Part shown: positions 1 through 64,000 of the stretch, one piece after another | Position numbering within the stretch: the first letter of the stretch is position 1 | How the letters are laid out: each line of letters starts with the position of its first letter | DNA from: Bacteroidales bacterium | GTDB taxonomy: Bacteria > Bacteroidota > Bacteroidia > Bacteroidales > VadinHA17 | Assembly (NCBI GenBank): GCA_025454815.1 | Contig: JALONR010000005.1 | Span: forward strand, 14,134-78,133 | DNA: 64,000 nucleotides | Direction: 5' to 3' | Position numbers and translations under genes: made by a program | The notes under the pieces: generated by a model | Told to the model about the DNA's origin: nothing | Databases searched by the model: none | Seen by the model: only the letters and a program-made list of their open reading frames with translations

Positions 1-2206
1 TGTCAAACAGCCCCATATCCAGGCCGAAGTTGAGAGTTGTGGAACGTTCCCACTTGAGATCCAGAAGGGGCAGTCCGTTGTTGACATAACCAGTCTGGCC
101 ATAGTATACTGATGTTGCGCCATAGCTTCCGAACACGCCAAAGTTGCTGAGAATGTCAATATTGCCATTAACACCGTAGCTGACCCTGGGCTTGAACTTG
201 GTTACATATTCACTTACGCGTGAGTTCCTGAAGAAATCTTCATTGTGGGCATTCCACCCGAGTGATATGCCCGGGAAGAAATCATACTTGTTGTTCCCGA
301 GACGTGAGGTTCCGTCATAACGGAATGTAAGCCCGAGAAGATACTTGTAATTGAAATCATAGTTAACCTGCCCGAAGAGTGAAGCAATTTCGTACCCGGT
401 CCTGAAAGAATACGGAACACCGCTGGCCTCTGAGCCCACATTCATGGTATAGATCAGGTCAGTGGGAGAGAGTCGGGTTCCCCCACTCATATTGAATGAC
501 TTTTCGGTAAAATATTCAGCACCCAGCAATGCATTCACATTGTGCAGCCCCGCAAATGATTTTTTGTAATTAAGCAAGCCGGTCAGCTGATGACGGAGTG
601 TCCTGGCCAGCGATGCTGATGCGTTGCGTGAAGTGATAAGGCTTCCCGAATTAAGATATGCCTTTGTGAACGATTCGTTGCTGTTGTTGACCGAGAAGTG
701 GCTGCCTCTCAGGGTGGCAGTAAAATCCTTCAGGAATGTGTAATCAAACTGCACAGACCCTGACAGTCTCTGCTCAAGGTTGTAGTTGACAAACTTGTCA
801 TAGTAGTAAAGAGGGTTGCCGAATCCGAGGTAGGTACCAGGCTGGTACTCATTTGAAAGACTACCGTCAGGATTATTATTATATATACGTGATGTCGGGG
901 CAAGACCTGCCGTCCTCTGGAAAAGGTTGTAGTCGCTGTCATATGGCAGGTCCCTGTTGGAGTGCGCATAGAATATGTTTGATGAAACCTTGAGGGCATC
1001 CGTCAGCTTGTAGGAGGCATTGAAGGTACCTGAAACTCTCTTGAAGGCAGAGCCGATAACCAGGCCGTTGTCATCCATGAACCCGAGGCCGAGGTAATAG
1101 GTGCCCCTGTCATTGCCGCCGTCAAAGGAAAGTGTGTAGTCCTGCGAATTGCTTTTCTGATAGAAGAGCTCATTCATCTGGTTCTCCATGAAAATCAGGG
1201 TAGTGCCTGGATTGACCGGATCTTCCATTGTCTGCCATCCGTCATAGGCGAGGAGGTACTCGTTGGCAGGTGAAAGGACCATTGTAGTGTATATTGAGTT
1301 GGTAGTATTGTTTCCTACACCGGCGGCATTGTTTCCCGTAAGGAACTGGTTGAGCCAGGCATAACCCATAACCTCCTGGGCGGCTTTTACCGCAAGCCTG
1401 TTAAACTTGACGTAATCAGCTGCATTGAGATACTCCATCGGATCACTGGGGCGGTTATTGAAGGTAAACTTTGACCTGAGGGTAATGTTTGCCTTGCCGC
1501 TCTTTCCCTTTCTTGTCGTTACCAGGATAACACCGTTGGCAGCCCTTGCACCATAAATGGCGGTTGAGGCTGCATCCTTCAGAACCTCTATTGACTCAAC
1601 GTCATCAGAGTTGAGTGCATAGAATGTGCTGGGGACACCGTCAACAAGGATCAGGGGTGAACCTGTTCCGTCAAAACTGGTACCGCCGCGTACCACCAGG
1701 TTCGGCGTAGTTCCGGGCTGACCACTGGTCTGGGTTACCTTAAGCCCTGCAATAGTACCCTGCAGTGCAGTGGCAATATTCGAGCGCGGAGCATTCTCAA
1801 GTACCCTGGTATCAAGCTTTGAAATGGAGGTTGTCATCTCCGCGCGGGACTGGGTGCTGTAACCGGTTACAACAATCTCATCAAGGACAGTTGTCTCCTG
1901 TGCCAGCAGAATATCGATAACATCCCTGCTGCCGATTGCAACAGTCTGTGTGACATAACCCACCATGGAGACAACAATTTCATTGCTGCCGGCAGGAACA
2001 TTCAATTCATAGGAGCCGTCAGCCTGGGTGGAAGTTCCCACTGTCGTGCCCCTGACAATAATAGTCACAGAAGGCAACGGAAGCCCGTCTCCGGCATCAG
2101 TCACCGTTCCTCTGATGGATTTCTGGGCCATCATTGTGCTTCCGCTCAGTAATACAGCAAGCAGAAACATCATCAACCCAGGTAAGAAAGTTACTTTTCT
2201 TTTCAT
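1..2206 (-). CDS. SusC/RagA family TonB-dependent outer membrane transporter (partial, runs off left edge)
   Basis: Translated by hand from ATG 2206: signal peptide MKRKVTFLPGLMMFLLAVLLSGSTMMAQ, then IRGTVTDAGDGLPLPSVTIIVRGT, and the plug signature EVLKDAASTAIYGARAANGVILVTTRKG (~1500-1590). Not in the ORF track because no stop lies within the window. Confidence 0.95.
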   Translation of the reverse strand, partial: MKRKVTFLPGLMMFLLAVLLSGSTMMAQKSIRGTVTDAGDGLPLPSVTIIVRGTTVGTSTQADGSYELNVPAGSNEIVVSMVGYVTQTVAIGSRDVIDILLAQETTVLDEIVVTGYSTQSRAEMTTSISKLDTRVLENAPRSNIATALQGTIAGLKVTQTSGQPGTTPNLVVRGGTSFDGTGSPLILVDGVPSTFYALNSDDVESIEVLKDAASTAIYGARAANGVILVTTRKGKSGKANITLRSKFTFNNRPSDPMEYLNAADYVKFNRLAVKAAQEVMGYAWLNQFLTGNNAAGVGNNTTNSIYTTMVLSPANEYLLAYDGWQTMEDPVNPGTTLIFMENQMNELFYQKSNSQDYTLSFDGGNDRGTYYLGLGFMDDNGLVIGSAFKRVSGTFNASYKLTDALKVSSNIFYAHSNRDLPYDSDYNLFQRTAGLAPTSRIYNNNPDGSLSNEYQPGTYLGFGNPLYYYDKFVNYNLEQRLSGSVQFDYTFLKDFTATLRGSHFSVNNSNESFTKAYLNSGSLITSRNASASLARTLRHQLTGLLNYKKSFAGLHNVNALLGAEYFTEKSFNMSGGTRLSPTDLIYTMNVGSEASGVPYSFRTGYEIASLFGQVNYDFNYKYLLGLTFRYDGTSRLGNNKYDFFPGISLGWNAHNEDFFRNSRVSEYVTKFKPRVSYGVNGNIDILSNFGVFGSYGATSVYYGQTGYVNNGLPLLDLKWERSTTLNFGLDMGLFD

Positions 2207-2249
2207 AGAGTGTGATTGGTTTGGGGTTAATATTAACTATTGTTAAAAA

Positions 2250-2272
2250 TGTTTTATGTAATACATAAGACA
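2250..2272. promoter_or_regulatory. Putative FadR/GntR operator (inverted repeat)
   Basis: TGT-T-TTATGTA-A-TACATAA-G-ACA, an inverted repeat with one mismatch, between divergent susC and fadR; has the GT...AC core typical of GntR-family sites. Confidence 0.55.
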
Positions 2273-2361
2273 GTACAAAAATAATTTTTTAATTTTACAT
2301 GCAACAGTTCTGCCGTTTTTTTTTCTTCTTTTGTATTAATTTTCTTGAAATCAAACCAATA

Positions 2362-3096
2362 ATGGATAACCGGGACCTGAAACTGGAGCTGAAGGCAATC
2401 GATACCAGTTCACTCGTGGACAAGGTTGAGATGCGGCTTATCGAAGTGTTTCTCTACAAGGAACTCAAACCTGGTGACCCGATCCCCAAGGAGACAGAGC
2501 TTGCACAGCTCATGGGTGTCAGCCGGACAGTCATCAGGGAGTCACTCAACAGGCTCAAGACGATGGGACTGGTTGAATCAAAAAAACACAGGGGAACAAT
2601 CATAAAAAGCCCTGACCTGTCGGCAATACTCGAAAAATCCCTTATCCCGAGAATCCTTGACAACAAGACCCTGATGGATGTTTTTGAGATCCGCCTCGCA
2701 CTTGAGGTGGGAATGGCCGACTTCATCTTTGCACGCAAAACACCCGAAGATATCAGGGAACTTGAGGAGATTGTTGATATTGAACCTGATCATTCTGACG
2801 ATATTCTCTTCGACGTGGAACACGAAATGAGGTTTCATGGCAAGCTTTACTCCATGACGGGCAATGAAACCCTGAACGACTTCCAGAATCTTATTCTTCC
2901 TGCCTTTCAGCATGTATATGACATCGGGCTCCTGAAAATCAAGGTCAAGCGGAAAAAACACAAATCCCACAAGGAGCTGGTGGCTCTCCTGAAAAAAGGG
3001 ACTCCTGATGAATTCCGCGAAGGTATGAGAAGACACCTTGAAAACCACTTCGTCAGGATCCTTGGAGCTACCGAGGATCAGGCAATCAGAAGGTAG
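2362..3096 (+). CDS. FadR/GntR family transcriptional regulator
   Basis: wHTH LKPGDPIPKETELAQLMGVSRTVIRESL plus FCD domain (FEIRLALE, FHGKLY, H...MRRHL); ATG 2362 preferred over 2299. Confidence 0.93.
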   Translation: MDNRDLKLELKAIDTSSLVDKVEMRLIEVFLYKELKPGDPIPKETELAQLMGVSRTVIRESLNRLKTMGLVESKKHRGTIIKSPDLSAILEKSLIPRILDNKTLMDVFEIRLALEVGMADFIFARKTPEDIRELEEIVDIEPDHSDDILFDVEHEMRFHGKLYSMTGNETLNDFQNLILPAFQHVYDIGLLKIKVKRKKHKSHKELVALLKKGTPDEFREGMRRHLENHFVRILGATEDQAIRR

Positions 3097-3764
3097 TAAA
3101 GATCAATCACTGCAAAGAATCCAATTTGTACGGCAAACAGCGGAAGCGCCCTGTCGTTGGGCTTCTCTTCTCCCCAGACCCTGACAACTGTATGGAAAAC
3201 TGCTGAAAAGATAAACCAGGCCAGGTAATTTTTCAATGGAATGATGCCGCATTCCCATGACCACATATCGAGCCTTGTTGCCGCCGGTTCAAGGATAATG
3301 TCATAAAGCACCATCAGCAACGAGCCGGTGATTATGATGAACAGCGACTTCGTCCATGGGGTCTCCCTTCCTCCGGCCTTAACCGGCATCCTGTCCCATA
3401 TCCGGCGACTGATCACGTTTGTACAGTAAATAAGAAGAAACCAGTTCAGTCCTATTATTATAGGTGTATTTAATAGCGCCGGACCCAGGGTGCGTCCATA
3501 GACATATGTCCCGAAAATTTTACCTGTGTTGACCCCTGCTGCCTCAATGAAAAAAGATGCAACTGCGATAAAGAGACCGGTGACAATCACCCTCCCTGCC
3601 GGCCATCTTCCCCAGAAAAGAAAGAGCGTGGCAAAGATCAGGTTCAAAGGGGTAATGGACTTGAAAAGTTCACGGCTGAAGGGCAGCAGCATCCCTGCCA
3701 GCCCTACCCCGTATACCCACAGAAGTATTTCAACAGGTTTTGGTATCCGGGCTTTAACTTTCAT
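3078..3764 (-). CDS. cruF: Carotenoid 1,2-hydratase, CruF-like membrane protein
   Basis: Multi-TM protein with E..GV.TG.IFG.Y.YG..LG, P.II.LNW, D...EP.A...D.W.W and P..NY.AW motifs; last gene of the crt operon. Confidence 0.8.
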   Translation of the reverse strand: MKVKARIPKPVEILLWVYGVGLAGMLLPFSRELFKSITPLNLIFATLFLFWGRWPAGRVIVTGLFIAVASFFIEAAGVNTGKIFGTYVYGRTLGPALLNTPIIIGLNWFLLIYCTNVISRRIWDRMPVKAGGRETPWTKSLFIIITGSLLMVLYDIILEPAATRLDMWSWECGIIPLKNYLAWFIFSAVFHTVVRVWGEEKPNDRALPLFAVQIGFFAVIDLYYLLIA

Positions 3765-3809
3765 TGTGGTCTGACGTTCTTGATGCGTATAGAAGGATCC
3801 TGTATTTCA

Positions 3810-5288
3810 TCACCCTGCAGATGGTATCATGTCACATGCGATTTTTGCCGATGCCAGGCAGAGGGGGATTCCTCCGCCGGGGTGGACTGATCCGCCGACA
3901 AACCAGAGGTTTTCATATTTCCTCCTCACATTCGGGTGGCGCCTGAATGCAGCAAAACGGCTGTTTGAGCTGCTGCCGTAAAGTGCTCCGCGGTGCGACG
4001 CGGTGAGTCGTTCAATATCACGCGGATCAAGTATGTGTTCGGCAGAAATGTATTCTTCAACAGGGCAGCCTAGCCTCCTGCCAATCTTTTCAATTATGTT
4101 TTTACGTGCCGACCTGACAATGCTGTTCCAGTCCTGTCCACGGTCATAAGGCACATTTATCATTACAAACCAGTTGTCCTTGCCCTCGGGCGCATCGCCG
4201 GGCACTACCCTGGATGAGGCAAAAACGTAAACGGTAGGGTCACCGGTCACTTCTCCCCTTCTCAGAGCCCTGAACTCGCCGGGGTAATCCGACGAAAAGA
4301 AGATGTTGTGCAGGTCAAGCTCCCCGAACCTGCGGTTCATTGACCAGTAGAATATCAGCGCAGAGGTGCTCCGCTCCTGTTTCTCCTGACGGCGTGCAGG
4401 CTTTTCTTCCTTCATAAGCTTCCTGTAGAAGGGAATCACATCCACGTCCGAGACTACCACTCTGGCAGGCATGAATCCCCCGGCGGTCTCAATCCCGGTT
4501 ACCAGGTTTCCCTCCTTCGTCACTGAAAGCACTTCCACACCTTTCTGAATGTTAACACCACAGCGGATTGCCAGTTGTTCCAGCTTCTCAATTATGTCAC
4601 GCATTCCGCCTGCCGGAAAGAAGGCACCCATGTTGTGTTCCAGGTGTGCAATGACATTAAGCGTACCGGGAGCACGGTACGGACTTGAGCCGTTGTAGGT
4701 GGCATAGCGGTCAAAGAGCTGGATCAGCCCGGGGCTCCTGAAGCGCCTGCTTATTACACCGTGCATGGTAGAGAATGCATTCAGCTTCCTGAAGTTACGG
4801 GCCACATTCAGTGATTCCGGCTTGCGGAAGTTGTCAAACTGGTAGAACGGAGAAAAGATAAAGATGCCGGCTGTAAGATCATACAGTTCTGCGCACTCAT
4901 CCAGGAACCCAAGCACATTCGCCCGGGGCTCTCCCGTGACCCTCTCTGCCTCCCCGGCAAAACGGTTCCTGTCGGTCCACGCATTGAGAAGAGTCCCGTC
5001 ATCCCAGAAATACCTGCAAGACGATTCCAGCGGGATATAACTGAAATGCTGGCGGGGGTCCTCCCCGGCAAGGACAAACAGATCATCAACCAGCCCGGGC
5101 AATGTGAAAAGCGACGGGCCGGTATCAAACCGGCAATCGTCAAGGCGGAGTTCTCCTATCTTGCCTCCCGTCTCACTGTTCTTCTCAAAAAGGTGGGTTT
5201 CATACCCCTTTACGGCCAGTCTTATTGCTGCCGCCATTCCTCCGATACCTGCTCCGATCACTACGGCCTTCTGTTTCATCTCTTTCAT
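3810..5288 (-). CDS. crtD: 1-hydroxycarotenoid 3,4-desaturase (CrtI family)
   Basis: GAGIGG FAD motif, FDTGPSLFTLP, RYATYNGSSPY.APG, GALYGSSSN and GGSVHPGGGIPLCL typical of Bacteroidota CrtD; adjacent to cruF. Confidence 0.82.
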   Translation of the reverse strand: MKEMKQKAVVIGAGIGGMAAAIRLAVKGYETHLFEKNSETGGKIGELRLDDCRFDTGPSLFTLPGLVDDLFVLAGEDPRQHFSYIPLESSCRYFWDDGTLLNAWTDRNRFAGEAERVTGEPRANVLGFLDECAELYDLTAGIFIFSPFYQFDNFRKPESLNVARNFRKLNAFSTMHGVISRRFRSPGLIQLFDRYATYNGSSPYRAPGTLNVIAHLEHNMGAFFPAGGMRDIIEKLEQLAIRCGVNIQKGVEVLSVTKEGNLVTGIETAGGFMPARVVVSDVDVIPFYRKLMKEEKPARRQEKQERSTSALIFYWSMNRRFGELDLHNIFFSSDYPGEFRALRRGEVTGDPTVYVFASSRVVPGDAPEGKDNWFVMINVPYDRGQDWNSIVRSARKNIIEKIGRRLGCPVEEYISAEHILDPRDIERLTASHRGALYGSSSNSRFAAFRRHPNVRRKYENLWFVGGSVHPGGGIPLCLASAKIACDMIPSAG

Positions 5289-5293
5289 CTTCT

Positions 5294-6133
5294 TTAGATT
5301 ATGCCCACCAGGTCATTAATGGTTACCCTGGCCAGAAGCAGCAATTTCCGTCCGTTTGATATCCTGAAGCGCCTGCCTGTAATGGCATCCGGCTGTATCT
5401 TTCTAATCTTGCCGAAAAGGGCCATATAATAGGAATATGCCAGGTAAACCCCCCGCCTGCTGCCACGGTCAAGTCTCCTGATGCCCTCGAGTGATGCCCT
5501 GAAATCTCCGGCAATATCCTCCTCAATCTGTCTCTTGTCAGCTTCAGTGAAATTATTGAAGTCGACGCCCGGGAAATAGATCCGCCCTCTTTCCTGGTAA
5601 TCACTTTTGATATCCCTCAGGAAGTTGACCTTCTGAAATGCCGATCCGAGCCTGCGTGCCGGTTCCCTGAGTTTGTCAAAGCGAATCGGGTCATCATGGC
5701 AGAAGACCCTCAGGCACATGAGCCCCACCGCTTCGGCGGAGCCGTAAATATACTGACTGTAACTCTGCAGGTCATGGTTCTTCTGCTCAAGGTCCATCTC
5801 CATGCTGTAAAGAAAGGCCTCGATGAACTCCCTGTCAATATTATAGGTATTGACGGCCCACTGAAATGAATGAAGCACCGGGTTTGAGCTGACCCCTTCA
5901 GTAATTGCCTCATCGGTATCATGGCGGAACCTTTCAAGCATCTCCCTCTGCCTGTGTCCGAAGAAGGTGTCGACTATTTCGTCGGCGAGTCTGACGAACC
6001 CGTATATGGCATATATGGCAGGACGGTGCCTTACCGCCAGGGTACGTATACCCAGGGAGAAGGAGGTGCTGTAGCCGGTAGTTACCACCCTGCTGCACCT
6101 CAGGGCGATGTTGTTATATAGAGTCAATTTCAT
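5294..6133 (-). CDS. crtB: Phytoene/squalene synthase
   Basis: YSTSFSLG, RLADEIVD, YIYGSAE.VGLMCL, FQKVNFLRD motifs. Confidence 0.93.
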   Translation of the reverse strand: MKLTLYNNIALRCSRVVTTGYSTSFSLGIRTLAVRHRPAIYAIYGFVRLADEIVDTFFGHRQREMLERFRHDTDEAITEGVSSNPVLHSFQWAVNTYNIDREFIEAFLYSMEMDLEQKNHDLQSYSQYIYGSAEAVGLMCLRVFCHDDPIRFDKLREPARRLGSAFQKVNFLRDIKSDYQERGRIYFPGVDFNNFTEADKRQIEEDIAGDFRASLEGIRRLDRGSRRGVYLAYSYYMALFGKIRKIQPDAITGRRFRISNGRKLLLLARVTINDLVGII

Positions 6134-7601
6134 GGTCTATCCTCTGTACGGTTAGTTTCGAGCTGATTATTACCATTGGAAGTCCCGTACCCGGCACGGT
6201 GGAGGCGCCAGTATACCATACGTTTGAGAACTGCTCATCCCTGTTCGAGGGCCTGAAGCCTCCCACCTGGGTCATTTTGTGCCCGAGCCCCAGACCGCTG
6301 CCGCGGTACAGTCCGAACATATTCTGCCAGTTGACCGGGTCAAGAACCACCCGTGTCATAAGGTTGGCTGAAATGTCATGGCCTGTGCGTGCCGAGAGGT
6401 CAGCAATGACGGCATCCGCAATGCGCTCCCTGTCACTCCAGTCGGGTTTAAACCTCAGGTCAGGTACCGGGACGAGAATAAAGAGGTTTTCGCAGCCCGC
6501 AGGCGCGCTCTGCGGGTTGAAGATGGCGTTTGCATTCACATAGTAATATGGTTTCTCCAGCGACACCCTGTTACGGAAGATCCCTTTCGAGTAGGGCTCG
6601 TAATCTTTGTTCCCGAGGAAATAATTGTGATGGTGGATATTTTCCATCTTTCCCTTAACCCCCAGGTACATGGTGAATGGGGCAAGGGTCCACTGCATCC
6701 GGTCAAGCCGCCCGTCACTGAATGCAGGACGGCGGAAGACCCTGCCGCGGAACATCGCGGCATCGGCATTGACCACGAAGATATCACCCTCCCAGCGCCT
6801 GCCGTCTGAGTCAATAAAGGCCCTGTTCCGCCTCCCTGAAGCTTCAAAGCCGGTAACCCTGACGTTATAGTGTATTTTGATCCCTGATTTATCTGCTTCG
6901 CGAAGCAGACCCTCCACAATGCGGTACATACCCCCTTCCACATTGTGGTAACCGTCATGCACCATCTCTGTGTAACTGAGTATGGTGTAAACGGCAGGTG
7001 TGTCGAAAGGTGTTGCTCCCAGGAAGAATGATACGAGCGAAAAAATCACCCTGACCTCGTAGGAGGTGAAGTACCTGCTCATCTCACCCCATACTGACCG
7101 CAGTACTTTCGGCACATGCCTTACGGGCAGTTTTGTCATCTGGAAGATGAAATCAGGCAGCGATCTGAAATTCTTTGAGAGAACCCCCTTTTCAATATCA
7201 TCAAACAATACCCCGGCCGACTCCAGGAAGCGGTCCATTCTCTCCCTGAATCCGGGTTCTATGTCTTCAAACTGCGCGGAAAGTTTTTCCAGGTCGCGGT
7301 ATATGGTATACCACCTGTCACTGCCGCGAAAGTTCACCCTATACAGAGGATCAATCTTCACGAACCGGAATGGCATTTCTATCCCCGCATCCTTTACAAA
7401 CTCGTCGAAGTGGTAGCTCATACTGAAGAAGGTGGGGGCCATGTCAAAGGTAAAACCGTCAGATGTCAGCTGGTTGAGCCTGCCACCGGCCTGCCTGTAC
7501 ATTTCCACGATCTCCACCTCATAGCCTCGTCGTTTCAGCCGGAGGGCGGTTGCCAGCCCGCCCAGTCCGGCACCTACTATCAACGCTTTCTTTCCGCTCA
7601 T
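6114..7601 (-). CDS. crtI: Phytoene desaturase
   Basis: GAGLGG, GGRL...GFTFDM, GASTVPGTGLPMVIIS; start placed at MSGKK (7601). Confidence 0.88.
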   Translation of the reverse strand: MSGKKALIVGAGLGGLATALRLKRRGYEVEIVEMYRQAGGRLNQLTSDGFTFDMAPTFFSMSYHFDEFVKDAGIEMPFRFVKIDPLYRVNFRGSDRWYTIYRDLEKLSAQFEDIEPGFRERMDRFLESAGVLFDDIEKGVLSKNFRSLPDFIFQMTKLPVRHVPKVLRSVWGEMSRYFTSYEVRVIFSLVSFFLGATPFDTPAVYTILSYTEMVHDGYHNVEGGMYRIVEGLLREADKSGIKIHYNVRVTGFEASGRRNRAFIDSDGRRWEGDIFVVNADAAMFRGRVFRRPAFSDGRLDRMQWTLAPFTMYLGVKGKMENIHHHNYFLGNKDYEPYSKGIFRNRVSLEKPYYYVNANAIFNPQSAPAGCENLFILVPVPDLRFKPDWSDRERIADAVIADLSARTGHDISANLMTRVVLDPVNWQNMFGLYRGSGLGLGHKMTQVGGFRPSNRDEQFSNVWYTGASTVPGTGLPMVIISSKLTVQRIDHEIDSI

Positions 7602-7605
7602 AATA

Positions 7606-8379
7606 TCATTTGCTCTTTTTTTCAACGGCTGGCAGCAGCTCATCCCTGACCCACTGGAAGTCAGGTGCCCTCTTCAGCGCCATGCGATATGCCTCAGCTG
7701 CTCCCCTGTAATCATCCATCCTCTCAAGGAGCTGTCCAAGCAGTACCATTGTATTCAGGTATCTCCAGTTGCATGCTGAGAGTCCGGGTTGTGCTTCAAA
7801 CAGCCGGAGCGCCTCCCTGAATGATTCTGCTGACTTTTCCTTTGACCCTCCGGCAAATGCAGGCATGTGAGCTTCTGAATTGGCTTTTTCGATCCATACC
7901 ACCGGCGATTTGTTTCCCACCTTCATCGCTGCCTCCAGCTGCTTCAGGGCCCTTGGGCCGAGGGTGACTGCCCTTGCCGGGTTCAGTCCCATCCGGAATC
8001 CAAGCAGTGCAAGCCTGAATGCTTCTGTCTCGGCCTCATAACCGGGGTAAACAGCCAGCTTCTCAATCTCGCCGGAAAAGATTTCCACCTCGGCTCTTGC
8101 CGAATTCTTATCATCCCTGCCCAGAAGGTAGCCGATATAACCGTACCTCGCCTCCACCAGGGTATAGAGTGTGCACCCCTTCGGATCACGCCTGAGCTGC
8201 TCCTGCAGCTCTCCCATCCCCTTTTTCCACATATCCATGTTTCCGCTGACATAGCCCTTGTAAACGGTACAACTGCTGCAGTCTTCACTTTCCGGAGATA
8301 CTGAGAGACCTTTTCCCGATGTGTCTGCACCGCAGACCATAAATGCTGAAAGCATCAATATTGATAAAGTTCTTTTCAT
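7606..8379 (-). CDS. Exported TPR-repeat protein of unknown function in the crt operon
   Basis: N-terminal signal-like MKRTLSILMLSAFMVCG; C-terminal TPR (LLGQLLERMDDYRGAAEAYRMALKRAPDF); start overlaps upstream stop (ATGA). Confidence 0.75.
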   Translation of the reverse strand: MKRTLSILMLSAFMVCGADTSGKGLSVSPESEDCSSCTVYKGYVSGNMDMWKKGMGELQEQLRRDPKGCTLYTLVEARYGYIGYLLGRDDKNSARAEVEIFSGEIEKLAVYPGYEAETEAFRLALLGFRMGLNPARAVTLGPRALKQLEAAMKVGNKSPVVWIEKANSEAHMPAFAGGSKEKSAESFREALRLFEAQPGLSACNWRYLNTMVLLGQLLERMDDYRGAAEAYRMALKRAPDFQWVRDELLPAVEKKSK

Positions 8380-9476
8380 TCTACTTTTCGTCCTTTCCAT
8401 TCATAACTTTTCCTTACCCTGTGTTTCAGCGCCAGGAATGCAATATGGTAAAAAGCTACGATTCCGGGTAACAGGTACATAAGATTCTCGCTGACCCTCT
8501 GCCGGCTGGTCATTGCGATCATTGCATTGAGGGCGATGACCATTGCCAGGTAAATGGCCAGGTACTGCCATGAAACGAACAGCAGCACGATCCACCCGGC
8601 AAGCCCGGCAAGCGCATACAGCAGCAGGAAGGCAAGGCTGTTTCCGAACATTGAAAAAATATTCCTTGAGAAGCCGTTGACCCCCTCCCTGTAGCCTCTG
8701 TACATGCGGCACTCAATCTCCTTCCTTCCCACCAGCGTGTCTCCCCTTAGCCTGCTTTTCTTTACCAGCCTCATGATCTCTATGTCTTCTGCAAGCCTGT
8801 CCCTGACCCTCTCATGAAAACGGTATCTCCTGTAGGTCATGCCGTGGAATAGCATCATCTGTCCGTTTGCGGCAGAGAAGGAGCTCCACCTGCAGCGGCG
8901 TATCAGGAAAAGGGGAAGCAGGGAGAGCAGTATCCGGAACATGAAAGGCACCACTATTTTCTCACCCCGGCTCCTCATCCGTTGCCTTGGAAACATTGAG
9001 AGAAGAGCCAGTCTGTGTCTGTCAGCGTAGTATACTGCCCTTCTCAGCAGGTCTTCTCCAACGGTCACATCTGCGTCAAGGAAAAGGAGGTAATCGTTTG
9101 AGGCCTCTCCGGCCAGCCGGTGGCATGCATGGTTTTTTCCGGTCCAGCCCGGGGGAAGATCACCTCCTCTGATGTACCTGATCCTTTCGTCAACCTTCGC
9201 GCATGCGGTCACCACTTCTGCAGTGCTGTCAGTTGATCCGTCGTCATATACAATTATTTCTGCCCTGGCATAGGGCAGCAATGCAAGGCTTCCCAGGAGG
9301 TTACCAATGTTCTTTTCTTCATTTCTTACGGGTATAAGAATTGAAAGCGACGGTAACCTTGCCTGTTCCGCAACAACCAGTGGGAGAAAGGGTCTGGAGA
9401 GCATGTTCAGCAGTGCCACCGCAAACCGGAGGAAAGTAAGGAAAAGTATAAGGCTGCCGGCGACGATAAGTATCAT
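8376..9476 (-). CDS. GT2 glycosyltransferase, CruC/CrtQ-like carotenoid glycosyltransferase
   Basis: SILIPVRNEE, DDGSTD, LPPGWTGKNHAC, FLDAD, AANGQ, AED, CRMY, YEWKGR motifs; crt operon context. Confidence 0.85.
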   Translation of the reverse strand: MILIVAGSLILFLTFLRFAVALLNMLSRPFLPLVVAEQARLPSLSILIPVRNEEKNIGNLLGSLALLPYARAEIIVYDDGSTDSTAEVVTACAKVDERIRYIRGGDLPPGWTGKNHACHRLAGEASNDYLLFLDADVTVGEDLLRRAVYYADRHRLALLSMFPRQRMRSRGEKIVVPFMFRILLSLLPLFLIRRCRWSSFSAANGQMMLFHGMTYRRYRFHERVRDRLAEDIEIMRLVKKSRLRGDTLVGRKEIECRMYRGYREGVNGFSRNIFSMFGNSLAFLLLYALAGLAGWIVLLFVSWQYLAIYLAMVIALNAMIAMTSRQRVSENLMYLLPGIVAFYHIAFLALKHRVRKSYEWKGRKVE

Positions 9477-10090
9477 AAAGGTATTTGCTTGGCAATGCAC
9501 TCGTCAAGGAATATGTTATATGCCTCTTCCAGGTCAGAAATTGATCTCTCCCTGGCGGAATACTCTATTACCCTGACACTGAGTCCCGGCTTCTTTTGAG
9601 AAAACCAGTCGGGCAGTGCAACATAAAACAATATCATAAGCCTGTCAGAGGCGCCAGCGATGATTCGTTCGGTGCCCCTTTCAAACCTTATGGGTCTTCT
9701 GTGTATTGATGTAATTACTCCCTGGGGGTAGACCACCACCATGTTGGCAGAATCATGAAGCAGCCCTGAGGTATATCTTAATGTGTCAACAACAGTCCGC
9801 GAACCCCGTTTGATGGAGAAAGCTCCGGCCTTGTTCAGGAAGAGCCTTGTCTCAAGCTGCTCCACCAGCATCATGATATGAAACTTCTTATGGAGATGCA
9901 GGTCATTGAGGCGGTAGGCAATGAATCCGTCCCACCAGCTGATGTGGTTTCCGATAAGCAGCACCGGCCTGCCCGCAGGATCGGGAGTGCATTCAAACCT
10001 GCACTCGCTGAAATACCTCTTCAGGCCTGTTCTGGCATAAAAACTGAAGAACCGGACAAAGAAAGGTATATGTCTTGCCCTGATTATCAT
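9473..10090 (-). CDS. PlsC-type acyltransferase, CruD-like carotenoid-glycoside acyltransferase
   Basis: NHISWWDGF (HxxxxD), GAFSI, YPQG; ATGA-coupled to the GT2 gene. Confidence 0.82.
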   Translation of the reverse strand: MIIRARHIPFFVRFFSFYARTGLKRYFSECRFECTPDPAGRPVLLIGNHISWWDGFIAYRLNDLHLHKKFHIMMLVEQLETRLFLNKAGAFSIKRGSRTVVDTLRYTSGLLHDSANMVVVYPQGVITSIHRRPIRFERGTERIIAGASDRLMILFYVALPDWFSQKKPGLSVRVIEYSARERSISDLEEAYNIFLDECIAKQIPL

Positions 10091-11886
10091 TTCGTTGTGA
10101 TTGGGGTCAAAGAGCGTGGAGGCACGCGGTAATGCTCAGGGATAACGGGCAGGCCACCCTCTTCCGCAGGAGGAAACTGCTGAAGGTACCTTACCAGCGC
10201 CAGCCACTCCTTACCCTCCTGGATACCTGGGGTTTCAGGATCAAAGTCCATGACTGCATGATCCATATCTGCAACAGGATTACCGTTTCCGTCCTTAGGT
10301 ACAACATTGATGAGACCAAGTGACATCTTTTTTATTATTCCCACGAAATCAAGCATGTAAGAGTTTGCGACAATGGAGTAAAGGCGCGTGTCATCCTTTG
10401 ATGTATTAACCTCCGTGACATTACCCTCAGAATCGGTAAACTCCAGTTTCCGTATTTTTCTCAGCAGACCTCCATCCGGATCATAATGAATCTTAAGGTG
10501 TGAGTAGAAACAGAAATGTGAAGGTGTTGAGGCTGATGACATAATCAGGATCTCTGCTATATTCTTCAGTTCCCGGCCGGTGACCCACAGGCGGGAAAGG
10601 GGGTATCCCGGGACGGCATCGTTACCTGATCCGAGCGACATTACCCTGAACAGGTCGGCAACGCTCTGATTACCGGGTAGCACCGGGTCACGAATGACTC
10701 CTGCGGCGACCATCGCAATATCAGTACCCGGGCCTGATTCATTGACATAATGGTAAATTGCATCTGCCACAAGTGCCCCCATGTTGCTTCCGGAGAGGTC
10801 TCCGTATTCGTCTGATTCCAACCGGAAGGGAGCCACTGCCACGGGCATGTCATATTCAAGCTTCAGGGGCAACAGCACACTCCTGTCAACAACCTTCTTA
10901 TGGTTTTCTATCTCCTCCTGTATTGCTGCGACCGCTTCTGCCATGTCATCAACAGGTATCATCTCATAACTGTCAAAGGAAATGCCGTTGCCGGTAAATG
11001 TCATATCAACCCTTCCGACGTTCATGCCTGCACTGCCGGTTTGTACAATAGGAACACCGTTTACCATCAGCGGCTCACTGAGAAATGTATGGGTATGGCC
11101 CGATATGATCAGGTCAATGCCCTTTACCTTCATGGCCAGCTGAGCATCCTCTCCCCCCCAGTTTCCCTTCTTGTCTTTCGAGACGCCGCTGTGCGACAGG
11201 CATATAATGACATCGCAACCCTGTTCCTTTAACACCTTCACGTTTCTCTTTGCGGCCTTCACGATCTTTTCAAATGTGATTGGCACTGCATAAGGTGCCG
11301 ATTCATCCGCATCCTCCCCGAGCAGGGAAAAGAGACCTGTCTTTATCCCGTTCACCTCCTTGATCACCCATGGTCTGACAATGCCCTCAGCCATCACCTG
11401 CTCAAATGCGTCATCTGCCGGGTCATCGGGATCAGTAACACCGTTTCCCAGAAGCATAACCGGGATCTCGCCCCTGGCGGCAGCCTTTTTAAGAATACCG
11501 GCATAGACCGTGGGGCCGAAATCAAAGTCATGGTTTCCTATGGCAACCACGTCATATCCTGCCTTCTTCATCAGTGGTAACTGAAACCCTGTCTCCGGTT
11601 CCAGCGCATGAAAAAGAGTACCCATCAGACAGTCACCGCCGTCAACCACAAGTGTTGAACCCGGATTCTCCTCACGGACAGCCTTTATGATGCCTGCGAT
11701 GCGTGCCAGTCCACCACGGGTAGGGTCATTGTCTGCCACCAGCGGAGTATAGGCTGATTCCGGCGCAAAACCTTGCAGATGGGAGTGAAAATCATTGGTA
11801 TGCAGTATCGTAAGTTTCTTACCGTCCTGTGCCGTACCTGCAATCGCAGCCAGGAGAAAGATTGCAAGAAATGTAGCCCTTTTCAT
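10087..11886 (-). CDS. Bifunctional metallophosphatase / 5'-nucleotidase (exported)
   Basis: Signal peptide; LHTNDFHS, DGGD, GNHDFD, LSHSG, SGHTH motifs and a C-terminal 5'-nucleotidase domain. Confidence 0.9.
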   Translation of the reverse strand: MKRATFLAIFLLAAIAGTAQDGKKLTILHTNDFHSHLQGFAPESAYTPLVADNDPTRGGLARIAGIIKAVREENPGSTLVVDGGDCLMGTLFHALEPETGFQLPLMKKAGYDVVAIGNHDFDFGPTVYAGILKKAAARGEIPVMLLGNGVTDPDDPADDAFEQVMAEGIVRPWVIKEVNGIKTGLFSLLGEDADESAPYAVPITFEKIVKAAKRNVKVLKEQGCDVIICLSHSGVSKDKKGNWGGEDAQLAMKVKGIDLIISGHTHTFLSEPLMVNGVPIVQTGSAGMNVGRVDMTFTGNGISFDSYEMIPVDDMAEAVAAIQEEIENHKKVVDRSVLLPLKLEYDMPVAVAPFRLESDEYGDLSGSNMGALVADAIYHYVNESGPGTDIAMVAAGVIRDPVLPGNQSVADLFRVMSLGSGNDAVPGYPLSRLWVTGRELKNIAEILIMSSASTPSHFCFYSHLKIHYDPDGGLLRKIRKLEFTDSEGNVTEVNTSKDDTRLYSIVANSYMLDFVGIIKKMSLGLINVVPKDGNGNPVADMDHAVMDFDPETPGIQEGKEWLALVRYLQQFPPAEEGGLPVIPEHYRVPPRSLTPITTK

Positions 11887-12042
11887 TTCATATGAAATTT
11901 GGGATTAAGTTAGTAAAAAGCTTTAGAATCCATTACAGCCGGGCACATGAGAATTAAATCTCCTGTTGTCCCGGGCAGGTCACAGGCGGCGGAGATATAC
12001 TAAAAATATGAGAGGTCCGGTCCTAACTGGTCGAAAAAAATA

Positions 12043-12684
12043 TCACAGATAGATGCTGAAGCCGATTCTGATTCCTAATCCGCTGCAGATCTCCTTGTTT
12101 GAGCCTCCCTCTTCCACATCTTCCCAGGTCCACTGTGCACGGGTGTAGCCTATTGAACCGTCAACTGTTACCATTTCACCGAGGGGAAGGGCAGCCCCCA
12201 GGCTGAAGCCAATAATTAACATTGGGTATTTTTCCACTTCATCACCCCATGTGTCCCTGTGTGAGCCGAACAGTAATTCTGCTTCCGCGAATGGATAGAT
12301 TTTTTCAAGAGGGTAATAATACCTTACGAAAGGCCCGAAGCCAAGATCAGACATCTTATAAACATCGTCATCTTCAACATCCCTCTCCCTGTGGCCGGAT
12401 AAGGCAATCTCAAGACCGGCAACCAGGTTGTCCATAACAAAATAGCCTCCTTTAGGCAAAATGTTGTATGTGAACGATTTATAATGTGTTTCAGGAGCTT
12501 CGGATCCATGCTTGTATTTTGTAGATCCAAAACCAAGTCCAAATAACTCCGATCCCTCACTGCCTCCCATGGCAAGGGTAGATGTGACCCCGGCAAGTAT
12601 CTTGCCCTTTTCAAGCTGTGTCTGGGCCTGCAGGCCTGAAACGACAATACAGATGGACGCAAATAATAGCAGAATCTTTTTCAT
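12043..12684 (-). CDS. Outer-membrane beta-barrel protein
   Basis: Signal peptide MKKILLLF...QAQ; alternating beta-strands (PKGGYFVMDNLVAG, GFGPFVRYY); C-terminal GIRIGFSIYL beta-signal. Confidence 0.8.
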   Translation of the reverse strand: MKKILLLFASICIVVSGLQAQTQLEKGKILAGVTSTLAMGGSEGSELFGLGFGSTKYKHGSEAPETHYKSFTYNILPKGGYFVMDNLVAGLEIALSGHRERDVEDDDVYKMSDLGFGPFVRYYYPLEKIYPFAEAELLFGSHRDTWGDEVEKYPMLIIGFSLGAALPLGEMVTVDGSIGYTRAQWTWEDVEEGGSNKEICSGLGIRIGFSIYL

Positions 12685-12945
12685 AGTCCGGTTTAGTTTT
12701 AGAATACCTACTCTTGAGTTTTTCGGCCTGCACTCCCTACTCTGATGAAGGATTTTCGGGACACTCCTTAATAGTTTTATTATGAGATAATTATTATGAT
12801 GATCAAATTTACACAACAAGAAGGGAGTTGTCAAATTTTTTTTGGGCCGGAAACTTAACGGCCATTGAACCCCTTAATCAGATTTTCCGGGTCCGGAGGT
12901 TGCCTTTTAGTATATTTGTGTCAGACAACCAAAAACCCGTATTGT

Positions 12946-13908
12946 ATGATCAGGGAAATAAAAGCTCAGGATCTGAACACTGAAAAGTTCATTGCAGAAA
13001 AGGTAAGCGAAATCAGGAATGCCGCAGGTGACGGCACGGCTATCAACGCCCTCTCGGGAGGGGTAGATTCATCCGTTGTGACCATGATAGGTCACCTGGC
13101 CCTGGGTGAAAGGCTCAGGACAGTATTCATACAGAACGGGCTCATGCGGGAAGGTGAACCCGAGGCTGTTGCCGGGGTATTTAAAAAACTGGGCGTCATC
13201 GTGGAGATAATCGATGCACGGAAGGAGTTCCTCGATGCCCTTAGCGGAATCACCGACCCGGAAGAGAAACGTGAAGCAATAACCCAGACATTCTATAAGA
13301 AGGTATTCGGAAGAATAGTAAGGGAGAGCCATGCAAAGTACCTTCTTCAGGGAACGATCCTGACCGATATCGATGAAACTGTTGCCGGCATAAAGCGACA
13401 GCACAATGTCTTCGCCCAGCTTGGCATTGACCCGAAGGAGGCATTCGGATACCACATTTTAGAACCTCTGATTGAGCTTCGCAAGGACGGGGTCAGAATG
13501 ACGGGCCGGGCACTCGGTCTGCCTGAGGAGATGTTTAACCGCATCCCGTTCCCAGGCCCCGCACTGGCTGCGCGGATCATTGGTGAAGTGACGCAGGAGA
13601 AGCTTGACACCGTCAGGAAGGCCACAACAATCGTTGAAAAACTCCTCGCCGGAAGGGGCGCATTCCAGTATATGGCAATCCTGCATGACGACCGCGTTAC
13701 AGGTATGCGAGACGGCAAGCGTGATTTCGGCCGTCAGATTGAGGTACGCTGCTGGGACAGCATCGATGCCCGAACGGCAACACCTACACGACTGCCGTTT
13801 GAGCTGCTGGAGGAACTGGCGCCAGAAATACTCAGGTCAGTCCCGGGAGTCGTATCGGTAACCTATAATATAGCCACCAAACCTCCGTCAACCATAGAGG
13901 CAGTGTGA
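12946..13908 (+). CDS. guaA: GMP synthase ATP-pyrophosphatase + dimerisation subunit only (no glutaminase domain)
   Basis: PP-loop ALSGGVDSSV, DPEEKR, LQGTI..D, IKRQHNV, PFPGPALA, KPPSTIE; 320 aa with no GATase Cys-His-Glu region; TATATTTG promoter at 12911. Confidence 0.88.
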   Translation: MIREIKAQDLNTEKFIAEKVSEIRNAAGDGTAINALSGGVDSSVVTMIGHLALGERLRTVFIQNGLMREGEPEAVAGVFKKLGVIVEIIDARKEFLDALSGITDPEEKREAITQTFYKKVFGRIVRESHAKYLLQGTILTDIDETVAGIKRQHNVFAQLGIDPKEAFGYHILEPLIELRKDGVRMTGRALGLPEEMFNRIPFPGPALAARIIGEVTQEKLDTVRKATTIVEKLLAGRGAFQYMAILHDDRVTGMRDGKRDFGRQIEVRCWDSIDARTATPTRLPFELLEELAPEILRSVPGVVSVTYNIATKPPSTIEAV

Positions 13909-13913
13909 TCCAG

Positions 13914-14015
13914 AGCAGGCAATATGCAGCAGGCAGCAGTGAATAATGCTGGCATACAGGTTATTATTGTTTCCCATTGCCAACTCTCCTGCCTGGTGCC
14001 TCTTGCCTGCTGCCT
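13914..14015. repeat. Inverted arrays of degenerate heptamers at the guaA/folC convergent junction
   Basis: AGCAGGC AATATGC AGCAGGC AGCAGTG AATAATG ... CCTGCCT GGTGCCT CTTGCCT GCTGCCT. Confidence 0.55.
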
Positions 14016-14018
14016 TAA

Positions 14019-15308
14019 TCATAATGCATCTGCCACCACAAACGTTGACCCGCCGATGAAGATCATATCACCCGGTCCCGCGACGGCACGCGCTGCCTCA
14101 ACAGCCTTTGAAACAGACGGATAGACATCACCGCTAAGACCAAATCTTTCCGCGGCCGCCTGAAGAAGGTTCTCATCCAGCGCCCTGGGTACTGATGCCC
14201 TCGTGAAATAGTATTCCGCCCTGCGGGGAAACAGCGGCAGCACTGAATCCAGGTCCTTGTCATTGACGAAACCGATCACCATATGCAGCTTCTCCTTAGG
14301 CGTAGCCCTTATCTGCTTCATCACATATTCAAGTCCCTCCCGGTTGTGCCCGGTGTCACATATGATAAGCGGTGAATGTGACATCACCTGCCAGCGGCCC
14401 ATCAGACCTGTATTTGCCACCACACCGGCAACACCCTTTGCAAAGGGCCCGCGGTCAGGCCCTGTTAGCCCTGTCAGCGCTTCAGTCACTGCAGCCACGG
14501 TCTGGATGTTCTTTTGCTGCGCCAGCCCCCCGAGAGGGGTATCACCCTTAATCCTTATCCCCCCACCTGGCACCTCAAGGGTGAATCGCCTCACTGATCT
14601 GTTCCCGGCAAACCTTCCCAGCCTGCACCTGTAAAGCTGGTCGGCAAAGATCAGCGGGGCATTCATTTCACCGGCTCTACGGCGGAAAACGTCACATGTT
14701 TCCGGCTGCGTCTCCCCGATGACCACAGGCACCCCTTCCTTGATTATCCCTGCCTTCTCCCCTGCCACGGCTTCCAGGGTGCTCCCAAGAAACTCCATGT
14801 GGTCATGACCGATGTTGGTGATGACTGACAATATCGGCGTAATAATATTTGTTGAGTCCAGCCTGCCGCCCATTCCAACTTCGATGACGGCAATATCAAC
14901 TTCCATCCTTGCAAACCAGTCAAATGCCATAGCAACAGTGAGCTCAAAGAATGAGGGCTTTATCTGCCGGATTATCTCCCCGTGCTGTTCCACAAAGCTC
15001 ACAACCTCCTCCTCTGAGATCATTCTCCCGTCAACCCGGATTCTCTCCCGGAAGTCCTTCAGGTGCGGCGAGGTGTAAAGTCCGGTCCTGTACCCGGCCT
15101 CCTGCAACACCGAGGCAGTCATGTGGGAGACCGATCCTTTCCCGTTCGTGCCTGCAACATGCACTGAACGGAATCTCCTGTGCGGATGGTCAAAGTACCG
15201 GTCAAGCTCCAGGGTATTGTCAAGGTTGGCCTTGTATGCCGGTTTGCCAACACGGTGATAAGCCGGCAGCAGGCTGAAGAGATAGTCAACGGTTTCGGAA
15301 TATGTCAT
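14019..15308 (-). CDS. folC: Folylpolyglutamate/dihydrofolate synthase
   Basis: HVAGTNGKGS, YTSPHL..FRERI, EVGMGGRLDSTN, EKAGIIK, GRWQ. Confidence 0.97.
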   Translation of the reverse strand: MTYSETVDYLFSLLPAYHRVGKPAYKANLDNTLELDRYFDHPHRRFRSVHVAGTNGKGSVSHMTASVLQEAGYRTGLYTSPHLKDFRERIRVDGRMISEEEVVSFVEQHGEIIRQIKPSFFELTVAMAFDWFARMEVDIAVIEVGMGGRLDSTNIITPILSVITNIGHDHMEFLGSTLEAVAGEKAGIIKEGVPVVIGETQPETCDVFRRRAGEMNAPLIFADQLYRCRLGRFAGNRSVRRFTLEVPGGGIRIKGDTPLGGLAQQKNIQTVAAVTEALTGLTGPDRGPFAKGVAGVVANTGLMGRWQVMSHSPLIICDTGHNREGLEYVMKQIRATPKEKLHMVIGFVNDKDLDSVLPLFPRRAEYYFTRASVPRALDENLLQAAAERFGLSGDVYPSVSKAVEAARAVAGPGDMIFIGGSTFVVADAL

Positions 15309-15435
15309 GTTGATAACCTTTGTGCGGTTGTTTGCAAATTTACAAAAAGCGCTTTTCAGCGGGAAATGGCTCCGCTATCTTTGTCCCCATGGTAAAATCT
15401 GCGCCGGAGATTGTGCCGTTTAAACTAATCCTGTT

Positions 15436-16773
15436 ATGGCGAAAAAGCAAAAGCAAAAAAAGATTTTCATTCTCGACACGAATGTGTTGCTGCATGATTT
15501 CACTTGTATCTACAACTTTGAGGAAAACGATGTGATCATACCCATCGTGGTGCTGGAGGAACTTGACAAGTTCAAGCGCGGCAATGACATGATCAATTTT
15601 CATGCAAGGGAGTTTACACGTGAACTTGACAAAATAGCTGGTGACATGCTCCTTACCGGCAATATTCCGCTTGGAGACAAGCTGGGAACACTGCATATCG
15701 AGACGGGAAAGCAGTTTTCAGACAGGGTCTCGGAATCATTCCCGGAAAGAACCCCTGATCACCGGATACTTGCAATAGCCGATTATCTGACCCTTGAAAA
15801 CAAGGATAAATCAGTAGTGCTCATTACCAAGGATATTAACCTCCGAATGAAGGCGAAGTCGCTGGGTATAAGGGCCGAAGACTATCAGAATGACAAGGTT
15901 GCCAACCTGGATGATCTTTACAAGGGTATCCGTATCATAGAGAACATCGATCATGATCTCATCAACAAACTATATGAACAGGCTGACGGTGTTCCTGCTT
16001 CCGAGCTGAAGATAAAGGACACAGAGCCCGGGCATCACTTCTTCATACTGCGCAACAGCAACTCCAGCGCCCTGGCCCATTACAACCCAACCACGAAGAT
16101 GCTTGTAAGGGTGCTGAAACAGACCACCTACGGAATTGACCCGCGAAACGCAGAACAAACCTTTGCCCTTGACGCCCTGTGCAATCCGGATATCCAGCTC
16201 ATATCCCTAACCGGAAAAGCCGGTACGGGTAAGACACTGCTGGCACTGGCAGCGGCCCTGCACCAGCATAAACGGTACAAGCAGATTTTTCTCGCCAGGC
16301 CGATAGTCCCGCTTGCCAACCGAGACCTCGGGTTCCTGCCCGGCGACGTCAAGGAGAAAATGGATCCCTACATGCAGCCCCTGTTTGACAATCTTACTGT
16401 CATCAAGCACCGCTTCAGCGCCCAGAGTCCGGAGTTCATCCGGATCAATGACATGATCAAGGACGAAAAACTGGTCATTACCCCCCTTGCATACATCAGG
16501 GGCCGAAGCCTCTCCAACATCTTCTTCATAGTTGATGAAGCCCAGAACCTGACCCCCCATGAAGTTAAAACCATCATCACCAGGGCAGGCGAGGGAACAA
16601 AAATGGTCTTCACCGGCGACATTGAGCAGATTGACTCACCCTACCTCGACTCAGGCTCCAACGGCCTGAGCTACCTCTCTGATAAAATGAAGGGTCTCGA
16701 CCTGTTCGCACACGTGCACCTGGTAAAGGGAGAAAGAAGCTTCCTGGCTGAACTGGCAAGCAAGCTGCTGTAA
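15436..16773 (+). CDS. PIN-domain PhoH family protein (PhoH2/YbeZ-like)
   Basis: N-terminal PIN (LDTNVLLHD, D.RIL, TKDINLR) plus PhoH ATPase (GKAGTGKT, LGFLPG, RGRS, DEAQN, GDIEQID). Confidence 0.93.
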   Translation: MAKKQKQKKIFILDTNVLLHDFTCIYNFEENDVIIPIVVLEELDKFKRGNDMINFHAREFTRELDKIAGDMLLTGNIPLGDKLGTLHIETGKQFSDRVSESFPERTPDHRILAIADYLTLENKDKSVVLITKDINLRMKAKSLGIRAEDYQNDKVANLDDLYKGIRIIENIDHDLINKLYEQADGVPASELKIKDTEPGHHFFILRNSNSSALAHYNPTTKMLVRVLKQTTYGIDPRNAEQTFALDALCNPDIQLISLTGKAGTGKTLLALAAALHQHKRYKQIFLARPIVPLANRDLGFLPGDVKEKMDPYMQPLFDNLTVIKHRFSAQSPEFIRINDMIKDEKLVITPLAYIRGRSLSNIFFIVDEAQNLTPHEVKTIITRAGEGTKMVFTGDIEQIDSPYLDSGSNGLSYLSDKMKGLDLFAHVHLVKGERSFLAELASKLL

Positions 16774-16819
16774 GCCGCTTTTTTGCTATTTTTGCTTCCG
16801 TAACAGTAACCTTTTAATA

Positions 16820-18127
16820 TTGAAGAGGAAAGTAGCGTTTCATACACTGGGATGCAAGCTTAATTTTGCCGAAACCTCCACTATAGCCCGGACCTTTCCG
16901 GACGACAGGTTCGAGAGGGTGTCTCCGGACGGTCATGCAGATATCTATGTGATCAATACCTGCACAGTGACTGATGCGGCTGACAAAAAAACCAGGCAAA
17001 CGGTCAGGAAATTCATTCACCGGAATCCTGAGGCCTTTATCGCGGTCGTTGGCTGTTACGCCCAGCTGAGGAAGGAAGAAGCTGCAGCTATTGAAGGCGT
17101 GGACCTGGTGCTCGGTACATATGAAAAGTTTGACGTCGCTTCGTATATAGACAACCTGCAGAAACGCACCGCACCTGAGATTCATTCGTGCGAAAGTGTT
17201 GATACTGACGGATTCATGACCTCATGGTCTGCCGGTGACCGTACCCGCTCATTCCTCAAGGTGCAGGATGGATGTGACTACCATTGCTCTTATTGCACAG
17301 TTCCGCTGGCAAGAGGTAAGAGCAGAAACCCCTTCATCAGCGAGATAATTTCAGAAGCTGAAGCTATAGTCAGCAGCGGAGTAAGGGAGATTGTCCTCAC
17401 CGGCGTAAACGTGGGCGACTTCGGTCGCAGCACCGGCGAGACCCTTGACCAGCTCCTCATGAGCCTCATTAAGGTCAGCGGGCTTCAGAGGCTCAGGCTC
17501 TCATCCATAGAACCCAATCTGCTTACAGATCAGGTCATTGACCTCATTGCTTCGGAGAAAGTGTTGCTGCCGCATATACACATGCCGCTGCAGAGCGGAA
17601 ATGACCGGATACTGGGGCTGATGCGACGGCGCTACCGCCGGGAAGTTTTCCGTGACAGGGTTTTGAAGATAAGGGAACATATGCCGGATGCCGGTATCGG
17701 GGCAGATGTTATCGTCGGCTTCCCGGGAGAAACTCAGGAAGAACATACCGACACATACAGCTTTCTTGAGAGCTTACCCCTCTCCTATCTCCATGTCTTT
17801 GCCTTCTCGCCGAGACCGGGAACACCGGCGGCAGATCTTCCAGGTACTGTGAACAAACAGGAAAAGGATAGGCGGAGCCGCCAGCTGATAAGACTTTCTG
17901 AAAGCCGGCGCATGCAGTTCATGCGCAACGCCGGCGGACAGATCCACGAAGTCCTTTTTGAACAGAGAGGCCATGACGGAATGGTGGCCGGACTTACCGG
18001 AAACTACATAAGGGTACTCACACCCTGGGAGAAAGGACTTCCCGGAACAATCAGGAGAGTAATGCTGACAACCCTTCGCGATGATGCATCGATGAACGGC
18101 AGGATAACGGATACAATACAGTCATGA
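16820..18127 (+). CDS. mtaB: tRNA t6A37 methylthiotransferase
   Basis: TLGCKLN, INTCTVT, LKVQDGCDYHCSYC radical SAM motif, C-terminal NYIRV; TTG start. Confidence 0.95.
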   Translation: MKRKVAFHTLGCKLNFAETSTIARTFPDDRFERVSPDGHADIYVINTCTVTDAADKKTRQTVRKFIHRNPEAFIAVVGCYAQLRKEEAAAIEGVDLVLGTYEKFDVASYIDNLQKRTAPEIHSCESVDTDGFMTSWSAGDRTRSFLKVQDGCDYHCSYCTVPLARGKSRNPFISEIISEAEAIVSSGVREIVLTGVNVGDFGRSTGETLDQLLMSLIKVSGLQRLRLSSIEPNLLTDQVIDLIASEKVLLPHIHMPLQSGNDRILGLMRRRYRREVFRDRVLKIREHMPDAGIGADVIVGFPGETQEEHTDTYSFLESLPLSYLHVFAFSPRPGTPAADLPGTVNKQEKDRRSRQLIRLSESRRMQFMRNAGGQIHEVLFEQRGHDGMVAGLTGNYIRVLTPWEKGLPGTIRRVMLTTLRDDASMNGRITDTIQS

Positions 18128-19008
18128 ACCGTGCAGGCTTCTATATCTTCGTGGCATTGAGCTACCTGATAACCCTCCTTCCGATGCGGGCCCTGCACCT
18201 GCTGTCTGACCTGCTCTGGCCTTTCTTCTACCATGTGGTGAAATATCGCAGAAAGGTGGTTGAGAAAAACCTGAGAAATGCATTCCCGGAAAAGAGCCGG
18301 GAAGAACGGATAAAAATTGCAAAGAGATTCTACAGGCACCTGACTGACATGATCATGGAGACCCTCAAGGCCATGCACATGACTCCTGAACAGATAAAAA
18401 AGAGATTCAGCGTGCCTGACACCTCTCTCACCGACAGGTTCTTCAGCGAAGGGCGTGATATAGTGGCACTGGGCAGCCATTACAATAACTGGGAGTGGAT
18501 GTCAGCCCTCCAGCTATCCTCGAAGCACAGGGTGATCACAATATATAAACCACTGAAGGACAAAAATTTTGACAGGTTCCTGCTGAAAATCAGAACAAGA
18601 TTCGGTTTATGGGTCACTCCCATGAATCACATAGCCAGGGACCTGGTTAAATGCAGGAATGAAAAGGTCCTCACTATGTCAGGATTCATCGGTGACCAGA
18701 CTCCCCCTCCGGATGACAAAGCCTGCTGGACCACCTTCCTCAACCAGGACACAGGCTTTTACCGGGGAGCTGAGAAGGTGGCAATAAAGTACGACATGCC
18801 TGTGGTTTTTATTGACATTGTCAAGAGGAAAAGAAGTTTTTATGAGGTTGAGTATCACCTGTTATCCGAGCATCCGCGTGATGAGGAACCCAACGCAATC
18901 ATAGCCCGGTATGCTGCAAAACTGGAGGAGGTTATCAGGTCCAGACCGGAGTACTGGCTGTGGTCACACCGCCGGTGGAAGTACAAAAAACCACAGCACA
19001 ATGATTAA
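18124..19008 (+). CDS. Lipid A biosynthesis (LpxL/HtrB-like) acyltransferase
   Basis: HYNNWEW, YKPL, DQ.P, PEYWLWSHRRWK motifs. Confidence 0.9.
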   Translation: MNRAGFYIFVALSYLITLLPMRALHLLSDLLWPFFYHVVKYRRKVVEKNLRNAFPEKSREERIKIAKRFYRHLTDMIMETLKAMHMTPEQIKKRFSVPDTSLTDRFFSEGRDIVALGSHYNNWEWMSALQLSSKHRVITIYKPLKDKNFDRFLLKIRTRFGLWVTPMNHIARDLVKCRNEKVLTMSGFIGDQTPPPDDKACWTTFLNQDTGFYRGAEKVAIKYDMPVVFIDIVKRKRSFYEVEYHLLSEHPRDEEPNAIIARYAAKLEEVIRSRPEYWLWSHRRWKYKKPQHND

Positions 19009-20026
19009 GACAGCCGTAGTTATTCTCAACTGGAACGGAAGAAAATATCTTGAACTGTTTCTTCCGGGTGTGATTGCCAATACCCTGGCACATGACACCT
19101 CCGTCATTGTTGCCGACAACGGCTCGGAAGACGACTCTGTGAAATGGGTGACAGAAAACCACCCTGAAGTTCAGGTCATCAGGCTGGATGCCAACTACGG
19201 TTATGCCGGCGGATACAACAGGGCTCTGCAACATATTGATGCCGAATACTATATCCTCCTCAACTCTGATGTTGAGGTTGAGCCGGGATGGGCAGAGAAG
19301 CTCACGACATTCATGGACCTCCATCCCAATGTGGGGGCCTGCCAGCCGAAAATAAGATCCTATTCCAACCGGTCAGCCTTTGAATATGCAGGTGCTGCAG
19401 GCGGCTACATCGACAGGCTTGGTTATCCCTTCTGCCGGGGACGGATACTTTCAACTGTTGAGGAAGACCAGGGCCAGTATGACGATAGCCGGGAGATCTT
19501 CTGGGCATCAGGCTCATGCCTGTTGGTGAGGGGCGCGGCGTTTGAACAATGCGATGGTTTTGATGAGTCGTTCTTCGTCCATATGGAAGAGATAGACCTC
19601 TGCTGGAGGATGCAGAACGCCGGATATACCGTCTGCTACTTCCCCCACGCAGTTGTCTTCCATGTGGGAGGAGGCACACTCGGCTACGGTTCACCCTCAA
19701 AAATCTATTACAATTTCCGTAACAGCCTGATCATGATGGCCAAGAACCTCCCGGCAAGGCATCTCCGCCGGACCATCTTCATCAGGCAGCTTCTTGACGG
19801 ACTTGCGGCAGTGATGCTTCTGTTTACCGAAGGAAGGGCTGCAGCAGCCGCAGTGGCAAGGGCGCATCGTGATTTCAGGAGACATCGTACGGCAATCAGG
19901 ACTTTCAGGTCGGTTACCCCGTACCCGGAAATCTTTCAACATCCGCATACCATGATGAACAAATACCTCATTTTTGAGTATTATGTACGCAGAAGAAAAA
20001 TCTTCTCCGAACTGAAGTGGATCTGA
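19001..20026 (+). CDS. GT2 family glycosyltransferase
   Basis: VVILNWNG, ADNGS.D, LLNSD, FEYAGAAGG, HMEEIDLCWR; start at MIKTA (19001). Confidence 0.92.
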   Translation: MIKTAVVILNWNGRKYLELFLPGVIANTLAHDTSVIVADNGSEDDSVKWVTENHPEVQVIRLDANYGYAGGYNRALQHIDAEYYILLNSDVEVEPGWAEKLTTFMDLHPNVGACQPKIRSYSNRSAFEYAGAAGGYIDRLGYPFCRGRILSTVEEDQGQYDDSREIFWASGSCLLVRGAAFEQCDGFDESFFVHMEEIDLCWRMQNAGYTVCYFPHAVVFHVGGGTLGYGSPSKIYYNFRNSLIMMAKNLPARHLRRTIFIRQLLDGLAAVMLLFTEGRAAAAAVARAHRDFRRHRTAIRTFRSVTPYPEIFQHPHTMMNKYLIFEYYVRRRKIFSELKWI

Positions 20027-21180
20027 ACAGAAAGCAACAAATGGCAATATTCCTGACGGTGGTAATGACCGTCTACATACTCGTTAACTACTACCTGTGG
20101 CTGAAGGGGCGGAGAGCTCTCGCCGGAGCAGGTTTCAACACCACATGGTACACGGCCGTATTTATTGTCCTGGCTTCAACCTTCGTCCTGGGCAAGTTCC
20201 TTGAACATACCTGGACCAACCTGCTGACTGATATCCTGAACGTAACCGGTGGTTTCTGGATGGGGTTCATGCTGTATGGTTTCCTGGCCTGGCTGGCAGC
20301 CGACATCCTTCTGCTGATCCAGAAGCCGTTTCACATTGTGCCGGCAGAAGCCTTGCCAAAACTGCGACTGTGGATTTTCACGGGGATAACCTCCGGTGTT
20401 ATCCTGCTGATAATCATCGGTTTCATCAATGCAATCAGCCCCAGAACAAAAAGATATGACCTGGTTGTTGCAAAGGAAATTGCCTCCGGCGAACCGCTCC
20501 GGATAGTTGCAGTGTCAGATATCCACCTCGGAAGCATCATCCGCAAGCGAAGCATGCGTCATCTCTCCGAGATGATCAGCGAAGAAAAGCCAGACCTGGT
20601 TTTGTTCCTCGGCGACCTCCTCGACGGAAGCATCGGTCCGGTACTTCGTGGAGACCTCCTCTCTTACCTTAAAATACCGCAACCCCGCTACGGCATCTAT
20701 GCCATCACCGGGAACCATGAATTCATGAGTGAACTTGGCAAATCGATCCCATATATTGAGAGCAAAGGGATCAGGGTCCTGAAGGATGAGGTCGTAAGGC
20801 TGGAGAATGGTGTCCAGGTAATTGGCCGGATTGACAGGACAGCCCTGCACACACACGGCAGCAGGCGCGAACCGCTTGAAAAACTGCTGGCTGAAACCAA
20901 CACTGCAGCACCGATAATACTACTGGACCACCAGCCCTATGACCTTTCATTGCTGGCAGGCACCCCTGTTGACCTGCAGATGTCGGGACACACTCACGAC
21001 GGGCAGATGTGGCCGCTCAGTGTCATCACAAAAAGGATGTTTGAACTCAGTCACGGCTATAGGATGTTCGGAAAGACACACGTAATCGTATCATCAGGAT
21101 TTGGCATCTGGGGCCCGAGGATGCGGATTGGTACGAGGCCTGAGATTCTTTCAGTCACACTTAAGGGCAGCTCAGAGTGA
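20017..21180 (+). CDS. Membrane-bound metallophosphoesterase (YkuE-like)
   Basis: N-terminal TMs; SDIHLG, GDLLD, GNHE, HQP, SGHTHDGQ, G.WGP.MR.G. Confidence 0.92.
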   Translation: MDLNRKQQMAIFLTVVMTVYILVNYYLWLKGRRALAGAGFNTTWYTAVFIVLASTFVLGKFLEHTWTNLLTDILNVTGGFWMGFMLYGFLAWLAADILLLIQKPFHIVPAEALPKLRLWIFTGITSGVILLIIIGFINAISPRTKRYDLVVAKEIASGEPLRIVAVSDIHLGSIIRKRSMRHLSEMISEEKPDLVLFLGDLLDGSIGPVLRGDLLSYLKIPQPRYGIYAITGNHEFMSELGKSIPYIESKGIRVLKDEVVRLENGVQVIGRIDRTALHTHGSRREPLEKLLAETNTAAPIILLDHQPYDLSLLAGTPVDLQMSGHTHDGQMWPLSVITKRMFELSHGYRMFGKTHVIVSSGFGIWGPRMRIGTRPEILSVTLKGSSE

Positions 21181-22506
21181 AGGAAATACCTTCTCAAGCA
21201 TAATACCCCTTGACCCTTTTACAAGTATAGTATACCCCTGCGGGTTTTCAGCCTTAAGCCATTCAGCGGCTTCCTCAGATGTGGGAAAAAACTCCGCCTG
21301 TAATCCGCCCGGAGTTCCGGCAGCTAAGAGTTGCTCTGACTGGAATGCGGCTGCCGCCTCCCTGAACAACGGTCCGACCAGCACCGCCCGTATGCCGGGA
21401 AGACTGATCAGTTGCCTGATGACCGCCTCGTGTCCCGGTCTGCTCTCACTTCCCAGCTCCAGCATATCGCCCAGGATGACCATCTTTTTTTCTGCCTTCA
21501 GCCCGGCAAAGGAGGAAATGGCTTTCTCCATGCTCGACGGGTTTGCATTGTAGGCATCACGAATTACCGTATTCTTTCCTGTCTGCGTTACCTGGGAACG
21601 GTTGTTTGACGGACGGTATGATGAAACCGCATCAATAATACCGCTTACAGGAACATCAAACAGCAGCCCTGCAGCCATGGCAGCCCTGACATTATCTATA
21701 TTGTACCGGCCAAAGAGACCTGTCTCAAAGCGGTGAACAACCCCGTCAATGGTTGCGCTGACCCTGAGAACCATCCCTTCATCATCATCAGGTCCGGCGC
21801 TGAGACTGTGGCTTCCGGGCTCCGAGTACGGTACAGCCCGTGCCATCCCCGCCACAAGCCCGGAGAGAACATTATTTTCGTCGTTGTAAATGACCGTACC
21901 GCCGTTGGCCCCGAGCCAACGGTAAAGCTCAGACTTTGCCTTCCGTACATTTTCAAACGAGCCAAACCCTTCAATATGTGCCCTGCCAATGTTTGTTATC
22001 AGGCCGTGGGTCGGCATGGCAATCCTGCAAAGGGCATCAATCTCACCCATATGGTTGGCTCCCATCTCCACCACAAGGAAGGAGACATCGTCAGGTGCGC
22101 TCAGAAGAGTAAGCGGTACCCCGATGTGATTGTTGAAGTTTCCGGCAGTACTGTGCACCTTCCCCTTCCTGGACAGAACCGCTGTAACCAGTTCCTTGGT
22201 AGTGGTCTTTCCGTTGGTTCCCGTTATGGCAATGACGGGCATCTTCAGCCGGAGCCTGTGACTGGCCGCCAGGGCAGCCATAGTCTCAAGAACATCCCTG
22301 ACAACCACAATTCCTTCGCCGTCAAGTGAAGGGTCATCCACAACGGCGGCCAGCGCCCCCGCATCAATGGCCGCTGCAGCATGCCTGTTGCCGTCATGTG
22401 TCGGACCCCTGAGGGCAAAGAAAATCTCTCCTTTCCTTATTGTCCTTGAATCTGTTGTTACGCCCGCCGATCTGCGGTACAGCCTATATAAGCTTTCAAT
22501 ATCCAT
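21172..22506 (-). CDS. murF: UDP-MurNAc-tripeptide:D-Ala-D-Ala ligase
   Basis: TDSR, ITGTNGKTTTKE, NNHIGVPLTL, EMGANH, DAYNANPSSM, LGDMLELG, KGSRG. Confidence 0.97.
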   Translation of the reverse strand: MDIESLYRLYRRSAGVTTDSRTIRKGEIFFALRGPTHDGNRHAAAAIDAGALAAVVDDPSLDGEGIVVVRDVLETMAALAASHRLRLKMPVIAITGTNGKTTTKELVTAVLSRKGKVHSTAGNFNNHIGVPLTLLSAPDDVSFLVVEMGANHMGEIDALCRIAMPTHGLITNIGRAHIEGFGSFENVRKAKSELYRWLGANGGTVIYNDENNVLSGLVAGMARAVPYSEPGSHSLSAGPDDDEGMVLRVSATIDGVVHRFETGLFGRYNIDNVRAAMAAGLLFDVPVSGIIDAVSSYRPSNNRSQVTQTGKNTVIRDAYNANPSSMEKAISSFAGLKAEKKMVILGDMLELGSESRPGHEAVIRQLISLPGIRAVLVGPLFREAAAAFQSEQLLAAGTPGGLQAEFFPTSEEAAEWLKAENPQGYTILVKGSRGIMLEKVFPSL

Positions 22507-22572
22507 ATTCCCTGTCTTGTCTGAGGAAAACGCCGGTCAGTGACTGCGAAGTAACACAAAAACTTTCAAAAC

Positions 22573-22656
22573 AAAAGAGGCAGCCTCATTCTGACCTGAG
22601 ACAACCTCTTAATGAAAAGAGGCTGTCTCTTTCTGATTTGAGACAGCCTCTTTATG
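22573..22656 (-). terminator. Tandemly duplicated (2 x 42 bp) hairpin terminator after gldJ
   Basis: AAAAGAGGCAGCCTCA..TGAGACAACCTCTT and AAAAGAGGCTGTCTC..GAGACAGCCTCTTT; 7 differences in 42 nt; the second copy is a perfect stem. Confidence 0.8.
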
Positions 22657-22672
22657 TTTTGATTAAGGAAGA

Positions 22673-24160
22673 TTACAATCCTGCGGGACTTCCAACCCTG
22701 ATCATTGCGCACCTGAATCCAAGGTCATCACGTGATGCCTCCTGGTCAAGGAAACGGCGGGTTGAGGGATTGAGCCAGTAAGCCCTGTCCTTCCATGATC
22801 CGCCCTTGATAACCCTTGCCCTGTCATTGACAAGAGTCACATAGTCATTGTCAACCTCGTTCTGTGAGTACATCCTTTCTGTCTGGGGAAGGTCGGCATT
22901 GCCTGACCACTCAAGGCTCGAGGAGATGCTTGAGATCACGTCGCCGTCGAGGTAGTTCCTGTAATCAGATTTCTGATAGTTATACCTGTTGGCCACATCC
23001 TCAGCCCTGACGGTATCGATCTGCAGCCTGCCCAGCCTGTCCTTCTCAACCACCTGTCCGTTGGCATCGCGCCTCAGGTCGGTGAATACGTTGCCCCTGA
23101 ACGGGTTGAACATATCAACATCTTCTGATGAGAGCGGACGGTAAACATCCTGCACCCATTCGTTTACGTTTCCTGCCATGCAGTAGAGGCCATAGTCATT
23201 GGGCCAGTATGATCTTACGTCAACGGTGATGCTACCGGCATCGTTGAGGTTGCCTGCCACACCCATCATGTCACCGCGTCCGCGGACGAAGTTTGCCATG
23301 AATTCGCCCCTGTACTTGGGAGCTGCGTTGCGGACGTTGTGTCCGTCCCATGGATAAATTGCCCTTTCATAGATACGCTCCTCAAAGGTGTTTCCCCTGA
23401 GGCCGTAGGCGGCAAATTCCCACTCAGCTTCCGTCGGGAGGCGGTAACGGGGCAGCAGTATACCATCTTCCTGGCGCACGCGGGGATGAAGTTCATCTAC
23501 CCTCTGACCGGGAACACCCTCATATTGCCCTGCAAGATATGACTCGGTATTGAAGTTGTTTGCTCCTGACTGCTCAACATTGGCATCCTGCCATTTGCTG
23601 TCAAGAAGGATCTGCTCATTGACCCTGTCAGTACGCCATACGCAGTAGTCATTGGCCTGCAGCCAGCTCACACCCACAACAGGATAGTTGTTATAGGAGG
23701 GGTGGCGGAAGTAATACTGCACATAAGGCTCATTGAAGGCCAGCGGACTTCTCCACACCAGCGTGTCAGGAAGAGCGCGGCGATGAACCTCGGGATAATC
23801 ACTGTATACCCTCCTGAGCCAGTACAGGTATTCACGATAGTCGAGATTGGTGATTTCCGTCTCATCCATATAGAAAGATGATACGGTGACCCTGCGGGGT
23901 GAGTTGTTCCAGTCAAACATCACGTCCTGTTCAACCCTTCCCATTGTGAAGGTGCCTCCCTCAATAAGTACCAGGTTGGGACCGGTGATCTGCTCTGATG
24001 CCTCCCCTATCGGGTAGCCCAGGTCATTGACATCACTCGATTTGGGATCCCTGTAGCTCCAGCCAGTAGTCGGAGATACATTATCCTGCTTCCCTCCCTT
24101 GCAGGAAAAGAGGAAGAGAGCAACAACTACAAAAACCGGTAAAGCTCTGAGTTTATACAT
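22673..24160 (-). CDS. gldJ: Gliding motility lipoprotein GldJ (SUMF1/FGE-sulfatase fold)
   Basis: Lipobox FSC, S.TTGW.Y, SFYMDETEITN, ALPDTLVWR, YPVVGVSWLQA, RLPTEAEWE, KGGSWKDRAYWL, GFRCAM; synteny with murF and porU/porV. Confidence 0.85.
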   Translation of the reverse strand: MYKLRALPVFVVVALFLFSCKGGKQDNVSPTTGWSYRDPKSSDVNDLGYPIGEASEQITGPNLVLIEGGTFTMGRVEQDVMFDWNNSPRRVTVSSFYMDETEITNLDYREYLYWLRRVYSDYPEVHRRALPDTLVWRSPLAFNEPYVQYYFRHPSYNNYPVVGVSWLQANDYCVWRTDRVNEQILLDSKWQDANVEQSGANNFNTESYLAGQYEGVPGQRVDELHPRVRQEDGILLPRYRLPTEAEWEFAAYGLRGNTFEERIYERAIYPWDGHNVRNAAPKYRGEFMANFVRGRGDMMGVAGNLNDAGSITVDVRSYWPNDYGLYCMAGNVNEWVQDVYRPLSSEDVDMFNPFRGNVFTDLRRDANGQVVEKDRLGRLQIDTVRAEDVANRYNYQKSDYRNYLDGDVISSISSSLEWSGNADLPQTERMYSQNEVDNDYVTLVNDRARVIKGGSWKDRAYWLNPSTRRFLDQEASRDDLGFRCAMIRVGSPAGL

Positions 24161-24234
24161 AGCAATATAAGGTTTACTTGATTACTTTTTCAATTTAAAT
24201 TTTTGCTCATTTAGAAAACTCTGCACCAAAATAA

Positions 24235-25209
24235 CTACAAACCGGGCAACTTTATTATGTGGATCACCCTTCTTTTTTCAACATTTCCGAAACTTAACCC
24301 TGCCCCGGCCCTGATGATTGCCGTTCCCCCGAATGAGGAGTCTCCCCCTGCCAGGATGTAATTATATGATAATGTGATCTTTATTGAAGACATTTCCCAC
24401 CCCGCAGAGACACCTGCAGAGGTAAAACCGCCATTTACATGCCAGAGTGACAGGGCGCCGGAAAGTTCCCTCCATGATACTTCACTGCCTAAATAAACAG
24501 TGAACCGGTCTCCCTGTACAAGCATGGCCGCTGATGGGATGAAGGAAATCTCCTTTTCACGCGGACTTAAAGCCACACCTCCGGTAAACGTATAGAGACG
24601 GTTTATCCTGTTGTGATCAAGGTCATCATCGCTGAGCGAAGGCCTGGTGAGGTGCATCACGGATACCCCTCCGTACCAGGGGCCTGATGAGACAGTAAAG
24701 CCAGTGCCAAGATCGAATCGTATCAACGGAGCCGGACTGATATATTCTGTTCCTCCTCCGGTGATTCCCCTGAATGGATCAATGTCATCCGGCAGGATGA
24801 CAGAACCGGTTCTTATGCCTCGTGTTATAACCGAGGCAGTAAGACCAGCTGTGACATAAACATCTCTTCCTGCCCTGAAATGATATGCATAAGAAGCGCC
24901 TCCCCTCAGATCATTCATGATATCACCCAGCATGTCATCCGTTACCCATACACCTGCTCCTCCGTGCAGTGAACTGAAGTAAGCGTCATATGACGCATGG
25001 AAAGATCTGAGGCCGAATCCGTTGCCGGGGAAAAATGAAAAAGCGGAAATGTTCAGGGAGGGGGCACCGCCTGCACCTGTAAAACCCGGATTGTACATCA
25101 TCTGCATACCGGATACGGACCCGTACCAGGAGTCCTGGCCGCTGAGCGAAGTAATCCCTAAAAGAAGTGCGCCTATGAGAGTCCTGTACCTGAGTTTCAT
25201 GATTGCCAT
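24235..25209 (-). CDS. PorP/SprF family T9SS membrane protein (divergent)
   Basis: Signal peptide ending in Q, YNPGFTG, SYD, YAYH, H.TRP; lies between gldJ and porU. Confidence 0.75.
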   Translation of the reverse strand: MAIMKLRYRTLIGALLLGITSLSGQDSWYGSVSGMQMMYNPGFTGAGGAPSLNISAFSFFPGNGFGLRSFHASYDAYFSSLHGGAGVWVTDDMLGDIMNDLRGGASYAYHFRAGRDVYVTAGLTASVITRGIRTGSVILPDDIDPFRGITGGGTEYISPAPLIRFDLGTGFTVSSGPWYGGVSVMHLTRPSLSDDDLDHNRINRLYTFTGGVALSPREKEISFIPSAAMLVQGDRFTVYLGSEVSWRELSGALSLWHVNGGFTSAGVSAGWEMSSIKITLSYNYILAGGDSSFGGTAIIRAGAGLSFGNVEKRRVIHIIKLPGL

Positions 25210-25269
25210 CCGAAATAGTCAACGCTGCCCTGACATCATTATTTTATGCCATGCAGCCTCTATACGGGA

Positions 25270-25298
25270 GCAAAGATAAGTGACTTGATTATCTTTGC
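25270..25298. promoter_or_regulatory. Symmetric divergent promoter pair (two TATCTTTG -7 boxes)
   Basis: GCAAAGATAA-N9-TTATCTTTGC perfect 10-bp inverted repeat; each arm contains TAnnTTTG pointing into porP or porU. Confidence 0.65.
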
Positions 25299-25308
25299 GA
25301 TGATGGGA

Positions 25309-28300
25309 ATGAAAAGTCTTGCATCGGGTCTTATGGTACTGCTCACCTCGGTGACTGCCGTGTCGCAGGACTATGCAGGCACATCAGTGCTGGGGAGCGG
25401 CAGGTGGACAAAGTTTGCGGTAACGGAAGAAGGGGTCTACAGGATTGACTATTCCCGCATACGCGAAATGGGGTTCCCGGATCCCTCATCGGTGGTACTG
25501 TATGGCAATAACACCGGCCAGCTCTCATTCCAGAACGACGGAAGCGCACCGGATGATCTCAGGACGATTGCCGTTATGACCGAAAAGGGGAGTGACGGTG
25601 TTTTCAATGAGGGCGACTACCTTCTCTTCTATGCCGAAGGAACCCACCGGTGGATCCCTGACACGGATTCAGGGGAGTTCAGGTTCCTGAGGCATCACTA
25701 CTCGGATACTGCATGGTATTTCATGACATCACGGGCGGGAGGAGCGCCAACAATTGAACAGGAAACACCACCGGCAGCCTCACCCACATTGTTCTCCTCC
25801 GCCACGGATCTCTTCATAAGGCATGAACGCGAGGATGTCAACCTGATCAGATCAGGCAGGGAGTGGTACCAGCAGGTGGTACCGGGAATCCAGAACCTCG
25901 TAGGATTGGGCCTTACCGACATTTTAACCACGGAGAGGATAAAACTCACTGTAAGGGTTCTTGCCCGCTCTGACACACAGACATCGTTCTCCCTCAGGCA
26001 GGGGAGTGACGCTGTCAGGACCATAACACTTGCCCCGGTGACCACGACCGATCTCAACGGTCTCTTCGCGGAATCGGCAACAATAACAGATTCTGTATTC
26101 CCCTCATCGGGTTCACCCTCGTTCAGCCTCACCTTCTCATCCGGTGGTAACATGGCAGCAACAGGCTACATTGACTATGCAGACTTCAGGGCAAGAGCCT
26201 CCCTGGTCTGGAGGGGGAGCCAGCTCACCATCAGGGACAGCCGTTCGGTGGGTCATGCAGCCATCACCAGGTTCACCGTTGAGGGATCACCTTCACTCAT
26301 GGTCTGGGACGTTTCCGATCCTTTTGCCCCTCTGGCATTGCAGGCGTCAGCATCTGGCAATAACACAGTTTTCACGGCAGCAACTGACAGCCTGAGAAAA
26401 TTCGTGGTTTTCAGTACTGCAAGCCTGAAAAAGCCCGCAAGGAGCACTGCGGTACCCAACCAGGACCTGCATGGCATTGCTCCTGCTGAAATGATCATAG
26501 TAACACACCCGCTGTTCAGGAATTACGCAGAGCAACTTGCCGGTCTGCATCTTGATGATGACGGCATGGAGTCGGTACTGGTTACCCCGGAACAGATCTA
26601 CAATGAGTTTTCAGGAGGAATACCCGATGCCGTGGCAATCAGGAATTTCCTCAGGATGATACGCCACTGGGGCAATGAAACCGGGTCACCGGTCAGGTAC
26701 CTGCTGCTTTTCGGAGATGGCTCGTATGAGAACAAGACCCAGCCCCCGGGGAACAGCTCCTTCATCCCGACATGGCAGTCAGTAAACTCCACGGTAGGTG
26801 TACTCTCCTTCACCTCGGACGATTTCTACGGACTTCTTGATGACGGCGAAGGGGAAGCCGACGGGTTCCTTGATCTCGGAATAGGCAGGCTGCCCGCCTA
26901 TGATACCACATCAGCCGGAATCATGGTAAGAAAGATCGCCTCTTATATCTCCGGCCGGAACCAGGGCTCCTGGCGGAATACAATCTGCCTGGTGGCAGAC
27001 GATGAAGACTCCAACCTGCATATGTTCGATGCCGAGGGGCTGGCAGAATCAGCCTCTGCCTCCGTGCCTGCGCTGACAGTTGAAAAGATTTACCTGGATG
27101 CCTTCCGCCAGGTGACCACGGTAACAGGTGACTCCTACCCTGATGCATCCAGGGCTGTTGATGACAGGATGGCGGCCGGTTGCCTGATAATGAATTATGT
27201 GGGTCATGGAAACGAATCAGGACTGGCTCATGAAAGAGTCATCAGGACTGACAACATCAACTCCTGGAAAAACAGCATGATGCTTCCTCTTTTCATAACG
27301 GCCACCTGCGAGTTTTCACGGTTTGACGATGTTGATATAAACCGCTCCCAGGGAACCATAGCCCCTAAGACATCTGCCGGTGAGATGGTCCTGCTTAATC
27401 CTGACGGTGGCGGCATCGCTCTTATGAGCACTACCAGGGTGGTATATTCGGCTCCCAACTACACCCTCAACCGCGGGATTTATGACTTCGCCTTTCGCAG
27501 TGCACCTGACGGAAGATCCATGAGGCTGGGAGACATCATAAGACAGGCAAAGGTAAGCTCAGGAACAGGAATGAACAAAAGGAACTTCCTCCTCCTGGGT
27601 GATCCCGCGCTCAGGCTCGCATGGCCGGTTGACGGGAAAGTAGTGACTGACAGCATAAACGGCATTCACATCTCATTGCCCACAGACACTCTTAAGGCCC
27701 TGTCACTTGTGACCATCAGCGGCCACCTTGAGGATAGCAGCGGAAACCTTAAGTCAGGATTCAACGGTACAGTAGAGGCAACCGTGTCAGACAAACCCGG
27801 AGTTATAAGCACTCTGGCCAATGACGGAGGTTCATCCATGTCCTTTCCCGTAAACGGCAATGTGCTCTTCAGGGGAACAACATCAGTCGCGGGCGGCAGA
27901 TTCAGCTTTTCATTCATCGTGCCGCTTGACATTAACTACAGCTACGGCCCGGGCTCAGTCAGGTACTATGCTTACGACGGCAATACTGACCTGAACGGAA
28001 GCTTCGGGGGAATAACTGTAGGTGGCTTCTCGGAGGCAGCCATGGATGACACCGGGGGGCCGGTGATAAGGCTCTTCATGAATGATACCCTTTTCAACGA
28101 GGGAGGGGTCACTGACACCTCTCCAATCCTGCTGGCGCTGATCAGTGACAGGTCAGGTATCAACGCAACCGGAACTGGTATCGGGCATGACATAATAGCC
28201 TGGCTTGACGATGACATTCGCGGAGCGGTGACGCTTAACAGCCTTTTCAGGGCTGACATAGGGGTACACACGTCAGGAAGCCTGGCATATCCCCTGCTGG

Positions 28301-28707
28301 TGACGGAGAAGGGTGAACATACCATATCGCTGCGTGCGTGGGATAACCTGAACAATCCATCCGTGGCCACACTGAGATTTGTGGTTGAAACATCAGGCAC
28401 CTTCAGGCTATCTGAACTGCTTGCTTTCCCCAACCCGGTGACCGATGGCACAAAATTTACCGCAGGCCATAACAGGCCCGGCACTGAGATAGAGGTAACC
28501 ATTACAATATTCAGCTCTGACGGACGCCCGGTGAGGGTGCTCAGGGAAAAGAGCTACAGTGCAGGATATGCCCTGCCTGACATCCCGTGGGACGGATGTG
28601 ACAGTAACGGCGGAAGAGTGGCAAGAGGACTCTATCTGTGGCGTGCAGAAGCAGTTACCACGGAAGGGGAGAAAACATCAGCCACAGGACGTTTCATCAT
28701 TTTGTAA
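25309..28707 (+). CDS. porU: T9SS sortase PorU (C25 peptidase)
   Basis: SVL.SG.W.K..V, NQDLH, IYNEFS.G.PD, LLFGDGSY, catalytic NYVGHG and TATCEF, LLGDP, AWD..NN, C-terminal CTD FPNP; upstream of porV. Confidence 0.95.
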   Translation: MKSLASGLMVLLTSVTAVSQDYAGTSVLGSGRWTKFAVTEEGVYRIDYSRIREMGFPDPSSVVLYGNNTGQLSFQNDGSAPDDLRTIAVMTEKGSDGVFNEGDYLLFYAEGTHRWIPDTDSGEFRFLRHHYSDTAWYFMTSRAGGAPTIEQETPPAASPTLFSSATDLFIRHEREDVNLIRSGREWYQQVVPGIQNLVGLGLTDILTTERIKLTVRVLARSDTQTSFSLRQGSDAVRTITLAPVTTTDLNGLFAESATITDSVFPSSGSPSFSLTFSSGGNMAATGYIDYADFRARASLVWRGSQLTIRDSRSVGHAAITRFTVEGSPSLMVWDVSDPFAPLALQASASGNNTVFTAATDSLRKFVVFSTASLKKPARSTAVPNQDLHGIAPAEMIIVTHPLFRNYAEQLAGLHLDDDGMESVLVTPEQIYNEFSGGIPDAVAIRNFLRMIRHWGNETGSPVRYLLLFGDGSYENKTQPPGNSSFIPTWQSVNSTVGVLSFTSDDFYGLLDDGEGEADGFLDLGIGRLPAYDTTSAGIMVRKIASYISGRNQGSWRNTICLVADDEDSNLHMFDAEGLAESASASVPALTVEKIYLDAFRQVTTVTGDSYPDASRAVDDRMAAGCLIMNYVGHGNESGLAHERVIRTDNINSWKNSMMLPLFITATCEFSRFDDVDINRSQGTIAPKTSAGEMVLLNPDGGGIALMSTTRVVYSAPNYTLNRGIYDFAFRSAPDGRSMRLGDIIRQAKVSSGTGMNKRNFLLLGDPALRLAWPVDGKVVTDSINGIHISLPTDTLKALSLVTISGHLEDSSGNLKSGFNGTVEATVSDKPGVISTLANDGGSSMSFPVNGNVLFRGTTSVAGGRFSFSFIVPLDINYSYGPGSVRYYAYDGNTDLNGSFGGITVGGFSEAAMDDTGGPVIRLFMNDTLFNEGGVTDTSPILLALISDRSGINATGTGIGHDIIAWLDDDIRGAVTLNSLFRADIGVHTSGSLAYPLLVTEKGEHTISLRAWDNLNNPSVATLRFVVETSGTFRLSELLAFPNPVTDGTKFTAGHNRPGTEIEVTITIFSSDGRPVRVLREKSYSAGYALPDIPWDGCDSNGGRVARGLYLWRAEAVTTEGEKTSATGRFIIL

Positions 28708-28771
28708 TCCAACACAATAAGTCGCCCTTATTTTTGTTTTATATTTGCACAAATTCTGAATCAGAACAAAC

Positions 28772-29935
28772 ATGAAAAACAAGGCGCTGACTGTTAGCAT
28801 TATACTTCTTTTTTTAGTTTTTGTTTCACCGGTACGGGCACAGGTTGAAGATCCCTATAACGTCATCCAGACCGTGGTGCCGTTCCTCACAATCGCGCCT
28901 GACTCCCGGTCAGGAGCCCTGGGTGATGCGGGCGTTGCCACCTCACCCGATCTCTACAGCATGCACTGGAACCCCGCAAAATATGCCTTCATCGACGGAA
29001 ATGGCGGCTTCGGGATGTCTTATTCCCCCTGGCTCCGGGCATTGGTTCCCGATATTAATCTTGCATATCTTACCGGTTACTACAGGCTTGACAGCAGGCA
29101 GGTGCTTGCAGCAAGCCTGATGTACTCATCACTTGGAGAGATACAGTTCACGGATGACTATGGCAACTATCAGCGCGATTATAACCCCAATGAATTCTCT
29201 GTGGATGTGGCATACTCACGACTCTTCTCGGAGAACTGGTCAGGGGGCGTGGCAATGAGGTTTATCTATTCAAACATCACCGGCGGAATGACAGTGGGAA
29301 CAACGGAAACAAAGGCAGGGATAGCCTTTGCCGCTGACGCATCGGCTTATTACACAACCGAACTGAAACTAGGAAACCGGGACGGGAACATCTCCGCAGG
29401 GGTAAACTTTTCGAACATAGGCTCAAAGATGAGCTACACAACCGATGTCGATCCCGACTTCATTCCCATGAATATGAGGCTCGGAACCACGTTCATGGTG
29501 AACCTTGACAGGTACAATGCACTCGGTATCTCTCTTGATGTAAACAAGCTTCTGGTACCAACGCCTCCTGTTTATGATGAAGACAGGAACATCATCGACG
29601 GAAAGGATCCCAACGTATCTGTGCCGGTGGCAATATTCCAGTCGTTCTATGATGCCCCCGGCGGCTTCAGTGAGGAGATGAAGGAATTCACCCAGTCCAT
29701 TGGCTTGGAATACTGGTACAACCAGCAGTTTGCCCTCAGGGCAGGATACTTCAATGAGGCCGAGAGCAAGGGTAATAAAAAGTATTTCACCGTGGGAGCA
29801 GGATTCAGACTGAGTGTCTTCTCCCTTGACTTCTCATACCTCGTTCCGGTGACACAGAATAACCCGCTGGCACGGACACTCAGATTCTCGCTCGGATTCG
29901 AGTTCGATTCACTGCGCAACCTGAGCCAGAAGTAA
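28772..29935 (+). CDS. porV: T9SS outer membrane shuttle PorV
   Basis: VPFLTIAPDSRSGALGD.GVATSPD, WNPAKY, SYSPWL, EYWY, RAGYF.E...KG, LRFSL.F. Confidence 0.96.
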   Translation: MKNKALTVSIILLFLVFVSPVRAQVEDPYNVIQTVVPFLTIAPDSRSGALGDAGVATSPDLYSMHWNPAKYAFIDGNGGFGMSYSPWLRALVPDINLAYLTGYYRLDSRQVLAASLMYSSLGEIQFTDDYGNYQRDYNPNEFSVDVAYSRLFSENWSGGVAMRFIYSNITGGMTVGTTETKAGIAFAADASAYYTTELKLGNRDGNISAGVNFSNIGSKMSYTTDVDPDFIPMNMRLGTTFMVNLDRYNALGISLDVNKLLVPTPPVYDEDRNIIDGKDPNVSVPVAIFQSFYDAPGGFSEEMKEFTQSIGLEYWYNQQFALRAGYFNEAESKGNKKYFTVGAGFRLSVFSLDFSYLVPVTQNNPLARTLRFSLGFEFDSLRNLSQK

Positions 29936-29943
29936 TTTCCATA

Positions 29944-30444
29944 ATGACACTGCACCAGAGAATAGGACAGGGCATCGACTTTCACCGCCTGGAGGAGGGT
30001 CGTGAGCTGTGGCTCGGTGGCGTACGGATCAATTCGTCCAGGGGATGCGTGGCACACTCTGACGGCGATGTGCTTATACATGCCATCTGCGACGCACTGC
30101 TTGGTGCGGCAGGACTTAATGACATAGGTTATCATTTCCCCGACACCTCTCCGGAATTTAAAGGGATTGACAGCAAAATACTGCTGAAACGGGTGGTGGA
30201 GCTGATCACACGAGCAGGTTACAGGATAGTGAATATTGACAGCACAGTCTGCCTGGAGTTGCCAAAGCTTGCACCATACATCACTGCCATGCGCACCACT
30301 CTGGCTTCCATAACCAACATCTCACCGGATGCGGTCTCAGTCAAGGCAACAACCACCGAAAAGATGGGGTTCACCGGCCGCGGTGAGGGAATCGTTGCCA
30401 TGGCTGTCTGCCTGCTCTCTGACCTGATCCCGGATAATATCTGA
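29944..30444 (+). CDS. ispF: 2-C-methyl-D-erythritol 2,4-cyclodiphosphate synthase
   Basis: RIGQG.D.H, HSDGDV..HAICDALLGA, DIG.HFPD, KATTTEKMGF.GRGEG. Confidence 0.97.
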   Translation: MTLHQRIGQGIDFHRLEEGRELWLGGVRINSSRGCVAHSDGDVLIHAICDALLGAAGLNDIGYHFPDTSPEFKGIDSKILLKRVVELITRAGYRIVNIDSTVCLELPKLAPYITAMRTTLASITNISPDAVSVKATTTEKMGFTGRGEGIVAMAVCLLSDLIPDNI

Positions 30445-30490
30445 TTTGCGATGTGCGACTTGCGATTGAATAAACCGGCAATCGCAAATC
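30443..30490. repeat. Heptamer array with inverted partner at the ispF/hutU convergent junction (probable bidirectional terminator)
   Basis: GATTTGC GATGTGC GACTTGC GATTG ... CAATC GCAAATC. Confidence 0.6.
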
Positions 30491-32506
30491 TCAATTCTTT
30501 TGCCTGAAAATCTCCTCTATGAGATTGTCGTCTGTCTGCTCGGGCATGGTGACAACAAGCCCGGGTGTCCGTTCCATCTCTCTTGTAATTGCTGCGATGG
30601 CCCCGCTGTTTCTTGCCCAGCTGCGGCGCGCGATGCCGTTGTTGACATCCCACAGGAGCATTGACCTGATTCGCCGCGCCGTGTCGGCACTGCCGTCAAG
30701 TACCATGCCGAACCCTCCGTTGATAACTTCACCCCAGCCAACACCACCACCGTTGTGAAGCGAGACCCAGGTTGCACCGCGGAAGGCGTCGCCGATAACA
30801 TTCTGAACCGCCATATCAGCAGTGAAACGGGACCCGTCATAGATATTTGATGTCTCACGGAACGGCGAATCTGTGCCTGATACATCATGATGATCACGTC
30901 CGATTACTATCGGGCCTGATATATGTCCAGCGGCGATGGCTTCGTTGAAGGCACCGGCGATCTTCATCCTGCCTGCTGCATCGGCATAAAGAATGCGTGC
31001 CTGTGATCCGACCACCAGCCTGTTTCGCCCTGCTTCATGAATCCAGTGAATATTGTCTGACATCTGCTGGCGGATATCTTCGGGTGACTCCTTCATAAGG
31101 CGCTCAAGGGTGGCAGCTGCAATGGCGTCACTCTTCTCAAGGTCAGCCGGGTTGCCCGAGCAGCACACCCAGCGGAAAGGACCGAAACCGTAATCAAAGC
31201 AGATTGGCCCCATAATATCTTCAACGTAAGATGGATACCTAAATCCTCCCCTGCCGTTGCCGATGTCAGCACCGGCACGTGAAGACTCGAGCAGAAATGC
31301 ATTGCCATAATCGAAGAAGTAGGTTCCGTGGGCGGTATGGCGGTTGATCGCCTGAACCTGCCTACGCAGTGATGCCTGTACGAGCCCGCGGAATTTCTCG
31401 GGATCCTCAGCCATAAGAGTGTTTGCCTCATCAAAGGTGATCCCTGAAGGATAATATCCCCCTGACCAGGGATTATGCAGCGAGGTCTGGTCTGATCCCA
31501 GGTCAGCCCACAGACCCTCATCGGCAAACCTCTCCCAGAGGTCCACGATGTTGCCGTGGTATGCCAGTGAAACAATCTCACCGTCAGCACAAGCCCTGCG
31601 TACACGTGACACCAGTGAAGCAAGGTCTCCGTGCACCTCATCAACCCATCCCTGCGAGTGCCGGGTGTTTATCGCCTTCGGGTTAACCTCAGCTGTCACA
31701 GAAACCACCCCGGCGATATTCGCTGCCTTGGGCTGAGCCCCTGACATGCCTCCCAGTCCTGATGAGATGAATAGCCTGCTTTTGCGCTCCGCCGGAGCCA
31801 CCGGGGCTGCCCTCCGTGTGGCATTCAGAAGGGTGATGGTGGTACCGTGAACGATCCCCTGCGGACCTATATACATATATGAACCTGCAGTCATCTGGCC
31901 ATACTGGGACACGCCCATGGCGTTGAACCGCTCCCAGTCATCCTGCGAGGAGTAGTTCGGGATGACCATCCCGTTTGTCACCACCACTCTCGGCGCCTCC
32001 CTGTGTGACGGGAAGAGACCCAGCGGGTGTCCCGAGTAAACAACCAGTGTCTGCTCGTCAGTCATCTCCGAGAGATATTTCATCGTAAGCCTGTACTGTG
32101 CCCAGTTCTGAAATACTGCCCCGTTGCCACCGTAGGTAATCAGCTCATGGGGATGCTGGGCCACCGAGGGGTCAAGGTTGTTGGTGATCATCAGCATGAT
32201 GGCGGCAGCCTGGACAGACCTGTGAGGGTATTCCTCAATGGGACGGGCCTTCATCTCATAGTCAGGCCTGTAACGGTACATGTATATGCGTCCCCTTTCA
32301 CGAAGTTCGGCGGCAAACTCCGTTGCCAGCACACCATGCAATGATGCCGGGAAATACCTCAGTGCATTGCGGAGGGCAAGCTTTTTCTCCTCAGTGGATA
32401 GCAGGTCACGGCGGCGGGGTGCGTGATTAACCGAAGAATCCCATCTCTTCGGCTCCGGCAGGTAAGCGGGAATGCCTTCCCTGACCTGTGATTTGAAATC
32501 ATTCAT
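30491..32506 (-). CDS. hutU: Urocanate hydratase (long form)
   Basis: NNLDP.VAQ.P.EL.TYGG, GQMTAGS..YIGPQGIVHGT, GLGGMSGAQ, SDQTS.HN, GRDHHD, HNGGGVGWG. Confidence 0.97.
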   Translation of the reverse strand: MNDFKSQVREGIPAYLPEPKRWDSSVNHAPRRRDLLSTEEKKLALRNALRYFPASLHGVLATEFAAELRERGRIYMYRYRPDYEMKARPIEEYPHRSVQAAAIMLMITNNLDPSVAQHPHELITYGGNGAVFQNWAQYRLTMKYLSEMTDEQTLVVYSGHPLGLFPSHREAPRVVVTNGMVIPNYSSQDDWERFNAMGVSQYGQMTAGSYMYIGPQGIVHGTTITLLNATRRAAPVAPAERKSRLFISSGLGGMSGAQPKAANIAGVVSVTAEVNPKAINTRHSQGWVDEVHGDLASLVSRVRRACADGEIVSLAYHGNIVDLWERFADEGLWADLGSDQTSLHNPWSGGYYPSGITFDEANTLMAEDPEKFRGLVQASLRRQVQAINRHTAHGTYFFDYGNAFLLESSRAGADIGNGRGGFRYPSYVEDIMGPICFDYGFGPFRWVCCSGNPADLEKSDAIAAATLERLMKESPEDIRQQMSDNIHWIHEAGRNRLVVGSQARILYADAAGRMKIAGAFNEAIAAGHISGPIVIGRDHHDVSGTDSPFRETSNIYDGSRFTADMAVQNVIGDAFRGATWVSLHNGGGVGWGEVINGGFGMVLDGSADTARRIRSMLLWDVNNGIARRSWARNSGAIAAITREMERTPGLVVTMPEQTDDNLIEEIFRQKN

Positions 32507-32630
32507 GATATTCGATAAAATTCAGCTTTGTAAAGATAAGAAAACGCGGAGAGACGCCGACTGAGGCGCCTCTCTATATATCAATTACCTGGTTATCCTT
32601 TTGCTGCTGAACCGATCTGCATGCCGGCTT

Positions 32631-33395
32631 TTACTTCGCCTCGCTGACGATCTCATCGTCAACGAGTATGCGTCCGCAGTATTCACAAACGATGATCTTC
32701 TTTCTCGACCTGATGTCAAGCTGACGCTGCGGGGGGATCTGGTTAAAGCAACCACCGCATGCATCCCTCTGTACCGACACTACTGCCAGGCCGTTCCGTG
32801 CATTGGAACGGATACGCTTGTATGCTGTGAGAAGTCTCTCCTCGATCCTTGTCTGAAGCTCGGTTGATTTGTCAGCGAGTTGCTCTTCCTCCTTCTGGGT
32901 ATCACGCGTGATATCCTCCAGTTCCGACTTCTTGCCTTCCAGGTCATGCTTCCGTTCATCGAGTGAGTTCTGTGCTTCAGCCATCACCTCCTTTTTCTCA
33001 GCCACCTGTGCGGTAAACTCACGAATCTTTTTGTTGCATAGTTCAATTTCAAGAGTCTGGAATTCGATCTCCTTTGAGAGTGAATCATACTCACGGTTGT
33101 TTCGCACGTTGTTCTGCTGCTCCTCGTATTTTTTTATGAGGGCCTGAGATGCGGTTATCTCATTGCTCTTGCCAACCATGGCTTTATCGAGCTCGGCAAT
33201 CTCATTCTTCAGGTTTCCTATCCTCGTTTCGAGGCCTGCCACCTCATCCTCAAGGTCCTGCACTTCAAGAGGGAGCTCACCGCGGAGGGTGCGGATCTTA
33301 TCTATCTCTGAATCAACGAGCTGCAGTGAATATAATGCCCTCAGTTTCTCTTCTATTGTAAGTTCAGTTTCAGCTGATTTGGTCTGTTTTGTCAT
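32631..33395 (-). CDS. Coiled-coil C4-type zinc-ribbon protein
   Basis: Long coiled coil then CGGC...CEYCGRIL; canonical partner of the Nif3 gene. Confidence 0.92.
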   Translation of the reverse strand: MTKQTKSAETELTIEEKLRALYSLQLVDSEIDKIRTLRGELPLEVQDLEDEVAGLETRIGNLKNEIAELDKAMVGKSNEITASQALIKKYEEQQNNVRNNREYDSLSKEIEFQTLEIELCNKKIREFTAQVAEKKEVMAEAQNSLDERKHDLEGKKSELEDITRDTQKEEEQLADKSTELQTRIEERLLTAYKRIRSNARNGLAVVSVQRDACGGCFNQIPPQRQLDIRSRKKIIVCEYCGRILVDDEIVSEAK

Positions 33396-34497
33396 ACCCG
33401 TAGTAATTAATGGGATTTGTTTTTATCCCGGAAAACCGGAGTGCAAAGTTAGGAAATTTTTTCTGAATCAGGTTGTAGAGAATTTCCAAAGCAAATTTTT
33501 CGCTTTCATAATGGCCTATATCAGCCACGAGCATATCTGCAGGGGCTTCGGTGAAGGCGTGGTATTTGATGTCACCCGTGATGAAGGCGTCGGCGCCGGC
33601 GCGTACGGCGCTGCTGATGAGGTATGAGCCCGCACCTCCGCACACGGCCACCTTTGTGACGGTGCGGGCGGGGTCACCGCTGTAGCGGATGACGGGCAGA
33701 CCGGTCAGCTCCCTGAGCCGTTGCAGCAGCGCCGCACCAGCCAGCGGAGCCGGCAGGGTGCCGATGGCACCCGCGCCGGCGCCTGTGTACTCATTCTCAA
33801 GTGAAATAAGATCCCACGCAACCTCCTCATATGGGTGAGCGGAAAGCATCGCTTTCACACAGGGACCCTTCAGATGGGACGGGAGAACAACCTCAATCCG
33901 CACCTCCGGCTCGGAATGATATTCCCCTACCCCTCCGGCAAACGGATCTGCACCCTCACCTGCACGATATGTCCCCTCTCCCTTCAGGTTGAAACTGCAC
34001 CTGTCATAATTGCCTATATGACCTGCACCTGCTCCAAAAAGGGCATCCCGAACCGCACCGGCATGTGATTCCGGCACAAAGGTCACTAGCTTTAAAAGCC
34101 TCCCCTTCAGCGGCTCCAGCACACCGATCCCTTCCAGACCAATCTTCCGGGCCAGTATATGACTGACACCATTGCCGGCGTTGTCCAGGCTTGTATGCGC
34201 AGAATAAACTGCTATTCCCCGCTTCAGTGCCTCAGCAACGCATATCTCGCTGTTGCTGCCATATGCTACCCGCTTTAACGGCCTGAAAATAAGAGGATGA
34301 TGAGACAGCACCAGGTTACAGCCATGCAGGGCCGCCTCCCCGATGACCTCAGGCGTCACGTCAACACTCAGCAGTATCGATCCTATGGATGCACCATTAT
34401 CACCAACCTGCAAACCGCTGTTGTCATAATCTTCCTGAAATGACGGGGGAATCAGTCCTTCAAGCCACCTGACGAATTCTGCAAGGGTAACAGCCAT
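33370..34497 (-). CDS. Nif3-like dinuclear metal center protein (with PII-like insert)
   Basis: DYDNSGLQVG, HHPLIF, HT.LD, GAG.IG.YD.CSF, HPYEE, CGGAG, GDIKYH, GHYESE. Confidence 0.94.
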   Translation of the reverse strand: MAVTLAEFVRWLEGLIPPSFQEDYDNSGLQVGDNGASIGSILLSVDVTPEVIGEAALHGCNLVLSHHPLIFRPLKRVAYGSNSEICVAEALKRGIAVYSAHTSLDNAGNGVSHILARKIGLEGIGVLEPLKGRLLKLVTFVPESHAGAVRDALFGAGAGHIGNYDRCSFNLKGEGTYRAGEGADPFAGGVGEYHSEPEVRIEVVLPSHLKGPCVKAMLSAHPYEEVAWDLISLENEYTGAGAGAIGTLPAPLAGAALLQRLRELTGLPVIRYSGDPARTVTKVAVCGGAGSYLISSAVRAGADAFITGDIKYHAFTEAPADMLVADIGHYESEKFALEILYNLIQKKFPNFALRFSGIKTNPINYYGYDKTDQIS

Positions 34498-34501
34498 AAA
34501 A

Positions 34502-34840
34502 TCAATTGATTTCGTCCCGGATCTCCAGGAGCATCTCCCTGATATTCCTGAGTGTGTCCGCTATCTCCAGCCTGTAATCGGCATCGCTCCGATTCTCTTT
34601 AAGGTATTTCTTTGCCCCCTCTATGGTCATACCCCTGTGTCGGAGCAGGTGGTGAATGAGCTTCAGGTTCTTAATATCATCCTGCATGAAAAGCCTGTTG
34701 CCCTTATTGTTCTTTTTGGGCCTGAGGATATCAAACTCCTTTTCCCAGAAACGGATCGTTGAGACAGGTTCTGAAAACATCTCGGAGACCTCCCCTATCT
34801 GATAGAAGAGTTTTTCCACTTTCTTTTCCCTGTAAGGCAT
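34502..34840 (-). CDS. MerR family transcriptional regulator
   Basis: Y.IGEV..MF....STIRFWEKEF..L.PKKN.KGNR, GMTIEGA. Confidence 0.93.
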   Translation of the reverse strand: MPYREKKVEKLFYQIGEVSEMFSEPVSTIRFWEKEFDILRPKKNNKGNRLFMQDDIKNLKLIHHLLRHRGMTIEGAKKYLKENRSDADYRLEIADTLRNIREMLLEIRDEIN

Positions 34841-34855
34841 TTAAGGCTGGTTCAA

Positions 34856-35842
34856 TCAATCGAAGGTTTGACCGCTCTTGCTTGATATCTCAAGCATCCT
34901 TTCATACTCCTCAGGAGTAAGGTCATTGAAGTAATACATAGCAGGATCAACAGGCCTCCCGTTAACATGTACCTCATAATGAAGGTGAGGAGCAGTGGAG
35001 AGCCCTGTGCTTCCCACAAAACCTATTACATCACCCCTCTTTACCTTCTGCCCCACTCTCACATTGAAACGGTCAAGATGGGCATAAACGGTCTGGTAGC
35101 CAAAACCGTGGTCAATAACAATATGGTTACCAAGTTCACGGCGGGCCGACTTAACCTCCCTGATCACTCCGTTCCCTGTTGAATAGACGTCGGTCCCCGT
35201 GGGAGCCGTGAAGTCCATTCCCGAATGGAACTTTGATATCTTGTAAATCGGGTGAATACGGTATCCGAAACCTGAGGCGGTGCGCTTCAGGTCAGAGTTC
35301 GAGACAGGTTGTATCGCAGGGATACTGCTCAGCATCTCCTCCTTCTCCCTTGCATAAGCTATAAGCTCATCAAATGACTCCGACTGAACATAGATTTTTT
35401 TCCTGATCCTGTCAAGGCGCCTGGCAGTCTCAATAACCAGCTCGGAGTTTGAAAAACCTTCAAGCTCCTCATACCTGTTAACACCGCCAATACCTCCTTC
35501 ACGGAACGAAGAGGCCACAGGCTCGCTTTCGAATATGGTCCTGTAAAGGTTGTCATCTGTTTCCTGGAGGTGGAAAAGCACTTTTTCAACATTCTCCATC
35601 TCCTTGTTCATCAGCTCAAACTGGAGGGTCAGCTGGGCAATTTCCCTTTTCAGAGCCTTTTCCTGCGGGGAGTCAAAGATGAATGCAAAGATGAACCCGT
35701 AAATGCCGGCAAGAAACAGGGATGCTATGAAATACCCGAAAAGCCGAAGGAAGGTTTGTCTGAGGCCCAGCCTTATTCTGTCAAAGCTGAGTGTCTCGTG
35801 ATTGAACTTGTACTTTGTCTTTGGCATCTTCTGAGATGGCAT
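34856..35842 (-). CDS. M23 family metallopeptidase (copy 1)
   Basis: N-terminal TM, coiled coil, HSGMDF (HxxxD), YAHL, PHLHYEV (HxH); own TATGTTTG promoter at 35856-35863. Confidence 0.94.
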   Translation of the reverse strand: MPSQKMPKTKYKFNHETLSFDRIRLGLRQTFLRLFGYFIASLFLAGIYGFIFAFIFDSPQEKALKREIAQLTLQFELMNKEMENVEKVLFHLQETDDNLYRTIFESEPVASSFREGGIGGVNRYEELEGFSNSELVIETARRLDRIRKKIYVQSESFDELIAYAREKEEMLSSIPAIQPVSNSDLKRTASGFGYRIHPIYKISKFHSGMDFTAPTGTDVYSTGNGVIREVKSARRELGNHIVIDHGFGYQTVYAHLDRFNVRVGQKVKRGDVIGFVGSTGLSTAPHLHYEVHVNGRPVDPAMYYFNDLTPEEYERMLEISSKSGQTFD

Positions 35843-35936
35843 GCGGTCTGTCCTGCAAACATAAGAAATTATAAAACAAATACAAAAACAGTCTTCATGA
35901 CTGAATTTGTTAAAGATTACTTAAAAATCCTTCTTC

Positions 35937-36126
35937 CACGGCCGGAGAGTTGTCAGAACCGGACCAGCGGCACCGGAGCCGGGGGTAAACACGGCCGAGT
36001 GTTGTCAGCACCGGATCAGCGGCACCGGAGCCGGGGGTAAACACGGCCGGAGAGTTGTCAGAACCGGATCAGCGACACCGGAGCCGGCCGCAGGCACGGC
36101 CGGACCATTGACCGGCCAGAACCTGA
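35937..36126. repeat. Tandem repeat, 3 full units of 53/52/53 bp plus a degenerate fourth
   Basis: Unit CACGGCCGGAGAGTTGTCAGAACCGGA(C/T)CAGCGGCACCGGAGCCGGGGGTAAA starting at 35937, 35990 and 36042; partial copy from 36095. Confidence 0.93.
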
Positions 36127-37083
36127 TTATGGCCTGGTAAGATAGTCAAGCATCCTGAAATACTCCTCTTCGGTAAGGTCGTCTTCAAAATACCACAGCG
36201 GGTTCACATGCGCGCCAAAAAGATCTATCTGGTAATGGAGGTGCGGACCGGTAGAAGTGCCCGTATTGCCTGACAGCCCCAGGAAATCTCCGCGGGAGAC
36301 TTTCTGCCCCCTTTTTACATTGAATTCACTGAGATGACCGTAAATGGTCCTGTATCCGTATCCATGTTCAATGACCACCTTTATTCCGAAACCGTCTTTC
36401 TGGTTACCTGCATAGGCCACCACACCGGCACCGGTGGCATAGACCTCAGTACCTACCGGACAGGTGAAATCCTGTCCGAAATGCCAGCGAGGTGATCCGT
36501 AAACCGGATGCTTTTCCCGGAACTTAAGCCCGTCACCCAGCCTCATGGTTACATTAACAGGCCTGATGTATGGCAGATGCTCCCACATCTCCTTCCACTC
36601 ACCTGCCCTTGCAGTAAGCTCTGTCAGTGAATTGTACTGAATATTTGTCTGTGTCTTCAGATCGTCAAACTTTGACCTTACCCGCATCATAAGACCTGAA
36701 TTCAGATAGCCCGTCAGGTCGGCCATCCGGTTCGTACCTCCCGCACCACCCTCGGAGATGTCAGACGGTATCTGCGGCAGGTCAAGAACAGAACGGTAGG
36801 TGGAGTTGTCAGTTGACCTCAGGTCAGCAACTGATCCGGTATAATGATCAATTTTCCTTTCAAGAAGCGTATAACTCAGCCTGAGTTCATCAACCTGCTG
36901 CCGGAGCAGTTCCTCCTTCGGTGATCCGAAGATCCTGTGAAAAACAAAACTGTAGAAAAGTGTTATAACTATTGAAACAGTAAGCCCGACAGCAAACCTC
37001 ACAAGCTTTTCTCTCCCGTTGTGCCTGTGCTGCCTGAACTGAAGATTGGCATGGTCAAAAACGTATTTCTTCCTTTTAAACAT
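36127..37083 (-). CDS. M23 family metallopeptidase (copy 2, tandem paralog)
   Basis: Same architecture as copy 1; HFGQDF, YGHL, TGPHLHY. Confidence 0.93.
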   Translation of the reverse strand: MFKRKKYVFDHANLQFRQHRHNGREKLVRFAVGLTVSIVITLFYSFVFHRIFGSPKEELLRQQVDELRLSYTLLERKIDHYTGSVADLRSTDNSTYRSVLDLPQIPSDISEGGAGGTNRMADLTGYLNSGLMMRVRSKFDDLKTQTNIQYNSLTELTARAGEWKEMWEHLPYIRPVNVTMRLGDGLKFREKHPVYGSPRWHFGQDFTCPVGTEVYATGAGVVAYAGNQKDGFGIKVVIEHGYGYRTIYGHLSEFNVKRGQKVSRGDFLGLSGNTGTSTGPHLHYQIDLFGAHVNPLWYFEDDLTEEEYFRMLDYLTRP

Positions 37084-37200
37084 CAGCAGTCATGTGGATC
37101 ACCCCACCATTTTAAGACGACAATTCTTCAAACGTGAAATATTTGATTTAATTTTACGCACCCTAAAGGAAATAGTTTCAAAACAGGGTGCGGAGTTAAG

Positions 37201-39834
37201 ATGAAGGCTAACGAGATAAGGGAGGAATTCCTCAGTTTCTTCAGGTCAAAGGAACACAGGATAGTGCCATCGGCACCGATGGTAATCAAGAATGACCCCA
37301 CGCTGATGTTCACCAATGCAGGGATGAACCAGTTCAAGGATATATTCCTCGGCAACCAGCCGGCAAAATACAAAAGGATAGCCAATTCGCAGAAGTGCCT
37401 GCGGGTTTCGGGTAAGCACAATGACCTCGAGGAGGTGGGACTTGACACATACCACCATACAATGTTTGAGATGCTTGGCAACTGGTCATTTGGCGATTAT
37501 TTCAAGAAGGAAGCCATAACATGGGCATGGGAGTTTCTTACCGGAAGGCTTGGCATACCCCAGGAAAGAATCTACGCCACCGTATTTGAAGGTGACCCTG
37601 TGGAGGATGTGCCCCGCGATGAGGAGGCTTCATCATACTGGCTTAAATGTTTCACAGATCCTGAAAATCACATCCTTGACGGATCAAAAAAAGACAACTT
37701 CTGGGAGATGGGTGAGACAGGCCCCTGCGGCCCGTGCTCTGAAATACACGTTGATATAAGGTCTGACAGTGAGAGGGCCGCCACACCGGGGCACCTGCTG
37801 GTTAACAAGGGGCATCCGCAGGTGATTGAGATATGGAACCTGGTCTTCATACAGTATAACCGCCGCGCCGGAGGAGAACTGGAACTCCTCCCTGACAGGC
37901 ATGTTGATACAGGCATGGGTTTTGAACGCCTTTGCATGGTGATACAGGGAAAGAAGTCCAATTATGACACTGATATCTTCCAGCCACTGCTGGCAGCCTC
38001 GGCAGAAGTAACCGGCAAACCATACGGACAGAAGAACGAGTGGGACATTGCGCACAGGGTGATAGCCGACCATCTCCGGACGGTTGCCTTTTCGGTCGCC
38101 GACGGTCAGCTGCCCTCAAACAACAGGGCCGGTTATGTCATCAGAAGGATACTGCGCCGTGCCGTCAGGTACGGATATACATCCCTTGGCATGAGTGAGC
38201 CTTTTATCTACAGGCTCATTCCTTCACTTGTTGAATCAATGGGGTCACATTACCCGGAGCTCCATGCCCAGAAAGAGATAATCACCAGGGTGATACATGA
38301 AGAGGAACAGTCTTTCCTTAAAACACTGGGGAAAGGACTGCGGATGATTGAACGGAGGGTGGAGACACTCAGACAGGAAGGAAAGAACCTCTTTCCCGGC
38401 AGGGATGCCTTTGAACTGTTCGACACTTACGGCTTCCCCGTTGACCTTACCCAGCTTATTCTCAGGGAGAACAGCATGACCCTCGACGAAGAGGCTTTCA
38501 GGAACGAGCTGAACACCCAGAAGGAGAGGTCAAGGGATGACGCCGCCGTTACGGCAGGCGACTGGGTGGTTATCCGCGATACCGAAAGCACACAATTTAC
38601 AGGCTATGACCGGACGGAAGACAAGGTGAGGATCGCCCGCCACCGGAGGGTAACCTCCCGCGGCCGCGAAGCAGTACAGCTTGTTTTTGACCGTACCCCC
38701 TTCTATGCAGAATCAGGAGGACAGGCAGGTGACCGCGGCTATATTGAAGGGGGAGGAGAGAAAATCACCATCACTGATACGGTGAAGGAAAACAACCTTA
38801 TTATCCATATCGCCTCCTCTGTTCCGGCTGATCCCTCCATGACCTTCCGCGCTGTGGTTGATGCCGGCGCAAGGCAGGATACCGCGAATAACCACACTGC
38901 AACACACCTGATGCACCATGCCCTGAGAGAGGTGCTCGGCAAACATGTGGAACAGAAAGGTTCACTGGTAACAGCTGACAAGCTGAGATTCGACTTCAGC
39001 CACTTCAGGCAGGTGACACCTGAAGAGATCAAAGCGGTTGAAGAGAAGGTCAATGAGATGATCATGCAGAATATTGCTTCGGTGGTCCATGACGACACAC
39101 CCCTGGAGGAAGCGCTCTCAATGGGGGCAATGGCTCTCTTTGGGGAAAAATACGGCGAGCAGGTAAGAGTGGTCTCTTTCGGAGACTCCGTTGAACTTTG
39201 CGGAGGCACCCACGTTGACCAAACCTCCCGGATAGGACTCTTCAAAATAATCTCCGAGGGGGCTGTCGCTGCAGGAGTAAGAAGGATCGAAGCAATAACC
39301 GGAAGGCACGCATTCAGCTATATAAGTGAAAAACTGGGATTGCTCGATGAAATAACGGCAATGCTCCGCAGCACCGGAAACCCGGTAGTAAATATCTCAA
39401 GGCTGATGACTGAGAATTCTGCCCTGAAAGCCACCATTGAAAAACTGCAACAGGCATCTGCAGCAACGGCCCGGAATGAACTCGCCTCAGGAGCTGAAAC
39501 CGTGGGCAACTGCCGCATTTACTCAGGAATCCTAGAAGATACACAACCGGATACCCTGAAGAATATCGCTCACCAGATAAGACAGGCAGACGAAAGCAGC
39601 ATAATCATCATCGGTTCGGAAAACGAAGGAAAGGCATCCCTGGTCATAGGACTTGGAGAAAAAGCCGCTAGGGAAACCCGTCTCAATGCCGTGGAGATAA
39701 TAAAGGCCATCTCCGGTGAGATCAGCGGTGGCGGTGGCGGACAACCCTTCCTGGCAACCGCAGGCGGCAAAAAACCGGAAGGCCTTCAGACTGCGGTAAA
39801 TAAAGCCAGGGAAATGGCCAAAAAGATGCTGTAA
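37201..39834 (+). CDS. alaS: Alanine--tRNA ligase
   Basis: FTNAGMNQFK, HHTMFEMLGNWSFGDYFK, DTGMGFER, NHTATHL, ELCGGTH, GGGGG. Confidence 0.99.
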   Translation: MKANEIREEFLSFFRSKEHRIVPSAPMVIKNDPTLMFTNAGMNQFKDIFLGNQPAKYKRIANSQKCLRVSGKHNDLEEVGLDTYHHTMFEMLGNWSFGDYFKKEAITWAWEFLTGRLGIPQERIYATVFEGDPVEDVPRDEEASSYWLKCFTDPENHILDGSKKDNFWEMGETGPCGPCSEIHVDIRSDSERAATPGHLLVNKGHPQVIEIWNLVFIQYNRRAGGELELLPDRHVDTGMGFERLCMVIQGKKSNYDTDIFQPLLAASAEVTGKPYGQKNEWDIAHRVIADHLRTVAFSVADGQLPSNNRAGYVIRRILRRAVRYGYTSLGMSEPFIYRLIPSLVESMGSHYPELHAQKEIITRVIHEEEQSFLKTLGKGLRMIERRVETLRQEGKNLFPGRDAFELFDTYGFPVDLTQLILRENSMTLDEEAFRNELNTQKERSRDDAAVTAGDWVVIRDTESTQFTGYDRTEDKVRIARHRRVTSRGREAVQLVFDRTPFYAESGGQAGDRGYIEGGGEKITITDTVKENNLIIHIASSVPADPSMTFRAVVDAGARQDTANNHTATHLMHHALREVLGKHVEQKGSLVTADKLRFDFSHFRQVTPEEIKAVEEKVNEMIMQNIASVVHDDTPLEEALSMGAMALFGEKYGEQVRVVSFGDSVELCGGTHVDQTSRIGLFKIISEGAVAAGVRRIEAITGRHAFSYISEKLGLLDEITAMLRSTGNPVVNISRLMTENSALKATIEKLQQASAATARNELASGAETVGNCRIYSGILEDTQPDTLKNIAHQIRQADESSIIIIGSENEGKASLVIGLGEKAARETRLNAVEIIKAISGEISGGGGGQPFLATAGGKKPEGLQTAVNKAREMAKKML

Positions 39835-39995
39835 AACAGCTGCCCCCTTCCGTTCGAAACTAAACCGGGGTATTGTAGTTATTACCAGTTTACAAATCAG
39901 TTAATTATACTGTCATTTACCTGCCGGTTGGTGCATTTGCTTTTTTTGTTCGAAATTCTTAATCTTGTATCGCTAATCCAAAAAACCTATCCTTA

Positions 39996-41849
39996 ATGGA
40001 AGTTACCAGAACCTTTGACCTGATAGATCATGGATGTACGGTCTGTCCGCGGGAGGTCATGTTTGGTGGCAAACACGGCAACGAGTGGGTTACATATTCC
40101 ACTGAAGCCGTCAGGGAACTGACCGACCTGTTCTCCTGTGGCCTTTTGGCACTCGGATACCTGAAGGGAGATCATATAGCCACAATCACCACCAACAAGG
40201 CCGAGTGGAACATTGTTGACCACGGCCTGGCCCAGGCTGGAATGATACATGTTCCTGTTTATCCTACCATCGGACATGAGGAGTACTCATACATCCTCGA
40301 TCACTCTGAAGTAAAAGCGGTAATAACAGGCAATAAACAGATTTATAACAAGATATCTTCAGTCGTATCCAAAATCCCGGCAGTCAGGGCGGTTTACACC
40401 TTCGACCCGGTGAACGGTCTTACAACTGTAAATGATATCATTGAAGAGGGAAGAAAAAACCGGGACAGATACATCGGTGAACTGTCAGCCATAAGGGACT
40501 CCGTCAAACCCTCTGACATGGTCACCATTATTTACACCTCGGGAACCACAGGGAACCCCAAAGGGGTAATGCTATCCCACAATAACCTGATCACCAATGC
40601 CATAGCAACAAGCACGGCACACGAGTTCGGGCTGGGATACCGGGCACTCAGCTTTCTTCCGCTCTGCCATGTCTATGAAAGGATGATGAACTACCACTTC
40701 CAGTATAAAGGGACCAGCATTTACTACCTTGAAAACATGGGTATGATCGCCGATACAATGAGGGAGATTAAGCCTCACATAGCGAATACGGTACCCAGGC
40801 TTCTGGAAAAGATCTATGACAATATCATCAACAAGGGAAAGAACCTGCCGTGGCTGAAAAAGCAGATCTTCTTCTGGGCTGTCAATCTCGGACTCAAATT
40901 CAGGCTGGCCGGCAACACGAAGTTCTATAAATTCAGGTTGGGCATAGCCAGAAAACTGGTATTCAACAAGTGGAAGGAAGCCCTGGGAGGCGAACTGCGC
41001 GTACTCGTATCGGGCGGCGCCGCCCTTCAGTCACGCCTTGAGCGTATCTTCTGGGCCGCAGGTATCCCCGTGCTCCAGGGCTATGGCCTTACGGAAACAT
41101 CCCCCGTGATAGCGGTCAATCCCCTGCGCATACCTGATATCAAATTTGAAACCGTGGGACCCGTTCTTGACGGCGTCCATGTGAAGATTGCCGATGACGG
41201 GGAGATTCTCTGCAAGGGACCTAACGTTATGATGGGTTACTACAAGGAACCGGAGATGACAGCTGAGATTATTGACGCTGAAGGCTGGTTTCATACAGGT
41301 GATATCGGGAGGATAGAGGATGGCAGGTTCCTGAGGATCACTGACCGCAAAAAGGAGATGTTCAAGCTCTCAGCAGGCAAGTACATCTCACCCCAGGTAA
41401 TTGAAAATAAACTGAAGGAATCGTTCTTCATTGAACAGGCTATGGTCATAGGTGAAAATGAAAAGTTCGCCAGTGCCCTCATCTCCCCGAACTTCACATT
41501 CCTGCATGACTGGTGCTCGATTCACAAGATACAGTACCGCGACAACACAGACCTGGTTGAGATACCTGAGGTGATTGAACGGTTTGCCCGCGAGGTGCGC
41601 GAGGTCAATAAAAACCTCGGCGAGTTTGAACAGATTAAAAGATTCAGGCTGGTCACCGAGGAGTGGACTCCCCAGACAGGAGAGCTCTCACCAACACTGA
41701 AACTGCGGAGAAACATCCTTACCGGGAGGTACCACGACACCATCAATGAAATTTATTCCGTGAAGGAGAAAGGTAATGTGGTTGACAGGATGGTTGGTGT
41801 GATCCGCAACGGCGTCAGCGGAATCCTCAGGAACCTGCCTAAATTCTGA
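39996..41849 (+). CDS. Long-chain fatty acid--CoA ligase (FadD15-like AMP-binding enzyme)
   Basis: YTSGTTGNPKGVML, LPLCHVYE, GYGLTETSP, GWFHTGDIG, ITDRKK, PTLKL.R. Confidence 0.94.
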   Translation: MEVTRTFDLIDHGCTVCPREVMFGGKHGNEWVTYSTEAVRELTDLFSCGLLALGYLKGDHIATITTNKAEWNIVDHGLAQAGMIHVPVYPTIGHEEYSYILDHSEVKAVITGNKQIYNKISSVVSKIPAVRAVYTFDPVNGLTTVNDIIEEGRKNRDRYIGELSAIRDSVKPSDMVTIIYTSGTTGNPKGVMLSHNNLITNAIATSTAHEFGLGYRALSFLPLCHVYERMMNYHFQYKGTSIYYLENMGMIADTMREIKPHIANTVPRLLEKIYDNIINKGKNLPWLKKQIFFWAVNLGLKFRLAGNTKFYKFRLGIARKLVFNKWKEALGGELRVLVSGGAALQSRLERIFWAAGIPVLQGYGLTETSPVIAVNPLRIPDIKFETVGPVLDGVHVKIADDGEILCKGPNVMMGYYKEPEMTAEIIDAEGWFHTGDIGRIEDGRFLRITDRKKEMFKLSAGKYISPQVIENKLKESFFIEQAMVIGENEKFASALISPNFTFLHDWCSIHKIQYRDNTDLVEIPEVIERFAREVREVNKNLGEFEQIKRFRLVTEEWTPQTGELSPTLKLRRNILTGRYHDTINEIYSVKEKGNVVDRMVGVIRNGVSGILRNLPKF

Positions 41850-41959
41850 CCCTCTTGAATTTTCAGCGGCAGAATAATTTTCTGCCGGTATCAGTTGACC
41901 CGGGTGGCTGCCGGACCTGCTGGCAACCTCTCTTTATTTTTATACCTTTGTCTTCCGTT

Positions 41960-42421
41960 ATGAAGAGCCTCACTCATATACTCCTGCCCGTCCTGGTGAT
42001 GGTCCTTTGTCTCAGTTCCTGTTCAGACCAGCCCTGCTATGAGGAGACAGATCCCCTGATGAATACCGTCCTGCTTGTCAGCGGCACAGGTGAGCTGGCA
42101 AAGGCTGACTCACTCAGGGTTTATACCTACCGTGAAACTGACACCCTGAAGTTTGTGAAGGTCACCGGAGCATCATCCTTTTCAGTACCGCTTGACCCTG
42201 CCAGTGATGAGTCAGTCTTCATGATAACCCTGAACGGCGTGACCGATACAGCATGGATTAGATACAGTCGCAGACCCCACCTTGTCTCTCCTGAATGCGG
42301 ATACACAATTGTGAGCGAAATAACCGGGCTGAATACAACACACAACATAATAGACACCCTGATCATAGAAAATAAAAGCGTTAACCTCGATGGGCAGAAG
42401 AACCTGCATCTTTTTTATTAG
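41960..42421 (+). CDS. Conserved Bacteroidota lipoprotein (DUF6452-like)
   Basis: Lipobox LSSC, SVPLDP, VSPECGY; TACCTTTG promoter just upstream; paired with the following gene. Confidence 0.65.
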   Translation: MKSLTHILLPVLVMVLCLSSCSDQPCYEETDPLMNTVLLVSGTGELAKADSLRVYTYRETDTLKFVKVTGASSFSVPLDPASDESVFMITLNGVTDTAWIRYSRRPHLVSPECGYTIVSEITGLNTTHNIIDTLIIENKSVNLDGQKNLHLFY

Positions 42422-43151
42422 CCTCTTTATACTGGCAGAACCCGTTGGCCGGTCACAGGATACGGTTACGGTACCACTGCATGTCAGGGCAGGATTTGAC
42501 CTGGCTGGTCCGGTCATGAAACTTGTCAACAGGGATCTCATCAGCTATGGAATTGTTGCATCCGCTGACATAAACTCCTCACTCGCTGTTACGGCAGGAT
42601 TCAGGTACTCCTCCTTCAACTCCTCGGAGGTTATTTATGACTTCCGCAGCCGCGGACTGAGCTTCACTGCCGGTACTGACTACAACTTCATCAAGGCTAA
42701 TGTGTCGAAGGGTAAGTACTATGCAGGCATCGGGTTGAGATACGGGCTCAGCTTCTACAGCGAGGAGGCCCCGATGATAAGATATACTAATGAATGGGGC
42801 GCCGGGGAAACCTCCGTTCCCCTTAAGCGCCATACCGGCCATTACCTTGAGATCACCCCGGGAGTCCGTACCGACCTGTTTCCAGGGGTGACAGTCGGCT
42901 GGAATCTTTATATGAGGCTGCTGATCAGTGCCGGGGCAGGAAAGGATCTCAAACCGGTCTGGATGCCCGGGTACGGCCCGGGTACGGCAGGGATGTCAAC
43001 GGGTGCAGAATACTACATATCATTCACAATACCCTACAGGAAGATAAAGGTCTATATCAAACCTAAAGTCCGCGAGTCTGAGGATGAAGAGAATGAGGGA
43101 GATCAGACAAACACGGGAACCAGTACATCAGGCTCCGGAATCAGGTTTTAA
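42390..43151 (+). CDS. Conserved Bacteroidota outer-membrane protein (DUF6048-like)
   Basis: Signal peptide, R.G.DL, G.DYN, G.RYG.S, PGYG; beta-strand pattern. Confidence 0.65.
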   Translation: MGRRTCIFFISLFILAEPVGRSQDTVTVPLHVRAGFDLAGPVMKLVNRDLISYGIVASADINSSLAVTAGFRYSSFNSSEVIYDFRSRGLSFTAGTDYNFIKANVSKGKYYAGIGLRYGLSFYSEEAPMIRYTNEWGAGETSVPLKRHTGHYLEITPGVRTDLFPGVTVGWNLYMRLLISAGAGKDLKPVWMPGYGPGTAGMSTGAEYYISFTIPYRKIKVYIKPKVRESEDEENEGDQTNTGTSTSGSGIRF

Positions 43152-44594
43152 GCCCCTCCTGCTGAAAGCCAGTAATCCCATAAAGGTCAGGAAACCGTTA
43201 ACCAGTAACAGCTCAAAACCAAACTTATATCCGTTGAAGAGCTCTTCCGAAAAGTGACTCAGGAAGTAACAGAGAACCGGTGACAGGATTGCTATCCACG
43301 GGGTATAACGGTCATTGACAGACCTTCTCGTAAAGAGACCGAATGTATAAAGACCTAGCAGGGGTCCGTATGTATAGCCTGCAATGGTGAAGAGCTTGTC
43401 AATTATCGCCCTGTCATTCATCTCTCTGAAGACCAGGATACATATAAAGAAAATAATGGCAAATGAGAAATGGACCGAATACCTTATCCTGGTCTTTTTG
43501 GCATCATCCATCTCCTTATTCTTCTCAAGGCCGAGGAAGTCGATGCTGAACGATGTGGTCAGCGAAGTCAACGCACCGTCTGCACTTGGAAATGCCGCAG
43601 AAATTAGCCCGATAAGGAAAACAACCCCGGCAGCCGGCCCCAGGTACCTGAAGGCGATGGTCGGGAAAAGGTCATCCGTCATGGCAACCGTAATATTCTG
43701 TGCCGATGCATAAAAAACAAGGAAAGCACCCAATACCAGGAACATGAATACAACAACAAGGTTGATGGTACTGAAAGTGAACATGTTCTTCTGTGCATCC
43801 TTGAGATGCCTGATACTGAGGTTCTTCTGCATCATTTCCTGGTCCAGGCCGGTCATGGTTATGGTAATGAACATACCGCTGAAGAACTGCTTTATGAAAT
43901 GCCTCGGATGATCCCAGTCGGTGATCACCATCCTTGACATATCACTGTCAAAGATGTCACCAAGCAGGGTGAGCAGCGGTGATCCCAGTTCCCGGCTGAT
44001 GTAATAAATCGATAGTATTACTGCAAGAAGCATGAAGGTGGTCTGCAGTGTGTCAGTCCAGATGATGGTACGGATCCCTCCCTTCAGAGTGTATATAATT
44101 ATAAGCACAATGAAAATCAACACGTTTACCCAGAAAGGCACATTCCAGGCATCAAATACGAATATTTGCAGAACGTTGATTACAAGGAACATACGTAGGG
44201 AGGCTCCAAGCACCCTTGAAAGAATAAAGAACCCTGCACCGGTCTTGTATGACCAGAATCCGAATCGTTGTTCAAGGTATCCGTAGATTGAGGTGAGCTT
44301 CAGCCTGTAATAGAGCGGCAGCAGTATGAGGGCGATGACCACATACCCGAAAAAATAGCCAAACGCCACCATCATGTATGAAAACTGTGTTTCACCAACC
44401 CACCCGGGCACTGACATGAATGTGACCCCTGAAAGGGAGGCTCCTATCATCCCGTAGGCAACCACAAACCATGGCGATACCTTGTTGCCGATATAGAATG
44501 ACTGGTGATTGGCCCTGCGTGCAGTAATATAGGTAACCGCAAACAGAAGCAGGGTATAGGCCATGAAAATTAACAGGATGAGGGTAGGTGTCAT
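43128..44594 (-). CDS. Sodium:solute symporter
   Basis: GMIGASLSGVTF.SVPG, GG...IIWTD.LQ, GLDQ.MMQKNL, YTYGPLLG; multi-TM. Confidence 0.93.
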   Translation of the reverse strand: MTPTLILLIFMAYTLLLFAVTYITARRANHQSFYIGNKVSPWFVVAYGMIGASLSGVTFMSVPGWVGETQFSYMMVAFGYFFGYVVIALILLPLYYRLKLTSIYGYLEQRFGFWSYKTGAGFFILSRVLGASLRMFLVINVLQIFVFDAWNVPFWVNVLIFIVLIIIYTLKGGIRTIIWTDTLQTTFMLLAVILSIYYISRELGSPLLTLLGDIFDSDMSRMVITDWDHPRHFIKQFFSGMFITITMTGLDQEMMQKNLSIRHLKDAQKNMFTFSTINLVVVFMFLVLGAFLVFYASAQNITVAMTDDLFPTIAFRYLGPAAGVVFLIGLISAAFPSADGALTSLTTSFSIDFLGLEKNKEMDDAKKTRIRYSVHFSFAIIFFICILVFREMNDRAIIDKLFTIAGYTYGPLLGLYTFGLFTRRSVNDRYTPWIAILSPVLCYFLSHFSEELFNGYKFGFELLLVNGFLTFMGLLAFSRRGLKPDSGA

Positions 44595-44700
44595 AACTCG
44601 GGATGCAAGTATGCAAGATTAGTAAAAAGATCGCAGATAAAAGTCAACAACCCGTCACGTTTGCGGGAAATATTGATTTATTTTGCCCCAAAGTCGCAAT

Positions 44701-45324
44701 ATGGCAACACGTTTCCCTTCAAGATTGCTGGAGGAGGCTGTAAATGAATTTGCATCATTGCCGGGAATAGGCCGCAAGACGGCTTTCAGGCTGGTAATGC
44801 ATCTGCTCAGACGCGACAGCGGGGAGGTTCGCCGTTTCGGCGAAACCGTGATCCGTCTCCGCGACGATGTCTGTTACTGCAGTGTATGCCACGGCATCAG
44901 TGACACCCCCGTCTGTGATATCTGCGGTGACCCTTCAAGGGACATATCTCTCATCTGCGTGGTTGAAAGTGTTCAGGACGTGATGGCCGTGGAGAACACC
45001 CGGCAGTTCAGGGGATTGTACCATGTTCTTGGAGGGATCATCTCTCCCGTGGATGGTATCGGCCCCTCTGACCTGACCATCACCAGCCTGGAAGAGAGGG
45101 TGAGGAGCGGCAACGTGAAGGAGGTGATCCTTGCCCTCAGCACGACAATGGAGGGTGATACCACAAATTACTATATCTTCAAAAGACTCTCCGGTTTTGA
45201 TATAAGGATAACCACCCTGGCACGAGGAGTGGCCATCGGTGACGTACTGGAGTATACTGATGAGATAACCCTCGGTCAGTCAATCATCAACCGCCGGATC
45301 TTTTCGCTCCCGTCACAGGGTTGA
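44701..45324 (+). CDS. recR: Recombination mediator RecR
   Basis: [13 protein letters not shown]...C..C zinc finger, YHVLGG.ISP.DG, TOPRIM EGDTT, LEYTDE.TL. Confidence 0.97.
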
Positions 45325-45428
45325 CCTTGAAGGCATCGCCGCCATATCTGACTCTTTATCTCAATCTTTCCCCTATATCATTTTTTTATTCTTAAAATGT
45401 TGCTTAATTTGATACAAATCGATTTATA

Positions 45429-46643
45429 ATGGCTGACATATTTGAAAGGTTCTTTTCGGATGCATCGCAACTGATGAAGAAATCGGCAATCAGGGAAATC
45501 CTGAAGCTGACTCAGAGGCCGGAGATGATCTCTTTTGCCGGCGGTCTCCCCTCACCTGACTCCTTCCCTATCGAGGATATCAGGAGAGTCACTGCCGAGG
45601 TCCTTGAACTGGAAGGCAAAGCCGCCCTCCAGTACGGAACAACCGAGGGAGACGTAAAGCTCCGCACTCTCCTTGCCGAGCGCCACAGGAAAGACGGACT
45701 GAACCTGGCACTCGAAAACATCATCATAACCACAGGGTCACAGCAGGCTCTCGATCTTTGCGGAAAGATTTTCATAAACCGTGGTGATGTTGTACTGTGC
45801 GGACTGCCATCATACCTGGGAGGGTTAAACGCCTTCTCAAATTACGGTGCTGTGCTGAAGGGAATTCAGCTTGACGACCAGGGGATGCGGCCTGACCTGC
45901 TTGAAAAGGCCATTACAGAACTTAAAAAGGATGGCAGAACTATCAAGTTCATATACATTATTCCTGACTTTCAGAATCCAACCGGTGTCACCCTCCCCCG
46001 TGCACGCCGTCTTGAAATTATCCGCATCGCGGAGCGGCATGACCTTATAATTGTTGAAGACAGTCCTTACAGAGATGTCCGTTTTGCAGGCACTCCCGAA
46101 CCACTTATGTCTTCACTTGACACCCAAGGCAGGGTTTTGACCCTGAACACCTTCTCCAAGATTCTTGCCCCCGGATTCCGCCTTGCATGGGTTACCGGGC
46201 ACAAGGAGATCATTGACAAGATGGTCACCGCAAAACAGGCATCCGACCTCTGTACTCCTCCCTTTGTTCAGAGGATCACCGCAAGGTATATTGAGCAGGG
46301 GCTGCTTGACGTAAACCTCAGGAAGACCATTGAACTCTATCACCATCGCCGGGATTACATGCTCAGGTGCTTCCGCGAGCAGATGCCGGAAGGGGTGAAA
46401 TGGACAGAGCCTGACGGCGGCTTGTTCCTCTTCGTGACTCTTCCCCCTGCCATGGATGCAGCAAGACTCCTCGAAAAAGCCATACGCAAAAATGTCGCAT
46501 TCGTCTGCGGTTCAGTATTCTACTGCAACAACGAAGGACACAATACAATGCGCATCAATTTCTCCTTTGCGGATGAAAAGGATACCTGTGAAGGTGTCCG
46601 CAGACTGGCTGAGGTGATAAGGGAGGAAATGGCCACCGCCTGA
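45429..46643 (+). CDS. PLP-dependent aminotransferase class I/II (LysN-like)
   Basis: SAIREILK, ISFAGG.P, GSQQALD, PDFQNPTG, EDSPY, TFSKILAPG.R. Confidence 0.93.
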   Translation: MADIFERFFSDASQLMKKSAIREILKLTQRPEMISFAGGLPSPDSFPIEDIRRVTAEVLELEGKAALQYGTTEGDVKLRTLLAERHRKDGLNLALENIIITTGSQQALDLCGKIFINRGDVVLCGLPSYLGGLNAFSNYGAVLKGIQLDDQGMRPDLLEKAITELKKDGRTIKFIYIIPDFQNPTGVTLPRARRLEIIRIAERHDLIIVEDSPYRDVRFAGTPEPLMSSLDTQGRVLTLNTFSKILAPGFRLAWVTGHKEIIDKMVTAKQASDLCTPPFVQRITARYIEQGLLDVNLRKTIELYHHRRDYMLRCFREQMPEGVKWTEPDGGLFLFVTLPPAMDAARLLEKAIRKNVAFVCGSVFYCNNEGHNTMRINFSFADEKDTCEGVRRLAEVIREEMATA

Positions 46644-46647
46644 AGCG

Positions 46648-47520
46648 ATGGAGCTCTCGGTAGTAATCGTCTCATACAATGTGTGCGCCCTCCTCCGCCA
46701 GGCGCTTCAGTCACTCGTTGTTGCAGCCACCGGCACGGTCAATGAAGTAATTGTTGTTGATAACAATTCGGCAGACAACTCTGCAGCGATGGTCAGGGAG
46801 GAGTTCCCTTCAGTAAGACTCATCATCTCATCAACAAATGAAGGCTACCCGGCAGCCTGCAACAAAGGCATTGCAGTTTCATCAGGAGAATATATACTTA
46901 TTCTCAATCCTGACACCATTGTGTCTCCTGACGCTCTGTTAAATGCACTCATTTTCATGAAATTGAATCCGGATGCCGGGGCTGCCGGGGCACACATGAC
47001 TGATGGCACCGGAAGGTTCCTTCAAGAATCCAGGAGAGGATTCCCATCCCCCATCACATCACTCTTCAGGTTCACGGGACTCGGTAAACTATTCCCCCGT
47101 TCCCCGTTCTTCAATGCATACTACCTCGGTAACCCGCCGGAGGAGGAGACCTGCCGCGCTGACATCCTGACCGGCGCTTTCATGCTTCTGCGAAGGGAGG
47201 TTCTCGACAAAACAGGACCCTTTGACACCGGCTACTTCATGTACGGAGAGGATATCGACCTCAGCTGGCGAATAAGAAAGGCAGGATACTATAATTATTA
47301 CCTCCACAACGTCAGGATAACTCATTTCAAAGGGGCAAGTTCCTCGCAGGACAAGGTGGCCGCAATGAATCATTTCTATGATGCCATGAACATATTTGCC
47401 GGCAAACATCTGAAGAGGGTCTGGCACCTTCCGGTAAGGATAGCCGTGGCTCTTTTAAGGACCCTTTCCCTTGCCCGCCTGAGGTCGGACAGGATGATTA
47501 AAAGTGGCATCTGCCGTTAA
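46648..47520 (+). CDS. GT2 family glycosyltransferase
   Basis: SVVIVSYN, VDNNS.D, LNPD, GAFML, FMYGEDIDL, H.KG.S. Confidence 0.92.
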   Translation: MELSVVIVSYNVCALLRQALQSLVVAATGTVNEVIVVDNNSADNSAAMVREEFPSVRLIISSTNEGYPAACNKGIAVSSGEYILILNPDTIVSPDALLNALIFMKLNPDAGAAGAHMTDGTGRFLQESRRGFPSPITSLFRFTGLGKLFPRSPFFNAYYLGNPPEEETCRADILTGAFMLLRREVLDKTGPFDTGYFMYGEDIDLSWRIRKAGYYNYYLHNVRITHFKGASSSQDKVAAMNHFYDAMNIFAGKHLKRVWHLPVRIAVALLRTLSLARLRSDRMIKSGICR

Positions 47521-47596
47521 AAAAGGGACTCCTCCCACATAATCTTATTGTGTTTTTTGAGTTATATTAGTGACTTTAAGAAAATTAATAATCCTG

Positions 47597-49759
47597 ATGA
47601 GAAGGGCTAAATACATCCTCTGTATGATCCTTATGGTTCATGCCGTATCTCTTGCAGGCCAGTCAAGAAGCGATATGCGTGAGCTTTTCGTCTCTGCCGA
47701 GGGAGACTTGCTCTTTGAGGATTATCCGGAGGCTCTGCCGAAATACCTCAGCCTTCTCCAGATCTTCCCGGAGAACTATAATCTGTATTACAGGATCGGT
47801 CAGTGTTATCTCAATACCCCCGGTGAAAAGGATAAATCGATCGCCTGGCTTGAGACTGCTGCTGGTCATATTAATCCTGCATATCGTGCCGGAAGACTGC
47901 GCGAAACAGGGGCACCCTATGATGTGCTCTACATGCTTGCCAATGCATATCGTATAGCAAATGACTTTGACAGGGCTCTGGCAACCTATGACCTGTTCCT
48001 CAGGGACGTTGACACCGAAAAGTATGATACAGCCCTTGTGCAGTTTCAGATGCAGACCTGCCACAATGCCCGGATGATGATGCGAAAGCCGGTATCAGTG
48101 GTTGACGCTAACCTGGGCAGCACGGTAAACGAAAGATTTTCGGAGTTCAACCCGGTCATCTCGGCAGATGAAAAAACGCTGCTGTTCACCCGTGAGCTGC
48201 AGTTTTATGATGCCATCTTCTGGACAAGAAAAATCAACGGGAAATGGACCGAACCGTTAAACCTGACACCCCAGTTGGGAGTGGATCAGGATTACTATAC
48301 CTCCTCCCTGTCGGCTGACGGCCGGACACTTCTTATGTACCGGGTTGACACATATGACGGAAATATTTACATGAGCAGGCTGAATGGCGATACATGGAGC
48401 GAGGTGGAAAAGCTTAACGGGAATATCAATACCAGGTACTGGGAATCACACGCCACCATCAGCAACGACGGGAGAAAGATCTACTTCACAAGCAACAGGA
48501 AGGAGAGCCTCGGAGGGCTGGATATTTTTGTTTCTGTACGGGACAGCTCTGGCCACTGGGGCCCGGCTGTGAATCTGGGACCTGAGATCAACACGGTATA
48601 TAATGAGGAGACACCCTTCCTGGCTAGGAATGACAGCACCCTGTTCTTCAGCTCCCGCGGCCATTTCAACATGGGCGGGTATGATGTCTTCAGGTCTGAC
48701 CTCGGCAGGAACGGTAAATGGAGCACCCCGGTAAATGCAGGGTATCCGCTGAACACAACCGATGATGACCTCTTTTTTACACCTGTCGGAAAGGGGAACA
48801 GGGGTTTCTATGCGAAATTTGCGGATGACGGCTTCGGGCGGATGGATCTCTTCAGCTGTGACATCTATTCTGATCTCAACCCCCGGAACTTCATCGTGAC
48901 AGGAAGGGCTGCCGTCAGCAACCTCCTTGATGAGTTTCCGCAGCCAGTGAAAATTACTGCGGTTAAAAGCGCCGATACCGGAAGAATTATAAACGCGTTT
49001 ACCAATCCGGTGACCGGACTCTATTCACTTTTTCTTCCGCATGGTACCTATAATATTAATTATGACTCTGAGGAAGCCCTTCCGGAGTCAATAGAAATTG
49101 AGCTTTTGCCTGACAGGCAGGGCGATACTGTAAGGATAAAGCCGGTTATGCTGGAGGAAACCGATTTTTCTGCTTACCTGAGGCTTGTCTCTGACACCCT
49201 CCTCAGGGTGAATGGCGCTGAACCGGTAAGCATTGAACTTGTTGCCGAGGAGAGGTCACTTCTTGACATAGAGGTACTATCGCCAGATTCAGTGATTGTC
49301 ACCGAGCAGTTCCGGATTACCGATTCTGCCTTTACCTATACGTTCCTGCCAGAAAAAGGTGACAGCCGCGTTTCAATGTTGCTTACTGACCGCTTCGGCA
49401 ATGATACGGCCGCAGCGGTTACTGTGCGCCGCACCGATACCAGGGCACGGCCTGAGAAACCACTCTACCGGGAAATCCGGGCCAGGCCGGCGGGTGACAG
49501 GGCTGAAACTGCAGGTGCTGACGGCGCAACTGCCTCAGCCGGAGCAGGTGGTACCACTGATGCCGGCACCGCGGCAGCCGGCACTACTGATACAGGCGGC
49601 GCTTCCGCTCTCCCTGCAACTGCAGATGACGGGCAGGAAAATGAAGAAGACGGAAAGAAAAGCTGCAACTGGTGGTGGCTGATTATTGCCGCCGCATTTT
49701 TGCTCTTCCTGTTGCTCTGGAGGAGAAGAAAAAGAGATAAAAAGGAAACGGAACAATAA
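47597..49759 (+). CDS. TPR + PD40 beta-propeller protein with Ig-like domains, Ala/Gly/Thr linker and C-terminal TM anchor
   Basis: SPI signal (..LAG/Q), TPRs, PD40 repeats (NLGPEINTVYNEETPF, GYPLNTTDDD), tail SCNWWWLIIAAAFLLFLLLWRRRKR. Confidence 0.85.
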   Translation: MRRAKYILCMILMVHAVSLAGQSRSDMRELFVSAEGDLLFEDYPEALPKYLSLLQIFPENYNLYYRIGQCYLNTPGEKDKSIAWLETAAGHINPAYRAGRLRETGAPYDVLYMLANAYRIANDFDRALATYDLFLRDVDTEKYDTALVQFQMQTCHNARMMMRKPVSVVDANLGSTVNERFSEFNPVISADEKTLLFTRELQFYDAIFWTRKINGKWTEPLNLTPQLGVDQDYYTSSLSADGRTLLMYRVDTYDGNIYMSRLNGDTWSEVEKLNGNINTRYWESHATISNDGRKIYFTSNRKESLGGLDIFVSVRDSSGHWGPAVNLGPEINTVYNEETPFLARNDSTLFFSSRGHFNMGGYDVFRSDLGRNGKWSTPVNAGYPLNTTDDDLFFTPVGKGNRGFYAKFADDGFGRMDLFSCDIYSDLNPRNFIVTGRAAVSNLLDEFPQPVKITAVKSADTGRIINAFTNPVTGLYSLFLPHGTYNINYDSEEALPESIEIELLPDRQGDTVRIKPVMLEETDFSAYLRLVSDTLLRVNGAEPVSIELVAEERSLLDIEVLSPDSVIVTEQFRITDSAFTYTFLPEKGDSRVSMLLTDRFGNDTAAAVTVRRTDTRARPEKPLYREIRARPAGDRAETAGADGATASAGAGGTTDAGTAAAGTTDTGGASALPATADDGQENEEDGKKSCNWWWLIIAAAFLLFLLLWRRRKRDKKETEQ

Positions 49760-49760
49760 G

Positions 49761-51044
49761 ATGAACACAATGAAGAAACTTGCCTTTTTGCTGATTATTC
49801 TTGCTGCATCTCTTACCTGCAGATCACAGGACAACATCAGGCTGCAGGAGGCATTTTATGATGCCGAATATTTCCTTATGCGGGGTGATTATTACGATGC
49901 ACTTCCATATTACCAGGGGATATATGTTGCCATGCCGGACAACGCAAGCATCGCTTTCAGGCTGGGGCTCTGCTACCTGAACATAGAAGGTAGCAAGAAC
50001 CTGGCTATCGAGTATCTTGAAAAAGCAACCATGAAACTTACGGGCAAGTACCGCGAGGGGTCACTGAGACAGACGGAGGCACCATATGAAGCCCTCTTTT
50101 TCCTTGGTGATGCCTACAGGATCAATTACATGTTCGAAAAGGCAAAGGATGCCTATTCACGCTACCGCCAGACAATCCTGCCCTCGGATATCGGGAACCT
50201 GATGTTCGTAGACCAGCAGATAGCTTCATGCAACAATGCCCCGGCACTGATGGCTGAACCCGTAAGGTTCACAGTTGAAGAGGTTGATGATATACTGAAC
50301 GACGCCAATGACAACTTCTTCCCGGTGGTATCACCGGATGGAAAGGCAATAGTCTACATGACCTCCATGAAATTCTATGATGCCATCATGTTCTCACGGT
50401 TCATGAGAAATGAATGGACCCCGCCGGTTAATATTACCCCTGAACTCCAGTCTGACGGTGACCACTACGTTTCGTGCCTTACAGCAGACAATAACCTGAT
50501 GCTCCTCTCCAAGGATGATAACATAAACAGCGATATCTGGATGAGCCGTTTTGACGGTATGCGCTGGGAACCGGCACGAAAACTGAAAAAGGAAATCAAT
50601 ACAAAGTACTGGGAGGCTCACGGTTTCATTACAGAAGACGGATCAACCCTGATATTTGCCAGCGACAGGCCCGGAGGCTTCGGGGGCCTCGATCTGTATA
50701 CATCAAAACTGGGAGATGACGGAGAGTGGAGCATACCAATAAATATGGGACCCGAGATCAATACTCCCTTCAACGAGGACAGGCCGTTCCTGATCAACGG
50801 CGGAAAAACGCTTTTCTTCGCCTCACAGGGCCATCAGAACCTGGGAGGGTATGATATCTTCCGCAGTCAGATACAGTACAATGGCCTGTGGAGCACACCT
50901 GAAAACCTGGGATACCCGCTGAACACACCTGATGACAACATCTTCTTCTGTCCTGCTGATAACGGGAAGGCAGGTTATATCTCCATCTACGGCAAGGATG
51001 GCGGATCAGGCAAAGCCGATATTTATCGTATCAGGTTCAAATAA
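49761..51044 (+). CDS. TPR + PD40 beta-propeller protein (no C-terminal domain)
   Basis: Signal peptide, TPRs, INTKYWE, GGLDLY, GPEINTPFNED.PF, GYPLNTPDD; ends GKADIYRIRFK. Confidence 0.87.
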   Translation: MNTMKKLAFLLIILAASLTCRSQDNIRLQEAFYDAEYFLMRGDYYDALPYYQGIYVAMPDNASIAFRLGLCYLNIEGSKNLAIEYLEKATMKLTGKYREGSLRQTEAPYEALFFLGDAYRINYMFEKAKDAYSRYRQTILPSDIGNLMFVDQQIASCNNAPALMAEPVRFTVEEVDDILNDANDNFFPVVSPDGKAIVYMTSMKFYDAIMFSRFMRNEWTPPVNITPELQSDGDHYVSCLTADNNLMLLSKDDNINSDIWMSRFDGMRWEPARKLKKEINTKYWEAHGFITEDGSTLIFASDRPGGFGGLDLYTSKLGDDGEWSIPINMGPEINTPFNEDRPFLINGGKTLFFASQGHQNLGGYDIFRSQIQYNGLWSTPENLGYPLNTPDDNIFFCPADNGKAGYISIYGKDGGSGKADIYRIRFK

Positions 51045-51101
51045 TGCTTCCTGACAGGGTGAAAATGCGGCGAATAATTTAATTTTACAGCAAACGGAAA
51101 A

Positions 51102-52748
51102 ATGAGATTAAGGGGAATAGCTTTTCTGACACTGCTTTTCATGCTTGTTCCGCTGCGGGGGCAGAAGAACAAAGAGCTGAAGGAGATCTGGATGGAGGCC
51201 GAGTCACATTACCTCTATGGCGAGTATGAACTGGCCAACCCCCTCTACCTCATGCTTAATGAACTCATTCCCGGTAACCATAACATCAAATACAAAATAG
51301 GTAACTGCTACCTTAATATATTTGATGAGAAGCCAAAAGCAATTCCTTTCCTCGAGGATGCCGTAGTAAGCACAAGTTACGACTCCAAAACCGGCAAACT
51401 TAAGGAAAAACGTGCACCTCTTGACGCCTATTTCTCACTTGCCAATGCCTACCGCATTACCAACAGGCTTGACAGCGCACTGAATACCTACAGGTTCTTC
51501 CAGCAGCTCATATCTGCATCAACAGAGATGCAAAACGCTGATTTTATCAACCAGCAGATGCAGGCATGCAAGGTTGCCACTGAACAGATGAATAAACCGG
51601 TGAATGTGCTTATACAGCCACTTAAGGAGTATATCAACCAGGGGTCTGTCAACGACAGACCGGTTGTCAGCTTTGACGGAAGCACCATGGCATATACCGA
51701 AAGACGGGGTCTAGAAAGCGTGGTTTACGTCACCCACCGGGAAGGAACATCATGGGGAACACCGGTGGACATAACCCTTGAGGCATCAATGGGCACCGAC
51801 TGCCACACCACCTCACTGAACAGCGACGGTACTGAACTCTATCTCTTCAAGAATGACAATTACGACGGCAACATATATGTGACAAGATTTGCTGACGGCA
51901 GATGGACCCCGGTTGAAAGACTCAACAAGAATATAAATACCAGGTTCTACGAATCACATGCATCCGTATCCGCAGACGGGAAAAAGCTTTACTTCACATC
52001 AAACCGTGAGGGAGGCCTTGGCGAACTTGACCTGTGGGTCTCGGAAAAAGATGCCACGGGAGACTGGGGTATAGCCTCCAACCTCGGCAATGTGGTCAAT
52101 ACTCCATATAACGAGGAGACACCATTCATTTCCGGAGACGGCATTACACTCACCTTCAGCTCTGAGGGGCACGGATCAATGGGGGGATATGACATCTTCC
52201 TTTCAAAACTGTCCGATGGAAAGTGGTCCGGACCCCTGAATATAGGCTACCCGGTCAGCACAACCGATGACAATATCGGATTCCAGCCATTTGCCCAGGG
52301 AAACTTCGGTTACTATTCCGTTATGACAGCCTACAAGAAAAAAGAGATAGCCCTTGTTACATTCAATCCTCCGGAAGAAGAAAAAAGAGACACCGTAACC
52401 ATCAGCTTCAATCCGGCCGACCTTCCCTACCTTACTGAGGTTGATTCATCACTGCTGATAACAGACCTTGTGGTAAGGGACGTGAAGGATACCGATGAAG
52501 AGCTTGACCCTGATGTACTCTACTACACTGTACAGGTAATGGCTCTTTATAACCCGGTAGATCCCGCCTATTTTGAGTATGCTGAAATAAATGTCTTCTT
52601 TAACCGGGAAGACCTGTTCTACAGGTATACCACAGGAAGGTTTGACACAAGGGCAAAGGCATACGAAGAGAAAGAGAGACTTCTCCGGCTCGGATACCCG
52701 GATGACATCTTCGTGAAGAAAGTTTACAGGAATGATTCTGGAAAATGA
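51102..52748 (+). CDS. TPR + PD40 beta-propeller protein with C-terminal SPOR-like domain
   Basis: Signal peptide, TPRs, PD40 repeats; C-terminus YTVQVMA...YRYTTGRF....A......L...GY..D.FV resembles SPOR. Confidence 0.82.
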   Translation: MRLRGIAFLTLLFMLVPLRGQKNKELKEIWMEAESHYLYGEYELANPLYLMLNELIPGNHNIKYKIGNCYLNIFDEKPKAIPFLEDAVVSTSYDSKTGKLKEKRAPLDAYFSLANAYRITNRLDSALNTYRFFQQLISASTEMQNADFINQQMQACKVATEQMNKPVNVLIQPLKEYINQGSVNDRPVVSFDGSTMAYTERRGLESVVYVTHREGTSWGTPVDITLEASMGTDCHTTSLNSDGTELYLFKNDNYDGNIYVTRFADGRWTPVERLNKNINTRFYESHASVSADGKKLYFTSNREGGLGELDLWVSEKDATGDWGIASNLGNVVNTPYNEETPFISGDGITLTFSSEGHGSMGGYDIFLSKLSDGKWSGPLNIGYPVSTTDDNIGFQPFAQGNFGYYSVMTAYKKKEIALVTFNPPEEEKRDTVTISFNPADLPYLTEVDSSLLITDLVVRDVKDTDEELDPDVLYYTVQVMALYNPVDPAYFEYAEINVFFNREDLFYRYTTGRFDTRAKAYEEKERLLRLGYPDDIFVKKVYRNDSGK

Positions 52749-53262
52749 CGGTATCAGGCTCCGGGCTGTCGAGCCCGAAGACCTGGAACTGCTATACCGG
52801 TGGGAAAATGATGAAGCCAACTGGAAGCTCAGCAACACGCTTGTCCCCTATTCCAGGTACATCCTGAAGAAATATATCGCCGGATCTGGCAAGAGCATAT
52901 ATGAGACTGGCCAGTTAAGGCTCATGATTGAGGTGCTCCCCGATGAACGGACTGTGGGTACCATAGACCTTTACGACTTCGACCACTTTCATAACCGCGC
53001 CGGGGTTGGCATTTTGATTGCCGATCCGGCAGACAGGAAAAAGGGATATGCTTCAGCTGCACTTGTCTGCCTTATCGGCTATGCCTTCGAAACCATTGGC
53101 CTCCATCAGCTATGGTGCAACATCCTGGAAAACAACGCTGAGAGTTTACATCTGTTCACACATCACGGCTTTGTAATCTGCGGCGCCAGAAAGGAGTGGG
53201 TAAGAATGGGCACCGGTTACGAAACAGAATATAACCTCCAGCTCATCAGCCCCAAAAAATAA
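52732..53262 (+). CDS. RimJ/SpeG-like GNAT N-acetyltransferase
   Basis: LRAVEPEDL..LY.WEND, G.IDL.DFD...RAG.GI, R.KGYA, N..S..LF...GF. Confidence 0.92.
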   Translation: MILENDGIRLRAVEPEDLELLYRWENDEANWKLSNTLVPYSRYILKKYIAGSGKSIYETGQLRLMIEVLPDERTVGTIDLYDFDHFHNRAGVGILIADPADRKKGYASAALVCLIGYAFETIGLHQLWCNILENNAESLHLFTHHGFVICGARKEWVRMGTGYETEYNLQLISPKK

Positions 53263-53392
53263 ATACTGCCCAGGGGGTTGGGCAGTATTATTTTCTCGCC
53301 GGCTTAAAAAAGAAGTACCATTTTGAGCCGGAGAGAGGAAACGGGGAATCTAAAAAACACTAATCCTTAAACTCCTCTGTTATTCCGCTTGC
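53255..53392 (-). ncRNA. Candidate ~135-nt small RNA downstream of the PAS-LuxR gene
   Basis: Minus-strand TAGTTTTG -7 box (53397-53404), upstream 7-2-7 operator, internal hairpin 53294-53336, ends at the terminator; only a 5-18 codon ORF inside. Confidence 0.5.
53262..53289. terminator. Bidirectional intrinsic terminator
   Basis: AATACTGCCCA-GGGGGT-TGGGCAGTATT 11-bp stem, A-run on the left and T-run on the right. Confidence 0.85.
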
Positions 53393-53425
53393 GATACAAA
53401 ACTAGCCGGACCTGTTTTTCCCTGC

Positions 53426-53445
53426 AATACCCATTAATGGGTATT
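53426..53445. promoter_or_regulatory. NarL/LuxR-type 7-2-7 operator
   Basis: Perfect 20-bp palindrome AA-TACCCAT-TA-ATGGGTA-TT immediately after the LuxR stop; matches the NarL heptamer consensus TACYNMT. Confidence 0.7.
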
Positions 53446-53446
53446 T

Positions 53447-54211
53447 TTAAATGATGCCGTTGGTGGCAGCATATATCAACATATCCACCAGGTTACTGGT
53501 ACCGGTCTTACGCATTATGTTCTTCCGGTGGGTGTTGACTGTGAACTCACTGATATTTAACTCGTAAGCTATTCTCCTGCTTGTATATCCCCGTGAAATG
53601 TGATAAATGATTTCCTGCTCCCTCCTGGATATTGAAGGACCCCCACCATGTACCTCCGGTACCTCCCTGAAAGGCCTGCCGCCCAGCAGTGAAAAGGAAA
53701 CCTTCGTGCCGCAATGAATATGGGAAATATCCCTGATAACTGCCATTTCATAGATTCCTCCCTCCTGATTAATATGACGTGATATCGTAAGGGAAATCCT
53801 TGTATACCTTCCGTTACTCTTTGCAGCCCTGTATGTCATGTAGAGAACCACATGCCTGTTGGAGAGGCCGGATATATAATTCATCTCCCTGTTCAGTACC
53901 ATCTTACCTATTTCGAAAACAGGTTTACGGTCATCAGGATGAATTATTTCAAAATGTTTCGGAAAGTCATATCCCGGTTCCCTGTAGCCCAGTACCTGCT
54001 CAACATTCGGGCTCACATACAGCATCCTGAGCGTTGAATAGTCTGCCAGGAAGAAAAACTGGTTGGCATAGTCAAAAAGCTCCAGAACCTGGTCATTTAC
54101 CTCTATTTTTCCATTGAAGGGTAAACGTAATGAATTACCGAACTTCTCAGCAAAAAGTTTCTCCCAGGGTTCGACAACGGCTTTCTTGAGGTTGTTGCTT
54201 TCAGGATCCAT
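53447..54211 (-). CDS. PAS-domain LuxR family transcriptional regulator
   Basis: PAS (YVSPNVEQVLGY, IHPDD) plus HTH ISRREQEII...GYTS..IA..L.IS..TV.THRKNI..K. Confidence 0.92.
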   Translation of the reverse strand: MDPESNNLKKAVVEPWEKLFAEKFGNSLRLPFNGKIEVNDQVLELFDYANQFFFLADYSTLRMLYVSPNVEQVLGYREPGYDFPKHFEIIHPDDRKPVFEIGKMVLNREMNYISGLSNRHVVLYMTYRAAKSNGRYTRISLTISRHINQEGGIYEMAVIRDISHIHCGTKVSFSLLGGRPFREVPEVHGGGPSISRREQEIIYHISRGYTSRRIAYELNISEFTVNTHRKNIMRKTGTSNLVDMLIYAATNGII

Positions 54212-54259
54212 TCCAGTAAGATTAGCGGTTTGTATCGATCTGATTATAGGCAGGGAACA

Positions 54260-55927
54260 TCATTGTGTTCGTTCTCTCGTATTACGGTAATCACCCTTAA
54301 AGTAGTTTATCCCAATCAGGTCATACCTCTCTTTCAGTATCTCCAGCCTTGCCAGGAACTCTTCAAAGTCCTTCTTCATTTCAGGCGTCCAGCCTGTTTC
54401 AGCTACGGCAAATGCTCTCGGGAATGCCATGTATTCAAGATGGGACATGGTTGATATATATTCAGTCCAGACATTGCCCTGAAGGCCAAGGATGTATTCC
54501 TGCTCCTCAGGGGAAAGTTCGTCAGGCAGGGGCTCAAATGAATAGACCCGTTCTAGCGGCAGATAGCCTCCGATGGCAAGTGGTTCGCCATGCGGTTCGC
54601 CCTGGTAATAATCGAGATACATATGCGTGGTTGGGGTCATGATCACATCATGTTCCATTTTTGCAGCCTCAATGCCTCCCTTTATGCCGCGCCATGACAT
54701 CACCGTCGCCCCGGGAGCCAGGCCTCCTTCAAGTATCTCATCCCAGCCTATTATCTTTTTGCCGTGCGAGCTGAGGTATTTTTCCATCCGGGTAATGAAC
54801 CAGCTCTGGAGCTCATGCTCATCCTTAAGCCCCTCCTCTTTTATCCTCTTCTGGCAGGCAGGGCAGTTCTCCCATCTTACCTTCGGGCATTCGTCGCCGC
54901 CGATATGAATATATTCCGATGGAAATATTCCGGTCACCTCCGTCAGTACATCCTCCAGGAAGGCAAATACAGTGTCGCGCCCGGCGCAGAAGACATCGTC
55001 AAAGACGCCCCACCTGGTCTGCACTTCCAGCTCTTTGCCGGTGCAGGACAGCCAAGGATAGGATGCGATGGCCGCCACAGCATGGCCTGGCATCTCTATT
55101 TCAGGAATGACGGTAATGAACCTGTCTGCTGCATATTTTACTATTTCTCTCGCCTGGTCCTGCGTATAAAATCCTCCGTGAGGGGTTCCGTCATAAACAA
55201 ACGGCGGCCTGCCTCCATGACCGATTAGAGTCTCTTTTCTCTGCGACCCCACGGCCGTAAGCTCCGGATATTTCTTTATCTCTATTCTCCATCCCTGGTC
55301 ATCCGTCAGATGCCAGTGGAATACATTGAACTTATGGAGAGCCATGATATCAAGATATCGCTTTACTTCCTCTACCGTGAAAAAATGACGACTTACGTCA
55401 AGATGCATACCACGGTAGCTGAAACGAGGGGCATCAGTTATATGACACGCCGGCACAACAGCAGCGCCCTCTGCGGTCAGGCCTCCTTCTGCCTCAACCT
55501 GCGGCGGAAGCAATTGCCTCAGCGTCTGAGCACCACGGAAGAGCCCTGCTGCCGAAGGTGATTTGAGGACAATGTTTTTCGCAGTCACTGACAGGGTATA
55601 TCCTTCAGTATCATCCGAAACTGCGGTATCAAGGACCATCACTATCCGGTTCTTCGCTTCTTCCGGCCCTTCCTTCACTGGCAACGGCACTGCCGCGCTC
55701 TTTCTGATCATTTCAGCAATAAATACTGCCGGGAGCATGGTTTCATCATTGAGCGGGGATACTGTCAGCTCCGTTTTCCCGTCAATTATGAAACTCCCCT
55801 TCGCCATCACCAGCTCTGCCGGTTTAGGAATAATTGAATATCTTTCAGGCATATTCACCTCCTTCCTGCTGCAGCCGGATACCGTCATGGTAATCATAAG
55901 TGCTGCGAATGCTATTCTTGTCATCAA
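54260..55927 (-). CDS. GH20 beta-N-acetylhexosaminidase (lipoprotein)
   Basis: Lipobox VSGC, D.PRF.YRG.HLDVSRHF, HWHLTDDQGWR, PEIEMPGH, catalytic HIGGDE, W.EY. Confidence 0.96.
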   Translation of the reverse strand: MMTRIAFAALMITMTVSGCSRKEVNMPERYSIIPKPAELVMAKGSFIIDGKTELTVSPLNDETMLPAVFIAEMIRKSAAVPLPVKEGPEEAKNRIVMVLDTAVSDDTEGYTLSVTAKNIVLKSPSAAGLFRGAQTLRQLLPPQVEAEGGLTAEGAAVVPACHITDAPRFSYRGMHLDVSRHFFTVEEVKRYLDIMALHKFNVFHWHLTDDQGWRIEIKKYPELTAVGSQRKETLIGHGGRPPFVYDGTPHGGFYTQDQAREIVKYAADRFITVIPEIEMPGHAVAAIASYPWLSCTGKELEVQTRWGVFDDVFCAGRDTVFAFLEDVLTEVTGIFPSEYIHIGGDECPKVRWENCPACQKRIKEEGLKDEHELQSWFITRMEKYLSSHGKKIIGWDEILEGGLAPGATVMSWRGIKGGIEAAKMEHDVIMTPTTHMYLDYYQGEPHGEPLAIGGYLPLERVYSFEPLPDELSPEEQEYILGLQGNVWTEYISTMSHLEYMAFPRAFAVAETGWTPEMKKDFEEFLARLEILKERYDLIGINYFKGDYRNTRERTQ

Positions 55928-56967
55928 TCCTGTATTTTGTCCGTTTCCACAATCCGCCCCCTCCTGTTTGCTGCCAGCATTCCGCAGGCGGCATTTATGT
56001 CAGATCCTCTTGATTTCCTGACGGATGCTCCTATTCCGGATATCACAAGTTCATGTTTGAACTTTATCATCACATCCTCTCCCGAGCTTTGCAGGTCATC
56101 GCCTTCAAACGGGTGGTAGGGAAGAAGATTAACCCTGATGCCGGTTCCGGCAAACAAATGCTTCAATTCCTCAAGGTGCCTCCCGGAATCATTTTTCCCG
56201 TTTATCATAACATAAGCTACGGTAAAACGCCTTTTTCTCCGGTTGTCATACTCCCTGAGAAGGTCCAGTGTTTCCATGAACGGCCAGCGCTTCTCTGCAG
56301 GTATTACCTCACTTCTTTCTTCAGGAAAAGGTGAATGAAGGCTGAGGGTGATATTGCATTCAGTCTCCTCAAGGAGCCTTTTTACCGAAGGTGTCACTCC
56401 CACAGTGGAGACAGTGACCCTGCTCCTCCCTTTAGCCAGTCCCCATTCGGCAGTGAGGATGCGGCAGGCGCGTATAGCCTCATCAATGTTGTCTCCCGGC
56501 TCACCCATACCCATCATCACCACATGTGTCACCTCATGAGGAATACTGATCACCTGGTTCACAATCTCACCTGCTGAGAGGTCTCCTCCCCATCCGTTCC
56601 TTCCGGTGGCACAAAAGCGGCAACCCATCCGGCAGCCTGATTGAACCGAGACACAGACGGTACTTCTCTTTCCGTCAGGGAGCCAGACGGTCTCATGTGA
56701 CTGACCGTCAGCCGTACTGAAAAGATATCTGACTGAACCGTCAGAAGAGACTTCTGAGGCTATGGGAGCACTGAGGCCGGGCACTGCATTTGCAGATAAA
56801 ATATGGAGAACCGCCGCCGGGATGTCATTGATCTCTCCGAACGATTTTATCCCTTTTCTGTAGACCCAGTAAAGCAGCCTGCGCGAATGACGCATATCTA
56901 TCCCGAGGCTGCCGAGAAAATCCCCGGTATCTTTCAGATCTGATCCTGCAATACTCCTCAGCTTCAT
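55924..56967 (-). CDS. rlmN: RlmN-family radical SAM RNA methyltransferase
   Basis: CVSVQSGCRMGCRFCATG, MGMGEP, SLH, VNLLPY, RG.DI.AACG.L. Confidence 0.85.
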   Translation of the reverse strand: MKLRSIAGSDLKDTGDFLGSLGIDMRHSRRLLYWVYRKGIKSFGEINDIPAAVLHILSANAVPGLSAPIASEVSSDGSVRYLFSTADGQSHETVWLPDGKRSTVCVSVQSGCRMGCRFCATGRNGWGGDLSAGEIVNQVISIPHEVTHVVMMGMGEPGDNIDEAIRACRILTAEWGLAKGRSRVTVSTVGVTPSVKRLLEETECNITLSLHSPFPEERSEVIPAEKRWPFMETLDLLREYDNRRKRRFTVAYVMINGKNDSGRHLEELKHLFAGTGIRVNLLPYHPFEGDDLQSSGEDVMIKFKHELVISGIGASVRKSRGSDINAACGMLAANRRGRIVETDKIQD

Positions 56968-57072
56968 AACCTCCCTGCCCCTGTTATAAAGATATTAAAT
57001 TACTTCATTCAAGCTTTTTTTTCCATATTTATAATTTGATAACCCTTACCCTTTTTGCCTGATAGTATCACA

Positions 57073-59298
57073 ATGGAAACAACCTCAGCAAAACGGCGAT
57101 TTGGTACGGCACCTGTATATTTCACGGCTGTCTCAACCATCCTGGGAGCAATCCTCTTCCTGCGATTCGGGTTTGCAGTTGGAACCCTCGGTTTCTGGGG
57201 CACTCTTCTGCTGATAGTAATGGGACACGCCGTGACAATTCCCACAGCACTGGCTCTCTCGGAACTTGCAACAAACAAGCGGGTTGAAGGTGGCGGGGAG
57301 TATTTCATCATCTCGTGGTCATTCGGTCTTAATACCGGGGCCACAATTGGCATAGCGCTCTTCCTGTCGCAGGCAATCAGTGTTGCCTTTTATATCATCG
57401 CCTTTACGGAAGCATTCCAGTTTTTCTTCGATTACGCAGTCCAGCGCTTCTCTGTGGTGATACCCAGGCAGGTGATAAGCCTTCCCGTGACATTTGTGCT
57501 TGGAATCATAATACTGCGGAAAGGATCAAATACCGGGGTAAAGATGCTTTATGCCGTGGTTGCCATCCTGTTCATCACGCTGCTTCTCTTCTTCCTGGGC
57601 AAGCCTGCTTCCGGAAGCCTCGCCACGGGTGAGATGCCGCTGGGCGATATCCGCAACATGAGCGATATATTCATTGTATTTGCAATAGTTTTTCCCGCTT
57701 TTACCGGCATAACGGCCGGTGTAGGGCTGTCAGGTGACCTTCGCAACCCTGCCCGGGCAATACCGATGGGGACAATCCTGGCAACATTTACCGGTCTGGT
57801 TGTATATATCCTGGTGATCTGGAAGCTCTCCGTCTCGGCCACGCCTGAAGAGATGCTTGAGAATCAGCTCATAATGGGGAAAATTGCACTGGGCGGTGCA
57901 GTAATTGTACCTCTCGGTCTGGCGGCTTCAACAATCTCCTCTGCACTCGGCTCTGTGCTGGTTGCTCCCCGCACACTCCAGGCACTGGCCAATGACACCT
58001 CCTTCCCCTCAATGAGACTTAACAGGTGGCTTGCTGCCGCAAGAAGCACTGACGGGGAACCGGTGAATGCAACCATTGTTACATTGGTAATCGCATTCAT
58101 CTTCGTCACCCTCGGAAATGTAAACGCCGTTGCAGAGATCATCTCCATGTTCTTCCTTGTCACCTACGGGTCTCTCTGCCTCATTTCATTCCTGAATCAC
58201 TTCGGCTCCTCGCCCTCATACCGGCCCTCATTCAGGTCAAAATGGTACCTCTCGCTTACCGGATTTGCCGTTGCACTTATTGTAATGTTCAGGATCAATA
58301 CACTATATGCCCTCACCGCCATAATCCTTATCGTAATAATATATTCATTTATAAATCATTATCATAAAAACCGGACCGGCCTCGAATCGCTTTTTGCCAA
58401 CACCCTCTTTCAGATCAACCGTAACCTGCAGGTTTACCTGCAAAAGTCGGAAAGCAAACGGAAACAAAAGGAATGGAGACCGGGGGTGATATGTATCTCG
58501 AAGGACTCATTCAGGCGGGAAAGGGCCTTCAGACTCCTCAACTGGATCTCATACAGTTATGGATTCGGAACATACCTGCACCGGATTGACGGATACTATT
58601 CGAGGGCAACCAGCAAACAGGCTGCAGAAGAGCTGGAGAAACTCATAGAAATCTATGAGACATCCCATAATCATGTCTATGTTGACACCATCATTTCACC
58701 CTCATACACCTCTGCCATAGTGCAGGCTATACAGGTGCCGGGCATTTCAGGGATGGAAAACAACATGGTGGTGTTTGAATATGACAAGGAAAACCCGGAA
58801 AACCTCGGTGAGATAATCGAGAATATCCGGCTGATCAAAGCCGGCAACTTTGATATCTGCCTCCTTGCATCCGCCTCAAAGGATATGAACTACAGCAAAG
58901 GCATACATGTGTGGATCGATTTCAATGAGCCGGAGAACGCCAGTCTGCTCATTCTCCTGAGCTTCATCATCTCAGGCCACCCGGACTGGAAGAGGTCGTT
59001 CATTAAGGTATTCTGTACCTGCAAACCCGGACAGTCTTCAAATATACGCGGCGATTTGTCGGAGCTGATCAGATCCGGACGGCTTCCGATTACGGAGACA
59101 AACATAGAGATCATTGAAGTGATGCACGGGAACTCGGTCAAGAACCTCATCAATGATCTTTCATCCACTGCCGCGATGGTGATGACCGGGTTCAGGCCGG
59201 AAACGCTTAAACATAACGGTGAAACCATACTGAGCGGTTATGATGAGACCGGCACCATTCTGTTCGTCAACTCCCAGTACCAGAAGGAGATTGTATAG
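57073..59298 (+). CDS. Cation-chloride cotransporter (SLC12-like, APC superfamily)
   Basis: TILGAILFLR, ATN.RV.GGG.Y.IIS, FPAFTG..AG...SGDL..P...IP.GT, APRTLQALA.D, large cytosolic C-domain (WRP). Confidence 0.88.
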   Translation: METTSAKRRFGTAPVYFTAVSTILGAILFLRFGFAVGTLGFWGTLLLIVMGHAVTIPTALALSELATNKRVEGGGEYFIISWSFGLNTGATIGIALFLSQAISVAFYIIAFTEAFQFFFDYAVQRFSVVIPRQVISLPVTFVLGIIILRKGSNTGVKMLYAVVAILFITLLLFFLGKPASGSLATGEMPLGDIRNMSDIFIVFAIVFPAFTGITAGVGLSGDLRNPARAIPMGTILATFTGLVVYILVIWKLSVSATPEEMLENQLIMGKIALGGAVIVPLGLAASTISSALGSVLVAPRTLQALANDTSFPSMRLNRWLAAARSTDGEPVNATIVTLVIAFIFVTLGNVNAVAEIISMFFLVTYGSLCLISFLNHFGSSPSYRPSFRSKWYLSLTGFAVALIVMFRINTLYALTAIILIVIIYSFINHYHKNRTGLESLFANTLFQINRNLQVYLQKSESKRKQKEWRPGVICISKDSFRRERAFRLLNWISYSYGFGTYLHRIDGYYSRATSKQAAEELEKLIEIYETSHNHVYVDTIISPSYTSAIVQAIQVPGISGMENNMVVFEYDKENPENLGEIIENIRLIKAGNFDICLLASASKDMNYSKGIHVWIDFNEPENASLLILLSFIISGHPDWKRSFIKVFCTCKPGQSSNIRGDLSELIRSGRLPITETNIEIIEVMHGNSVKNLINDLSSTAAMVMTGFRPETLKHNGETILSGYDETGTILFVNSQYQKEIV

Positions 59299-59491
59299 TC
59301 ACAGGCAGCCTGTTGAGATTCCTGATCACTACTGTGCCTGCCGGGCCTAACGGAAAGCCGGCAAAAAAATTTTGTTGATAACTTGTTAAAGTTTGAAACA
59401 TTTATCCCCTTCGCCGAGTATAAAGTGAAGTCGCATCAGTTAAATTTGGTGCGATGATGACTAACCTCGCAAATATTTTGAACAGGTGCCT

Positions 59492-59872
59492 ATGAAAAAA
59501 CATTTACCCGGAATTGTCTTGTCATCAATCACTTTTATCCTTCTGGTCATTTCGCTGACCAGTGTGTCCGGACAGACAGGAACAGGCCAGCCGGCTGACG
59601 GAAAGCCTGTAGTCCCGGATTCAGTTGCACAAAATCTTGCTGAAAGGATAAAAATTTATCCCATTCCGGTCAAGAGTGAACTGATTGCCGACAATATAGA
59701 CGGGGTAACAATGATCGAGATCTTTGATGTTACGGGTAACAAGTGCATAAATGAGGTTTGTGACAACCACAACCAGGTGATCATTGAGGTTTCACAGCTG
59801 CGCAAGGGCATTTATTTCATAAGGTTCATCTCGCCACGCGTCACCATTATGAAAAGATTTATCAAGGAATAA
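59492..59872 (+). CDS. Small T9SS type-A sorting (CTD) domain protein
   Basis: Signal peptide (..VSG/Q), ~25-aa linker, then IKIYPIPV...IEIFDVTG...L.KGIYFI....KRFIKE. Confidence 0.85.
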   Translation: MKKHLPGIVLSSITFILLVISLTSVSGQTGTGQPADGKPVVPDSVAQNLAERIKIYPIPVKSELIADNIDGVTMIEIFDVTGNKCINEVCDNHNQVIIEVSQLRKGIYFIRFISPRVTIMKRFIKE

Positions 59873-59898
59873 CCGGCACGTTCTTTTTTTATACACTT

Positions 59899-59928
59899 AC
59901 CGCCCTGGATCTTCGGGGCGGTTTTTTT
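59899..59928 (+). terminator. Intrinsic terminator
   Basis: ACCGCCCTG-GATCTT-CGGGGCGGT followed by a T-run. Confidence 0.8.
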
Positions 59929-60014
59929 GTCATCCGGCCAGCCAGATCACCCTTATGAAATCATTAGGTGCTTGCGCTATTTGTACGATCGCAGATCGCA
60001 AATCGGAACTCCAT

Positions 60015-61121
60015 TTATTCCTCCCCGTTTTCCCTTTTCAACCTGTGATAATTCTTCAGCATCTTACCAAAATGCTTTTCCCTCCTTCGTTTCTCAGCAA
60101 CGGTGGTTGTATATCTTTCCTGTTCCTTCATCATCTTCAGGTAGTTTTCATACGACTCCCTGTCGATGGTCCCTTTCTCAACCGCCTCCAGCACCGCGCA
60201 CCCCACCTCATTTAAGTGCCTGCAGTCAGGGAACCTGCATTCCAAGGCAAACCGGAGAATATCTCCGAAGGTGGTGTTCAGCCCTTCAGCATCATCTGTC
60301 AGTCCCAGTTCCTTCATCCCCGGGGTATCTATGATGATACTGCCGTTTTCAAGAACAAAGAGTTCCCTGTGTTCTGTCACGTGTCGCCCTTTATTGGTGC
60401 TGGTGCTGATAGCTCCTGTCCTCAGGGCCTCCCTCTGAAGCAGGGTATTAATGAGTGTGGACTTACCCACCCCCGATGATCCGATTACACAATAGGTAAT
60501 TCCCCTTTTCATCATGCTGATCACCTTGTCAATACCTTCCCTGGTTACGTTACTTAGCATAATATGCTTCACGCTGCTCTCACGTTTTTCCAGGGCTCTG
60601 ACAACTGCGTCCATCTCATCCCTTGTGACGAGATCTGTCTTGCTGAGTACGAGAAGAGGTTCAATTCCGGCTGAGTAGCATACTGTCAGATACCGTTCGA
60701 GCCGGTTTATATTGAAGTTGTTGCTGATGGCCTGGACGATGAAGGCATAGTCAATATTTGCCGATATTATCTGTATCTCTCCGGGTTTGCCCACTGCCTG
60801 ACGGGTAAGCAACGACTTCCTGGGCAGAATCCCATTTATGACAGCCTGGTCAGGGCCGTAGGGAGTAATTGTCACCCAATCGCCCACAGCAGGGAAATCC
60901 CTCCTGGAAACGGCTGAGTACCTCATGTTTCCGGTTATTTCCGCATCATACTCGTTTTTTCCGTCAGACACTGCGTATCGTTCCCGGTGCTCACGTATCA
61001 CCCTCGCTATAAGTGACGGATCCCCGGGGTTTTTCATGATATAATTCTCCAACTCAGGAGTAAGGCCCAGTTCCCTTAGCCTTTTTCCAGGATGTCCTGA
61101 ATTGTTTTTATCTGAGATCAT
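60015..61121 (-). CDS. rsgA: Ribosome small subunit-dependent GTPase A
   Basis: PAVGDWV, ANID, RLERYL, SKTD, GSSGVGKSTLIN, GRHVT, IDTPG, C.F.DC.H..E.GC. Confidence 0.95.
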   Translation of the reverse strand: MISDKNNSGHPGKRLRELGLTPELENYIMKNPGDPSLIARVIREHRERYAVSDGKNEYDAEITGNMRYSAVSRRDFPAVGDWVTITPYGPDQAVINGILPRKSLLTRQAVGKPGEIQIISANIDYAFIVQAISNNFNINRLERYLTVCYSAGIEPLLVLSKTDLVTRDEMDAVVRALEKRESSVKHIMLSNVTREGIDKVISMMKRGITYCVIGSSGVGKSTLINTLLQREALRTGAISTSTNKGRHVTEHRELFVLENGSIIIDTPGMKELGLTDDAEGLNTTFGDILRFALECRFPDCRHLNEVGCAVLEAVEKGTIDRESYENYLKMMKEQERYTTTVAEKRRREKHFGKMLKNYHRLKRENGEE

Positions 61122-61849
61122 TTCCGTAAAGCAAGGTCAAGGGTATGGTTCAGAAGTTCGGGTCCGCCGTGTGAGCCATGCCCCGGGATGACTGTTTCTG
61201 CTCCGGGGAATTTCCTGATAATCCATTCCACAGTTGATGCATACGCATCCGTGTCACCGTCTGCAGTGTTTCCCAGGTCCCGGGAATCGGCGCTCTTGCA
61301 GATGCAACCGGGGAAAAGGATTCTTTCCGAGGGGATCCATACAACTATATTGTCCATGGAGTGTGCGGCACCGGGAAAGTAACAGATGATCTCTCTTCTG
61401 CCGTGATTGAGCGTAAGTGAGTCAATAAATGCATGATCAGGAACCGGGAGGTTTTTTGCCATGGCGATCTCCCGCGTGAGTCTGCCGGAGTATGAATTAA
61501 CCTTCCTGCTCTTCAGGTAGCCGAGCCCGCCCATGCAGTCCTCATGCCAGTGGTTCGGGACAAAACCTTCTATCCTAAGTCCCATCTCATCCTCCAGGAA
61601 GGATACCAGCAATTCGGTCAGGCTGTCGTTCCAGGGTGTATCAAACAGATAAGCCTTATGCCTGTCAGTGTATACCAGTCCGTTTGCCGGTACACGTCCA
61701 TAACCAGGCAACACCGTGTACGAAACATGAATCAGGGCATTTTCAGATATTCTTATAAGCTCCAGGTTATCTGAGATTTTAATTGTATCCTGAGACCTGA
61801 CTGCCTGTTGCCCGAGGAAAATGACTATAAATAAGATGACTTTCTTCAT
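61118..61849 (-). CDS. Subclass B1 metallo-beta-lactamase (CfiA/CcrA-like)
   Basis: Signal peptide; NGL, DTPW, NHWHEDCMGG (H116-H118-D120), AHSMDN (H196), FPGC (C221), LGN, PGHG (H263). Confidence 0.9.
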   Translation of the reverse strand: MKKVILFIVIFLGQQAVRSQDTIKISDNLELIRISENALIHVSYTVLPGYGRVPANGLVYTDRHKAYLFDTPWNDSLTELLVSFLEDEMGLRIEGFVPNHWHEDCMGGLGYLKSRKVNSYSGRLTREIAMAKNLPVPDHAFIDSLTLNHGRREIICYFPGAAHSMDNIVVWIPSERILFPGCICKSADSRDLGNTADGDTDAYASTVEWIIRKFPGAETVIPGHGSHGGPELLNHTLDLALRK

Positions 61850-61878
61850 TGAATGAAGTGATTGGGGAGCCAAAATAC

Positions 61879-61906
61879 AAAAAAATGCCGCATCAGGTGC
61901 GGCATT
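61879..61906 (-). terminator. Intrinsic terminator
   Basis: AATGCCGCA-TCAGG-TGCGGCATT with an A-run on the left (U-tract on the minus strand). Confidence 0.75.
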
Positions 61907-61927
61907 AAACATTGGTGAATAACAGCA

Positions 61928-62320
61928 TCAATCCCTTCCGAACAACCTGACAACGGCCTTTCTGCCTCTCAGGGTGTTGGCGTCATACCAGAACTCAACG
62001 CTTTTTACTACCCGTTCGTCACCGGCAAGGTCAATGACCCTTGAGGCACCTCTTGCAGGAATGGTGTTCCTCAGTTCTATCTCCTGCCTCCGGCCGTTTC
62101 CGTATATAACCACCACCCTGTGAAAATCAACGGATGCTCCCTTTACCCTGATCTGCAATGCATTCAGGTCGCCCCTGGCTGCCGTTACCATTATAATATC
62201 ATGATCAATCCTGTCATTAACGACTCTTTCACCCAGGAATTTCCAGCCTGCTCTCTGACCGTTCAGGTGGAATGCGGATATGATCAGCAACAATGCAAGT
62301 AATGATAGTCTTGTTTTCAT
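61928..62320 (-). CDS. Small exported beta-sandwich protein (DUF2541/YaaI-like)
   Basis: Signal peptide; W..LG...V....DHD.I.V, V.YGNG, SRVIDL.G..R....V.FWY. Confidence 0.7.
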   Translation of the reverse strand: MKTRLSLLALLLIISAFHLNGQRAGWKFLGERVVNDRIDHDIIMVTAARGDLNALQIRVKGASVDFHRVVVIYGNGRRQEIELRNTIPARGASRVIDLAGDERVVKSVEFWYDANTLRGRKAVVRLFGRD

Positions 62321-62342
62321 TTTTTTCAGTTTTTGTTCCCGT

Positions 62343-62370
62343 TTGACGATTCAAAAAGTAAAAGGTTTAA
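62343..62370 (-). promoter_or_regulatory. ECF-sigma-type promoter
   Basis: Minus strand TTAAAC-N16-CGTCAA, ~22 nt upstream of the ATG at 62320. Confidence 0.6.
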
Positions 62371-62410
62371 CGCGTAATGAACCTGAATGTTCTTCAACTT
62401 CATAGCCACA

Positions 62411-62490
62411 TAAGAAAGAAAGCTGCATTTTATGCAGCCTCTTTCCTTGTTTACCTGAAACCAACCAAAGGAGATTTTTATTCATCTCTT
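62411..62490 (-). ncRNA. Candidate ~80-nt ECF-dependent small RNA
   Basis: Starts just after TGTAAAC-N16-CGTCTA; 5' hairpin GAGAT/ATCTC, U/G-rich single-stranded middle, 3' hairpin GAAAGAGGCTGCAT/ATGCAGCTTTCTTTC plus U-rich tail. Confidence 0.42.
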
Positions 62491-62496
62491 ATAATA

Positions 62497-62525
62497 TAGA
62501 CGGAGAAACTCAGGAAAAGTTTACA
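62497..62525 (-). promoter_or_regulatory. ECF-sigma-type promoter
   Basis: Minus strand TGTAAAC-N16-CGTCTA; same boxes and spacing as 62343-62370. Confidence 0.6.
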
Positions 62526-62596
62526 AATAGGCGGAAAAAAAATTCACATACCCGGAACTGGCTGCATAATAGCCTGGTATCATGATGGTTTTACCG

Positions 62597-63055
62597 TTAC
62601 GGTTTTCTTTTCTGAAGTTTCGGGTGTATCTCCAGCAGTAACGGCATCGCAGCAGTGCCGTACCACTGATACATCTCAGTGACAAAAATCCCGTTTGTGA
62701 CTGTCGGATCACCCCTGACCAGTTCCTCTGCCTCTTCTATTGTTCTGACATCAGACAAAAACAGTCCGCGGTACTGGTTGTCGTTGGCTGAAAAAGGCCC
62801 GGCTGTCACCAGCTTCCCCTCTCCCGCAAGTTTATCCATATTTGAGAAGTGTCCCCGGAACAGACTGTCACGCAGTTCCTTGTCCTCAATTTTTGCAGGA
62901 CCAGATTTCAGGATCACCAGGACATAGGTTTTCATTCCGAGGTCATCAGCACCGAGTTTCGCCGCAAGCGCCGGGTCATATCCGGGTTGTTCTTCCTGTG
63001 AGAAAACCATAAGTGAGGAAGTAATGAACAGAGCTGCTAAAAGGATTCTTCTCAT
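62597..63055 (-). CDS. Exported YciI family protein
   Basis: Signal peptide; YD..LA..LGAD..GMK.Y, GHF.NM..LA..GKL..AGPF, DP. Confidence 0.85.
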   Translation of the reverse strand: MRRILLAALFITSSLMVFSQEEQPGYDPALAAKLGADDLGMKTYVLVILKSGPAKIEDKELRDSLFRGHFSNMDKLAGEGKLVTAGPFSANDNQYRGLFLSDVRTIEEAEELVRGDPTVTNGIFVTEMYQWYGTAAMPLLLEIHPKLQKRKP

Positions 63056-63181
63056 AACTCAAATGTTAGATGACACATAGAATAACAAACAATATTCTTT
63101 TAAGTTTTTCAGGATCAAAAATGAGTCTTAAGAATTTGGATTATATTTGCAGCCGCTATGCCCGCAGGCTACAGCGAGTCA

Positions 63182-63268
63182 GGAGAGATGCCAGAGTGGT
63201 CGATTGGGGCGGTCTCGAAAACCGTTGTCCGGGCAACTGGACCGAGGGTTCGAATCCCTCTCTCTCCG
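63182..63268 (+). tRNA. tRNA-Ser (anticodon CGA)
   Basis: Acceptor GGAGAGA/TCTCTCC plus G73, anticodon loop CT-CGA-AA, long variable arm GTCCGG-GCAA-CTGGAC, T arm GAGGG-TTCGAAT-CCCTC; CCA not encoded; TATATTTG promoter at 63142. Confidence 0.98.
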
Positions 63269-63461
63269 CAACTGATAATACAGGCCGTACTGCTGGAAGG
63301 CAGTACGGCTTCTGTTTTTTTAGAACTTCGCCGAAGGAGCTTGCTCATGAAGCGAAGGAATGAAAACAGAAGTCCATGCGCCCCGCGCATGCCTGTATTG
63401 TCAGTTGCATGTTCCCCAACAAGGGATAACGACTGCAGGGAGTAATCCCTCTCTCTCCACA
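63268..63461 (+). other. Structured 191-bp tRNA-linked module ending in a duplicate of the tRNA 3' end
   Basis: Direct repeat AATCCCTCTCTCTCC at 63253-63267 and 63444-63458; 18-bp closing stem 63268-63285/63391-63408 enclosing three sub-stems. Confidence 0.75.
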
Positions 63462-63472
63462 GACAAGATCAT

Positions 63473-63507
63473 TAATCGCTTGTATATTAATATATTACAA
63501 GCGATTA
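63473..63507. repeat. AT-rich inverted repeat after the duplicated tRNA end
   Basis: TAATCGCTTGTA-N11-TACAAGCGATTA, perfect 12-bp arms. Confidence 0.75.
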
Positions 63508-63591
63508 TTTTATATTTCATTCATGATTACATACAATAATAGAGTATGACTAACTTATACTTGGGCCTATTTTCCCATTCTCCCAGGTATG

Positions 63592-64000
63592 TTAAACTTT
63601 TGTCAATCGATCTGAGATCATTTTTGATGAAACGGCCTTATTAAAAGAATTACCTCCTTCACAATGTATCCCTACTACTTTCCCAGTTTCAACATCTAGT
63701 ATTGCTGACCCCGAATTCCCCCCTAATGTTGTGCAATCATGATGGATCATATTGCCATTTTTGCTCACTATTCTTCCAGGCGCTATTCGTTTAACATCAT
63801 AGATATCTCCGAAAATCCTCTTCATCACCTGCTCAATCCTTGGGGATACCCGGGAATCTTTCCAGGGATAACCGACCGTAACAATAACATCGTCTATTGA
63901 GGAATCGGCATTGAGTTCAAGCGGTTCGATATGTTCATCAAGTCTAATCCTGAAAAATGCAATATCTGGTCCCGGGAGTGGCTCAATATACAACGTTTCA
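63592..64000 (-). CDS. Trypsin-like serine protease (C-terminal part, runs off right edge)
   Basis: Frame open to the window edge (ETLYIEP..GPDIAFF, catalytic Asp), VGYP, HDCTTLGGNSGS (catalytic Ser), VVGIH. Confidence 0.88.
   Translation of the reverse strand, partial: ETLYIEPLPGPDIAFFRIRLDEHIEPLELNADSSIDDVIVTVGYPWKDSRVSPRIEQVMKRIFGDIYDVKRIAPGRIVSKNGNMIHHDCTTLGGNSGSAILDVETGKVVGIHCEGGNSFNKAVSSKMISDRLTKV

Follow-up and report, generated by a model that had tools for sequence, protein, structure and literature searches.

Directly behind the tyrT gene of E. coli lies a unit of about 180 bp (rtT) that has a copy of the tRNA 3' end at its boundary, is co-transcribed with the tRNA and can occur in tandem. 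To our knowledge these tyrT repeats belong to one locus in one lineage, and neither a four-way junction nor a T-arm-matched hairpin nor covariation has been reported for them. A duplicated tRNA end is also the textbook signature of island integration driven by an integrase. A further point of comparison is the attC site of integrons, whose core sites, R'' (RYYYAAC) and R' (GTTRRRY), stand at the ends of a palindrome. Here we describe a module behind a tRNA-Ser gene of an uncultured Bacteroidales bacterium. It resembles the tyrT/rtT unit, the closest known case, in being also about 180 bp long, in its place behind a tRNA and in being bounded by a tRNA end; it differs from it in belonging to a class-wide family found behind many tRNAs and tmRNA, and in carrying a terminator inside the module.

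The stretch of DNA that we analysed (hereafter the window) comprises 64,000 nucleotides, positions 14134-78133 of contig C5 in the source assembly, a genome of 3.6 Mb that is 92.5% complete and is labelled G000; other G-numbers denote the genomes compared with it, and C-numbers the contigs within each genome. Near the end of the window, at 63182-63269 on the + strand, ARAGORN calls a tRNA-Ser gene with the anticodon CGA (Rfam tRNA, 54.9 bits), in which CCA is not encoded. The final 15 bases of this tRNA, which extend from T-loop position 58 through the acceptor stem, are found again at 63444-63458, and the window holds this 15-mer exactly twice, at 63253 and 63444; dinucleotide shuffles of the window gave a mean of 0.02 matches, with two or more matches in 0/100 shuffles. 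Extended by three further bases the repeat is 17/18 identical. Copy 1 (63253-63270, + strand) runs from tRNA position 58 to the 3' end, plus CA, and lies within the working tRNA, and copy 2 (63444-63461, + strand) agrees with it at 15/15 positions, then has A for G, then CA; the spacing between them is about 176 bp. A first-pass annotation, made by a model from the sequence alone, had placed the duplicated tRNA-Ser end at these very coordinates, correctly, and the shuffles put it far above chance.

The same annotation called the module between the repeats ORF-less, which is right as far as real genes are concerned, although mechanical ORFs of 73-97 aa do span the tRNA and the module. These are its sole ORFs, and since they are mechanical and cross the tRNA we rejected the possibility that the module is coding DNA. 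Behind copy 2, an inverted-repeat search found an AT-rich hairpin followed by a T-run (63473-63517, + strand), whose 11-nt loop keeps it from being called by the terminator scan. This hairpin is probably the native trailer and terminator of the tRNA-Ser gene, pushed downstream by the module.

On the + strand, the minimum free energy fold of 63268-63461 is a four-way junction (-91.6 kcal/mol, z = -9.7, equalled in 0/200 shuffles), which reproduces, with the same coordinates, the P1-P4 junction drawn in the first-pass annotation. The minus strand, whose folding had been suggested there as a check, is stable as well (-84.4 kcal/mol, z = -6.4). The sequence shuffles and the folding shuffles together led us to reject a chance origin of repeat and fold. 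In the following description all features lie on the + strand. The 5' strand of P1 (63268-63285) begins at the discriminator base, and its 3' strand (63391-63408), found by the inverted-repeat search, the fold and covariation, closes the junction; the helix is 18 nt long with 94% complementarity. P2 (63285-63321) comprises a GC-rich hairpin (63285-63308) and a U-tract (63309-63321), and its 13-pair stem (7 GC pairs) followed by CTGTTTTTTT has the form of an intrinsic, Rho-independent terminator; hairpins with U-tracts of this type are found across 44 aligned copies of the module. P3 (63309-63372) pairs the U-tract arm 63309-63318 with an A-tract arm, 63363-63372 (10/10 complementary), and has an inner helix (63326-63331 with 63352-63357), a purine-rich internal loop and a tip, GAG-CUUG-CUC, at 63337-63346, where a tetraloop takes the place of the GAGC-TT-GCTC pairing read at first. 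P4 is a hairpin at 63375-63391; both it and P2 were picked up by the terminator scan, and on the minus strand a T-rich run follows P4, a weaker terminator-like site that points towards the tRNA.

Beyond the junction come a C-rich linker (63409-63422), for which an alternative small hairpin with the 5' strand of P5 is a candidate pairing, and the tail hairpin P5 itself (63423-63449), on whose 3' strand repeat copy 2 begins (tRNA positions 58-63). The tail had first been drawn as a short arm, AGGGA-GTAA-TCCCT; family-wide, the tail hairpin is the longer 63423-63449 helix. Its ends read GGGAT(C/A)AC and GTAATCCC, and it forms a 12-level helix that matches an acceptor plus T-arm minihelix in length. 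In 44 copies the order of its elements is T-stem-like pairs, a C.A mismatch, two pairs (one of them covarying), tandem G.A and a small loop closed by GC. A cmscan of 62900-64000 against Rfam 15, with E-values up to 10, passes the tRNA alone and leaves all else inside 63270-63461 far below threshold, so that this search, also proposed at the outset, matches the module to no Rfam family.

We built a covariance model (R1; 188 positions, 64 pairs) from copies of this module. R1 recovers the known sister-species copies at 44-100 bits and finds eight full copies in the source genome, together with one truncated and one decayed copy. The full copies lie behind the tRNAs Ser-CGA, Ser-GGA, Met, Cys, Pro-GGG and Pro-CGG, behind tmRNA and, on C25, behind a displaced tRNA 3'-end fragment that adjoins an integrase gene; the decayed copy belongs to Ser-TGA, and a ninth full copy, behind tRNA-His, was recognised by eye. 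Within the taxonomic family of the source, 94/101 genomes and 19/20 genera have R1 matches, and laxer filters give 11-16 matches per genome in five genomes. When matches in five other genomes were examined, 28/29 adjoined a tRNA called by ARAGORN and the 29th an evident tRNA-Met 3' end, the tRNAs being Ser (four anticodons), Pro (three), Met, Arg, Asp, Gly and Val. Altogether the family occurs behind at least 12 tRNA species plus tmRNA.

Outside this taxonomic family but within its order, R1 with strict filters matches only 6/149 genomes. R1 under-detects modules. The P5 motif is present in 150/401 genomes across the phylum, a reversed control pattern in almost none, and ten loci bearing the motif in other families of the class Bacteroidia include seven with a tRNA, five of which have the whole P1-P5 architecture, with about 135-140 nt of module after the tRNA. 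Positions 63268-63461 are one copy of a Bacteroidia-wide family of modules, roughly 160-200 nt long, that stand exactly at the 3' ends of tRNA and tmRNA genes. This multi-copy attachment to many tRNAs and tmRNA had not been foreseen in the first-pass annotation.

All copies begin within a few bases of the discriminator and share one architecture: P1, P2 with its U-tract, P3 (U-tract/A-tract, CUUG tip), P4, the C-rich linker and P5. Their sequences are far more variable. In sister species the same sequence variant is found at 75-91% identity in several places, namely after the tRNA-Ser(CGA) gene itself, after two further tRNA-Ser genes of G003, as the second unit in G006 and, in G004, at a distal position 6 kb downstream of the tRNA. 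At the same site, most other congeners have a like architecture with a largely unalignable sequence, and the sequence of P1 is wholly different between copies. Full-text searches of the literature found no description of such a tRNA-linked element, and by these and the Rfam searches the family is so far undescribed. Among the candidate RNAs that Fremin and Bhatt (2021, PMC8040213) describe in Bacteroidetes in their survey of RNAs of the human microbiome are palindromic, terminator-like ones, HMP2_1032 (near TonB), HMP2_4205 and HMP2_1065; by their descriptions, these three might overlap the module family.

Homologs being abundant, covariation could be assessed as the first-pass annotation had recommended, and every helix of the module covaries. 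A MAFFT alignment of ten copies, fitted to no structure, has compensatory changes at 22/62 predicted pairs. In a large alignment of 69 rows aligned to the model, which includes some reverse-strand and partial matches and in which the fitting favours structure, 93.2% of cells pair, compared with 62.2% in shuffled rows and 39-48% when the partner is slid. All 64 modelled pairs vary on both sides in these rows, and the covariation score is 0.56 vs 0.05-0.07 in the slid controls. Helix by helix, changes on both sides are seen in 16/16 pairs of helix 1 (P1), and covariation in 10/10 pairs of helix 2 (P2), in helices 3-6 (P3), in 8/8 pairs of helix 7 (P4) and in helices 8-9 (P5). G000, G005 and G014 have copies that share both the tRNA in front of them and the YCII gene further upstream; these copies carry compensated differences in P1, P2 and P4, which points to selection acting in place. 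The early claim that the module goes beyond a mere terminator or att scar is well supported by these abundant homologs and covarying helices and by the lack of an Rfam match.

The alignments also hold a strand signal. In 50 forward full-length copies, G.U combinations outnumber A.C by 106 to 40 (binomial p = 4e-8, a value that is overstated, the sequences being related), and the tip of P3 reads GCUUGC in 37/44 less redundant aligned copies. The G.U excess, the conserved CUUG tetraloop and the tandem G.A pairs are sequence evidence that the + strand may experience RNA-like selection, and they lend support to one half of the initial interpretation, a structured tRNA-trailer RNA. Part of the G.U excess could stem from the T residues that the U-tract requires, or from strand-biased mutation, which would weaken the case for a trailer. 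The conserved C.A mismatch of P5 on the + strand becomes a G.U pair if read on the minus strand.

The tail of the module is matched to its host gene. The 3' strand of P5 has the sequence of the tRNA that the copy itself follows, from position 58 through the first T-stem bases, the 5' strand is complementary to it, and the base of P5 accordingly differs with the tRNA. In a minority of copies the tRNA copy reaches the 3' end or up to 12 nt beyond it; such long repeats occur in the window copy, at Met and Pro-GGG in the source genome, at Ser-GCT in G126 and in copies in G014 and G019. They measure 15-28 nt and start at position 58 in 7/7 inspected cases. Most copies keep the P5 part of the tRNA copy alone, so that the acceptor part looks like a decaying footprint and P5 like the part that is kept. 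We know of no mechanism that gives every copy a tail matching its own tRNA.

Several described classes share some of these properties. Like attC sites, the modules are imperfect palindromes that vary in the middle and are conserved at the ends, their structure is more conserved than their sequence, arrays occur and foreign genes are flanked. In contrast to attC sites, the P5 ends misfit the R''/R' consensus, neither an IntI-like gene (judged by PF00589) nor attI is adjacent, the target is the T-loop of a tRNA, and a large four-way junction with a terminator precedes the module's hairpin. An integron attC site was therefore rejected, on the core sites and on the adjacent integrase or attI, the four PF00589 genes of the source genome being on other contigs. 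As in a CIME, the module lies without recombination genes between att-type direct repeats of the tRNA 3' end, here at 63253 and 63444; unlike a CIME, it has about 176 bp between the repeats, a covarying fold and many copies per genome at different tRNAs, class-wide. A CIME derived from a known autonomous element was dismissed too, there being no integrase at the window copy, at nine related loci or at 29 further loci.

With MITEs and REP/BIME elements the module has in common that it is short, non-coding, multi-copy and palindromic and can act as a terminator; it differs from them in that the P1 sequence is not conserved, the repeats vary between 15 and 28 nt and no Y1 transposase was found in the source genome. 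The placement of copies behind a tRNA, tmRNA or tRNA-end fragment in 8/8 cases (source genome) and 29/29 cases (five genomes) does not fit a MITE. Finally, tRNA 3' ETS RNAs are functional RNAs from the trailer of a tRNA precursor, as an RNA made from the module would be, but those are short, unstructured, located upstream of the terminator and without a tRNA-end copy.

Our preferred reading, which we hold with moderate confidence, is that a tRNA-end-specific insertion module has turned into the structured 3' trailer and terminator of a tRNA or tmRNA gene, its fold being kept as + strand RNA. The module would have entered by recombination at the T-loop; the native tRNA end (63444-63461), displaced by this entry, would now lie downstream, as would the native AT-rich terminator (63473-63517). 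The module would be transcribed from the tRNA promoter as a 3' trailer, with most transcripts ending at P2, and read-through RNA would fold into the four-way junction and P5. The fold may then be under selection for tRNA expression, providing fail-safe termination both ways and/or a defined structure for processing or stability. The inserting enzyme would not be encoded beside the module. The trailer-RNA and mobile-element readings are not exclusive and can both be true.

P2 is a good terminator, so most transcripts should be without P3-P5, which counts against this reading. Two metatranscriptome studies provide contigs from relatives, with 10-14 differences: X20 (168 nt) covers 63242-63409 and X24 (153 nt) covers 63242-63396. 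Both span the tRNA T-arm, P2 and the U-tract and end near the end of P1, and the flanking protein-coding DNA has almost no depth in the two runs. These contigs give a weak hint of read-through RNA, as they give neither strand nor ends and carry-over of DNA is possible.

Alternatively, and we regard this main rival as possible if rather unlikely, the module is a selfish, non-autonomous mini integrative element, in which folded single-stranded DNA or a cruciform is the recombination substrate and the terminator is merely a by-product that makes insertion harmless. P5 would here mimic the tRNA T-arm, and a Xer-like or other tyrosine recombinase encoded elsewhere would exchange strands at position 58, following an attC-like logic. 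Such an element is favoured by the good folding of both strands, by tRNA-end repeats with a left edge fixed at 58 and a variable right edge, by the 5'-truncated copies and tandem arrays of tail units, and by three signs of movement at the tRNA-Ser site: an empty site, the turnover of variants, and accessory DNA between module tails.

The empty site is seen in a metatranscriptome contig, X19 (156 nt), which joins 63270 to 63473 via 11 other letters; its tRNA part is without mismatch, its 63473-63513 hairpin has two mismatches, and the module and one repeat are missing. Empty-site reads had been named in the first-pass annotation as something to look for, and this contig indeed shows the tRNA joined to the downstream hairpin without the module, although a loss of the module by deletion between the repeats, and not the ancestral state, could also account for it. 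A contig from an RNA run has another joint, 63271 to 63440, with a 21-nt side. In a second wetland DNA run (X2) no contig covered 63305-63445. No circle junction of the module was seen. In G004, the homologue of the AT-rich hairpin segment at 63473 comes after a different module variant, so that the X19 contig, the source genome (variant X) and G004 (variant Y) present three states of one site: empty, X and Y. The order of variants at this tRNA is swapped as well, X being beside the tRNA with a truncated Y behind it in G003, and Y beside the tRNA with X distal in G004.

The accessory DNA becomes apparent on comparison with G022, which is syntenic with the source genome but has a copper-ATPase gene directly after the module. 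The source genome has 3.8 kb extra there, comprising the second repeat, the hairpin, a trypsin-like peptidase gene, a 471-aa coiled-coil gene, truncated modules and a hydrolase fragment. The peptidase gene, whose 3' part occupies 63592-64000 on the minus strand and which runs to 64548 past the window, is the first gene of a 3.1-kb accessory insert that ends with two 5'-truncated module copies (C5:80645-80789), followed by a degenerate tRNA-end copy. A look past 64000, to the contig end, had been expected to reveal more copies, a third tRNA-end repeat and an integrase or nuclease; the two truncated copies are there, but no third full repeat, and no integrase or nuclease is encoded from the module to the end of C5. 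A search of 200 other genomes of the taxonomic family did not find the 471-aa gene, from which it follows that foreign DNA lies between the module tails.

The accessory pair itself (minus strand, window 63592-64000 and C5:77725-80097) encodes a 318-aa trypsin-like peptidase, with a match to Pfam Trypsin_2 and with PADLOC matches to NACHT and RT-protease defence models, in both cases to their protease parts, and the 471-aa coiled-coil protein, which has no Pfam family; the two may be a defence-like pair. Distant relatives of the 471-aa gene are rare and stand beside a protease homolog in 3/7 metagenome loci. A tRNA or module is present at 0/7 of these loci, and we therefore rejected the insert genes as a module-tied cassette. 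At C5:80962-81303 (about window 66829-67170, past the window) an ORF covers only positions 63-160 of the Bact_hydrolase profile (160 positions); this gene, next to the truncated module copies, has apparently lost its 5' part.

An integrating element mobilised in trans, the other half of the initial interpretation, finds support in the empty site, the variant swaps and the tRNA-end repeats, but not in the gene content nearby, which includes no integrase or nuclease. Recombinase genes are absent from the 20 ORFs at nine related loci (0/20) and from the 29 ORFs downstream of 29 modules in five genomes (0/29), all of which are ordinary genes. The source genome has four tyrosine recombinase genes (PF00589), all on contigs other than C5; two encode proteins of roughly 300 aa, which could act in trans on a mini-element, and one of the four lies about 1 kb from the C25 module copy. 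In this genome (92.5% complete) there are no matches to the Y1 transposase (PF01797) and none to reverse transcriptase (PF00078). We accordingly set aside an IS200/IS605-type PATE or REP/RAYT element, which needs a Y1 (HUH) transposase, and a retron msr-msd RNA, which needs a reverse transcriptase. No autonomous element carrying P1-P5 was found.

At one locus (L045, G008:C3, 4130-4400, minus strand) the C-terminal remnant of a tyrosine integrase is accompanied by an arm-like repeat and by the T-arm/3' end of tRNA-Ser in a diverged copy, and all this is flanked by two nearly identical copies of module plus tails. Here, then, a classical island is inserted at a module-bearing tRNA. Here and at the C25 copy the module stands on the native side of the island's att site.

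Against a selfish mini-element we note that no copy has a linked recombinase, be it among the downstream ORFs, at the related loci or up to the end of C5. Mobility selection alone would not maintain the compensated changes seen at the same tRNA and upstream gene, nor does the excess of G.U over A.C on one strand favour this reading. The loss of the acceptor part of the repeat in most copies makes them look old and resident, and the misfit of the P5 ends to the integron consensus also counts against it.

A bolder version, which we consider unlikely, would make the family an unrecognised class of Bacteroidia mobile element, an RNA- or ssDNA-structured module of about 180 nt that homes to the T-loop of any tRNA or tmRNA gene its tail hairpin matches. 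Such a module would rely on a host recombinase and T-arm mimicry, without an enzyme of its own, and could bring cassettes such as the 3.1-kb protease insert; this would amount to an integron-like cassette system that is anchored at tRNA genes and whose target can be reprogrammed. Should the tail hairpin really steer insertion to the matching tRNA, this would be a new principle of target choice.

It seems improbable to us that the module is a stand-alone trans-acting small RNA cut from the tRNA precursor, with a 5' end made by the tRNA 3' processing enzyme and a 3' end made by a cut that P5, as a tRNA-like minihelix, would direct (compare 3' ETS RNAs or rtT). The very stable fold and the minihelix length of the 12-level P5 would suit such an RNA, and so would the library contigs X20 and X24 with their ends near the end of P1, but contig ends are not RNA ends. 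Moreover, the helices hold no conserved sequence fit to be a shared target-binding site, a conserved single-stranded target site is lacking too, and most copies have not kept the acceptor-like part of the tail. Very unlikely, finally, is that a classical integrase-driven island decayed to a CIME-like att scar, with attP arms left after loss of integrase and cargo: the textbook tRNA-end duplication is present, arm-like repeats and integrase starts follow tRNA-Ser in G017, G002 and G026, and the G008 remnant between two module copies and the integrase gene about 1 kb from the C25 copy are in keeping with it, but independent remnants would not share one covarying architecture class-wide at at least 12 tRNA species and tmRNA, the G008 and C25 modules, being on the native att side, behave as a resident trailer and not as an island arm, and conserved arm-type repeats were not seen inside modules.

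If the reading as a tRNA-end-specific module turned trailer is true, several tRNA genes and the tmRNA gene per genome would bear an unannotated structured element in a major class, to which many Bacteroidia of the gut and the environment belong. The terminator of the tRNA would come from this element, which may also shape tRNA processing and would mark a hot spot for the build-up of foreign genes. A large family would be added to the catalogue of structured non-coding elements, and duplicated tRNA ends met in annotation would not always be scars of integrase islands.

Other tRNA genes of the source genome carry trailers of different build. Behind tRNA-Lys-TTT (C25:239-313), tRNA-Asn (C37:6699-6773) and tRNA-Gln-CTG (C88:42613-42686) there is a second, short trailer type, in tandem, in which a terminator hairpin is followed by about 60 nt of conserved sequence, itself holding a small hairpin, and then by 23 nt copied from the 3' part of the tRNA, with the whole T-loop among them; a similar conserved stretch also comes after modules in G056. 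At and downstream of tRNA-Arg-ACG (C60:20595-20669) we found 2.5 tandem copies of a 94-nt mini-module without the four-way junction; in it, a terminator hairpin with its U-tract leads into a P5-type hairpin, and 20 nt of the tRNA 3' end are copied after that. Tandem tRNA-like pseudo-units occur at tRNA-Lys-CTT (C56:9736-9809) and tRNA-Ile (C83:185-259), and in these a 7-bp hairpin with a CUUG loop stands in place of the anticodon arm.

P5-type hairpins also form arrays of their own, with a 102-nt period in G371 (C8:61993-62420 and C32:60-381) and a 55-nt period in G078 (C26:257835-258179); in the part of the G371 C8 array that was examined, up to the contig end, a tRNA is absent. In another family of the class (L181, G486:C1), a P5-type hairpin lies 84 nt after tRNA-Tyr and before tRNA-Gly, within a Thr-Tyr-Gly-Thr cluster.
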